A stretch of DNA of 64,000 nucleotides from Octopus vulgaris (GCA_951406725.2 OX597831.1:7812001-7876000); one strand, 5' to 3'; numbered from the stretch's first letter, positions 1 to 64,000 are shown. Notes: generated by a model from the letters alone, not told the origin. Numbers and translations: made by a program.

Positions 1-58
1 TTTTTTGTTAATTTTTTTTAATTGTTTGTTAGACCGTATTATTTAAAAATTTTGTTAG

Positions 59-138
59 ACGACTTTCTCTAAAGCTTCAAAATACCTCCGGAAAAGTAGA
101 GGTGTCTGGTTTGGTGGATAGCACAAGAAAGAAACTCG
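59..138 (+). CDS. SPEF2: SPEF2 internal exon A (RLSLKLQNTSGKVEVSGLVDSTRKKL), phase 2->1
   Basis: ttgttag| acceptor and G|gtgaat donor. Open frame whose phase fits the next exon. Variable region, so assigned by phase continuity only. Confidence 0.65.
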
Positions 139-152
139 GTGAATTTGCTTCT

Positions 153-760
153 CATCATCATCATCGTTTAACGTCCGCTTTCCATGCTAGCATGGGTTGG
201 ACGATTTTGACTGAGGGCTGGTGAACCAGATGGCTGCACCAGGCCCCAATCTTGATCTGGCAGAATTTCTACAGCTGGATGCTCTTCTTAATGTCAACCA
301 CTCCGAGAGTGTAGTGGGTGCTTTTTATGTGCCACCGGCACGGCGGCCAGTCAGGCGGTACTGGTAATGACCTCGCTCGAATCTTTTTACACGTGTCACC
401 AGCACAGGTGCCAGTAAGGCGACGTTGGTAACAATCATGCTCGAATGGTGCCCTTTTACATGCCACCGGCATGGAAGCCAGTTGGCTGCTCTGGCAACGA
501 TCACGCTCGGATAGTGCTCTTGGCACCCTACAAGCACGGGCTCGAGTGCCAGTAGTACGATGCTGGTAACAATCACACTCGAATGGTGCCCTTTTATATG
601 CCACTGGCACGGAAGCCGGTTAGCTGCTCTGTCAATGATCACACTCGTATGGTGCTCTTTGCACCCCACTAGTACGGATGCCAGTCATCGAATTTGATTT
701 TGATTTTGATTTCGATTTCGATTTCACTTGCCTCAACGGGTCTTCGCAAGCAGAGTTTAG
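153..760 (-). mobile_element. RTE-LINE 3'-UTR-derived repeat with a (GAT)n tail and internal tandem 'gtgccggtggcacgtaaaaagcacc' units (boundaries approximate)
   Basis: Same sequence as the 3' end of the RTE fragment at 36000-36260. Other copies at ~2086-2330(-), 24907-25095(-), 32820-33148(+), 44130-44530(+), 48960-49140(-). Confidence 0.75.
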
Positions 761-1180
761 TGACCCAAGAAGGAAAAGGTATGCATAAGCGGGCTGGTTA
801 CGCTCCTGGTGACCGAGACTTTTGGAAATATGTTGTGCTTGAGAAGACCCGGCAAGCCAAATGAGAGCATTGCTTCTAGCAGTGTGAAAATATTTCATCT
901 TGTGTATATCATTTTTATTTGAATTGTGAATTACCTAGACTATATATATCTAGATTATACACAATGTTTCAATGAAAATATTCTCTCCTTACTGCCAGCA
1001 TGTTCAACAAGAAAACAAGTAAAAATGTATTTAAGGTAGCAGGATCACTGAACCTCAGTTAATGATAATTTTTTCTTTGCTGTGTTTTTGTTGTTATCAA
1101 TTGTAATGACTTGATCTTATGACCTATGACTTGATCTTATGACCTCAAAATTCTCAAGAGTTGAATGGCATTTTTTTTAG

Positions 1181-1305
1181 AAATTACATTACCTCCACCA
1201 ATTGAAATTCCTAAAAAGGTAAAAGAAGTCACCTCAAGTTCTAAGATAGAATTATTGGCAAGTACGTTAAAACTTGATGATGCTGCAATACTAAGGAACA
1301 TATAT
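1181..1305 (+). CDS. SPEF2: SPEF2 exon B (EITLPPPIEIPKKVKEV...AAILRNIY), phase 1->0
   Basis: ttttttttag| acceptor, |gtaagt donor, 125 nt open frame, phase-compatible on both sides. Confidence 0.8.
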
Positions 1306-1716
1306 GTAAGTTGTCTAATTTTTTGATTATCCTTTTGAAGATTTTCTACATTTAATATTTACTTTAAAGAGGGCGGCGAGCTGGCAGAATTGTTAGCATG
1401 CCAGGCAAAATACTTAGCACTATTTCATTGTTTCAAATCATTTGATTTGGCTGTGTGTGACTTAAAGCTTTGAATCCTGAATGGCCGAGGTTTCTGTAAG
1501 AAGTCTGCAAAACTTAAAGTTGTGTGGAGCCAAATCAGACTGGCTTAAATAACACACACACACACACGCACACGCATGATGGGCTTCTGCTAAATTTCCC
1601 TCAAATGTGTTGGGTAACCTGAAACTACAGAAGACATACTCATGATGGGAATAAAATATTTAATGATGTATTTGTCCATTTTCGTGGATTATGTTGACTT
1701 CTCTCTTCTGTTGCAG

Positions 1717-1820
1717 GTGAATACACAAGCTAGCCTTGGTTCCAAAGTGATCATGCATTTTGAGAAGGGACAACCTATACCTGAAATTGTTTTAATAGAG
1801 ATTATTACAGAGGCCATCAG
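1717..1820 (+). CDS. SPEF2: SPEF2 exon C (VNTQASLGSKVIMHFEKGQPIPEIVLIEIITEAIR), adenylate-kinase-like region, phase 0->2
   Basis: ctcttctgttgcag| acceptor and AG|gtagat donor. Resembles vertebrate SPEF2 'RAQLGAK...KGKSIPDVLLVDIIVNAI' as I recall it. Confidence 0.92.
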
Positions 1821-3358
1821 GTAGATATCTTTGGATAAACTCTCATAACTTTGACATAACTTTGATAGTGTGTTGACTCAGAGCATTTTATAATTTTGGT
1901 GTTTTAGAAATGCAACCACATCTTGTTTTGAAACAAAATAAAAGGAACATGTATAGTTTTCCCAAAGACACCACCAAGAGTTTAAGAATAGCAACATGAG
2001 CAAAGGAGACGCAGATGAAAGGAATCTGGCTGCTAAAAGAGTTTTGGAATGGTGGAAATGCTTAAGACAAAGCCAAAGCAAAAGGTCATCATCATCATCA
2101 TAACCATCATCGATTAACGTTTGTCTTCCATGCTGGCATGGGTGGGATGGTTTGACAAGAGCCGGCCAGGCAAAAGCCTGCACCAGACTTCTGTGACTTT
2201 TGGCAGGACTTTCACAGTTGGATGCCCTTCCTAACACCAACCACTCAGCAGAGTGGACTTAGTGCTTTTTATGTGGCACAAGCACGGGGAAGGTCAGTTT
2301 TGGCAAGGTTTTTACGGCCAGATGCCCGAGAAAGGAAAAGGAGACATTTGAAAGCCACATCCAGACTTTCTACTTGACTTGAAAGATAAACAAAGCAGAA
2401 TAAAGATGAGATGAATGAATTACTAGAATGGATTGAGAAGCTGTATGAAGAGAAGCTGTGTCAGAGTGAAGGAGGTGATATGTGGGGAGGCTGTTGTGGA
2501 GCGTGAGGTTTTATGGCTTGTTAGTTGTTCCTCAGGGGTTGAAACCAGAAGCTTTATACTGATTATGACTAACTCGCAGACATACCAAGCCCCGTTCTAT
2601 AACATTATTCTTTGAAATAATTGTTATTTTGTCATCACCACATTCAGTGAATAGTGCACATCAAAGACAATATAAAAAAAAGAGAGATACGGGAACTCAA
2701 CTTATGGTATTATCTTGCTTCCAACATCACATGTTCAACCATTGCAAACTATGGGGAAATATTTCTGATACAAGTCTTCTTCCAAGCCTCGTATCTCAGA
2801 GGTTTTGGTGTTTTTCACAGCCAAAAGAGAGCATTGGCCATCAGTGACATTTCCCCACCACATTTCTTGACTCTAGAATTCTCTCTTGTTGGATCCCTGC
2901 CCCCCCCGCCCTTTTTTTTTTAGGGGATTTTACTGTACCACATCATATGTTTCCTTGAGGGTTAAGGGTTGTCCTTAGGGGTTGTCCTCTCGCAAGTCTT
3001 GTAGGCTTTGAACTGTCTTTGATGCTTCTGAAACTTAGCTTTTTTCTAGGTTGAAGTGTTGGCCCTACACAAATCCATTTTTACCTCAGGGAAGAGGTAG
3101 TGTGGCCACTATCCTTTGACCTGTCCAGTATGAGAAGAGTTCCATCAGAAGATTTGTGCTTTGCTGACATAACGTTCAGGGTCAGTGAGACATACAAACC
3201 ACCACACCCCAAAGAGCACTGGACCTTGTGGTGCTTGATTACAACAATCAATGGCTTTTGGTTGTTTGACCCTTGTATTTTTCAGTCTGGTATTTTATAT
3301 TATTGATCTCTAGCAGATAAGTTTTACATTTTTGTTTTTACACAAACAGCCTAACTTG

Positions 3359-3760
3359 ATCACTACGGCGGCGGCGTTTTTCAAGAGAAAAAACGCCGCC
3401 GCCGTGGTGATCTCATTCTCGCCCACAACATCATAAGTGGAAAGTGTAACCTCTCGAAAGAGCTGTTCTTCACTCCTGCTCCAGAGCGTCGGCTGCGGGG
3501 TCATTCCGAAAAGCTCTACCTGCGACGATTTCATCTCAATCGAAGGAGAGGAGCTTTCTCCGTCCGGGTTGCGGATCCGTGGAACAAGCTGCCAGACGAG
3601 ATGGTGAAGATGCCGACGACCGCTTTGTTCAAAGCCTCCCTGGACCTCAAGTGGCCTGAACTCTTTACATGAACACCACCCTGTACTTAACTCCATGTCC
3701 CCCTACATGGCCTTGCTATTTGCTTTTGAGCCAAATTAACTAACTAACTAACTAACTAAC
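3359..3760 (+). mobile_element. 5'-truncated CR1-clade LINE 3' end with a (TAAC)n tail and a short 5' fold-back
   Basis: Encodes KRRRRGDLILAHNII...FSVRVADPWNKLP..., a CR1 ORF2 C-terminal signature. Tail (taac)n. ctaacttg occurs on both flanks. Confidence 0.9.
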
Positions 3761-3787
3761 TTGTACTAATTTACACAACTATACAGA

Positions 3788-3825
<38 letters not shown>

Positions 3826-3858
3826 GTTATGGTATTTAACTATTACTGTTTGTTGTAG

Positions 3859-4133
3859 GTGTGTAAATGAAGAAACTGGTTGGATTTTAGATGGATTTCC
3901 TGTGACTTATTGCCAAACAAGGACTTTAGAGAAAGCATTAACAGGAATTGGTGATGATGATGATGATGAGGAACGTAGAACTAAAGATTTTGAGAAAATG
4001 CAAAATGTCTCTCAGCTGCTTCCCAATCCACATTTAGATGTTCCACCTGCAAAGAAGGTCAGTGGCCTTGATGTGGTGATTCTGCATAACATTTCTGATG
4101 ACCTGTGTCTTCAGAGAGCAGCTGGCCAATATA
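3859..4133 (+). CDS. SPEF2: SPEF2 exon D (CVNEETGWILDGFPVTYCQTRTLEKALTG...LCLQRAAGQY), phase 2->1
   Basis: ttgtag| acceptor, A|gtaagt donor. Contains the adenylate-kinase-family G(W/F)ILDGFP motif and the SPEF2-like LEKALTG. Confidence 0.95.
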
Positions 4134-4539
4134 GTAAGTAAGAAACAAACATTTTCAAGTTGTTTTAGATCAACAATGGTTTTTGCTTGTTTGGTTTTAT
4201 TTGTTTGATCAGGATTACATTCCTGTTGGTGACCATCCAACTGAGACAGACTGAGACCAGAAGACTAATGCACTTTACCTATGGTAGTGATATGCCATAG
4301 ATTTTAGGTGAAGGATGACGGACTTAAGAAAGAAAATCCCTCGGCAAAATCATCTTAGAAAATGTTTACTTGTGAAACAACCTAAAGCTAAAATGACTCT
4401 TCAGCGAGAGAATTACGAAAGCAATTAAAATTCCAGCCTCATTGGCCTGAGTTGAGCCAAGAAGGAAGCTTCTTCCTGGTGATCTAACTTACTAGCAAAA
4501 TCTGCCAAATTTATAATAAAATAGTAATAATGAAATTAT

Positions 4540-4990
4540 TGTGTATCACGCTCAGGTGCACTACAACTCATCAAAGGTGCAGGTAAAGTACATGGAATTA
4601 TGTACAAAAGTCAGGAAAGTGAACAGTGTATGAGTTATGATATACATGTGTATGGAGGTGGGGATATCAGGTGTAGTGTTGGCGAATTTCAGGAAGCATG
4701 GAGGTTTTAAAGGATGCAATGTCTCAGCAACTAACAAGTGATGCATGTAGTTTGTTCCATGCTTCAGCAACTCTGAGTATGAAAAAATGTTACCGAAAGT
4801 CATGAGAGCTGTGCTGTTTTCTGACTTTGTAGGCATGGCCACATGTGTTAGACACATGGAGCTCAAAAAGGTACTCACAGTAGTTGTTGGCATGATGGTG
4901 AATAATCTTGTGGGTGTTTACCAAGTCAGTTGCCAGACGCCAGAGCTTCTGAAATCACGGACTGTTTGCCTTAAGAATGGATTTATCAGA
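4540..4990 (-). mobile_element. Degraded CR1/L2-type LINE 3' fragment (approximate)
   Basis: The minus strand reads HDFR*HFFILRVAEAWNKL...FK, the R..FF..RV...WN.L C-terminal motif. Confidence 0.65.
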
Positions 4991-5000
4991 TAATGTTCAT

Positions 5001-5383
5001 GGAAGCACTCCGTCGGTTACGACGATGAGGGTTCCGGTTGATCCGAATCAACGGAACAGCCTGCTCGTGAAATTAACGTGTAAGTGGCTGAGCACTCCAC
5101 AGACACGTGCACTCTTAACGTAGTTCTCGGGGATATTCAGCGTGACACAGAGTGACAAGCCTGACCCCTTGAAATACAGGTACAACAGAAACAGGAAGTA
5201 AGAGTGAGAGAAAGTTGTGGTGAAAGAGTACAGCAGGGATCACCACCATCCCCTGCCGGAGCCTCGTGGAGCTTTTAGGTGTTTCCGCTCAATAAACACT
5301 CACAACGCCTGGTCTGGGAATCGAAACCGCGATCCTATGACCACGAGTCCGCTGCCCTAACCACTGGGCCATTGCGCCTCCTG
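5001..5383 (-). mobile_element. tRNA-derived SINE with a 13-bp TSD (agataatgttcat at 4988-5000 and 5384-5396)
   Basis: Head GGAGGCGCAATGGCCCAGTGGTTAGGGC...GGTTTCGATTCCC has A- and B-box-like motifs. Exact TSD. Related copies at ~15255-15620(-) and 46804-47103(-). Confidence 0.88.
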
Positions 5384-5618
5384 AGATAATGTTCATATGT
5401 ACACATTGGCTGGAAAAATATGAAGAAAAGCATGCAAGGCCATACCTGGAATACATTTGATGGCAGATTTATTGAGGCTGCACAATGGGAAATAACCTCA
5501 GTGGAGGAGTGATGTAAGGAAATAATTACCTTGGAAGGAAATAATTATCATCTTAATCTTACAACTAATTTGACTTATTATAGATTTTATGACTAATGTT
5601 TATTTTTTTTGTTTACAG

Positions 5619-5754
5619 TATCTGAAAAATCCAAAGAACACTTCCATATGCTTCACAACCCACCTACTTTTGGCCAAGCTACAGGGATTGCAGAGAGAGA
5701 AAAAGTGATACCTCTGATAAGTAAATCCTTTGATGAAGAAAATGCTCAAAACAG
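5619..5754 (+). CDS. SPEF2: SPEF2 exon E (ISEKSKEHFHMLHNPPTFGQATGIAEREKVIPLISKSFDEENAQNR), phase 1->2
   Basis: tttttgtttacag| acceptor, AG|gtacat donor, 136 nt open frame. Not in the ORF track. FH..HNPP resembles an AK LID segment. Confidence 0.9.
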
Positions 5755-6120
5755 GTACATCTATGTCTATGTGTGAGAGAGAGATTAAAAAATCATGTCA
5801 AAAGACTTCATTCTGTGGCACTGGTTCCTTCTGCCAGCCAGCACAACGGTGCATTATGTAATAAAATCTGCAAATCTTTGGCAGGGCTCAAGAGTCGTAC
5901 AAAGGCCTCGCATTGCATAATCAATGATTCATTTCAGTGATTCTTTCTAGCAATGGCTTTGCTCGTATATAAGAAAGCAGATACTGTATATCTTTATTTA
6001 TGGATTTTTTTATACTACCTCAGGTCTCATGCTATCACAGTTTGCAATTTTTAAGTGTCCCACTTGAGAAATGGAGGTAATCTGGCTTCATTTTGGATTT
6101 CGTTCTGTGAAATACATATA

Positions 6121-6921
6121 GTTAGTTAGTTAGTTAGTTAATTTGGCTCAAAAGCAAATAGCAAGGCCATGTAGGAGGACATGGAGTTAAGTACAGGGTG
6201 GTGTTCATGTAAAGAGTTCAGGCCACTTGAGGTCCAGGGAGGCTTTGAACAAAGTGGTTGTCGGCATCTTCACCATCTCGTCTGGCAGCTTGTTCCACGG
6301 ATCCGCAACCCGGACGGAGAAAGCTCCTCTCCTTCGATTGAGATGAAATCGTCGCAGGTAGAGCTTTTCGGAATGACCCCGCAGCCGACGCTCCGGAGCA
6401 GGAGTGAAGAACAGCTCTTTCGAGAGGTTACACTTCCCGCTTATGATGTTGTGGGCGAGAATGAGATCACCACGGCGGCGGCGTTTTCAAGAGAATAAAG
6501 GTCGAGTGTCCTCAGCCTTTCTTCGTAGGACAAATTTTTGAGACCATGAACCATGCGGGTAGCCAGCCTCTGGACTCTTTCGAGGTGCTGTATGTCTTTG
6601 AAGAGATAAGGAGAAGAGGCTTGAATCCCATACTCCAATATGGGTCTCACCAGCGTGACATAGAGTGGCAGGAATATGGCTGCTGTGAGCATTCCGAATG
6701 ACCGTCGAATCAAAAACAGAATTCCGCGCGCTTTGTTGGCAGCATGGAAGCACTGGGCCGAAGGCGAAAAGGAGGAATCCACCAAGATACCCAGGTCCTT
6801 TACCTGATCGGTCCTCTCCAGCAGCAGACGACCCGGCTCGAAATCAAGTTGAGTTGCAGGAGTAGAGCCGACAGGCAGATGACAGCACTTTGACACGTTC
6901 AGACACAGGTCCCAATCGTTG
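6121..6921 (-). mobile_element. 5'-truncated CR1-clade LINE (RT C-terminus plus 3' UTR and (TAAC)n tail) with a 1-bp frameshift
   Basis: ORF 6441..6926(-) reads LNVSKC...KDLGILVD...LYVTLVRPILEYG...LERVQRLATR...YEERL..LDLYSLE. It continues to RRRRGDL after one A is lost (4 A's here versus 5 in the other copy). Confidence 0.93.
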
Positions 6922-8424
6922 TACATACACCCATGTATGCATGGGCCTCAAAAAAAAAAAAACAAAAAAAAAACATGAAAAATATCCTCTTATTATGACC
7001 AATATAGAAACTGTTACATGGTTGCTAGGCCTGCTAGAAATAGTTACCAAATTTATCTTAAGTCACACCCTAGCATGTTATTTAATGTAAGTGTAAAAAG
7101 TATACAACTGTACCTGAAGTATAAAGATACTGTAGGTTAGTTTATGCTGTAGTGTTGCTGTAGTACACGACTGAATACTGTAAAGGTGTTTCTCCATCAA
7201 TCTGCCAACTCTGGAGATCCTTCTCTTGATGTTAAAATAATATTTTTGACTCCAGCAATAATCATTCTTAAAACACAAAATTGTTAATTCAATTTCACGG
7301 GAGAACAATTCTCTTGTAATCTCTCAAAGAAAACAAAACATTCTGTCTTCTTTTACTGAAAAGAGGGTAGTTCTGCAGAAACAGGAATGAATAATATGGC
7401 TTTTTGCTTTGTGGTGTATTTTGGTTGCAGTAACTTGAGAAGTTTTTCTGAGAGATCAATCAACATTTCCTTATTAACTGAGAGTCTCAGAGGGAGACAG
7501 AGAGAGAGAGAGAGAAAGCTGTATCGATTTAGATGTGTAATGCAAATGCATACTGGGAGGAGAGTGAGATGTGATGGAAATAAGCATGAAATTGTTTTGA
7601 TTGGATTTTAAAAAGGTTTGCTTTCAGTCTTGAGATGATACAAAATTAACAGACATTAAACGATATTTGCACTGCAGCCATGTGTGACACAACATTGGTG
7701 GCAGTTCCATGACAATGTCAAATTAAATCTTACCAAAGACTTCATTTTTTTCTCTGTTCACATAGCTTGCATGGGAGGAACACAGTCGATGTATTATCAT
7801 AAATCATGTCGAAGCCAGGGAGATAATTCATGTGATCTTTGCCAGGGGTTAAGGTTTAAATTCGATAAAATTAGTTAGAGAAACAAAAATTCTCTAAGAT
7901 GCTGTAGAAGCTCCTGCCTGATAGTTGGATAATTCAGCTGAGAATTTCCAACTGTTTCAAAATCGTCAGCCTTGGCAGTGCCATTGTTTGAATGTCCACT
8001 TTTCCATGCTTGCATAGGTCGGACAGAATTTGTTGAGCCAGGTTTTCTACAGCTGGATGCCCTTCCTGTTAACAACCTTCACTTGTTTCCAAGTGAAGTA
8101 ATATTTCCCCCATGGCCAGACATGTTTTCATGGAAGACAGAAAAGGAACAACACTGCTTGTATGACAGGGGAACTCAATTACAATCATCACATCATATCA
8201 GTGCAATGAGACAGCAAAACTCCAACATACACACATGCACTCGCTCACACACATGTATACATGATGGGCTTCTTTCAGTTTCCATTTGCAAAATCCACTC
8301 TTAAGACATTGGCTGGCCTAGGGCTATGATAGAAGACTTTTGTTCAAGGTGCTCTACAGTAGGAGTGAACCCTGAACCATGTGGTTGGGCAACAAACTTC
8401 TTGCCCCTCAACCACATCTAAACC

Positions 8425-8510
<86 letters not shown>

Positions 8511-9444
8511 TATATATAAAGTTTGTTGACCATAACTTAGCGGTTCGGCAAAAGTGACCGATAGAATAAGTACTGGGCTTACAAAGAATAAGTCCCGGGG
8601 TTGATTTGCTCGACTAAAGGCGGTGCTCCAGCACGGCCGCAGTCAAATGACTGAAACAAGTAAAAGATAAAAAAGATAAAAAATAATCATTTGGAGCTTG
8701 ATTGTAGTATGATGAGTGAAACCAATATACGCGCATGCCGTATATATAAAAATACGTGTGTGCGTTTGTGTGTCCGTGTGTCCGTGTGCGTCCATCCGTG
8801 TCCATTCATGCAGAGACTGAATTATATATTTTTTTTAGATTTCCATCATCTGATATTATATTTGGATAGGTTTTAGCATTAATGTTTAGCAATTAGGATT
8901 CTGTGATAAAGACAAACAGAGTATGAAGACGGATTTGGAGTAGAACGAAACAAACAGTGAAGTATTGGCTTCCGAATCGACTCTGTTCATACCTCACTGG
9001 TCTGTATATGAGACGAGTTTATTCGCAGATTAAACAATAACAGACGTGTAAGTAAGAAATAATTGTCCTTCAGTTATTGTGTAATATCCGAGTTAAGTGA
9101 CAGAAGCAAAAATGTGCTCAATGAAATCTCTTCTTTCTCTGCAATATATTTTCTAATCCAAATACAACTCACCCCACCCCTTAGTTTGACCTTTTGTCAG
9201 CAAGGTGGCTCACTCTACTGAGCTGTTGAAACATCACTCTGCCTCCACTACCACCACCACATCCACTCCTCTTCCTCCTCCTCCACCACCACCACTCCTC
9301 TTCCTCCTCCTCCACTACCAATCTTCCCCTTTCTCATCCCCCTCCCTCTTCCCCCTCTCTTCCTCCTCCCTGCCTCCTATTCCTCCTCTTCCTGCTATTC
9401 TTCCTCCTTTAAAACAAATGTTAGAAATTCCTGATGAGAGATTA

Positions 9445-9661
9445 TTCTTTTCTGCTCTAGGCACAAGGCCCAAAATTTTTGGGGAGGAGGCTAGCCAATT
9501 AGACTGATCCCCAGTATGCAACAGGTACTTAATTTATCGACCCCGAAAGGATGAAAGGCAAAGTCGACCTCGGCAGAATTTGAACTCAGAACATAACGGC
9601 AGATGAAATACCACTAAGCATTTCGCCCAACATGCCAACGTTTCTGCCAGCTTGCCGCCTT
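9445..9661 (-). mobile_element. tRNA-derived SINE with a Nin/Deu-like central domain (representative copy)
   Basis: The minus strand contains GGTCGACTTTGCCTTTCATCCTTTCGGGGTCGATAAATTAAGTACC, resembling the Nin/Deu domain. Copies at ~9905-10110, 17590-17790, 17940-18160, 20585-20808, 28025-28250, 52425-52635, 56644-56877. Confidence 0.8.
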
Positions 9662-10148
9662 AAAATATTTATTTCTTTATTGCCCCCTTTGTTTTAAATT
9701 TTGGCACAAGGCTAGAAGGGAGTGGGGGCATAGTTTCTCACTTATTGTGGTTATATTATTGTCCCTGAAACGATGAAAAACGAAATTGACCTCAGCCAAA
9801 TTTGAACTCAGAATATAACGAGTCAAAAATAACACCAAAAAGCATTCTCTCCAATATTCTCAGAATCCTCTGAGAGTTCCACTAAATTTAGAAATTTCTG
9901 AGATTGGTTTCAAATTTCGGTGCAAGGCCAGCAATTTTGGGAGAGGGAGGAAACTGATTACATCGTCCCCCAGTATTTAACAGGTACTTAATTTCTGAAG
10001 GGCAAAGTCGACCCTGTTGGCATTTGAACTTAGAACTTTTAAAATCAGAAGAAATGCTGCTAAGCATTATTTTGTCTGGCACGGTAAAGGTTCCGCCATC
10101 TCGCTGCCTTAAAAGGTCTTTCTTTTTTCTTTTTCTTGCACACAACAG

Positions 10149-10290
10149 ATTGATGATCTTTTCAAACTATTGGCCCAAAATGGAGAAATGGTTCTCTTCA
10201 CTTGGCAACTTACACGTAGTTGATGCATCTCAAGACAGAGATGTTGTCTATGAGGATATTAAATCGATAATTGATGAATTCCTGCAACGA
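10149..10290 (+). CDS. SPEF2: SPEF2 exon F (LMIFSNYWPKMEKWFSSLGNLHVVDASQDRDVVYEDIKSIIDEFLQR), phase 2->0
   Basis: Pyrimidine tract plus acag| acceptor, |gtaagt donor. The WP..E.WF motif matches SPEF2 as recalled. Confidence 0.93.
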
Positions 10291-11607
10291 GTAAGTCAAT
10301 TTTTAATTAAACATTGAAATAAATCAAAAACTAAAATTCTATAAATAACATAAAATTAAATTAAGACTTGCTTTTGATTCATTTAAAAAAAAATTAAACT
10401 GAAATGCCTCATTTACTAAATCTATTTATTTTATCGTTATATTTCGAATAGTTTATGAAGAATTTAGTATTTGAGGTTTTTAATGGTGGAATATAGAGTT
10501 GGAATTTGATGTTTTAGCTAGAATTTTTGTCTCTTTTTCATGATTGATATTGGAATATTTTAACTGACCACCTTGCAGAACGGGACTCATTCAAGAATGG
10601 ACCAGTGTGACCATATGACAGCAGAAGAGAAATAAAGGATAAGAAACGGTAGATGACATGGAAAAGTTTAAGGAAATTGTTATTGTTGCTATTGTCGTTG
10701 TTGCTGCTGTTGATGATGATAATTGTGGTGGTGGTGGTGGTGGTGGTGGTGGTGTTGCTACCACTGATAAAAATAATGGCTGCAGCAGCAAGGCTAAGCT
10801 CAGTGACTAGGTGAGGGGGGGGTACATTCGGTTGGCATAGGGGGCAGAAGAAAATTCTTCATCCGAAACAGTTTTTGAATTTGGGAGGAAATATGATTTC
10901 GAAGCTAATCTGATGTCTACAGCCTGTAAGTTGAATAGTTTCATGGAGCAAACTGAGGTGGAACTTGGAATTGACTGTTTTTTAATTAGAGAAAATGTAA
11001 GTCAAAGGAGCAGAGATGCAGCCTCTTGTAATATACAGATCTTTGTTCGTAATTTGCTGTGGTTTATAGAAGTGAGGTTAGGGGTAGAGTGCAGGGATGG
11101 TGAAGGGTAGGGATGATGTAATGTTACTTACCTAAGCTCTGTGCTCCTAATGGAGCATCAACCATTGACAACTGTTCTTGACTCTGGGATGTCTTCTCTG
11201 TGTTTCTCCAGTTGGTTCCTTGCTTTTTCAGCTCTGCCTCTGTATCCCCTCTCCATCTATTTTTAGGGCATCATCTCTTCTGCCTCCCTTGTGGGTTTAT
11301 GTTTCCCTGAGGGAAGGCCTTCCTTTCCCAGGTCTTGTTGCTTTTCAATTGTCATCAACGCTTTTGTAAGTAGGTGTACTGGCCCTATGCAAACCCGTTT
11401 TTAATTATGGGAAGAGGTGGCCCATGATAGTGTGGCTCCTATCCTTTGATCTGTCTGGTATGAGAGGCCCAACTAGCTCTGGTAGCATAGCTCCCTGTGT
11501 CATTGAAGCACACTGGTCACCACATCTCAAGGACTGAGTCATGTCTTGGAGACATTCTATAAAGGAAGCATTAAATGAAGAGAAAAATAGTGAGAAAGAT
11601 GAGAGTA

Positions 11608-12761
<1,154 letters not shown>

Positions 12762-12837
12762 TATTAATACCAAATAGAATTACACCTGTTTCATTGAACT
12801 GAATAAAATATTTTTTCTAATTCATATTATCTGAGGG

Positions 12838-12875
<38 letters not shown>

Positions 12876-12901
12876 TTTCCTTTTATAATTTCATTCCACA
12901 G

Positions 12902-12973
12902 AAAAAAGAAGAAATGTTCACAGCTATGGCTGCTGATGAGAATAATGTTGAAGAACAGCCCCAAATCCCTGCT
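12902..12973 (+). CDS. SPEF2: SPEF2 exon G (KKEEMFTAMAADENNVEEQPQIPA), phase 0->0
   Basis: ttccacag| acceptor, |gtgagt donor, 72 nt symmetric open exon. Confidence 0.82.
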
Positions 12974-13297
12974 GTGAGTATATTTTCTTAGTATCAACTA
13001 AACTCATAAATAGTTATTCATAATCCTTTGGAGACAAAGTCTACTGATACATCTATGGTAAAGAAGAACCATTTTGTACAAAATACAGAAAGAATACAGA
13101 TGTTATTAAAATTCTTCAACTAAATATCTAAATGTCTGAGAATCACCCTTCTCAAGTTTTTACTTCATGTTTGGGGCCTTGGAGACCGAATATAAAAGTT
13201 ATTGGTGTACTTTACTTGGAATGTTAAGAAAATTATATTTTAAAGATAAAAATTGAGAAAACAATCTAGAAAAATCTTTTACATCCTTTTAGTAATC

Positions 13298-13555
13298 ATA
13301 GGCGCAGGAGTGGCTGTGTGGTAAGTAGCTTGCTAACCAACCACATGGTTCCGGGTTCAGTCCCACTGCGTGGCATCTTGGGCAAGTGTCTTCTGCTATC
13401 TTAGCGGTTCGGCAAAAAAGAGACCGATAGAATAAGTACTGGGCTTACAAAGAATAAGTCCCGGGGTCGAGTTGCTCGATTAAAGGCGGTGCTCCAGCAT
13501 GGCCGCAGTCAAATGACTGAAACAAGTAAAAAAAAAAAGTAAAAGAGTAAAAGAG
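13298..13555 (+). mobile_element. tRNA-derived SINE with a CORE-like 'cttgggcaagtgtctt' segment (representative; internally shortened)
   Basis: GGCGCAGGAGTGGCTGTGTGGTAAG...GGTTCAGTCCC head and a tail ending in (gtaaaaga)n. Copies at ~19096-19510, 41290-41645, 45183-45620, 50652-51025, 62138-62260 and many on the minus strand. Confidence 0.8.
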
Positions 13556-14269
13556 ATATATTTATGAAAGACGAGTTTGATTAAAAAATCCACCTCATTT
13601 CGGGTGGCGTCTTGTCTTGCAAGTTACATGGGGATCTCTCTGTAAAAAGCACTTGGTACCCTCTGTAAAGTGTTAGGAAGGGAATCCATCTATAGAAACC
13701 ATGCTGAAGCAAAGCAGACAGTTGAGCTTGGGGCAGTCTTCTGACTTGCCAGCTCCTGTTGAACCTTCCAAACTATATACGAGGGGGTACCCAAGAGTAA
13801 CTGGAAACATACTGTGTAGGACAAAGCCATTGTAGTTCAGGCTTCCACTGCTAGAAGCCACTCAATGCGATCCTCAGGCATCAATCTACCAACCATTTGT
13901 ACCACCATGTTGTGCGTCTTCGTTTTGCAGTGCTTCTCCCCTGTTCGTCGATTTTTGTGTCATGGCTTTCTGTGAGCTGTGTTTGATACTTGTTGTTACA
14001 CACACACACGCATGCACACAGAAGATAAGTACAACAGGCAACAAACCTTCTTCAGACATCCCAATCGCTCACCTTACTCCTGGCTCCACTTGAGCCATCT
14101 TCCATTACTATCATGTTGTCTCAGAATATATATATATATATAGCCGAAATTGCGAGGATTATCCGGTTCTTGACTGAAGATTGAAGGCTTCGAATGTCCT
14201 GTCCATGTTTTTTGTATCGTCTCCTAAATGTTTTGCGTTCTTTTCCCAGTTTGTATTTTTATACATATA

Positions 14270-14326
<57 letters not shown>

Positions 14327-16108
14327 TTCAAATTTTGACATAAGGACACCAATTTCAAGGGAAGGGGTTAAACCGATTCATTGATCCCCAGTACGCAACT
14401 GGTACATATTTTATTGACCCTGAAATTACGAAAGGCAAAGTTGACCTTGGTGGTATTTGAACTGAGAACGTAGCATTTTGGTCAGTCTGCTAAAGATTCT
14501 GCCAGCCCCCCCCCATATGTATGTATATTAATGTTTTGTTTTTTATGTTCAGTTATAAAAAAGAAACAATTTCACATTAATCTGATGGGTTACTCTATAC
14601 TTTTGTGGAATAAAAATTTATCATTCTTAAACAAGAATGTTGTTGATAGTGACTTTGAAGTTTTTGACCAGCTAAGCCATGATCAGATTGTGATGCATTC
14701 GAGTCAGTCTAGCCTTTGTATAGTCTCTGTTGAGTTGAAATCCTCCTTGGGTGTGTGGATTAGAGTGGTAGTTGTCATAACAACCAACCGTAAAAACCCA
14801 ATGACCACCCCACTCAAACCTACACACCCAAAGATGATTTTAACTCAACAGAGACTAGACAATGGCAAGACTAACTCTAATGCATCACAGTGTGATGATG
14901 GCTTCGCTGGCCGAAACTTTGAAATGACTGTCAATAACATTTCTGTTTAAGAATATTTATATATATATAAATTTGATAGGCTTCTTTCAGTTTCCATCTA
15001 CCAAATCTATTCACAAGGCTTTGGTCAGCCTGAGGCCGTAGTAGAAGATATTTGCACAAGGTGCCACTCATTGAGATTGAACCTGGAACTATATGGTTGG
15101 GAAGCAAACATCTTGAGCACACGACCATGCTAGGAATGCAGCTCAAAAACTTGCCTTTCTCATTATGCTCACAAAATCCTTCGTTCCCTAATTATTACCC
15201 ACACTACTTGGCTTTGGTGAGGTTCACAAGCATGTTTGGTGCTGATGCTTTGTTTGTTTGTTGAGCGAAGCAGTCTTCGTCCCAGTGCTCACAGTGGGAG
15301 AAGTCCGAAACGTGGTCCTTTGCTATTCGTAAGACCCGCAGAAGAGGGAGCAGGTCAACTCCCGACACCAAGAGCATCAACGGATGGATGAATGTGCATC
15401 CAGGCTCAGCTGTTGTGTAGGAAGTCGGGGACAAGAAACAGGAAGAAAGAGTGAGAGAAAGTTGAGGCGAAAGAGTACAACAGGGGTCTCCACCACCCCC
15501 TGCCAGAGCCTCGTGGAGCTTTACGTGTTTTCGCTCAATAAACACAACACCTGGTCTGGAAATCGAAACCGCGATCCTCCAACCATGAGTCCGCTGCCCT
15601 AACCACTGGGCCATTGCACCGCCACTTGCTAATGCTGATGCTGCTGGTGGAAACATGGACACCCAAGACAGTTGATTGATGGATTTAAAGTCAAGACAGG
15701 TTTTACCCTTTGGTCTTCAGGTATGCTGTGCTGTCTCTTCTCTTTGCCTTTTCTACAATAAAACTGTGTTTCATGAGAAAATGAATGAGGAATTTATGAA
15801 AATTACGGATATCATATTTTACAAGAAACTCCTGCATTAGTTTAGATTTTTAGCTCACCTGTCTACCACTTGCAGCATACCTGTGTACCAGACTACATCT
15901 TTTGAGAATCACCTGTATAGACAAACTATAGACCAACTAACATGTATATATTCTAGAGGTGACCATCCTCTCCTTGTTTGGATCATTAAAAGTAATGGGC
16001 CTATTATGCAGGTTGACATATTTTTTTAACAAAGCATACTTCTTTTGGTGAAAGAGTTCAAACAATTTTGGTATCACCAACTTTCAGCTCCTCTGACAAG
16101 TCTATTAC

Positions 16109-16151
<43 letters not shown>

Positions 16152-17841
16152 TTATCATGTATTTATGGTATGGTATTTCTCTTTTATTTGATGATATCCA
16201 ATAATACCATTCCAATGTTCATCCTGATATATTAGCTTCATAAACTGACCTTCTCTCAGAGAATTCTGACATCAAGAAGGAGCTAAATAACTGATTCTCA
16301 TACACTATTAGTAGATCAATTGAGCTAAAATATAATAGCTTGTATACTTGGGAATTCTGGTTTATGAAAAATACTATTGATATTTTAATATTCCTAGAAG
16401 AGAATAATGAGGTAGATGTAACCTTTATTTCTGAAGTAGGACTGACTTTGTAAAGGCCCTTATAACTGAAGCTCTTCAAAATGAAAAGCAATATTCCTAT
16501 CAATGCCATCGTTACTCTCAAAATATTAAGATGATAGTTTGAGATTTATTAAAAAAAAAAAAATTATTGACTGTCAATCCTTTAAGTCTACTTTACTTAC
16601 TGGAAAATTTCACCCACCATTTTCTATCTGACTACATGTTGTGGCTTTTCTATCCTGAATTTCTATTATTTTCTCTATTCTATGCTTAACTACAGATCTA
16701 GCGGTAATGGGTCTGAGACTGTATTGATATTTGAGTGGGATTCATAGATTGTAATATTATCGAAGAATTCTGTTAGGATAATCTGCCAGAGGAAAACTGC
16801 TAGGGCATTTGAAAAAAATCAATAAAAACCAACAGCAAAAGTCTTTAAGAAAAATAATGTCCCTGAACAACGCAAACAATATTAAATACACCATTTTGCC
16901 TCTTAATTTCCTCCCTAATAGTTCTCATGAAAATCATAGTGTGAAAATTGATGCCAGGGACCAAAAACATGAGTGCACTGAATTCTTAAATGCAGCTGCA
17001 GTGTGCAAGAGAAAGGACAGCACTGGAATGGTTTTATTATTTAGGATTAGTTGGGGGGAAGAAGGATTGCCAAGCAATCCAAGTTGAAGATGAAGATTGA
17101 AGAAGACCTGCAAAGAAGTAGTTCAGTTTCACGTTAAGATGCTGGATTTCAAAAATGAGGAGATGATGATGACGATGATGATGGCAGCAGTAACAATGAT
17201 GACGATAAAGAAGAGGAATTGGAAAACATAGGGACATGGTTTCTTGGAGAAACCCATCAAAATGATGTCAGCATGGTAGAATAGACTTAAAATGATGGTG
17301 ATGATGATGATACGTTTTGAAGATAGTTTTGGCATTGGTGCAAACCTTGGGAGTAAAAGTGAGCAGATGGAAACTGTGTGGAAGCCCTGTCAGATCGGTT
17401 GTATTGTGAATAGAAAGGTCCATCCTTGTTATACTGTGCCATGCTGATTCCGTCTGAGAATCATGATTAAGATACATGTTCCTGTGGAATACTCAGCCAC
17501 TTTGCATGCTAATTTAATGTTTGAGAACTTCAATTCATTGAACAACTGATAGAAAAGACCAGTCTAGTTTATTGTTAGACCTATTTAGTAATGATTTCAA
17601 ATTTTGCCACAAGAGCAGCAGTTTGGGGGATGGAGGGTGAGTTGATTACATTGACCCCAGTGTTTCACTGGTACTTAATTTAAGGATGAAAGGCAAAGTG
17701 GACCTCAGTGGAAGTTTGAAGCCAGAATGTAGGGATGGGCAAAATACCGCTAAGCATTTCGCCTGACATGCTAACGATTCTGCCAGCTCAATAATAATAA
17801 TGATAATGATAATAATAATAATAATGATAATGATAATAATG

Positions 17842-17885
<44 letters not shown>

Positions 17886-18405
17886 GATAGTGATAATAAT
17901 AATAATGATAATGATAACGACGACGATAATAATAATAATCCTTTCAACTATAGGCACAAGGCCTGAATATATTTTCTGGGGTGGGCTGGTCAATTACATC
18001 AACCCCAATGTATGACTGGTACTTATTTCACTGACCCTGAAAGGATGAAAGGCAAAGTCAACCTCAGTGGAATTTGAACCCAGAACTTCGAGATGAATGA
18101 AATGTTGTTCAGCATATTTGTTCAGTGTCCAAACGATTCTGCCGGCTTTTGCCCGCTTTTAAGCAGTTTCAAATTTTGGCACAAGGCCAGCATTATCACA
18201 CTGATCCCCCCCCCCCCCCAAAAAAAAAAAAAAAACTGGACAGCAGGTGAAGTTGATCTCAGCTGAATTTGGAACTCAGAAGGTAAAGAGTCAAAAATAA
18301 TGTTGTTAATTAATTAGTGTGGCATGTTGAAGATTCTACCAGTTCGCCATCTTCATGGTGATGCTGATGATGAAAATAACATAATATAAATAAACATAAT
18401 AATAA

Positions 18406-18451
<46 letters not shown>

Positions 18452-18728
18452 ATGTGTATGGATATTTATATATTTATATTTATTATATTCATATTATTTT
18501 ACTGTCACAGTAACTTCAGTAGCAATCATTACAATTTTTGAAAATTACATGTGTGTGTAAAATAAATTGAATTGGAATTTTTCATTAAAGCCCGTTATCT
18601 AACATCTCTATTTTCGTTAATTTCCCATCATGTAATCTGCCGTTCCATTTTCCTGCAAATATATCCTTCAACTTAAAGAAAGACAGTTCTTTATATTATC
18701 TAAATAATTCAAATTTTTGGATTTTTAG

Positions 18729-18816
18729 GAAACTGAAAACGTTGCAAATGAGACTCAAAACACGGAAGAAAATGGCAAAAAGCATTCAGCAGAGAATTTG
18801 CCTAAACCCGAGGAAG
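18729..18816 (+). CDS. SPEF2: SPEF2 exon H (ETENVANETQNTEENGKKHSAENLPKPEE), phase 0->1
   Basis: atttttag| acceptor, G|gtaaaa donor. Supplies the phase change needed between exons G and I. Confidence 0.8.
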
Positions 18817-19525
18817 GTAAAAGACTTGTGGAAATTTGGTGTGATTAATGCACGATTAATTGCTGGGGGTTTTGTGGAATAGCGGATAGCATAGCAGTAA
18901 CATTGAAATTCTGTGTGAGAACTTGGATCACATGAACCACAGCCGTGGGATTAAGAAAGTTCTGCTGTGCTTGCGGTTCCAGGTTCAATTATGTTGTGTG
19001 GCACATCTCGGACAAGTGTCTTCTCAGGTCAACTAATACTTTATGGCAGAAACCTTATAGACAAACTGTGTGTGTGTGTGTGTGTGTTTATATATAGGCA
19101 CAGGCATGGCTGTGTGGTAAGAAGCTTGCTTCACAACCACATGGCTCTGGGTTCAGTCCCACTGCATGGGACACTTGGGCAAGTGTCTTCTACTATTGCC
19201 ATGGGCTGATCAAAGCTTTGCGAGTGGATTTGGTAGACAGAAACCGAAAGAAGATCTTCGTGTGTGTCTGTGTGTGTGTGTATATGTTTGTGTGTGTGTG
19301 TCATTGTGTCTGTATTTGTCCTGCCATTGCTTGATAACTGATGCTAGTGTGTTTAGGTCCCCATAACTTAGTGGTTCAGCAATAGTGACTGATAGAATAG
19401 TACTAGGCTTACAAAAATAGGTCCTGGGGTCGATTTCTTCAACTAAAGCCCTTTAAGGTGGTGCTCCAGCATGGCTGCATTAAAATGACTGAAACAAGTA
19501 AAAGAATAAAAGACAGAATACATAG

Positions 19526-20360
19526 AAGGTGCATTCCAGAAGTTTTGAGACATTTCCAGGGGGGTGGAGGTGTAGGTAGACCTTTGTTGATTTCAAAGAT
19601 GTACAAAACCCTCCTTCAAAGTCAGATCCTCTGACTTCAACAGACTTTTTGTTCTACTCCAGCCACTTTGTGGGGACCTCATGGAAGCCCTCCAAAGTGA
19701 AGATATCCAGGATCCTTGTCACAGCCTCCTTAATCTTGGGGAACAACCAAAAGTCACTGGGAACAAGATCTCTAGACTGTAGCGAAGACAAGGGAGAGTT
19801 TTGATGCCCGTCTTTGTCAAGTAGTTGGTTACCAGGATGGAATTGTCCTGGAGCCGGTGCTCTGGCCTTTTGTGATGACATCTTTTCCTGATCTCCCTCA
19901 AAGCCTCCACAAAGTATTCTTTATTGAGTACCTGGCCAAAAGGAGCCCAGTGGATGCCCTTGCTGTTGGAAAAAGGGATCATCATGAGCTTCCTGGTGAA
20001 CGTCTTGTGCCAGTAATAACCAAATGCTCAGCTCATTCAATCAATCCAAGAGCAGTCCGGAACCGTTCATATGTTTCTGCAGCATTTTGAACCAATTTGA
20101 ACACAAAGACTTCATTGCAGCATGGTGGGCTTCCAAATTGTCTTTGGGTCCCAACTGCTTTCTGCAAACTCCTCAGCTCTGACAAGCAGTGTCTAAGTAG
20201 GGTGTGTTCAAAGTGATGTTACAGCCGTCTCCTTCAAATCCCGAAAATACAAAAATTGGCAGGTCAGCTTATTGGATGTACCCTAATCCTAACATCAGAA
20301 TAATCCAGGTCAGTTATAACTACCCGTCGTAAAAAGTCTCAAAACTTCTGGAACGCACCT

Positions 20361-20361
<1 letters not shown>
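19526..20361 (-). mobile_element. Degraded mariner transposon with ~26-bp TIRs
   Basis: TIRs aaggtgcattccagaagttttgagac / gtctcaaaacttctggaacgcacctt. Minus-strand GQVLNKEYFVEALRE...KRPE..LQDN...YS.DLVPSDFWLFPKIK, across frameshifts. Confidence 0.88.
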
Positions 20362-20423
<62 letters not shown>

Positions 20424-21442
20424 TGGAAAATCTATTTCTGTGGGAAAGACAAAGAGAAAGATAATCTGACATAAAACTTGCTGTGAAAATAGTAGCAGTC
20501 ATGTTTTAATGCTTCTGGCAAGAACCTACTTTGGTGACTGAGAGAGTAGCAAAAGGGTTTTATCAAAGCTTTTGCCACTTAAATCCTATTTCTTTACTAC
20601 CCACAAGGGGCTAAACACAGAGGGGACAAACTGGGACAGACAAACGGATTAAGTCGATTACATCGACCCCAGTGTGTAACTGGTACTTATTTTATTGTCC
20701 CCAAAAGGATGAAAGGCAAAGTTGACCTTGCCGGAATTTGAACTCAGAACGTAACTGCAGACGAAATATCACTAAGCATTTCGCCCGCGTGCTAATGGTT
20801 CTGCCATTTAAATCCAAATGATGAGCAGACATGTCTTACTGTCATTTCATTTCTTGATCTGTTTGGCATTCCATAAAGTTTTATAGTGATGGACATCCTT
20901 GTCAAATGCAATGATGAAAGTGAGATGACAGACATGGCAACCATCATATATGTGTGTGAGTATACCAATGTCAATTTGTCAATTGATTTTAAGGTGCTTA
21001 ACACCATGAAAGGAACGTGGTTTTCTCCCTTCAGTAAGAAGCTTGCTTCCCAACTACATGGCTTCAGGTTCACTTCTATTGCATTGCACCTCGGGTAAGT
21101 TTCTACAGTAGCCCCTGGCTGACCAAATCCTTCTGAGTGGAATTGGTAAATGAAAACTTAAAGAAGCCTGTTGTATATATATGTCTGCGCGTGTGTTACT
21201 GTCTTTTTGTCTTGGCATCATGTGGTGGTTGTAAATGAGTGTCCCTGTCATACAAGCACTGCCCTTCATGCCCAGTTTACCATGGGAGAAATATTACCTT
21301 GTATAGAGACAGATGAGGGTTGGCAACAGGAAGGGCATCCAGACATAGAAAATGTGCTTCAATAGATTCCATCTGATCTGTGTAAGCTTGGAAAAGTCGA
21401 CTTGAAAATGATAATGATAGTGATGACGATGACAACAGGAAT

Positions 21443-21790
21443 TACAACCGTGTTTCGTGGTCTGCTACCACAACAGCTCCTTTATAGGATCCAGTCAGCT
21501 TAAGACATCATCAGGAGGAACCACGTCCAGTTTCAACCCCTACTCCTCTACCGTTTTGATGTGGCGCTCCCCCCCCCCCATCCTTTTGGAGATGTTTTCA
21601 GCTCTGGTGTTGGGTGCATGTCTTCTTTCTTCTATTCCCTGGTCTCTTCGATGTATCGTCAGCGAGTGTCAGCCGGTGACTGACTGACTTGTCAAATTTT
21701 CCCCTTTAAATACCTGCCGCTAGGCTCCAGCAGGCAGCCCCAGCAAGTTGTCACGTGACTCTGTCTCACCTTAACTGACTAGTGAAGGCG
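21443..21790 (-). mobile_element. Putative Penelope-type terminal repeat fragment with a hammerhead-ribozyme core
   Basis: Minus strand, in order: GTCACGTGAC, GTATTTAAAG, then CTGATGA-[stem II]-GAAACA-CGGT-TGTA. Confidence 0.5.
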
Positions 21791-22124
21791 CGTAGTCTTA
21801 GCCCTTGTCATTTTATCTTCTCACCCCTATTCAATATTTCCTTTTCTTTTTCAACATGGAATTTGTCCTGTTTAATCAACCTGAGATTTTATACTTTCTC
21901 TCTTCCTCAATTCTTGACCCCCCACCGCCCACCTTTTTTTCTCTCTATTAGTTCTCCCCTTCCCCCTATTTTGGAATCTTTTCCAGCATTTTGATTGGTT
22001 AACGATTTTTTTTTTGTTGCTATTTTCATTGTTTTTTTGGTCTCTTTCAATATTTTCCACCCTCAAAATACAAGAATCTCTTTGATTTATTTTCGTTTAT
22101 TTTTGTAATAAATTCTTTCTTCAG

Positions 22125-22201
22125 AACCCGAAGAGAAGGCACCGGAACCAATCGAACCCGATTCACCTGACTGGGAGTTTGTGGATTTTGAGATCAACAT
22201 G
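22125..22201 (+). CDS. SPEF2: SPEF2 exon I (EPEEKAPEPIEPDSPDWEFVDFEINM), phase 1->0
   Basis: ttctttcttcag| acceptor, G|gtcagt donor. P.S..W.(F/Y)V motif resembles SPEF2 'PGSEEWVYV'. Confidence 0.9.
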
Positions 22202-23514
22202 GTCAGTTGTAGTCTCTTATTTCTTCAGACTTTTACTTGTTTCATTCATTGAACTGTGGCCATGCTGGGGCATCACCTTAATGGCTTTGTTGTCTGTCAT
22301 ATTGACCCTGGTAATTATTTTATTGATCTCCTTTTATCAAGTGGCAAGGTTTAATTTTGGGGGGGACCTTCAAGAACTTAACTCAAAATGCAGGTATAAG
22401 TGCACACACACACACATGCACACATGTATCTATAAAAAGAAATGTAAGTAATAGATTTTGGGTTATGCCATAAAGCCAAGTCCTTTATGGATGTGAAACC
22501 TAAGGTAATCCCATAAACTGGCATTATCTAACTTATATATATATATCATCATCACCATCATCTTCATAATAATTTAATGTCCCCCGTCCATACTGGCATG
22601 GGCAGAACAGTTTGACAAGAACTAACAAAGCCAGAAGACCGCTCCAAGCTCTGCTGTCTGTTTTGGCAGGGTTTCTATGGCTGGATGCCCTTCCTAACAC
22701 CAACCACTTTACAGAGTGTACTGGGTGCTTTTTATGTGACACCAGCACCAGCAGGGGTCAAGACCCCACAACTGAGAGGGGGAGTTGTATTGAGAGAGGT
22801 GGCTTTGTGCCAGACGATGAGAGATCAACACATGAATAGGAAGGAGAGAAACGAGTGTCTTGCAGTAGAAGGGATCCATGGCTCCCTCGGTTGTGAGTAG
22901 GGTGGGGGGGAGATGAGATGACGGAGATGTAATGGGGTTTAACACCCTAGTTAAGGGGAAAGAGTATATAGTGAAGTGGATGAGGGACTGGATAGGGTGA
23001 GATTGTGAAAGGAAAGTGGGAGCATTGGGAGGGGGTATGTTGTGGGGGAAGAGATTTGAAAGGGTCACATTGTGCGCAGATAGGTTCACAAGGGAAAGTG
23101 GGAGATAGAGGGAGGGGAATACCGCAGATGGTGAGCATGGGTGGTGGAAGAGGAGAGAAGGTGTTGAGAATATGGATTACGGGGGAAGGGGTTTGTCGGG
23201 GATGAATGGACATAAAGGACATGCCTCTATGGCTTTGGTTTTACTTAGTTGGATGGGTCTTCTCAAGAAAGAGCAAATTGCCAATCGATTTGGTCTTTTG
23301 TCATCTCTTCTGTGAGGCTCAGCATCTCAAGATCATTTTTCACTTCTTTGGCCCAAGTCCTCCTAGGTCTTCCTTTTCCACAGGTTCCCTCCACATTTAG
23401 GCAATGGCACCTTTTTTATGCAGCTGTCTTTGTCCATTCACCTCACATGATTAGACCAGTCTTCTCTCTTGCACACTACAACAGATGCCTCTTAAACTTA
23501 ATTTTCCTCTCAAT

Positions 23515-23598
<84 letters not shown>

Positions 23599-23712
23599 AA
23601 TCCCAGTATGATCTTTGGGGCCGCTGCACAAAGTAGCTCTGAGTGCCACAGTTTACTTGTTTCAAAAAGGTGATTATGTTTTAATTGATAAAACATTTTT
23701 GTTAATTGACAG

Positions 23713-23840
23713 ATAATGGTAAAACTGTTAAGTTCTTATTGGAAACTAATAGAGAGGTCCTATCTGCAGAACTGTAAGAAAATGTTTCGAGCAATAAGGA
23801 AAGAACGAGATTGCATAAAGCCTTATTATTACAGCATCAG
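23713..23840 (+). CDS. SPEF2: SPEF2 exon J (IMVKLLSSYWKLIERSYLQNCKKMFRAIRKERDCIKPYYYSIR), phase 0->2
   Basis: ttgacag| acceptor, AG|gtgagg donor. YW.LIE.SY motif of SPEF2. Confidence 0.93.
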
Positions 23841-24146
23841 GTGAGGAAATATTCAGGTATTTTATTAAAAGATTTCTTTTGTTCATTGTTGGAGGAAGAG
23901 TAGTTTGAGGCAGACGGATGCTTTTCCTGATGCCAACTTTCAGCTGCTTTTTTTTTTTTTTTTATCATGAGTAAGCTTGCGGTTAAGGACGATTTTATTC
24001 AACTGTTTCAAAACCCACCGAGCAATGGGGCTTTGTGTCTGTTGTGAATGTAAATACAATAATTGATTTTCAATCAGATAATATCATGCCGAAAGCAGAC
24101 ACGACTATTTTTATATGCCTGCATATAAGCCTGCATGCATATCTCT

Positions 24147-24209
<63 letters not shown>

Positions 24210-24614
24210 GCTCTCTCTCTCTCCCTCCTCCTCTCTCTCTCTCTCACACACACACACATGTCTATACATATACATGTATGTGTATGTGTATATGTGTATA
24301 TATATATATGTAAAATCAAAATAAGCAACAAGGATATCCAAGGTAGAGTAGTACAATTGTTTCATGCTACTTCAATTTATTAAACACTAAGTATTACATC
24401 AGTTTTAAAATGTCTGACATTTTAAAACTGATGCAATACTTACAGTGTTTAATAAAATGAAGTAGCATGAAACAATTGTACTACACTACCTTGGATATCC
24501 TTGTTGCTTATTTTGATTATAATCACCCCATTTAATTTATATGGATAATACCATACAAAATTCTGGTGCCTTTGACTTAAGTACCATATTCATCTGAATC
24601 TAAGTTTTGCTGAA

Positions 24615-24662
<48 letters not shown>

Positions 24663-25442
24663 GTATACAGAAAGTATCACGTCAATGTCATAATACTTAA
24701 TTCATTAAAATTATTAACACATTAAATTAGTTAGCCTCATTTTTGATATTTTCAGTGTCATTAATCCTAATAATACTTTTATCGTATCTTTTAATTGTTT
24801 TGATAAAAATAAATGAGTATTGTACGTGTTTTTCATAACTGTATACCTACTTTTGCACTCCTCACTGTATATACATGCGCATACAAATATACATAAACAC
24901 ACACGCATCATCATCATCATCATCGTTTAACGTCCGTTTTCCATGCTAGCATGGGTTGGACGGTTCGACCGGGGTCTGGGAAGCCAGGGCTGCACCAGGC
25001 TCCAGTCTGATCTGGCAGTGTTTCTACAGCTGGATGCCCTTCCTAACGCCAACCACTCCGCGAGTGTAGTGGGTGCTTTTTATGTGCCACCTGCACGCAT
25101 ATATATATATATATCCGCATATCCACACACACACACATACATATATATTATGTAGTGTTTGTAAAAAATATTGAAAAGCATTTCTATAAACATAATACTA
25201 TTTGTAAAAAGAGTTTCAGTCCCCCTTTTTTTTTTTTTTGAGAGAAATAGTTATCAATGAGAAACGAGGCCATCCAGATGCAAAGAGATTTTGTGTTTCC
25301 AGTCTTCAACTGAACAAGCATAATAAATAAATGTTACTGGTATATAAATGTTAAAACAGACAAATTTATTTATTGTTTACTTGAGAAATATCGAAGATAT
25401 ATTGATGTAATAACGTTGATATTTAATTCCCCTTCGATACAG

Positions 25443-25509
25443 GAAAATATTTGAAGAGTATCTGAAACGTCCTGACAACAAACAAGATTTTGTTAGTCAA
25501 TGGCAGAAG
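25443..25509 (+). CDS. SPEF2: SPEF2 exon K (KIFEEYLKRPDNKQDFVSQWQK), phase 2->0
   Basis: atacag| acceptor, AAG|gtaata donor. Nearly identical to the SPEF2 motif LKRPDHKQDFVAQWQ. Confidence 0.96.
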
Positions 25510-26979
25510 GTAATATATAATTTATGTTTGTTTGGTTTGGTTTGGTTTGGTTTGGTTTGCTGTGTTTTATTTTTATTAACATGAAATGTCTTAATCTCGT
25601 CTCCTGCCTACTTTAACTCTAGCTGTCATCTAATATTAGATCTTCATAATTTATTCATTACTAATTTTTTAAAAATACCAATTGTTTTGTATTACTGCTA
25701 CTTCTTAAACTCAATTTTCAACTGTAATTTTCTATTCTGCTTCTGCCATGCTACAGCGCTGGGGCTTCTCATTCCAGCATCCGGGTTTCATTCTAGACAT
25801 TTGTTAATGTGTGTGATGATATAATTCAAGTTAATTTTGTATCATAGAGAAGAAATTGCTTTATTCCCAGACTTGATGAAGCCTTTGTCGGTTCTATTAT
25901 ATTACCATATTCCTGTCTTCTAGTAGTATTTAGATTATCTCAGTAGTAAAACCTAGCAACTTCTCGTCAAACATCACCTTTCTTTTCAGCCTTGAACTGC
26001 ATGCATTCTAATTACCGTTCCAATCTTGATGCATCAGAAATATTTATTGAATCAGTACCATTCTGTTGAGATATTCCTCACATGTTTAATCAGTGTATTT
26101 AATTACTTGTGTTAAATTGCAGTTGTTTTCACTTCATCTCTTTCTCTATACCTACCTCATCCCAAGACTACCACAGTTTCAACTTCTCACTTTTGCTTCT
26201 CAATTCATTTGTATTTCTTGTGCAACAAACAAGCAATTCTTCATTTCTCCCCAATTTCTTTTGAATCCTCTTCTTTCCTTTTTATCCAAGAACATCACCA
26301 TTTGTGGCATGGGTGGGGGTGGGGGTTCATTATGGCATTTCCCTAAAACATTTCTACAAACTAACAAGGAAGCTAAGCCAAGGATAAAACCTTTATCTGG
26401 TCACTTGATCTGTTAGAAAGAGCAACCAAATTGCTTTAAAATATAAATGTCTAAAAATAAATAAAGACTTACAGGGGACACATTTTTAATAATATAGTTT
26501 CACGTAAAACATATCTGAAGAATGTTTGGGATTGTAATAACATTTACTAGGTAAGATAATTAATCGATTACTTCCATTAGACCCTTAGAGCCAAGCCTTT
26601 AATCCTTTATAAGTCACTTTGTCAATACTACCAGTGAATATTATATAGACTATTTGGTGCCAACTTATTTCAGTGGATTTGGTAGATGAAAACTGAAAGA
26701 AGCATGATGTGTGTGTGTGTGTGTGTTTGTATCTCCTTGTCTTCGCATCGCATGCTAGTTGTAAATGATTGTCCCTGTTATACAGACAATATCAAATATT
26801 ACCAATATTCTTCAAGAACTTGTCTGATTATGGAGAAATATTACCTTGTTTGGAAACAAGTAAAGGTTGGTGACAAGGAGGGTATCTCTGTAATGAGGCA
26901 AAAAAATCTTCATGCAAGCATGGAAAAGTGGATGTTAAATGATGATGATGATAATGATGATGTCATATTATTTTTTAAG

Positions 26980-27189
26980 GAATATAATGAAGTCCCTGAT
27001 GACATGAGATTTGACTTGGAAACCCAAACCGAGCTTCATCAAACAGTTCTGGATCTCCAGGATAAACTGTGGAATATTTGTGATGAACAAAAACAACAGG
27101 CTGAGAATGAATGCCATTCCCTCATCTCTAATGGCTGGTACGAGGATCAGCTGTCCAAACTGTGTAACAGTTATTTGACGATAATGCAG
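26980..27189 (+). CDS. SPEF2: SPEF2 exon L (EYNEVPDDMRFDLETQTELHQTVLDLQDKLWNICDEQK...YLTIMQ), phase 0->0
   Basis: ttttttaag| acceptor, CAG|gtaagt donor. Matches SPEF2 'PDDL..D.ETKAELHQRV.DLRDRLWDICD'. Confidence 0.96.
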
Positions 27190-28981
27190 GTAAGTCAGTG
27201 TTTAACATATGTTTCCCGTGCTGCCATGGGGTGGACATTATGTGGAATTAAACATTAATTCTGATTTTCACATTGGTTTTACTCTTTTCTTCTTTTACTG
27301 GTTCCAGCCACAAGACTGCCGCCATGAAGGAGGACGGGGCCGGATTTTAGTTGATTTTATCATCATCACTATTGATTCTTGTTTATCAAATTGCTAAGTC
27401 ACTGTTTTACAATGTGTTTTAGGCTCTTAACCCAGCCAGAACCCATCTCTCTCTCTCTCTTTCTTCAGGTTTCTTCCAGAATAATGGATTTAAATTTTTC
27501 CACAAGGGCAGCAATTTGGGGGGAGAGGATGAGTCAATTACACTGATCCCAGAGAGAAAGAGAAAAAAGAATCCACCCAGTACTGAAATGATCCTTTATC
27601 AATGCTGGAGTTTGAACTCAGAGAGCAGTGGGTTGGAATGAATACCACAAAACATTCTTGGTGATGCTCTAACAATTCTGCCAACTTGCTACCACCAATT
27701 ATGTTCCTGTTTTCTGCAGAATTGCTCTGCAAAAGTGTGAAACATTATTTATTTTCAAGGGTCTCCCTCTAAGCATAACTGAGGGGCTGAAGAAGTTCTC
27801 AAACAGTTTGAATTTGAAAACCTAATCCACCAAAATTCCATGTCAAACATCTCATCAGATTAATTCCTCATGCCTACCCGATCCTTCTCTCTCTTGTATT
27901 TATTTTATAAACTTCAAATTTATGATCAATGATTTCCAAATCTCTTTTATTTTCATTTCTGGATTAATTAGTTTAATCATTTTCCAGAAGACTGATTTAT
28001 TCTGACTAAACATACAAATTATTAGTTTCAAATTTTGGCACCAGGCCAGCAATTTCGGGGGGAGAGGGAGGGGCGCTAAGTGGATTAAATTGACCCCCAC
28101 TGCTCAGCTGGTACTTATTTTATTGATCCCAAAAGGGATCAAAAGCAAAGTCAACCGCATCAGAATTTGAACTCAGAATGTAAAAACGGATGAAATGCAG
28201 CTAAGCATTCCGTCCGGCGTGCTAACGATTCTGCCAGCTTGTTGCCTCATTATCAGCTGAAGAGGAAGTATGGTTCATTTCTTTTAATCAGTTCTGGATG
28301 GAGCACAGATAAAACAAACCTCATCAGAATTTGAACTCAAGACGGAGGCAGATGAAACAAAAAATTATGATGCAATTAATTTCACATTCCACAGTCTTTA
28401 ACACCATTCGCACTAATTACTCCCTCCCCCCCACACCAGCAAACATGCACTTGTATTTGATGGGTTGGTTTGATAGAATGGTGGACAGAATACATCACAT
28501 TTACTTCAAAGCTGTTCAAATTCCAGAGATCAGCATTGGCTTAAAAAGAGATCCAGGTCGTTTCATCTAAACCTCACCCAGGGAAAAATACATTGGACAT
28601 CAACCCATCTCTTTGTGTAAACTTTAAGGAGCAAAAAATGCCAAGAAACCTGTTCTGTTCTGGTCCCTTCCCATTTTTGCTCATCTTTTGTTCTTCACTC
28701 CCTCACATAAAGTTGCCCCCTTGCGATTTGTAGTCTTGCAAACTGCATCACAGCTTCACTTAGTGTTAGTGTCACATAATAAAAGCACCCAGTGCCACTC
28801 TATAAAGTGGTTGGCATTAGGAGGGGCATCCCAGCCATGGAAACCAAGCCAGAACAGATACTGGAGCAGTCCTTGGCTCCATTGAATCTTGTCAAACCAT
28901 CCAACCCATTTCAGCATGGAAAATGGATGTTATATGATGATGATGATGATGATGGTGGCAGTGATGGTGATGACAACAACG

Positions 28982-29016
<35 letters not shown>

Positions 29017-29279
29017 TTAAGGTTTTCTGACATCAGCTAGGCATGCTAAAAGTACCAGAGAACATTGCTTTTCATGTCCAATTGGTTTTATATTAATAAT
29101 GCTGCTTTCCCGGAAGTTCTTAATGGTGGAATTACTTGGGATGTCAAAAACCATTTGAGTGCCATCCATGTTTTTTTATTGTTGACAGATTTTATCAATA
29201 ATGTTTACACTCAGTGATTACATATTTATGGAATTGTTGCTGTATATTCTTCACTGGTATAATGTAAGCCAGTTCCATA

Positions 29280-29700
29280 TTCCTGGATCTCGTATACACA
29301 TGCCATCTCCCGCTCCTCAAATGTATTGTCTCCTCATTCTGTTTTTTTCAACTGCTACTATGATGGTTTCTGCTCGTCAGAGCTGGCTGGACTCATACCA
29401 CCTCCACTTAGGTATTGCTGAGTCACTCATCTCTTCTCATCACCCTTCTTCGGTTCACTCTCCTTTCGTCAGACTCTGCAGGAATCCCTTAACACCCAGT
29501 CTTTCTTTCCTTTCCAGAACATCGACTTTCTACAATTCCCTTCCTTGCTAATGTCTTTCCTGCAGATGTTGACTTACAAAGGTTCAAAAGAACATTAATG
29601 GCATCAATCTCATTAATCTACAAAGGCCATTCAGGCCATGGGCCCTGCTCCTTGCTCCTTCCTTCACATCCCTTCCAATAAAAAGAAACAAACAAAAAAA
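29280..29700 (+). mobile_element. Degraded L2/CR1-group LINE 3' fragment (approximate)
   Basis: Frames read ..GFCSSELAGLIPPPLR.. and SFLSRTSTFYNSLP..VFPADVDLQRFKRNIN, followed by an A-rich tail. Confidence 0.65.
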
Positions 29701-31169
29701 AGAATATCATCATCATCATCATCGTTGTCACTTAATGTCCATTTCCCATGCTGGCATCATTTGGACCATATTTGAGTAATACTTTGAACGCTGCTGTGGT
29801 TACTTGTATCCATGGATACCTGTACTATTTTTGGTTCCGCTATCCAAGCAGTTGACAATAAATCCATTTCTGCATAATTCCCAAACCCAACGATATAAAT
29901 CTTTCTTCAATTTCTTACATGGAGCAACAGTTAACCCTATTTCCTTTCTAGTATTTTCTTGACCGTTTCTTTTCATTTTCGCCAATGTTTTACTAGTTCT
30001 TTATTTTCCTAGCACACACAACTCTCTGTCTGTCTCTCTCTCTCTCTTCCCCCTCTCTCCCCACTATAACTTCCACAGTCTTCAATCTATTTAGCAACAT
30101 GTAGCTCCATGTTTTGATCTTTAACCTTTTGTGCTCACAGTTAAGTCTTTCTTTTGACACCTTTTCCTCTTAGAAGTAGAATTTTTTTCAGCATTTCTGC
30201 CAACAACTCTGTGCTTGTACAGGTGAGATGTTTATAGTTTAGACAGGTGTCACAGATATGACGTGTATCTTCAGAATCTGTATTGGGTTTCTGGTAGAAT
30301 TGAATTCTTCTGCTTAAATGGTCTTATTTGCCTTTCACTTGATGTTATCATTGTATATTTGTTTGCAAAATCAATTTCCAGATAAAACACTCAGTGACAT
30401 GACCACCCATCCTTCATTTGTTTGGAAGGGCTCTTAGGACTGTCATGAGCCTTGTGACTCTTAAGGCTGGAGTTCAACCCAATTTCCCTGGTGCATAAGT
30501 GACTGAGATTATTATGCCCACCCCCAATGAATGGGTTACCAATCCATCACAAGCTATTGGTGGAGCCCTTTTACAGCTGAGTGAACTGGAGCAACATGAG
30601 AGGAAGTGTTTTGATCCAGAACACAATGTACCACCTGGTCCAGGAACTGAACCCCCAATCTTTCACTCATGAGTGCAACACCCTAACCAGTAGGTCAAAC
30701 ACCTTGGTATGTGGTAGTACATGCTACAAATGTGAAACTCAGAGCAAGATGAGATGCCATGTAGCTTTGTACTCTTTTTCTTTTTTTTCTTTTACCATTT
30801 CTGAGTGAGAGTCTGCTCCTTATCTCTGAGCATGAAGAGTATCTCATTTAGCAAGATGAAAATTCAAAGTGAACAGGTCAATAATGAATGTGAGATGTTG
30901 AACTCCCAACTTTGAAGCAATATTCAATGGGAAACTACAATCCTATCTGAAAATTAATATGGAGCCAGCATTCTTTTGTTTGTTCTTCTTTTTTTTAGTC
31001 TTTTTTTGTTTGTTTTTTTTTTGTTATTGAAACAGTTAATCTTTGCACAACAACAATAAATATAAAGCAAATCACGAGATACGTTGTAAAATGTTGTAAT
31101 ATAAATGTTACTTCATCTCTATCACTTTCTCTGGTTTGGTTGCTTCAAAAGATTTCAATATATTTCCAG

Positions 31170-31286
31170 GCAGAACTTGACCGTTTCCAGGATACAATCA
31201 CTTTACTCAAGGACTATTACAATATTCCTGATAAACTAGTTCCTCCGATAGCAGAACTGAATTTTTCAAGACTTCCCCTTCTTGAG
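31170..31286 (+). CDS. SPEF2: SPEF2 exon M (AELDRFQDTITLLKDYYNIPDKLVPPIAELNFSRLPLLE), phase 0->0
   Basis: tttccag| acceptor, GAG|gtaatg donor. Matches SPEF2 'AELNRFQDT..LLQDYY'. Confidence 0.96.
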
Positions 31287-33381
31287 GTAATGATTATTTC
31301 TTATCATCATGCTTCTCAAAAAAAAAGAACCCCTCCCACCCCAGATGTGATTAAGGAAAGTACACAATGAATTAGATTGATTCCTCAAATATAATTGATA
31401 TAATTAATGCTGACTTCATTGACCCCAGGGTGGATGATTTACTGAATCTGCCCTCAACAGATATGAACGGAGAACCTAGAAATATGAATAGAAAGCTAAA
31501 TACTGTAAAATATTTAGTGATAAAGGAGTTTTAAGAAAATATTGTATGCATATATGTGTATTTGTATATATAAAAGAATGTGTGTGTATATATAATATAT
31601 ACATATAAATATATATATATATATATTTGTAATGTACTGCAGTACACTTTCCACCTGCCAAAATTTCACTGTTAAGATAATGGTCAGCACAAAGCTCCAT
31701 TAAAAGTCACTTGACCAAAATATTCTAAAGTGGAACCAAAACCCACATGGTTGCAGAGGGAACTTATGAAGCACATGATTATGTCTTGTACGCTACTGGT
31801 TCACCTGTCTCTGCTTCACCATAGCATCCCATGCTTATGTTGAAAAGCTCTTCGTCTTCTTTCTTTACTCAAGATGAACAAATTCACAAATAGAAGACAG
31901 AACCGAATGCCTATCAACTATTCATTTCAATGAAAGGCCAGATCATAAAAACTAACTCTTTAATATGACTCCAACTTTCGATTAATCAACCCAGGTATAG
32001 TAAGCACACTAGTGTTTTGTCTTAAAATTAGACAAACTGCAAGGCTTATACAGCAGAAAGTAGTACGTCTATCATTGACTAGTTTATTGAGAAAAAGAAC
32101 AAAATGTCTTAAACACCACATACATCAACATTGTGGAATTCTTCCCATCAATCAGGAAATTCATGCTCATAAACCACCTAAACTTTGGAAGAAGATTTGC
32201 CATCATTAATAAATGATAAATAAGTGTAATAATTTACTCAACTATAAGTCACTCTGACTCATCATCATCGTTTAGCGTCCGCTTTCCATGCTAGCATGGG
32301 TTGGACGGTTCAACGGAGGCCAGTCGGGGCGGCGCTGGCAACAGCAATGTTTGGATGGTTCTTTTACATGCCACTGGCACTGGTATCACAACTACAATTT
32401 CCATTGATTTTTGATCGATTTCGATTTCACTTGCCTCAACAGGTCAATAAGCCTGAAATTTGACAGAATCAAACCTGAATGCTGAAGGGTTGAAGAGGTT
32501 TATTTACATTTGCTTTGCCAGTTTCACAATTTCCTGATTTTCCAAAAGTTGTGTGAAGTGAATGGATCCGGAGCCAGGCATTGCTCCACTTTCCTCCATC
32601 TCACAATGCTTTTAGAAATCATGAAACTGTGAAACTGGCCAAGGAAGTGTAAATATGTCTTTTTTTAAAAATGTTAAGGCTATTTTTATCTTTTCATTTT
32701 GATGTTCTTTCAAAAGGATTGAACATCACATTTTCTTTACTCTTTGACCAAAATATTTTAGCCTTTCATGTCAAGTACATCAACATCAAAATAAATATCA
32801 AATGGAAATTGTGGTTATGATACCTGTGCCGGTGGCACGTAAAAAGCACCATCCGAACGTAGCTGATGCCAGCGCTGCCTTGACTGGCTTCTATGCCGGT
32901 GGCACATAAAAAGCACCAACTGATCATGGCTGCTGCCAGCCTCCCCTGGCACCTGGGCCAGTGGCACATTTAAAAGCACCCACTACACTCATGGAGTGGT
33001 TGGTGTTAGGAAGGGCATCCAGCTGTAGAAACACTGCCAGATCAGACTGGAGCATGGTGCAGCCTCCTGGCTTTCCAGATCCCAGTCAAACTGTCCAACC
33101 CGTGCTAGCACGGAAAACGGATGTTAAACAGTGATGATGATGATGATGTCAATTTGGAAAGTTCTTGGAAAATTCCATAGAAACTCAATCAACAAAACAA
33201 TGGTAGTCATTTTCAAATACATGAGTTAATTCCACTTAAATGGAGATGGTAAGCAGACTTTTAACTAAAGTCATGCATCAGAAAATTGTCCCTATTTATG
33301 TGAAAATGTTGGTTGGATTGAAAAATACCTCCTCTAATTCAATTGGCTTATTTTGTGAAAAATTTTTCTTTGTTTCTGAAG

Positions 33382-33560
33382 TCAGCGATTCCTGATTCAT
33401 TCTTTGAGAACGAAGGGCTTGGTCTCCACGATTTGAAGGTATTAAAAGATAGGGCAAGTTCTCGAACTTCATCAAAGCAACCAAAGAAAGGAAAAGAGAA
33501 AGAAAAGGAGGAGGAGAAACCCGAGAACAACGACGTTGTTACTATTTCTATTCGACTTAA
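33382..33560 (+). CDS. SPEF2: SPEF2 exon N (SAIPDSFFENEGLG...EKPENNDVVTISIRLK), phase 0->2
   Basis: tttgtttctgaag| (AAG) acceptor chosen because it keeps the phase; AA|gtaagt donor; charged linker. The exact acceptor is uncertain. Confidence 0.85.
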
Positions 33561-33821
33561 GTAAGTAACGAGGTTCAACTTTTAAATGGAATATTTGGTT
33601 CAGCCTTGGTTGCGTTTGTGCATCCAATCTTTGTATAAATTTACATAATTGATTTTGTTTTAGCAACAGTTTAGAATCAGACATAATCTTGTATTAAAGG
33701 GATCCACCTTTCAATCAAAGGGTGCTAGTTTCAATCCCACTGAGTGACACCTTGGGCAAGTGTCTTCTGCTGTCACTTATTAAAAAGAAAATGGTACACA
33801 GAAATTATGTGGGAGGTCATT

Positions 33822-33863
<42 letters not shown>

Positions 33864-34370
33864 ACTCCTTTGAAAAAAGTGCCTTAAGTTGCATCTCTTC
33901 TCATCAAAAAGTGCTTAAAAAGCTTTAAAAAACCTTCAGTCACAAGCATGCATGGCCTTGTAGAATATTTATTTCAGGGGACTGTGATGTAGTTGTGGGC
34001 AGATATACACACTCTGTTGGTCCTCTGACATCCCACAATCATTACTGGTACTCATTTTCAGCCGAGCAGACTGGGGCAACACGAAACAAAGTGTCTTTCA
34101 GAATGACACAGTGTGTGTGAATTGAACCCACGAACCTTATGATTGTTAAGTTCATCACCGTGACCACTAAGCCATGCACCTTCACACATCACAAGGTAAC
34201 TTAGTCATCTTAATAAAGCAAGTGATTAGATATTGGTTCCTCTGATTGCTTGCCACAAGTTTTGTAAAATATGGAAGCGGACTTTCAACTGCAGCAGATG
34301 AAATGAAAAGTTAATATGATCGTTTCCCAAATTGTTTTGTTTAGTTCTTAGAAAATGTTTTCTATTTCAG

Positions 34371-34530
34371 GATTCCTTTGATAAATCCATCAACATTGCG
34401 ATACTGTTCTCCTGAGGTTAAAAGAGCAAACAAAGACGGAGCGGAAGATGGCACAGAAGCTGCAGAAAGAAATATTCTGGAGACTTATCAATATTCCCAT
34501 CAGCAAGCACTTACCGAAATATCTAACATT
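34371..34530 (+). CDS. SPEF2: SPEF2 exon O (IPLINPSTLRYCSPEVKRANKDG...YSHQQALTEISNI), phase 2->0
   Basis: ttttctatttcag| acceptor, |gtatgt donor. The (K/R)IPL start and 'QQA' match SPEF2. Confidence 0.9.
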
Positions 34531-35139
34531 GTATGTAAGAGAATTTACCAAGAATAATTCTTTGAGAACAATTCACTACGTAAATAGTTACTTCTTAAAT
34601 AGTTCCTTACTAAATTGCAAAAGAACTAAAAGATCATTTGATGGAAAACCCATCAGTTTGGTCTCTATAGGCTCCATAAATAGGATCTGGGAATATTGGT
34701 AAATGAGCTTTGTTTAGCCGTGTGGTTAACATGTTTGGTCCTCAACCATGTAGTTTTTGGAATGCTCCAGTTTGACATTATCATTAGCAAATGTCTTCTG
34801 TTGACTAAAGTCTTGGGAGTGAAATTTGGTAAATGGAAATTGTGAAAGCCCTTTGGATAATTATATGCATACACATGCATGCGTATACATATATGTATGC
34901 ATGTTGATGCACACTCACACGCACATGTATACACACACACATATATATATATGAAAAGCACCCAGGACACTCTTTAAAGTGGTTGGTGTTAGGAAGGGAA
35001 TACAGCCATAGAACCCCATGCCAGAACAGACAATTGGAGCCTGGTGCTGCTCTCCGGCTGGTCAGCTCCTGTCCAACCCATGCCAGCATGGAAAACAGAT
35101 GTTAAATGGTGATGATGATGTGTGCGTGTTTGTGTGTGT

Positions 35140-36260
35140 GTTAATATAAACAAAGTGACCTTTGTTTTTATTATTAGCAAAAACCAAAGTCTTAGTAAGT
35201 AGGAAGGCAGACATATCACAAATCTCTTCAGGTAGACGGCCCTGCTTGATCTGGGGAAAAGGCGTAGGTAGAAACTACATAAGATGCACCCTGTATAAGC
35301 TTTGGACACATAAAAGATGCAGCAAAATCAAAGGAAGATTAACAGGGAAAATAGCTTTTGTATGAGGAATATGCACAGGTACAATAAATGCTGAAAATGT
35401 GCAGAAAATAGACTCCATCAACTGCCAGAGGGGTAAGCTAGAGGTAGTAGATAGCTTCTGTTATCTAGGTGACCAAGTTAGTAGCAGAGGTGGATGCTTC
35501 GAGGGTATAGCTATGAGAATAAGAATAAGTTGGGCAAAGTTTGGAGAGCTTTTACCCTTGCTGGCAACAAAGGGTCTCACCCTCAGAGTGAAAGGCAGAT
35601 TGTATGATGCCTGTGTGCATACAGCTAAGCTACATGGCAGTGAAACATGGGCTGTGACTGCTGAGGACATGCGTAGGCTTGAAAGAAATGAAGCCGGTAT
35701 GCTTCATTGAATGTGCAGTGTCAGTGTGCACGTTTGACAGAGTGTAAGCATCTTGAGAGCAAAATTGGGCATAAGAGGCATCAGATGTGGTGTGCAAGAG
35801 AGACAACTGTGCTGGTATGAATATGTGATGGATATGGACGAGGACAGCTGTGTAAAAGAATGCCGATCTCTAATTGTGGAGAGAACCTGTGGTAGAGGTA
35901 GATCCAGGAAGACATGAGATGAGGTAGTAGAGCATGACCTTTGAACTTTGGGCCTCATGGAGACAATGACTGGTGACTGAGACCTTTGGTAATATGCTGT
36001 GCTTGAGAAGACCTGTGAAGCCACGTGAAATCACAGTCAGTGCAGTTACTGGTGTCATGAAAATGGCACCTGTGCAGATGGCACATATTAAAAACACCCA
36101 CTACACTCTCAGAGTGGTTGGCATTAAGAAGGACATCCAGCTGTAGAAAACCATGCCAAATCAGACTGGAGTCTAGTGCAGCCTTCCAGCCTTGCCAGCC
36201 CTGGTCAAACCGGTCAACCCATGCCAGCATGGACAACGGACGTTAAATGATGATGACAAT
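35140..36260 (+). mobile_element. RTE-clade LINE 3' portion (RT C-terminus with Cys-rich insert, 3' UTR, (GAT)n tail); pseudogenised
   Basis: LEVVDSFCYLGD...RIRISWAKF.ELLPLL...KGRLYDACV...LHGSETW...RRLERNE, later GRGRSRKT*. Upstream GKGVGRNYIRC..WTHKRCS.IKGRL. Contains stops and frameshifts. Confidence 0.92.
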
Positions 36261-37885
36261 GATATATATATATATACACACACATATACATACACACACA
36301 TTGATATCTACAGTGGGCTTCTTTCAGTTTCTGTCCACCAAATCCACTCACTAGGATTTCATCAGCCGAAGGTGCTGCACAATGGGACTGAACTCAAAAC
36401 CACATGGTTGAGAAACAAGCTTCTGAACCACAGCAATGCCTAAACACACACACCTACCTCCACCACCACACCTAATATTCATATAAATAAATCTGTGATC
36501 TGAGCAATATATAGACGTTGAAGGAAAGTAATTTAGAATGGTAGTATACTGTCAATCTAATGCGAACGTGACAGTAGGGGGTACACCACCGCTGTTTAGC
36601 CCTACTGTCACGTTCGTGTTAGATTGACAGTATACTACCATTCTATCGCCCCACCACCGTACATGTCTCTACGAGAGATTTAGAAATTTAGTATTTCTGA
36701 AAGTAATTTAGTTCAGTCAGAATTATGTCCCTTTAAGGTCGACTTTCCCTTGAAATCCCTTCTGAGATTCATAAAAAGAAATTCCAAAAAATGTGCTGGA
36801 ATCAAGTAAAATCTTTGAAGGTTTTACCCCAGCATGGCTGCAATCCAATGATTGAAGCCAGTAAAAGAATGGATGAAGTATTTTAAACCCAATATGATCT
36901 TAAAATAATGCCCAATGTAACTATATGGCATTATTGAATTCCCGTTTCTTTGTTTATCAGACATCAGTGGAATAACTCAGTTGTGTTTCATAGAAGAGTT
37001 ATTAATTATAGAATTAAGACAAATGTTGCAAAAATATGCTTTCATTATTTTACTGACTTCAATTTTCCTTACTTCAGAACTTAAAAAAATACATTTAGCA
37101 AATATTAAAAAAAAAAAAAAGTTTAAAAAAGGATATATTTATTTATACAATATTATTTCACAGTATATAAACACATGTGAATACATACCTATATACACAC
37201 ATATATAGACATACATGCTTGTATAAACACACATCCATACATACATATACTCATATATACATTACAAAGTTGTATGTAACACACATAATCACACACACAC
37301 ACACACACACATGAATACATACATTCTTACATAAACACACTGCCACGCATGCTCACATACATACATAAACACACACACACACACACACAGCTATGCATGA
37401 ATTATACAAAGAAATAGCTAAACATAGATTGATAAAAGAAAACCAGAGAAATTTCTGAAATTTTCTTGTAAATTGTGAAATAAGTGGTAAATTATTTCAA
37501 AATAAATTGTTCTCATAAAATTGTTCTCACTGAACTTTCTCTATGGTATTGTTTCTATGTTTGTAATTCAAAAAATATCTCTGTCCTTACATACATACAC
37601 ACATACATACATATGTGTGTGTGTGTGTTCCAAACTTTTTTATTTTGTTATTTTTGGTGTGTATTCTCTTGGAATTGATTTGGTATATTCTTTTATTTTT
37701 GTTTCTTCTACCTGGTTACCATTTCCACTGATTCTAGCTCCATCAGAATCAGTGAAATGGAAAAAAAACTTGCAAAAGTTAAAATGCTGTTTGTTTCTGG
37801 TGAAAATACATTTATTGGCAATGAATAGCGACATCTTTACACGTCTGATAAATATGAAGTACATTTCAGTCGCATTATGTATGTA

Positions 37886-37936
<51 letters not shown>

Positions 37937-38551
37937 GTATATATGTAAGTATGTTTGTGTGTGTGTTTGTATGTGTTTATGTATGTATGTATATATACTG
38001 CTAGTCTAGTAAGTATTTTAATGAAATTTAATCAATCGTTACAAAATATAATTATTTATAAAGATCTTATTTTTTCTTTGCAAATCAACCAATCAAGGAG
38101 GTATTACGTGTTTTGTGCATAAGTCTAATAATCAATCGATTGCTTAGCTTTTCCTAATCAAATGCATCCATCATTGGGTTATTATTAGATTTATTGACTT
38201 GAAGACGACCCTACGGCTGGAATAGGCCCCAGAATTGAAGCATAAGGAACCACTTGTTCTTTATAGAGATCTCTTACAGGGTGCAATGGTTAAGTGCATC
38301 TCTGTGGCGTGGAACCTTACTGCAGCTAAGTAGACTGGGCCATTTCATCTATTATTTGCTTCAGCTGCAGCCTTGCTGTGGGGCTGTGTTTATGGGCCTA
38401 GTCCAATAAATCGAACCTAGTACTTAATTTTTAAGTCTGGCACTTATTTTGTCAGTTTCTTTTGCTGGACTGGTAAGTTATGGGGACATAAACAAACCGG
38501 CACCAGTTGTCAAGCAGTAGGGAAGACAAACACAAACACCACACATGCATG

Positions 38552-38585
<34 letters not shown>

Positions 38586-38786
38586 AGGTAAAACTACCTT
38601 CTCAAGTTTCATGGCACTTCCTTCCTGGAAGGGATGCTGGTCCATTGCAAGATGACTCATTTTTGTCAGCCAAGTGGACTGGAGCAACGAGAAATGAAGT
38701 GTTTTACTCAAGAACACTACGCATTGCCTGGCCCAGGAATTGAAACCACAAGCTTACGATCATGAGTCCAACACTCTAACCACTAC

Positions 38787-38823
<37 letters not shown>

Positions 38824-39009
38824 TAGACTAGATATAGATAATGGTCATTATAGAATTTTCCTTTATTGGAATAAATTTGACTTACATTTGTTTTCGGTAT
38901 AGTCATTATAGGTTCGTTAGTGATAGGTTTACTCAATTGTTCTGTTGGTCAGTTGTCCAACATTGAACGACCTAAAAAATTAATGCTACTTTCACCAGAG
39001 CCATTTCTG

Positions 39010-39044
<35 letters not shown>

Positions 39045-39339
39045 AATTGAGATAGGGGTTGTAAATGCAACCCTCCATGGGATAACATATATCCAATATA
39101 CTGCTAGTGAAGTACCCAACAAAGTTAATACATAAATGTTAAGGATTGCGATGCAGTCAATTCATTTACTGTATTATATGGGCAAAGGTAAAATGATTTA
39201 CCACAAATTACTAATACAAGATAAGAAAATGGAGAAATACATCTAAATCAAATATCAATTACCAGATAATACTATATGTGATTGAGTATTATCTGGTAAT
39301 TGATATTTGATTTAGATGTATTTCTCCATTTTCTTATCT

Positions 39340-39374
<35 letters not shown>

Positions 39375-42338
39375 AATAAGGATAAAGACAAGTTTATTTT
39401 ATAGATCCTGTGTGCGTTTCCCCCACTGTTGCTGTTTGGAGCTCTGTGATAGAAGTGCTTCAAATGCATTTAGATGCTCAGCCACAAGGGATCATCAAGA
39501 AACACTTTATTGTATTAAATTAGAGATAACTATGAGCTTCCACACAGTTTCCATTCTAACAAATTGACTGAGAAGCCATTGGTCAGCCCTGGGGCTCTAG
39601 TAGAAGACACTTGCCCATGGTGCCATCTAGTGGGACTGAACTCCCAACCACACAGTCGTATAGCAAGCTTCTTAACCACACAGCCATGAATGCACCTATA
39701 TAGAAGTTTTCCTGACACTTTTCGCATTTCTTTGCTGTTTGAAGGAGATTTTGGAATGGAAGAACAATAATTCTGTTCTGTCAAATTTCAAACTTCTTTT
39801 TTGTTTTACCAAATTCCTTGTTTAATCTTGAGTGGATCAGACACTTTGCAGTTAACCAAGAGGTTGACAGTTCAAACTCTGTCACTGGTATTGCATCGTG
39901 TAGATTGCTGGAACAATTTGCTTGTAAATGGAATAATCTGCCTTATTGAAAATAGACACTACCACAGGTCCTACCCTGTCCATTACTTCAAGGGGTGGCT
40001 GCATTAGAAAATGGGTCAATCTTGTCCATTACTTCAAGGGGTGGATGCATTAGAAAATGATAATGCTACTTGTTAATATTGATTTTGTTTAGCCCAGTGT
40101 CAGCCCTGATCCAGCAGACATGTGAACAGAGGTGTTCCAGTGAGGACCACACCACATTTTTTTTAGGGTCAGCTAGGAATATATTATATAATCTAACTTG
40201 CCTATTTTGAAATGCATCTTTGTTTAATTTGAGAGAGATTTGATTGCTATCTCTAACAAGTTGAGTGTATCTACAGAGGCTTGCTAGTCATCTCAGAGAG
40301 GTTGTTAGCTTCTGTTGATGAGTTTAAATCCTCTTTGGAGTAAAACTTGGTTGGAGAGGAATGGGAATTGTAAAGTAATTTAGCCCTTATTTGCTACAGG
40401 AAGACAAGGGCTTCAGTGATCTCCCTAAACTCCAAAGGGCTAAGAGGTTAAAGGTTGTGACACATCACAAAATTCACCGTTTATCACCCTCTTCCCTGTT
40501 GGCAATATAACATGAAGTTTAAATATGAATGTGTAGATCTTTGTTTAACAGTTTATACATGCTCCATGTTTTTTTTAGAACAAATGGTCAAAAACATGTT
40601 GGACATCAGTCTTAAAGTTGCTGGATTATTAACAAGAGGGTCACGATTTTAAATGTGACCGATGTAGACACTGCTTTGTGCTCTGGACAAATATCACCAT
40701 TGTTTTTATGTTCTCTGTTTCCTTGGATTGGTTGACTGAATTTGGGAGAGATTTGACTCCTTCTCCACTCTTCCTTTCACTATTGAAATGTTAACAGTTT
40801 GAAATGCAGAGCTGAAGTAACAGTTATTCCAGAATGACAGAAGTTTCCAAATTTACATAAACCTAACCCTAACCCTAACCATTCTTTCAATTCCAGTGTG
40901 GAAACATTAACATAAAACAATAAAAATTCTAACCATGCCAGGAAAGTAATTGGATTTGAAGTAGAGATAGTTTCTTTTTCCTTTTTTTCTTTTCACCGTT
41001 TTAAAGTTTTACTGGAATTCATAGAAACCCACTAATTAACCAACTTTGTTGTTTTTGGCTTAATATGAGAAACTCTTGTAGTTTTCATGAGATTTTTATT
41101 ATTGGGTTATGTCAGTTTTGAGTCTACTTACGGCACAAAGGTAGCTGATCAAATAAATTATTTGCTTATTCCTTCTAAAACATTCTTTCCAAAGACATGT
41201 GATGCTTGTTTAAGAATAGCTGGAAGTTTCTGAGATACATTTGGCTGCTGTGAATTCTAAGAGAGAGAGAGAGATGTTCACTGATACCAGACGTGTGTGC
41301 TTAGGAAGTGTGCGTTGCACTCATGTTGTTTTGAGTTCTGTCCCAGGGTCAAGCACTTTGGGTAAGTGGCTTCTATCATAGCCCTGAGCCAACAATTACC
41401 TTGTTAGCTAATTTGATTTATGGAAACTGTATGGAAGCCTATATATATATTTGTGTCTGTGTTTGTCCCCCACTTGACTACTGTTGTTGGTTTGTTTATG
41501 TTCCCATAACATAGCAATTAAGCAAGAGAGTCAGTTTGAATAAGTACTAGTAATTACTGGGGTTGATTTGTTTGACTAAAACCCTTCAAAGCAGTGCCCC
41601 AGCCTGGCCATGATTCAATGACTGAAACAAGTAAAAGGTAAAAAGATTAGCTGTTCTTCACTCCAAGACCCAATCAATAATGGTGTAGTTATGGATTATT
41701 TTAAACCAAAGATCAATAAATGATTTGATCAAACAACTCAGATGTGATTCAGCCAATATTAAATCAAACTGCATCTAAACTTCACTCACCGTTTCCATAA
41801 ATTCTGTAAAAGATGTTAACTTAATCTTTAGGTACATGGGGGTTTTTTGGGGGGGAGTATTGTTAGAGTTTGTAAGGGAATTTCCAGGAGAAATTAAGAA
41901 GATTAATAAGCAGATAATCATCCAACGAACATTTGTGTGTTAATCTCACACATCTCTAAATCTTTATCATGTTGGACTTTAAACTGATTGAATCGCTGCT
42001 GTTTATTACTGGTATTTTACTTCATCAACTCGAAATGGAATGTACCACCAATCTACTCATCAAACAGTGTTATAAGCAATTAAAAATTAGTCTATTCGTT
42101 ATCTTATATTTTATTATATAATATCTGAAATCACTTGAAACACATAGGTAGCACTCTATTGTTAAAAATTATACAAAAATTCATGAATTCCTTTCAGATG
42201 ATGATTTGCTTCTGTAAGAACAGATTCTTAAATGGCAGACAAACTTATAAACATTCCTCAGTGGAGAATAATATTTCAAAATTTCTTATACTGAAGTAAA
42301 TGATGTTGTAAGAAAACAACATATAGGGGAAAAGGGGG

Positions 42339-42560
42339 CTTGGCCAGACTCTTCAAGACTCGGCCAGACTCTTCAAGACTTGGCCAGACTCTTCAAAACT
42401 CGGCCAGACTCTTCAAGACTTGGCCAGACTCTTCAAGACTTGGCCAGACTCTTCAAGACTTGGCCAGACTCTTCAAGACTTGGCCAGACTCTTCAAGACT
42501 TGGCCAGACTCTTCAAGACTTGGCCAAACTCTTCAAGGCTTGGCCAGACTCTTCAAGTCT
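42339..42560. repeat. Minisatellite: 11 x 20-bp unit tggccagactcttcaagact
   Basis: Direct tandem copies with a few substitutions and no spacers. Confidence 0.97.
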
Positions 42561-43083
42561 TCACTTCTTTGTGGATTTGTTTCTGGTTTTACTTCATTAT
42601 TCGACATCCTTTTTTTTTTTCCATGCTGGCATGGGTTGGATAGTTTGGTAGGAACTGACATGCAAGGGAGCTGCAGTGTCTGCTTTGGCATGGGTTCTGC
42701 TACTGGATGCCATTCCTAATGCCAACCATTTTAGAGAGTGGACCAGATGCTTTTTTTCTCATCGTACCAGCACCAGTGAGGTCACCAAATACTTTCAAGA
42801 CAAGACTCTTTCAACTGAATGGAGTCTCGTATTAAAGGATGATAGAGAAAGAAGAACGAGTGTCTTGCTGAAGAGATGTCTAAATGGTTTCACCTGCTGA
42901 AAAGAGAGAGTTTGGAGGGGGAAAGGGATGGAGAGATGGTGAGAGCATACCATCAAGGTACCAGGTGAATATAAGAGAGATAAATTGCCATGATCTGCCG
43001 AGAGTCTACTGGTAGGAAACTTAACGAATCGAATTTTTTATGCTTCATCATTTTTTGCTAAATATAATTTTTAACATTTATAG

Positions 43084-43267
43084 GTTTCTGGAGAACAAGC
43101 CATCCGTGAAGCAGAAGAGGAAGAAGAGAAGAGAAAGATGCAGGAGAAAGAAAAAGAACGAATGCATGCTGAGAAACTTCAAAAGATGAAAGAGAAAAGA
43201 GGTAAGAAGACGGCGGTTGCTCGAGGGAAAAAGGAAACAGAAGACATGACTCCACCTCCAACTTTTG
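43084..43267 (+). CDS. SPEF2: SPEF2 exon P (VSGEQAIREAEEEEEKRKMQEKEKER...KKETEDMTPPPTF), phase 0->1
   Basis: atttatag| acceptor, G|gtaagt donor. Charged, coiled-coil-like segment in frame. Confidence 0.9.
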
Positions 43268-43555
43268 GTAAGTTTCTTCTAGTCATGCTGTCCAATACTG
43301 ACACCCTAAACCTAACCCCACCCCGCTGCATCAATGATACAAGCTTTTTGTTTTAAAGTGATCCTAAAGCAAAGCCTTCCATCAAAATGTGGTCTTCATC
43401 CATGTTCCAAACATCAACTTGACATTTTACTAAATTCTTCATTTTCAAAATCGGCTGAAACACCTTCAGTGTGTTTCGATAGAAATTTAGTAACAAAATG
43501 GTGGGTTGGTTTCCCATGAACTATTATCTTTATAATATATTTAAAAGGATATTAT

Positions 43556-44129
43556 AAACTAGCTTTTCCACCCAATTTCATTTGGGTCTATTCTCAAACC
43601 GCCACAAACTGTAAACTTGATTATTTTTGTACTTATTGGTGGAATTTTTGAATGACTCAAAATCCCAAAAATATTTCTCATCCAATCTTACAGGGTCGTA
43701 TAATTTTTATACAAAACAAATCAAAGATACAAGCAGCAAAAAATGAAATGATAAATGACTAACAATGTAACTGTTTTTCACTTCATAAAATCTTTTCTGT
43801 TAAACAACAATTTCCATTAAAAATTGACGAACTGTTAAGCAGAAAGGCCCGTAGATTATGCAAATGTGCTTTTTATTAAAATCGCTCACAAAATATGACC
43901 TCCATAGCTTGCGGAATTGATTGAAAATGGGTTTTGTTGCCCTAGTAACCACAGCTTTTGAGATGGAAATTTCTAACCTAGTCCATTCGCTTCCTTGCCT
44001 CATTTTACATGTCCCTGTAAATATTCGGTGCAATCCGAGCATGCCTACTGCCATTGAACCCTGCATAACCACTAAATGAGACACACAAACACACAACTTT
44101 CAGCCATTTCACTTTTATATTTAGAGATT
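43556..44129 (+). mobile_element. Putative non-autonomous Helitron/Helentron (HINE/DINE-like) relic
   Basis: Starts aaactagc...accc...tttgggt and ends (ca)n...cacttttatatttagagat, termini resembling this class as I recall it. Confidence 0.45.
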
Positions 44130-46059
44130 ATGCCAGCACCACCACCTTGACTGGCTTCTGTGCCGGTGACACGTAAAAAGCACCAACCAATCGTGGCCGT
44201 TGCCAGCCTCCCCTGGCACCTGTGCCGGTTACCTGTAAAAAGCACCAACCGATTGTGGTCGTTTGCCAGCCTCCCATGGCACCTGTGCCGGTGGCATGTA
44301 AAAAGCACCAACCGATCGTGGCCGTTTGCCAGCCTCCCCTGGCTTCTGTGCCAGTGGCACGTAAAAAGCACCCACTACACTCATGGAGTGGTTGGCATTA
44401 GGAAGGGCATCCAGCTGTAGAAACACTGCCAGATCAGACTGGAGCCTGGTGCAGCCTCCTGGCTTCCCAGACCCCAGTCGAACTGTCCAACCCATGCTAG
44501 CATGGAAAACGGACGTTAAACGATGATGATATACATTCGCAACAGAGACGCTATTAATACGGAGAGGCGGTGGGGTTGGTGGCGAGTAATCTCCCATTGG
44601 TGATATAAACAGACAAGTGCACATTCTGCCTGTACAAGAGTTTTCTCTTAGAGGGTTTCTACTAGAATAAAGTTTGTTCTAACAGAACGTCCGTGTTTAA
44701 GTGAGAATAAGTATTATAAGTTTAGTGTCTGTGCTTCTGTTGTTTTCAGGCTCTTAGAGACTGGTGCTGCTGATGTGGTGAATGTCTCTCTTGAAAATTT
44801 ATAGTGATGGTGATTTCTTCTTTTCCATCATCACTATCACCGTTGTTTGTTTGTTTGTTTGTGGTTGTTGTTGTTGTTGTTATCAATGCTTTCATTGTAT
44901 CTTTTATTTAATTGTTTAATTTGTAGAATCATCAATGTTAAGCTAAATAAACTTTTACTGGTTTTTAAGTCATTGGACTGTGGCCATGCTGGGGCACCGC
45001 CTTCGAGAGTTTTCCTTTGGATTATGTATGGATCCTGGTACTTTGTTTGGTATTTACTTTCTCAACCTTGAACTTGAGACTGGTTGAAAAGGACAAAACC
45101 TGCACTGGAGCAAACATAGCTACGCTCTCTTCTTTGACCCGTTGCTTTGACCCTCATATGATGTGGCACAAATATAGATTCACAGGCATTGCTGTGTGGT
45201 TAGGAAGTTTCCTACCCAACCACATGGTCTTGGGTTCAGTTCCATTGTGTGGCTCCTTGGGCAAGAGTCTTTTACTATGCTCCTGGTCAACCAAAGCCTT
45301 GTGAGTGGATTTGGTTGACAGAAATTGTCATGCATGTTTATGTGTACACACACATACACAAATACACACACACACACGCACACACATATGTATGTATGTG
45401 TGTATATTTGTATCTCATTATATGATAGCTGTAAATGAGTGCCACTGTTATACAAGCAGTGTTGTTTATTTCCAGAATTCTGTGAAAACATTTCTACGTT
45501 TGGGGCAATATTACATTCCTTGGAAACAGGTGAGGGTTAGCAACAGGAAGGGCATTCGACTTTAGGAAATCTGTCTCAGTAAACTCTGTTCAACCTCTGC
45601 AAACATGGAAAATTGAATTTTGAAACAGTGGCAGTGGTGGCTTCAGTGCAATTTCTGTTTCTTCACAAGACTTGTGTCAATCCAAAAAAACCATGCAGTG
45701 GAATTGAACTTGGAGCTCTGTGGTTGTCTAGCCAACCTCTTAATGACACAGCCACACGTTGATAGTTATTCCTGTCCAACTATAACCTTTCTTTTCAAAT
45801 AATTACAATTGCTGGACATAACACAACGTTCGTTAATAGTTGCATAATGAACATGTTTTGAATTGTATCTCGAGTCATTAACCGTTTCTATAATTAAGAT
45901 CCAGGCAAAGCAGATAATCATTAAATTGTTTCCTTATTAATCAGGAGCCCTTAAGCAGACAGAATTAAATACCAATGCATAGAGTTTAACACTTACAATG
46001 CGTTACTAAGAATTATTGGTACTCTATCCCTTTTAGGGACACAATAGCTACAAATCCAG

Positions 46060-46572
46060 GGAGTGGTTGTTGTTTAGCCTTCATTGAGCAGACAGACTTA
46101 TGAACAAAGGCTTTCCAACCATGACTGTCCATCTTTTTTTAGGAATACACAGGATTAGAGTCCACAACAGGATCCAGTCCTTGTTACAGCTTATATGCCT
46201 CAGTGTGACCCTGAGAGCTCTGTGCCAGTGAAGTGCAAGCTCTTGGTAGGGCCACCCATGCTGAAACAGATCAAAGGATAGGGGCCACACTAATATGGGA
46301 CACCTCTTCCCAGGTGTAAAAATGGATTAACTTAGGGCCAACACCCCTTACCTTGAAAAAAGCAAAGTTACAAAAGCATTGATGAAACATGAACCCACAA
46401 GAGAGACAGAAGAAGGGATGCCCTAAAAATAGCTGGAGAGGGGATACACGAGCAGAGCTGAAAAAGCAGGGAACCAAGTGGAGAGACACAGAGAAGACAT
46501 CCCAGAGTTAATAAGTGTGTTGAAAATTAGTTGATGGCCTATGTTCTGTAGGGAGCAAAGGGTTAAGTAAGT
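46060..46572 (+). mobile_element. Internally deleted RTE-derived element with a (TAAG)n tail (approximate)
   Basis: Degenerate NPQ..RQKKGCPKNSWRGDTRAELKK...W and DGLCS at the 3' end. Related minus-strand copies at ~2950-3240, 11125-11560, 51725-52140. Confidence 0.65.
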
Positions 46573-47101
46573 AGGATTGCAGTGTCTTAGTTCCTTATTG
46601 GCAATAGTGGGATATGATTTGAGAAAGACTTGGCTGTTATTTTTAGTAGATTAAAAGAGCACATAGAAGCTTCTTCATTGTTCTCACGCTCAGAAACCTG
46701 GTCTCCATGCCATGGATGTTGTACATTTGAAGTTCTGGTGTTAGGTCTCTATGAGATATCAGGAGTATTTATGGTATTACACACATTATATATATATATA
46801 TATCACCGTGATCACCATGACCGACCAGGCTATCAGATGTTGCTACACATCGCTGGTCACAGTGCGCTTTGCATTGTTTTTTAGCCTTCAAGTGACGCCA
46901 CCCTGCTGGCTAAGCGAGCAGGCCAACAGAAGAAAGTGTGAGAGAAAGTTGTAGTGAAAGAGTACAGCAGGGATTGGTACCACCCCCTGCCAGAGCCTCA
47001 TGGAGCTTTTTTATGGGTTTTCGCTCAATAAACACTCACAACGTCCGGTCTGGGAATCGAAACCGCGAGTCTGCTGCCATAATCACTGGGCCATTGCGCC
47101 T

Positions 47102-47135
<34 letters not shown>

Positions 47136-47156
47136 TACACACACACACACACACAT

Positions 47157-47189
<33 letters not shown>

Positions 47190-48649
47190 ATAATGTTGAT
47201 GATGGAGAAGAATTTGATTATCTATCAGGTTTGGAACTCTATCTATTCAGACGATGGCAAGTTCAAAATCAGGCAGAGTCAGTTTCTCTGACCTATATGG
47301 TTACATAGCTGTTGTGGAGGACACCCTGAGTGAGAGAAGTGGGCTGTTCCACCACAAATAAATAGTGGACAGACACAATAAGTGGAGTCCAGTTGGCAAG
47401 GTACGCCATTCGGGCCAGTCACGCAGGTGACAAAGTACATCATTATAACAATGCAGGACATAACCATAACTGTGCTTAACCCTTTAGTATTTAAACCGGC
47501 CAGATATTCTACATGTTTTATATTCAAACTGGCCAGATCCAGCCTCTCACACCTAACCTACATTGACATTCTAAAAACAAACATCATTGAAACCTCAAAG
47601 CTAGAAGATAATGCATGATTAATTCAAAACAATTTGAGTGATAAAGGATTACATTTAACAGAGTAATCTGAACACTAAAGGGTTAAAGTGTGTATCCTGA
47701 GATATAAAAACATGATCTTTTGGACACGGAGTTGTCATCATCATCATTTAAAGTTTACCTTCCATGCTGTCATGGGTTGGAGAGTTCCATAGGCGGCAGT
47801 GAATAGGAGGATTGAACCAAGTTGCAGTGTCTACTTTGGCTGGATGCCTTTCTTAATGCCAACCACTTCACAGAGTGTACAGGTTGTACTTTTTATATGG
47901 CACCAGCACAAATGAGGTCACCAAGTAACTCCACAAGACAGGACCCTCCCCACTTAACTATGTGGCATGTAAAATTGAAAGAGCTGGGATTATTCCCTGT
48001 GACGAAAAGTTAGAGTATGATAGAGGGATAAGGAGCAGGTGTGTTGCCTTAGGGGAGATACATGGCTACCCCAGATGGGAAAGAGAGTAAATGGTGGTGA
48101 AGAGGGTTTAGTGAAAGGAGAGTGAAAGAGAAATGACAGAGAATATTGGAATAGGTGAATGGGTTGGTAAGAATTCTGTAGAGTTCCGCCTGTTATTGAG
48201 GAGATAATGAATGCCTCTTGTAAGGTGTGAACTGGTAACCTAAAAACATCGGTTGTTGCATTCTTGAAAATTATAGAAATTATTGCAAATAACAAAATAT
48301 TTAAAATTTAATGAGGAAAGACAAAAGAAACTCAAAAGTAAATCTAATTAGGAAAAAAAAAATCACAGAACTTCTGAAAAATAGGGAAAAAAATAAAATG
48401 TATGGTAAGCGAAATTTATTTTATATATTTTATGTGTGTGTGTGTGTGTGTTAAGTACATAAGAAAATCTTATAAAAATCCAATCCCAGCAAGGCAGTGA
48501 ATATATTTGTTTTATCTCAGAACTATTGTTGGGAATAAGTACATTATGCAGATAACACACATAGGAATTTAGATAACTTTTCAGCACTTTTCATATTGAT
48601 TTTGATTTTTATAACAATATAACAAAAGGAAAAATCATTATTATCATCA

Positions 48650-48703
<54 letters not shown>

Positions 48704-49510
48704 GGCAACAAATTGTCAGAATTATGGGAATACTGGAACAAATTGCTTTGCTGTTTTTGTTTCAACTCTTTACATCTTGAGTTCAAATCCTGCTGAAGTC
48801 AACTGAGTCTTTCATCCTTTCTGGGACAATAAAATGAAGTACTAGCCATCTACTGGAGTTGATGAAATCGTCTAACCCCTCCCCTCAAAATTGTTGACTT
48901 TTGAGAAGCCATTCATCATCATCATCATCATCATCATTATCATCACCACCACCACCACCACCATCATCATCATTTAACATTTGTTTTCCATGTTGGCATG
49001 GGTTGGACAGTTTGACTGGAGCTGGCAATGATGGGGGCCATGTCAGGCTCCATTTGTCTGTTTTGGCATGGTTTCTACAGCTGGGTGCCCTTCCTAATGA
49101 CAACCACTTTACAGAGATGTGGACTGGGTGCTTTTCACACGAGACTGGCCTGAGTGCTTTGTACAGGGCACCAACATTGCTTATCATAATCAACACCCAA
49201 AGTAAAACATCCAACTTAATCTTGCTTAAGGTTTCCAGATGAGACAGATAACCGGGGCTCAGTGCAGCTCCTTGGCTGGTCAGCTCCTGTCAAAGAATCC
49301 AATCCATACCAGCATGGAGAACAGATGTTAAAGGATGAATGATATATTATAGGAGAAAGAGACCAGAATCTGAGAACTGAGATTCTCTTCAATTTCTGAC
49401 TACAATAGAAAGGGTTATTATTATTATTATTATTATTATTATTGTTGTTGTTATTGTTGTCGTCGTCGTCATCATCATCATCATTATCATCATCATCATC
49501 ATTATTATTA

Positions 49511-49577
<67 letters not shown>

Positions 49578-49712
49578 GGCAGCGAGCTGGCAGAATTGTT
49601 AGCAATTCTCAGATGGTGCTCTTGGCACCCTACTAGCATGGGCACAAGTGCCAGTAAGGCGACACTGGTAACGATCACACTCGAATGGTGCCCTTTTATA
49701 TGCCACTGGCAC

Positions 49713-49787
<75 letters not shown>

Positions 49788-51191
49788 CAAGCTGCCAGAA
49801 TTGTTAACATGCTAAACAAAGTGCAGAGCTCTATTTCTTCCTGCTCTTTATGTTCTGTGTTCAAATTCTGTCAAGTTTGACTTTGCCTGTCGTCTTCTCA
49901 GGTTCAGCAAAGTACCAGTCAAGCGCTGATGTAATTGACTAAGCCCCTCTCCCCAAATTCCAAACCTTGTGCCTGTAATGCAAAGGATCATTAACTTTTC
50001 CTGTTTGTACAAATCATGTCTCCTTGTTTCTGTGAGTTTCAAAAACAGTTATTGTATGTTTTTTTTTTTGTTTTTTTTACCCCATTTGGATATTTGCTAT
50101 ATTTTTGTTGTAGAAATTCCCATAAACACAAGAGAATGGTAATTTCCTTCTTTCGATTCCTGGGAAGGCCAAATTTATTTCAAAACTTGTGCTTAGAAAA
50201 TTAGTTTTAAAAAAATAATTTAAAAATCGACAAACGACATTTTGCAATGAAGAAAAGAGAATGGGGTGAGGGTGGTGGGGGAGAAGGTTCACCCTAGGGT
50301 GGCACTTCCTATCTTTGGTCCAAAATTCATAAAAAAAAGGAAATGCAACCACTGCTGGTATCATTAGCCCTGACCATATTAGCAGGAATAACTGAAACAA
50401 CAACAACAACAATTCTGCTATTGCTATTACTACTACTACTACCACCACCACCACCACCATACCTTTCTCCACCACCACCTACTCTACTGCTGCTGCCACC
50501 ACCATTACCATCTCCACCACCTGTCTAGTCACAATGTAACAGTATTGGCTATGGACAATATTGAAGTTAGCAGTGGCTGTAAAACACATCCAACACCACC
50601 GATTCTGTCACCATCATCATTGTATCTACTCTTTGCCAGCATGGTTTAGGTGCTGGCATGGCTGTGTGGATGAGAAGCTCACTTTACTACCATGTGGTTT
50701 TGGGTTCAGTCCCACTGCACGGCACCTTGAGCAAATATCTTCTGTTATAGCTGTGGGCCAAGCAATGCCTTATGAGTGAATTTGATTGATGAAAACTGTG
50801 TTGAAGCCCTTTGCATATGTGTGTATGACTTTGTGTTTGTCCCCCCACCACCATTTAACAACCAATGTTGGTTTGTTTATATCCTTGTAACTTAGTGTTT
50901 GAACAAAAGAGATTGATAGAATACATTCCAAGCATGAAAGACTAAGTACTGGGGTCAGTTTGTTTAGTTAAAACCTTTCAAGGCAGTGTTCCAGCATGGC
51001 CACAGTTGAATAACTGAAGCAAGGTAGAGATAGAAGCTTTTTTTGGTCGTTTCACTCGAGCAGGTAAAGAACCCTGAAGACCATCTGGGATGATGTCACT
51101 TTTTAGTCTTGATTCCAGGTGATTTGTGGCAATGGGGGTGAATTTCATATTAGAATCACTGACCAAGGGGCCATCCATTGTAAGGATTTCA

Positions 51192-51613
51192 GGATCTTTT
51201 CAGTTTGAACGGCAGTTTTTTCTAGCGGTGTCATATGAAATTGTCACCCATAATTATGACCCTAGTATCGATCTATTGCATTTCAATCTGTTTTAGGGTT
51301 AGGGTTAGTTAGGGGTAGGGTGGAAGGGTATCTTTTTTTCTTCACAAATGTAAATAAACCCAATCTGTTTCTTAAACGAGGGACATATTCATATGGCACA
51401 GAATGTTTTTTACCTCAATAGAAGTCAGTGATTGGTCGAAATTGCAGAAATTGAAGAAAAAGAACAACAAATATCTTACAAACTATAGAATTTTCTCAAT
51501 AAAGCCAAGAGAAAAAGATGTTTTATAAACACATTCTACCAGTATACGAAGTTTAAATTTTTTTAGTTACCTAGAAATTATGTTAAAAACTGCTGTTCAA
51601 ACCGAAAAGATCC
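51192..51613. mobile_element. MITE with 29-bp TIRs (GGATC...) and an 8-bp TSD (ggatttca); Merlin-like
   Basis: TIRs 51192-51220 and 51585-51613 differ at 2 positions. TSD at 51184-51191 and 51614-51621. The GG start and 8-bp TSD fit Merlin/IS1016; superfamily is inferred. Confidence 0.85.
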
Positions 51614-54600
51614 GGATTTCACCCTTAACTCTACATAAGAGTGTCAGAGAGTGTGGAAGGGCCTAGTATGCCATTTGCCTCCAGAAATAACAACTGGAGA
51701 TCACTTAACTTTGGTGTTTCAAGTACAGAACCTAAGACTTTTTTGCTCCTTGTGGCTCTTAGGCCATCAATGAATTTTCTCCATTATCTTTGACTCTTGG
51801 CTGACTTTTCTGCCTTTCTCCTGTTTGATTCCTGCTTCTTTTTTTTCATAATTTTCTTTCAGATTTCGTCACACTGCCTCATTTGTTTCCCTCAGGGAAG
51901 GCCTTCCTCTTCAAAGTTTTGTCAGTTTTCAGTTGTCGTTGATGTTTTTTTTAAATTTGCTTTTTCCTAGGTGGGGTGGGGGTTGGCTCTATACAAACCC
52001 ATTTTTACTTCTTGGAAGAGGTGGTCTGTATTAATCTAGTCTCTAACCTTTGACCTGTCCAGCATGAGAAGTCCTACAAGGTGCTTCCAATCTACTGGCA
52101 TAACTCTCAGGGTCACTGAGGCATACAAGCCACCACACCACACCACACCAAACACTGAACCTTTTGATGGTAGTTTGTCTGTGGCATGTTGCCCTCAATC
52201 ACTTTATGATGGAGTAGCAATAAGCACACTGAGCTGTTTCCTTGGTGTCTCATGAGTCTAGAGCAAATCTTTGTCTGCTGTACCTTGTTTTCAGTAAATA
52301 AAAATAAGGGCCCTCAGTGCATTGCTTTACTTAGAAGCCTATAATACTGTTAATTCCGCCCTGGTTCTACCTTCAATGTTTTCAGCATCCTTTTCTTGCT
52401 CTTATTCTCTCCTATACTCTTATTCTTTTCTACTCTAGGCACAAGGCACGAAATATTTGGGGAGGAGGGGCACTTGATTAGATCAACCTTAGTATGCAAC
52501 TGGTACTTAATTTATTGACCCCAAAAGGATGAAAGGCAAAGTCAACCTTGGTGGAATTTGATCTCAGACTGTAAAGACAGACGAAATACCGCTAAGCATT
52601 TCGCCAGCATAATTAATGTTTCTGCCAGCTCCCTACCTTTCTCCTGTATTCTTATTACTATTTATTATTGTCTTCTGTTACTGTATCTTTATTGTTATTA
52701 TTGTTCATATCACTCTCCCCCCCACCTCTTTTCCTTTGTATTTTACTTTCCTGCTGTCCGACAATGTTTTGCGGTCATTAAACAAACTAGTGCCCCAACA
52801 AAATAGCCATTATCCCATTTGAGGGAGGCAGATCATCCCTAGCTTGCAACATGTTCTCTGGCTCTGAACTTGCTGCATCAACAAACCTGGGTGTTGTTGC
52901 CTGCACTGCGGGAGAGAGAAAAATAAATAAATGCAGGGGCCTGACCAGCCACTCTCAGTTTGTTCCAGTCACTGTCAAGACCTCCGGTGTTCTTTGACCC
53001 CCAACACTATCGATATCCTTTGCAAAATTGGGATAACGGCAGCTTGTCTGAGAGATGAGCCCCACAAGGTGGAGTGGGGTTTCTACAGTAAGTGCCATTG
53101 GCCATTCTCTTCAGCAATGCCGTTGCTGTCAGGACTGTGGGGCAAATAATCCTGGGTGTGTGGTTCATTGCTCCCTCTCCCTCAGCCTTCCACTGCTTAA
53201 TCCCACCCCACTTTTTCACTGTTTCTTTGTTTCTTTGTAATTAAATATTAAGAAAACAAAAAAATTAGCCAACTGGAGGATTTCATCCGTGTTTATATTC
53301 TGTTGGGATGGACTTTGCTTTTGTCCTTTTGGGAATCAATGAAGTCAACTGCCCCCCCCCACCAAAAAAAATTTCAGGCTTTGTGCCTATATTAGAAAGG
53401 ATTGTTATTTGGAAATATTTACTAAAAGACAACTAACTTAGAATAGATTGAATTTTAAAGCAAAAACTCTGATAGTCAATGGGAGTGTTACAAGAATGAA
53501 TTCTAGGAATCGGCATTAATGTCGCATGGAGATTCAATGGAATTTTATTATTTTTAAGTTGGTGCATAAAGAGAGTAATTTAACATTAAATTGAATTGAA
53601 AAATTGAAATGATTTCATTCCAGAAATAAGTAGTTCGAAAAGGAATTATAAATGGTTCACTAAATATAATTTCTGTCATGTATTTTAGAATAAGATTTCT
53701 GCTTGTCATAATACGCTTTTTTAAAACAATTTTCACAATGTGATATTGTTGTTCTTGTCACTACTATAATGATGATGATAATGATTATGATGATGATTAT
53801 CACCACCACCACTATTGCCATCATCATCATCATCATCATCACCAGCAGCAGCAGCAGCAGCAGCACCACCACCACCACCACCACCACCACCACCATTCTC
53901 ATTGTTTTCTGACCCATATTTCAGCATACGTGAGTAGGACTGGTCTTCTCCAACTCAGCGTCTCACCATTTATTTGTGGTTGTCATTTTCTTTGAGCTTC
54001 AGAAACCTTGAGATCAACCTCCAACATTTCTTCTTCACTCTTTCCATTTCCTTCACATTCCTTCAAGTTGAATTCCTCAACACTTCTTCACCCAATTATC
54101 ATCAATAAAAGACAGAACATAATAAATCCAACTTTTAATAGCGTCAGCACTGCTTAATTTGGGTCTGATTAATTATCTCTTTTTTAAGGATTTCTTTTTT
54201 TTTTTTTTTTTCTTCAACCCACGTTTTGAGTACACCCCCAACCCCCAACCCCGGCTGTGCTCCATTCTGCCAAAAGTTAGCCAACAACTAGAGCTCTTTA
54301 TTATTTTCATTTGTAGAGTTTAGTAATGAACCTTTTTTTTGTTATTTGGATAAATAATCGTTTTGTATTTTGTATTGCCAATAATAACTTGAACGTTTTA
54401 TTTTGTAGACGTGTTTTAAAAGCCTCCTCCTCCAACATCAGAAACTCTTACATCATTTTGGAAATCTAGATGTTGACTACTGAAAAGGAATTGTTTTCTG
54501 CTCAGATTATTTTTTATGTTCTTAGTTCTTGAATCTAGGTCTTTTTCCTATCAATTTGGCATTGTAAATGCGAGCTGTTGAAGAATTCTTCTTTTTACTT

Positions 54601-56289
54601 TGCAATGACAATGAAACAAAAATCCCCAAAAGAGGCAACTAAGCTCGTCGAAACTAAGCAATGCCTGCCATTAAAAACTACAGTATTGATTTCATATCAG
54701 ATTCTTTCTGCTTTACCATTACATATCTCTTACATATCTCGTTCTTGTCAAGAAGTGAGAAAAAGATATCAGCAACAAAAATCTTTAATCTAAAAAAAAC
54801 AAAAGCTGCAAGTCGGAATTACGTTCAGTGAATAATCAAATTCCCATTGGAACCATTCATTCTTTCAATGGAATAATTTGAATTTTCATTTATTTATTTA
54901 TTTTTCAATATTTTCATGTTGAAATATTTGGTATCTGCATCAAGTACCAAATAATGAGGTTAATAAGAAAAATCCCATCAGATCTCCAACATTTGTTGCT
55001 GCTGCTTCTTAGCACTAATGAATAACCTTAACGTTTTGGATAATTACATAAGAAGGCAAAAGTAATCTTTACCAATCTTCTTATAAAAGTTCAATTGAAA
55101 TTTTAGTGGAAAATTTTAAACTTATGATACTAGCTCTTAATGTCTGCAAAATGTCATTTCTGAATTCTTCCTTAAATAAAAGTGTAAAGTAGATAAATAA
55201 TTGTTAAATATTCTAAATATCTATTTCTTCAATATATCTCATCATCATCATCGTCTAATCTCTCTTTTCCATGCTAGCATGGGTTGGACGGAGAAATATA
55301 TATATATATATAAATGCATATGTGATTGACTGCTAAATCCACAAGTTTTTTTTAACTCTCTCTCTCTCTTTATTTCCTCGTATTCCTTTCTGTTGAAGAG
55401 CATAGGCTCGAAATGTAAAAAACATTCTCAGTTCCCGAGCATTAAACTAATACACCTGCTTGTTGTTTATACACCTGTCTTCATCTTTTGTTTCTCTGTA
55501 AATTTCAACTATATACATACATACATCATCATCATCGTTTAACGTCCGTTTTCCGTGCTAGCACAGGTTGGATATATATATATATATATATATATATTGT
55601 AGATAAATAATAAGTTAATTATTTTAGATTTTGGCTCAAGGCCGGCAATTTTGAGGGAAGGAAGCAAGTTGATTAAATCAACCTTGGTACTTGATGGGAA
55701 ATTTATTTTACCAACCCCAAAAGGTAGAGTTTGACATCAGCAGGATTTGAAATCAGAATGTTTAGAATTAAAAGAAATGTTGCTCATCAGCCAAACATCA
55801 CCTTTGATACTCCTGCAATGGAGTATATTAGCTTTGACTCAACTATTGCCTTCCATGCACTCGCTGAGTTGATATTTATCTGTAGTAGTAGTAGGAGGAG
55901 GAGGGGTAGTAGTAGTTGTAGTAGTAAGATGAGGATGAGGGGTAGTAGTAGGAGGAGGAGGAGGGTTAGTAGTAGTAGTGGTGGTGGTCATCATCGTTGT
56001 CGTCGTAGCAACAGTAGCAGTAGCAGCAACAACAACAACAATAATAAATATGGTATGGTATATAAAAAATGTAGCCGAACTGCTGTTGTTGAAAGTAAGA
56101 AGGTGAGTCTCATGTAAAATTGCAGATTGCAAAGATGAAACATAATACAAGCATTTGAGACTGAAAGAAAATGGAAACAGATGGATGGAGAGAAGAATGG
56201 ACAATTCCATAGAGATGTTGGGAATAGGACAGACAAAAAGAAAAGGTGGTTATGGATGGCTAAAAGTGGTGGCCTTTCATATGGATGAC

Positions 56290-56590
56290 TCAAATCGGTG
56301 GCCTTTCATAAAGTGCTGTATTGATCAGAAGAGACCATAGTTAGATGGAGCAATGTCTGAACTACAGGCTGGATGCGGCAGGACTTCCACAGCATCCGAT
56401 TCTTCAATCTTGTTGCTGGTCTTTCTGGTGATATGCAGCTTTGCATTGTCTTGTTGAAACAAAGCGTATTTTCAATGAACAAGTCTTGGGTCCTTTTCAA
56501 CCAGTGCCTCATAGACTCAATCAAGTTGCTTGCAGTAAAGGTCAGTGTCGATGGCGCGACTTTCGGCAAATGTTCGGCGCATAATCTTTT
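56290..56590 (-). mobile_element. Mariner transposase C-terminal fragment
   Basis: A minus frame reads FQQDNAKLH...EVLPHPACSSDIAPSNYGLF*SIQHFMKGHRF. Confidence 0.85.
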
Positions 56591-56600
56591 CCCTTAGCCT

Positions 56601-57470
56601 AATATTATCAGTCAGTGTACACCACTAGAGCAGAAAGAATATATATTTCTTTACTACCCACAAGGGGCTAAACACAGAGGAGACAAACAAGGACAGACAA
56701 ACGGATTAAGTCGATTACATCGACCCCAGTGCGTAACTGGTACTTAATTTATCAACCCCGAAAGGAGGAAAGGCAAAGTCGACCTCGGCAGAATTTGAAC
56801 CCAGAACGTAACGGCAGACAAAATACGGCTATGCATTTCGCCCGGCGTGCTAACGATTCTGCCAGCTCACCACCTTTGAGCAGAAAGAATATAAGAGGTA
56901 GGATGACAACATAGCAAAGATAGTCTGTTGGGCACTTTGCAACAAGTATGGGCTTGACAAAGCAGAAAAGTGGTACAGACATAAACCCACTGGCATTCTT
57001 GAAAATGATAATGCAAAAATCCTGAGGAACTTTATGATTCAGTGTGACCATGCGATGGAGGGTAGGAAATGATATTTTCTTATGATTGAGAGGGAAAGCA
57101 AACAATGCTGGATCATTGATATAACATGTTCAGCTGATAACAAAATATGTGATAAAGAAGGAAAAAAAGTCATTTGATATGACAGGTTCGCTTGGGAAGT
57201 TAAGCAGTTGTGGTCATTGAAAAAAGGTAGTAGCCAAACCAATAATTGTCAGAGCCTTAGAAACAGTGAGTAAATATCTTGAGAAGTATATTGAACATAT
57301 AGGGATTGAAATATGGGTGGAGTACTTACAGAAAATAGTAATGCTTTGAACGACTCAAATACTTCAGAAGGTGCTTGAAAAATAAGGGGTGTTACCTCAT
57401 ATCCCTGGTAGTGAACAGCTGGTATTGGAATACATCAAAGAAAACATAACAACAACAATAACAATAATGT
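56601..57470 (+). mobile_element. R4/Dong-clade LINE 3' fragment (zinc-knuckle end plus restriction-like endonuclease), interrupted by a SINE
   Basis: IISQCTPLEQKEYKR*DDNIAKIVCWALCNKYGL...KWYRHKP...END.AKIL..F.IQCD...CWIIDI...D...DKE, ending in an (AAC/AAT)n tail. Confidence 0.85.
56644..56877 (-). mobile_element. Young Nin/Deu-type SINE with a 16-bp TSD (gagcagaaagaatata at 56628-56643 and 56878-56893)
   Basis: Exact TSD, retained CpGs, and close similarity to the copy at 20585-20808. Confidence 0.88.
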
Positions 57471-57885
57471 TAGGGAATAGTTTAGTAGTTAAGAGATATC
57501 TTGTATGTAAGATATTGGAAAGCTGGTATCATGTTAGAGAAAAATATTGGTTTTCTAAGATAAATATTGATTTCTAAACAGGAAAAATATTGTGAAGAAG
57601 TCAGTGGAAACCAAAGTGTGTAATAATGTAATACTTGCTCCCGGAACAGTTCCGTGCCTGAAAATGGTAAAATCCTTCTCAAACTGGTAAAACAAAGGAA
57701 AATATATCTAAAATTGGATAAAATAAAGTTCAGTTATATATGTTTAAAATCAATATGTGTGTCTCATGTATTTTTGTAGAAACTCGAAAATCATTAACAT
57801 ACATGGAAGATAGTCGTGAGAGTTACAAGAGAACCTTTTCTTTTTGTTTATTTGTTTATATAATTGTATGTTTTATTTATTTTAG

Positions 57886-57966
57886 AATTGACTGAAGAAG
57901 AAAAAGTACAAAAACTTCGTAAAGAAAAGTTAAAAAAAGAATATTATTTTGCTGTTGAAGAAGAAG
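57886..57966 (+). CDS. SPEF2: SPEF2 exon Q (ELTEEEKVQKLRKEKLKKEYYFAVEEE), phase 1->1; the gene continues beyond the window
   Basis: ttttatttattttag| acceptor, G|gtaata donor. Similar to SPEF2 'TEEIAE...KIKEEHLAALQFEE'. I found no later exon before 64000. Confidence 0.88.
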
Positions 57967-58081
57967 GTAATAACAAAATTTCTGTAAAGTTTCTCATAAT
58001 TTAATCCTTTCTAACTGCTGAGAAATATCATCATCATCATTGTTTATTTATGTCCATGCTCCATGTTGGCATGAGTTGGAC

Positions 58082-58516
<435 letters not shown>

Positions 58517-58909
58517 AGGCATGTGGCTTAATGGTTAAGATGTTGCACTTATAATTGCTAGATGGTGTGTTCAATTCATGGACGAAGCATCATACTGTGT
58601 TCTTGAGCAAAGCATTTCATTTCATGTTGCTGCAGTTTACTCAGCCATGAATGGGTGACCACTCTGTGACAAAGTAGCCTTCCAGTCGGAGGGCGTGTTG
58701 GCCTGTTGACCTAGTCAGGAGGGGTGGGTCATCATTTGAAAGCTAAAATGATATCAAGTGCATTGTGACAAGCAATATATAACAACGTCTGACAGTCTGG
58801 TCAATCAGGCGATATAGGTAGGTAAAAAAGCATGAGATGGAATGAGGGGAATAAAGGACGGACAGTTGAACAACGTGAAGTGTTACAACAGGAAGACAAA
58901 AATTGGAGA

Positions 58910-59422
58910 GTTGGCGGGCAGACCCTGGTGGAACAAAATCCCATCGTAACTGTTGAGGAACTAGCAGAGAAGCTTGGATTTTGTCATTCAACCACTCATC
59001 AACACCTGCATACCATCAGAAAAGCCAGCAAATTGGGTCAATGATTTCCTCACAAGCTTTCTGAGTTTAATTGTGTGCAGAGAGTGAATGTGTGCTCTTC
59101 TTTGCTGTCAGGTTTCACAAATGAACCTTTTTTGGACTGAATAGTGACTGGTGATGAGAAAAGGGTTCTCTATAAAAATATCAAGTGCCGAAGACAGTGG
59201 GGAGGGAAAAGAAAAACACCAGCATCCCAGGCTAAAGAAGGTCTTCACCCACGTAAAGTGTTGTTATCTGTTTCGTTTGATATGGAAAGGTTAGTCTACT
59301 TTGAACGTTTAAAGATAAACCAAATGATAATGAAGGAGGTCCACTGTGAGCAGCTTGAATGGCTGAAGTCAGCGCTAGAAGGAAAACAACCATCTTTGGT
59401 TTCAAGACACAAGGTGTTCTTC
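58910..59422 (+). mobile_element. Mariner transposase pseudogene fragment (HTH linker to first catalytic D)
   Basis: LVEQNP..TVEELAEKLG..HST..QHL....K.SKLGQ*FPHKL (degenerate WVPHEL)...FLD*IVTGDEK.VLY.N...LHPRKVLLSV. Confidence 0.9.
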
Positions 59423-60007
59423 CGCATGCACACACATACAAATGGATGCCCTTCCTAACAGCTTCTTTACTGTATGTACTGGTGCTTTTTCAAGTCAGCA
59501 GCACTACTAGTGAAGTACTTGGTGACCTCACCTGTGGCCAGTAACATGTAAAAGTACTCATTTACAACTATTCCACGATTTCAGTTGACCTTTGTCACCT
59601 GTGACCATCTTCAACCCAGTGACAAGACCAGGTCAGGACGACTGGGGATGGAAATGGATGCAGTGGGTGACCAAGTTGTCTTGCTTGACTTATCTTGCTG
59701 TCTGCACTCCACAGTGCATTCCTGCAGTTGCCTCCCTGTCATTGAACCATGAAGGTTTCTTCTTCCAGGGAGTCTGCTGGTTCCAGTCTTTACATGCATA
59801 GGTAGGCAAGCCCTAATCCACAGCTAGGACCCTGGCAGGTGCCCCTACTGTGGGTCAGAGTAAACCTGGAAGCAATAGTGGTTAAAGGGTGGTTCCATAC
59901 TCCTCAGAAATACAGGAAATGTGTTCCTACATATAACAGACTTCTTACAGTTCCAGTCTGGCAAATTCACTCACAAGTTTTTGGTCAACCTTAGGCTATA
60001 GTGGAAA

Positions 60008-60646
60008 GACACTTGCCCTACATGCCATGCAGTGGGACTGAACCTGTGACACTTGCCCTACATGCCATGCAGTGGGACTGAACCTGTGACACTTGCCCTA
60101 CATGCCATGCAGTGGGACTGAACCTGTGACACTTGCCCTACATGCCATGCAGTGGGACTGAACCTGTGACACTTGCCCTACATGCCATGCAGTGGGACTG
60201 AACCTGTGACACTTGCCCTACATGCCATGCAGTGGGACTGAACCTGTGACACTTGCCCTACATGCCATGCAGTGGGACTGAACCTGTGACACTTGCCCTA
60301 CATGCCATGCAGTGGGACTGAACCTGTGACACTTGCCCTGCATGCCATGCAGTGGGACTGAACCTGTGACACTTGCCCTACATGCCATGCAGTGGGACTG
60401 AACCTGTGACACTTGCCCTACATGCCATGCAGTGGGACTGAACCTGTGACACTTGCCCTACATGCCATGCAGTGGGACTGAACCTGTGACACTTGCCCTA
60501 CATGCCATGCAGTGGGACTGAACCTGTGACACTTGCCCTGCATGCCATGCAGTGGGACTGAACCTGTGACACTTGCCCTACATGCCATGCAGTGGGACTG
60601 AACCTGTGACACTTGCCCTACATGCCATGCAGTGGGATTGAACCTG
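60008..60646. repeat. Minisatellite: 16 x 40-bp unit gacacttgccctacatgccatgcagtgggactgaacctgt, embedded in a minus-strand SINE
   Basis: Tandem units without spacers. The flanks (59935-60007 and 60647-60690) continue the SINE sequence. Confidence 0.97.
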
Positions 60647-61303
60647 GAACTACCTGATTGGGAACCAAACTTCTTAACCACAGAGCCATACATGCATCGA
60701 ACCACTATACCGAATGCCACAAATCCATCCAACAGTGGAATGAATGCCGGCTCTTCTCACATTTCTCCGTCTCTCTTATATACTCTGGTTAATGGTGTTG
60801 CAAATGTTTCCATTTTCATATTTGATTGCTTTGGAGTTTGTCAATTTTATTGAAATGGAAAATATTCATTAAGACGATAAAATGAAGTTCAACCATTTTC
60901 CCAACAGCTTGCACATGAAAGGAATGCAGCTAATTAACTGATAATTAAATAAGAATTCCAGGATTGAGATTCACCTTTTTCAATTATAAAAGTGATGCAA
61001 AGATCTTTTAAACCTTCCATTGAGCTACTTTTGACAGATATATTCCAATTTTTCATCATTGAGGATAATTCTAAATCTGATTAACTGTCAGAGTTTATAA
61101 AAAAAACAAAATCATTTTGTTTCCTGCATAAAAGTTAAAGGTTTGAAATGAAGGAGGCTTTTACTGTTTATCAAGATTTTAGTTTGCCAATGAAGAATCA
61201 CTCTGCAAAGTGGATTTATTGGTAAAGAAAGAAGGTTAGAGAGAAAGAGAGAGAGCAGAAGAGAGGCAGACACATATATAGTGAGATAGATAGATGGATG
61301 GAT

Positions 61304-61337
<34 letters not shown>

Positions 61338-61354
61338 GGGAGGCAGACAGATAG

Positions 61355-61476
<122 letters not shown>

Positions 61477-64000
61477 GGGAGGCAGACAGATAGTTATATA
61501 TATATATATATAGATAGAGAGAGAGAGACAGATAGACAGACAGCTGGACAGCCAGATAGATAGAGAGGGAGAGAAAAAGAGGGAGACAGTGAGATAGATA
61601 CATGTATATAGACAAACAGGAAGATAGACAGATTGAAAGGTGGGGGAGAGAAAGAAAGAAAGAGAGAGAGAGAGTGTGTGTGTGTGTGTGTGTGCATGCT
61701 TGTTTTCTTTCCCTCTTTTGTGACAGTCTTTTAGGTTCCATTCCATTTCCATTGTATACTCACTAATCACTCTCTTACTAAACAAACAAAATATTCGACT
61801 TTATTTGTTCTATTAATCTTCATCAGACTCACTGACTTTTAGTTTTTTCTTTAAATATATTTCCAATCATTGATTTTTATGGTTTAATGTTATTTTTTTA
61901 AAAAAATCTAAAAAGCATTCTGTAGTTATATTGGTGTTGGTAGCGTCCAGTATACATTGTTAATGGGTCTTCTGTAATATAATGTATCATTTATCAGGAT
62001 ATTTCATTTACTCTAATGTAATATTATATCATTTATCAGAATGGTTTGCTTCCATTATATTTCTCATCTAATGTTTCTATACAATTCTCTGCTGTTGTAG
62101 CACAGTATTTATATTATTGATATTGGTGTTGGAGGAACAGGCGTGGCTGTGTGGTAAGAAGCTTGCTTCTCAACCGCATGGTTCCAGGTTCAGTTCCACT
62201 GTGCTGTCTTCTACTATTGCTCCAGGTCGACTTGTGAATGGATTTGGTTGAAGGAAACTCTTATATGTGTGTGTGTGGTCATTTAAGAATCTGTTATGTG
62301 TGTGTGTGGTCATTTAAAATTCTATAAGTCAGGAAATCGGTGCTTTTATATATTAGAGAATAGAATGTGTATATTAATCAATGTATGCAGTATTATAGAT
62401 CCATTACCACCAGTCATACCAATCAGTTTCACACTGGGGATTAAAACCAGATTTTAAGGCAACAGCATGGTTAAGTAATACTGCATGCTCTTCAGAAATG
62501 GCAGGTATGGATAGACTTTTATGATGATATTGTAGGATATCTGTGAGAGGCTGGAGCTGGCCAATTCCAACATATAAACAGGTAAAATATTTTTGGCCAG
62601 CTATGGCTGGTCTAAATGCTAATGGGTTAAAGGTGATAGAAACAATATCATTGCAAAAATCATTTATTAGCACTTACTGTACATGAAATAGACAAAGTTA
62701 ACATGGAAAAAGGATGAAAAAGAAGAAAAAACAACAAAAACCAATGATATTTACTATCTCTGAAGAGCATGTGGTGTTTCTTAACCATACTGTCAGCTAA
62801 CATCCAGTTTTATTACCCAGTGCAAAACTGATTGAGATGATCGTCTGTAATGGATCTATAATACTGTATACTTTGAATGATATATGAATGTGTGAATGTC
62901 TATAGGTTTGTGTCTCCTTGTTTTGGCATTGCATCGTTAATGTTAATGAATGTCATTCATTTTCCTTGAAAGTATGAAATTTTCCTCGGAAACATGTCTT
63001 GCCAAGTGGGTGAGAGGAAATTACCTTATTTGGAAACAGGTATGGGTTGGCTACGAGCAGAACATCAAGCTGTAGAAAATCTGCCTCAACAAATTTCATT
63101 TGACCTTTGCAAGCATGGAAAAGTGGAATTTAAAACGATGATGATGATGATGTTAGTGGTTGTGGTGGTGGGGCAGTGGTGTTTGTACTGTTGGCTTTAA
63201 ATTCCTCGTTGAACAAAACCTTTTTACAAGGAAGTGAAGATAAGCCATCAAAGGAGCCTCTGTATTGTCATTTGACCTTCTAAAAATAGCAGACAGATCA
63301 CCCTCAAATTGCACCTTATATTGGATGTAGTCCTTGATAAAAAAAAAGATGGGAAGGCCATGGCTGGATGGTCTTGGTCATATGTTTACTCAGTCAGGGT
63401 TGATCTAGGGATAAATAAACAAACTCCTGATATATGAAACAACAAAGATTGGTAGTTTGTTGTTGTGTGGTCAGATGACAAGGGGCTGTGATAAGAGGGG
63501 AGACATTGTCCGGGACAGATTCCTCCAACCCATCACCATGATGACGATGTCTACTTTTTGATGCTCGCAAGGTTCACAGGGAATTCATTGAGGTAGATTT
63601 TCTGCAGCTGGATGCCTTTCCTGTTGCCAACTCTAATCTCTTTCCAAGCAAAATGATGTTTCCCTATGGCCAGACATGTTTTTCATGGAAGACTGGAAAC
63701 AAACCACATTGCTTGTATGAAGGTGATGCTTGTTTACAATCAGTACTTGATGTCACGACAAACAAACAAGCAAACATACACGTATGCATAAATATAAACA
63801 TGGATGATGGGATTCTTTTAGTTTCCATCTACCAAATCCACTCTCAAAGCATAGTTGCCATAGAGTAGGATCGAACCCTGAGCCATGTGGTTGGGAGGCA
63901 GCACCTTATAGCCTCACCTGTATATAGCATTTATGATATGTTTACAAATGTGGAACAGCACTAATGGCAATATTTTGTTTGAGAGAAACTTCTCAAAGAG

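Follow-up and report, generated by a model that had tools for sequence, protein, structure and literature searches.

Two separate LINE insertions form a tail-to-tail inverted pair around two SPEF2 exons in Octopus vulgaris

An intronic retroelement pair with an effect on splicing is known from TBXT, in which a new Alu together with an older Alu in reverse orientation is reported to cause exon skipping and tail loss (PMC10901737). Inverted Alu pairs are also reported to be enriched around skippable exons (PMC13019027). Circular RNAs (circRNAs) are described as tracking young, species-specific transposable elements (TEs), and the same source reads most of them as splicing by-products (PMC8516420). 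Across 18 octopus tissues circRNA levels are given as low: 296 passed filters, 200 of them confined to one tissue, and the authors tie this scarcity to the melting of intronic stems by ADAR (PMC9699675). For metazoans in general, and for octopus among them, young repeats are reported to be the chief targets of editing (PMC9989829), and repeat-directed editing is reported to be widespread over squid tissues (PMC9068888). O. vulgaris is credited with 47 recently active LINE and 900 SINE families, and with 13 recently active CR1 families comprising 787 near-full insertions (PMC13282606). In pigs, sperm that are immotile and short-tailed have been traced to an L1 insertion in intron 30 of SPEF2 (cited in PMC8532936).

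The locus described here is a stretch of 64,000 nt of the O. vulgaris genome (GCA_951406725.2 OX597831.1:7812001-7876000), hereafter the window, and coordinates are counted from its first letter (Table 1). Among the literature matches listed for octopus circRNA and octopus SPEF2, no title or abstract opening concerns this locus. Sequence comparison identifies the gene around the two LINE copies as SPEF2, in agreement with the preliminary description. Exon D matches the public protein named Octopus vulgaris SPEF2 (P0001) at 100%, and this protein has CH_2, SPEF2_D5 and SPEF2_C domains above cut-off. The ADK domain is above cut-off in P0002 and P0003; in the exon D region the ADK match has an E of 0.004, below cut-off. 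In the O. sinensis model the ADK match spans residues 664-736, a segment encoded by exons B-C and by the first part of D, GWILDGFP included. The public O. vulgaris model P0001 lacks exons B and C (window 1180-1820), while P0002 and P0004 have both. P0001 is likely wrong at these exons, since an RNA contig joins C to D.

Table 1. Coordinates of the LINE copies, their target-site duplications and the neighbouring SPEF2 exons in the window
Feature	Coordinates	Strand	Remarks
SPEF2 exon C	1717..1820	+	104 nt, ends in phase 2; AG/GT ends; matches P0002, P0003, P0004; C-D joint in X13 RNA contig
Left target-site duplication, copy 1	3351..3358	+	8 bp; same 8-mer at 3756-3763; X4 and X5 contig matches end at 3358
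Left LINE, 5' inverted piece	3359..3388	-	30 nt; minus-strand BLAST match; local hairpin with 3389-3412
Left LINE copy (left arm, likely younger)	3389..3760	+	last ~370 nt: ORF2 end, 3' UTR, (TAAC)n tail; present in X1
Left target-site duplication, copy 2	3756..3763	+	8 bp; overlaps tail
SPEF2 exon D	3859..4133	+	275 nt; AG/GT ends; RNA contigs; GWILDGFP motif of adenylate-kinase-like region
SPEF2 exon E	5619..5754	+	136 nt; AG/GT ends; D-E joint in X12, X13, X19
Right target-site duplication (probable)	6113-6118 and 6922-6927		6 bp; flanks right copy
Right LINE copy, likely older	6119..6920	-	~800 nt, 5'-truncated; 6119-6487 = right arm
SPEF2 exon F	10149..10290	+	would be acceptor of a D+E skip

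Recomputation of the exon structure gave the same values as before: D and E together measure 275 + 136 = 411 nt and are in phase 2 at both entry and exit. As had been proposed, a direct join of C to F would keep the frame with the loss of both exons, GWILDGFP included, whereas a skip of D or of E alone breaks it. Intron C-D measures 2,038 nt and has canonical splice sites. Both exons are kept in all five protein models, which come from four species.

No inverted pair in the window is longer than the one between 3390-3758 (+) and 6119-6487 (-). The two arms align over 369 nt with 6 mismatches and 0 gaps (98.4%) and are spaced 2,360 nt apart. They lie tail-to-tail: the (TAAC)n tail of the left copy stops at 3760, which leaves 98 nt to the exon D acceptor, and the right tail begins at 6119-6121, ~365 nt downstream of the exon E donor. 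These measurements bear out the earlier estimates by eye of ~370 bp with ~6 substitutions, placed ~100 nt before D and ~370 nt after E. All six mismatches are transitions, and in the sense pre-mRNA they would give 3 G-U pairs and 3 A-C oppositions (3441, 3483, 6176). The arm duplex has a predicted energy of -769 kcal/mol and outcompetes the hairpin that the left end can form by itself. Window 1-13000 has no further inverted pair above 60 nt, and the window as a whole no competing pair of the same LINE family. The arms likely pair, according to the prediction, into a 369-bp stem in unspliced RNA. Since the arms are long, 98% matched, close to the splice sites and free of same-family competitors in the window, the modelled layout offers nearly ideal conditions for back-splicing or loop-out skipping, which counts against dismissing such products as trace by-products.

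Several other elements were seen in the window. A very high-copy short SINE-like element occupies 5000-5381 in intron D-E, inside the loop of the predicted stem. At 3738-3787 the (TAAC)n tail supplies CTAAC words that resemble a branch point, 100-120 nt ahead of the exon D acceptor. Use of the AG at 3786-3787 as a cryptic acceptor would put the following sequence out of frame, and no such joint is among the RNA joints listed. A near-perfect tandem array with a 40-nt unit (~16 copies) is found at 60008-60646.

The anatomy of the arms marks them as two separate insertions: their lengths differ (370 versus 800 nt), each has its own target-site duplication, and the left copy is nearer to copies on other chromosomes than to its neighbour. 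Over 351 nt two copies located on other chromosomes each differ from the left copy at 1 site, whereas the right copy differs from it at 6, the 29 loci compared with it having been selected for likeness to the left copy. The claim of two independent young LINE insertions with the potential to form a long stem thus stands on separate junctions, separate lengths and closer relatives elsewhere. Two details go beyond the earlier description, namely that the right copy extends to ~6920 and that the left copy carries an inverted piece at its 5' end.

This inverted piece contributes to a near-perfect predicted hairpin of 26 bp (3359-3412, -46.7 kcal/mol). It is peculiar to the left copy (1/23 junctions examined), where the reverse match is 25 nt long versus 5-10 nt in the rest. 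It looks like the outcome of twin priming or of fold-back. In human cells 5' inversions are reported as almost exclusive to human L1, with none for ZfL2-1 (PMC4245944). By this comparison a 5' inversion would be uncommon for a LINE of such type, and the one here is a single case.

Both copies belong to a family whose long copies elsewhere in the genome reach ~4 kb. On its sequence the family classes as an APE-type non-LTR retrotransposon (LINE): the long copy L034 has a 1032-aa frame with Exo_endo_phos (E 7e-12) followed by RVT_1 (E 4e-32), and no Pfam match to RNase H was found in this frame at E 0.1. The (TAAC)n 3' tail is common to 30/30 loci. A 3' tail of short tandem units in place of poly(A) and the lack of RNase H mark the CR1/L2 group, and the family resembles CR1 in its C-terminal motifs and tail. 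The CR1 label fits this anatomy and is used here as a putative one. An ORF1 with a PHD, RRM or esterase domain is common in CR1 elements but not universal; the upstream frames of 398 and 369 aa matched 0 Pfam families at E 0.1. Long open ORF2 frames are found at L034:173-3268(-) (1032 aa), L031:233-2851(-) (873 aa) and L036:4080-6740(+) (887 aa), and the family 3' end reaches a summed depth in the thousands in RNA contigs, over many copies. Because of these open frames and this deep RNA contig cover, the family is likely still active.

The 5' truncation point is variable. A junction was located within 1.5 kb in 23/31 copies, the right copy included, and 2 of these are internal deletions. The deletions are clean, measure ~520 and ~370 nt (L024:545-1862 and L030:1302-1857, element-oriented) and suggest template jumps during reverse transcription. 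Five of 30 copies (L001, L015, L018, L021, L027) are 5'-truncated within ~20 nt of each other, beside a GC-rich CGC run. This clustering may mark a preferred site of truncation, or it may stem from where the query begins. L034 also contains ~290-nt tandem repeats in the ORF1 region.

Four contig sets, out of 24 runs listed, were aligned as DNA to window 1650-6170. In X1, a 330-nt contig covers 3058-3369 with its last 18 letters unplaced; its length equals the span 3058-3387, and its depth of 60 is like that of the flanks. This contig runs into the left insertion, and X1 is possibly the assembly's own source, hence not independent. In X4 and X5, 346-nt contigs match up to 3358, the last duplication base, followed by 46 unplaced letters. 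Such contigs read as an empty left site, with the contig running on into a CA repeat. From contig position and length, the left copy appears to be missing in X4 and X5 (2/4 runs). X5 comes from a related organism (B), 2-3% different in the flanks, and its contig at 5951-6140 enters the tail of the right copy by 20 nt. X5 thus appears to have the right copy, as judged from 20 nt that are tail repeat only. With the left site apparently empty and the right tail apparently there in X5, the two copies are of different age: the right one is likely older than the split from organism B, and the left one likely younger than it. X4 is labelled organism A, yet 7/7 of its listed differences in 3058-3358 are common to X5; X2 has 2 of them. 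Haplotypes near the left insertion therefore vary within organism A.

It is extremely unlikely that one arm of the pair is a misassembly or was copied from the other by a local inverted duplication. Such an origin could account for both arms ending at the same tail 2.4 kb apart and for the unplaced letters of the X1 contig past 3369, but it is at odds with the six differences, the unequal lengths, the separate target-site duplications and the nearer relatives of the left copy on other chromosomes. The X1 contig, with a length that fits the insertion and a depth like its flanks, also speaks against it (with the caveat that X1 may be the assembly source), as does the support of the X5 contig for the right tail. 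Origins of both arms in a single event, by inverted duplication or double priming, were rejected on the separate junctions and ages.

The number of copies in the genome determines how surprising such a pair is. Two short family motifs recur without a mismatch at 2,435 and 3,247 places of the 2.80-Gb genome, which gives at least 3,247 copies. The estimates range from 4,300 (union) to 5,600 (capture-recapture), on lists of 86 and 100 places that share 50 in a sample consisting of the first 100.8 Mb of C1. If 3,247-5,585 copies of this one family are assumed to be placed uniformly, the genome should by chance hold 5-15 pairs in inverted orientation at distances up to 2.7 kb, with 2.5-7.5 of the tail-to-tail kind. 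In the C1 sample, 0/135 gaps are below 3 kb (0.55 expected) and 4/135 below 10.5 kb (1.9 expected). The former count implies that pairs this close are few for the family, and fewer still flank exons, which weighs against a reading by chance. The sequence match of the arms is itself not due to chance, but to find two copies so near to each other is no more than chance allows in so large a family.

The frame of a putative circle has a similar explanation. The preliminary description had drawn attention to a stop-free circular ORF across D+E, and the open frame is real: the circle has 0 stops in the coding frame and 18 and 10 in the other two. It carries no information, however. Among blocks of 1-4 exons built from the 14 exons modelled in the window, 17/50 have a length that is a multiple of 3, and 17/17 of these give a stop-free circle, since a phase-matched coding block is always open unless its junction codon is a stop. 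Both striking features, the near inverted copies and the stop-free circle, are thus expected from copy number and exon phase.

These expectations bear directly on a switch of the TBXT kind, in which the newer left copy would pair with the older right one and loop out D+E. Carriers only would then make a sizeable 411-nt circle, a SPEF2 isoform that stays in frame but loses 137 residues from its adenylate-kinase-like region, or both. The geometry of the pair and the exon phase suit this scenario, as does the absence of the left copy where the right one appears present. It has a mechanism proven for TBXT (PMC10901737) and fits the enrichment of inverted Alu pairs at skippable exons (PMC13019027) and the link of circRNAs to young TEs (PMC8516420). 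The switch is nevertheless considered unlikely. The layout is expected by chance, the open frame is automatic, and D and E are present in every protein model compared. Octopus circRNAs are reported as rare, a scarcity linked to ADAR (PMC9699675), and most TE-associated circles are read as splicing by-products (PMC8516420). In a stronger form, a lineage-restricted and perhaps polymorphic left insertion would have just completed the pair and so given rise to a SPEF2 circle or in-frame isoform, with ADAR acting as a brake; this too is improbable.

Four of ten contig sets guessed to be RNA were aligned, and they confirm the linear exon model. A GT-AG joint at 4133-5619 (D-E) is found in X12, X13 and X19 (3/4 runs), and the joint 1820-3859 (C-D) in X13 (1/4 runs). 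In three runs the contig continues past exon E off the aligned stretch, which excludes exon F, and not back to D. None of the 13 joints listed goes back, but at an exon depth of 3-8, and in contigs that drop rare forms, this has no bearing on a minor circle or skip. At 3438 all four RNA runs have a C in place of T. Editing was rejected as its cause, C being the usual letter of the family (95 of the first 100 genomic matches). The T was likewise rejected as a subfamily marker; it is weak as such, being a CpG change judged on 29 loci chosen for their likeness to the left copy.

Splicing can occur co-transcriptionally, and the pair could on that basis be inert: intron C-D would be spliced, or the arms covered by protein, before transcription reaches the right arm 2.4 kb farther on, and no stem would form to affect editing or splicing. 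In favour of this reading are the RNA contigs, whose listed joints are all linear, and the long upstream intron with its canonical sites. Against it stand the high predicted stability of the duplex and published work in which young repeats of octopus and squid are widely edited, whatever the tissue (PMC9989829, PMC9068888). A wholly inert pair is considered rather unlikely.

The explanation that seems to account best for these data, and that is held to be fairly likely, is a chance intronic stem from two truncated insertions that is edited by ADAR, with linear mRNA as the main product and the circle or skip in trace amounts at most. Both copies would have inserted by target-primed reverse transcription, the 800-nt copy first, in intron E-F, and the 370-nt copy later, in intron C-D, at a site with CTAAC in common with its tail. 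The arms would pair when the right arm emerges, provided that intron C-D is still unspliced; if this intron were removed ahead of right-arm synthesis, there would be no stem, which is a point against an edited stem. ADAR would then edit the stem and weaken it, so that back-splicing and skipping would be rare and the linear mRNA would dominate. Editing of this stem is likely, and the published editing of young repeats makes it a plausible ADAR substrate.

The pair is probably nothing out of the ordinary for a genome rich in repeats that has an active LINE, and it belongs to a well-known kind. Because its copies differ in age and one arm is missing in a close relative, the locus would make a clean test of stem-driven back-splicing and skipping under strong ADAR activity. 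Should testis make a sizeable skip or circle, TBXT would have an invertebrate counterpart, and in a fertility gene. If the left insertion did complete the pair, a TBXT-like event would have been caught at birth, and the relative without the left copy would serve as its natural control.

Compared with known systems, the family resembles the CR1-type LINEs reported in O. vulgaris (PMC13282606) in being young and in having APE and RT domains, two frames and a short-unit 3' tail, although it is not matched to any family named there. The pig mutation cited in PMC8532936 is likewise a recent LINE in a SPEF2 intron. In the pig one L1 is involved and its effect on sperm is known, whereas the octopus gene has two short copies, not in the same intron, with no known phenotype or mis-splicing. 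With the TE-driven circRNAs of PMC8516420 the locus shares a species-restricted young TE pair in introns beside constitutive exons, but here the circle is a candidate only, in an octopus with low reported circRNA levels (PMC9699675). In TBXT (PMC10901737) skipping and phenotype are proven by experiment, while the present pair consists of mollusc LINE 3' ends around two exons and its skip product is a putative one. It shares with the reported TBXT AluY/AluSx pair, and with inverted Alu pairs (PMC13019027), a newer intronic retroelement reversed to an older neighbour, with the flanked coding sequence open to in-frame loss. In the manner of the young-repeat dsRNAs reported as edited by ADAR across metazoans (PMC9989829) and in coleoids (PMC9068888), it is a long inverted repeat of low divergence within one pre-mRNA, and its editing is predicted accordingly.
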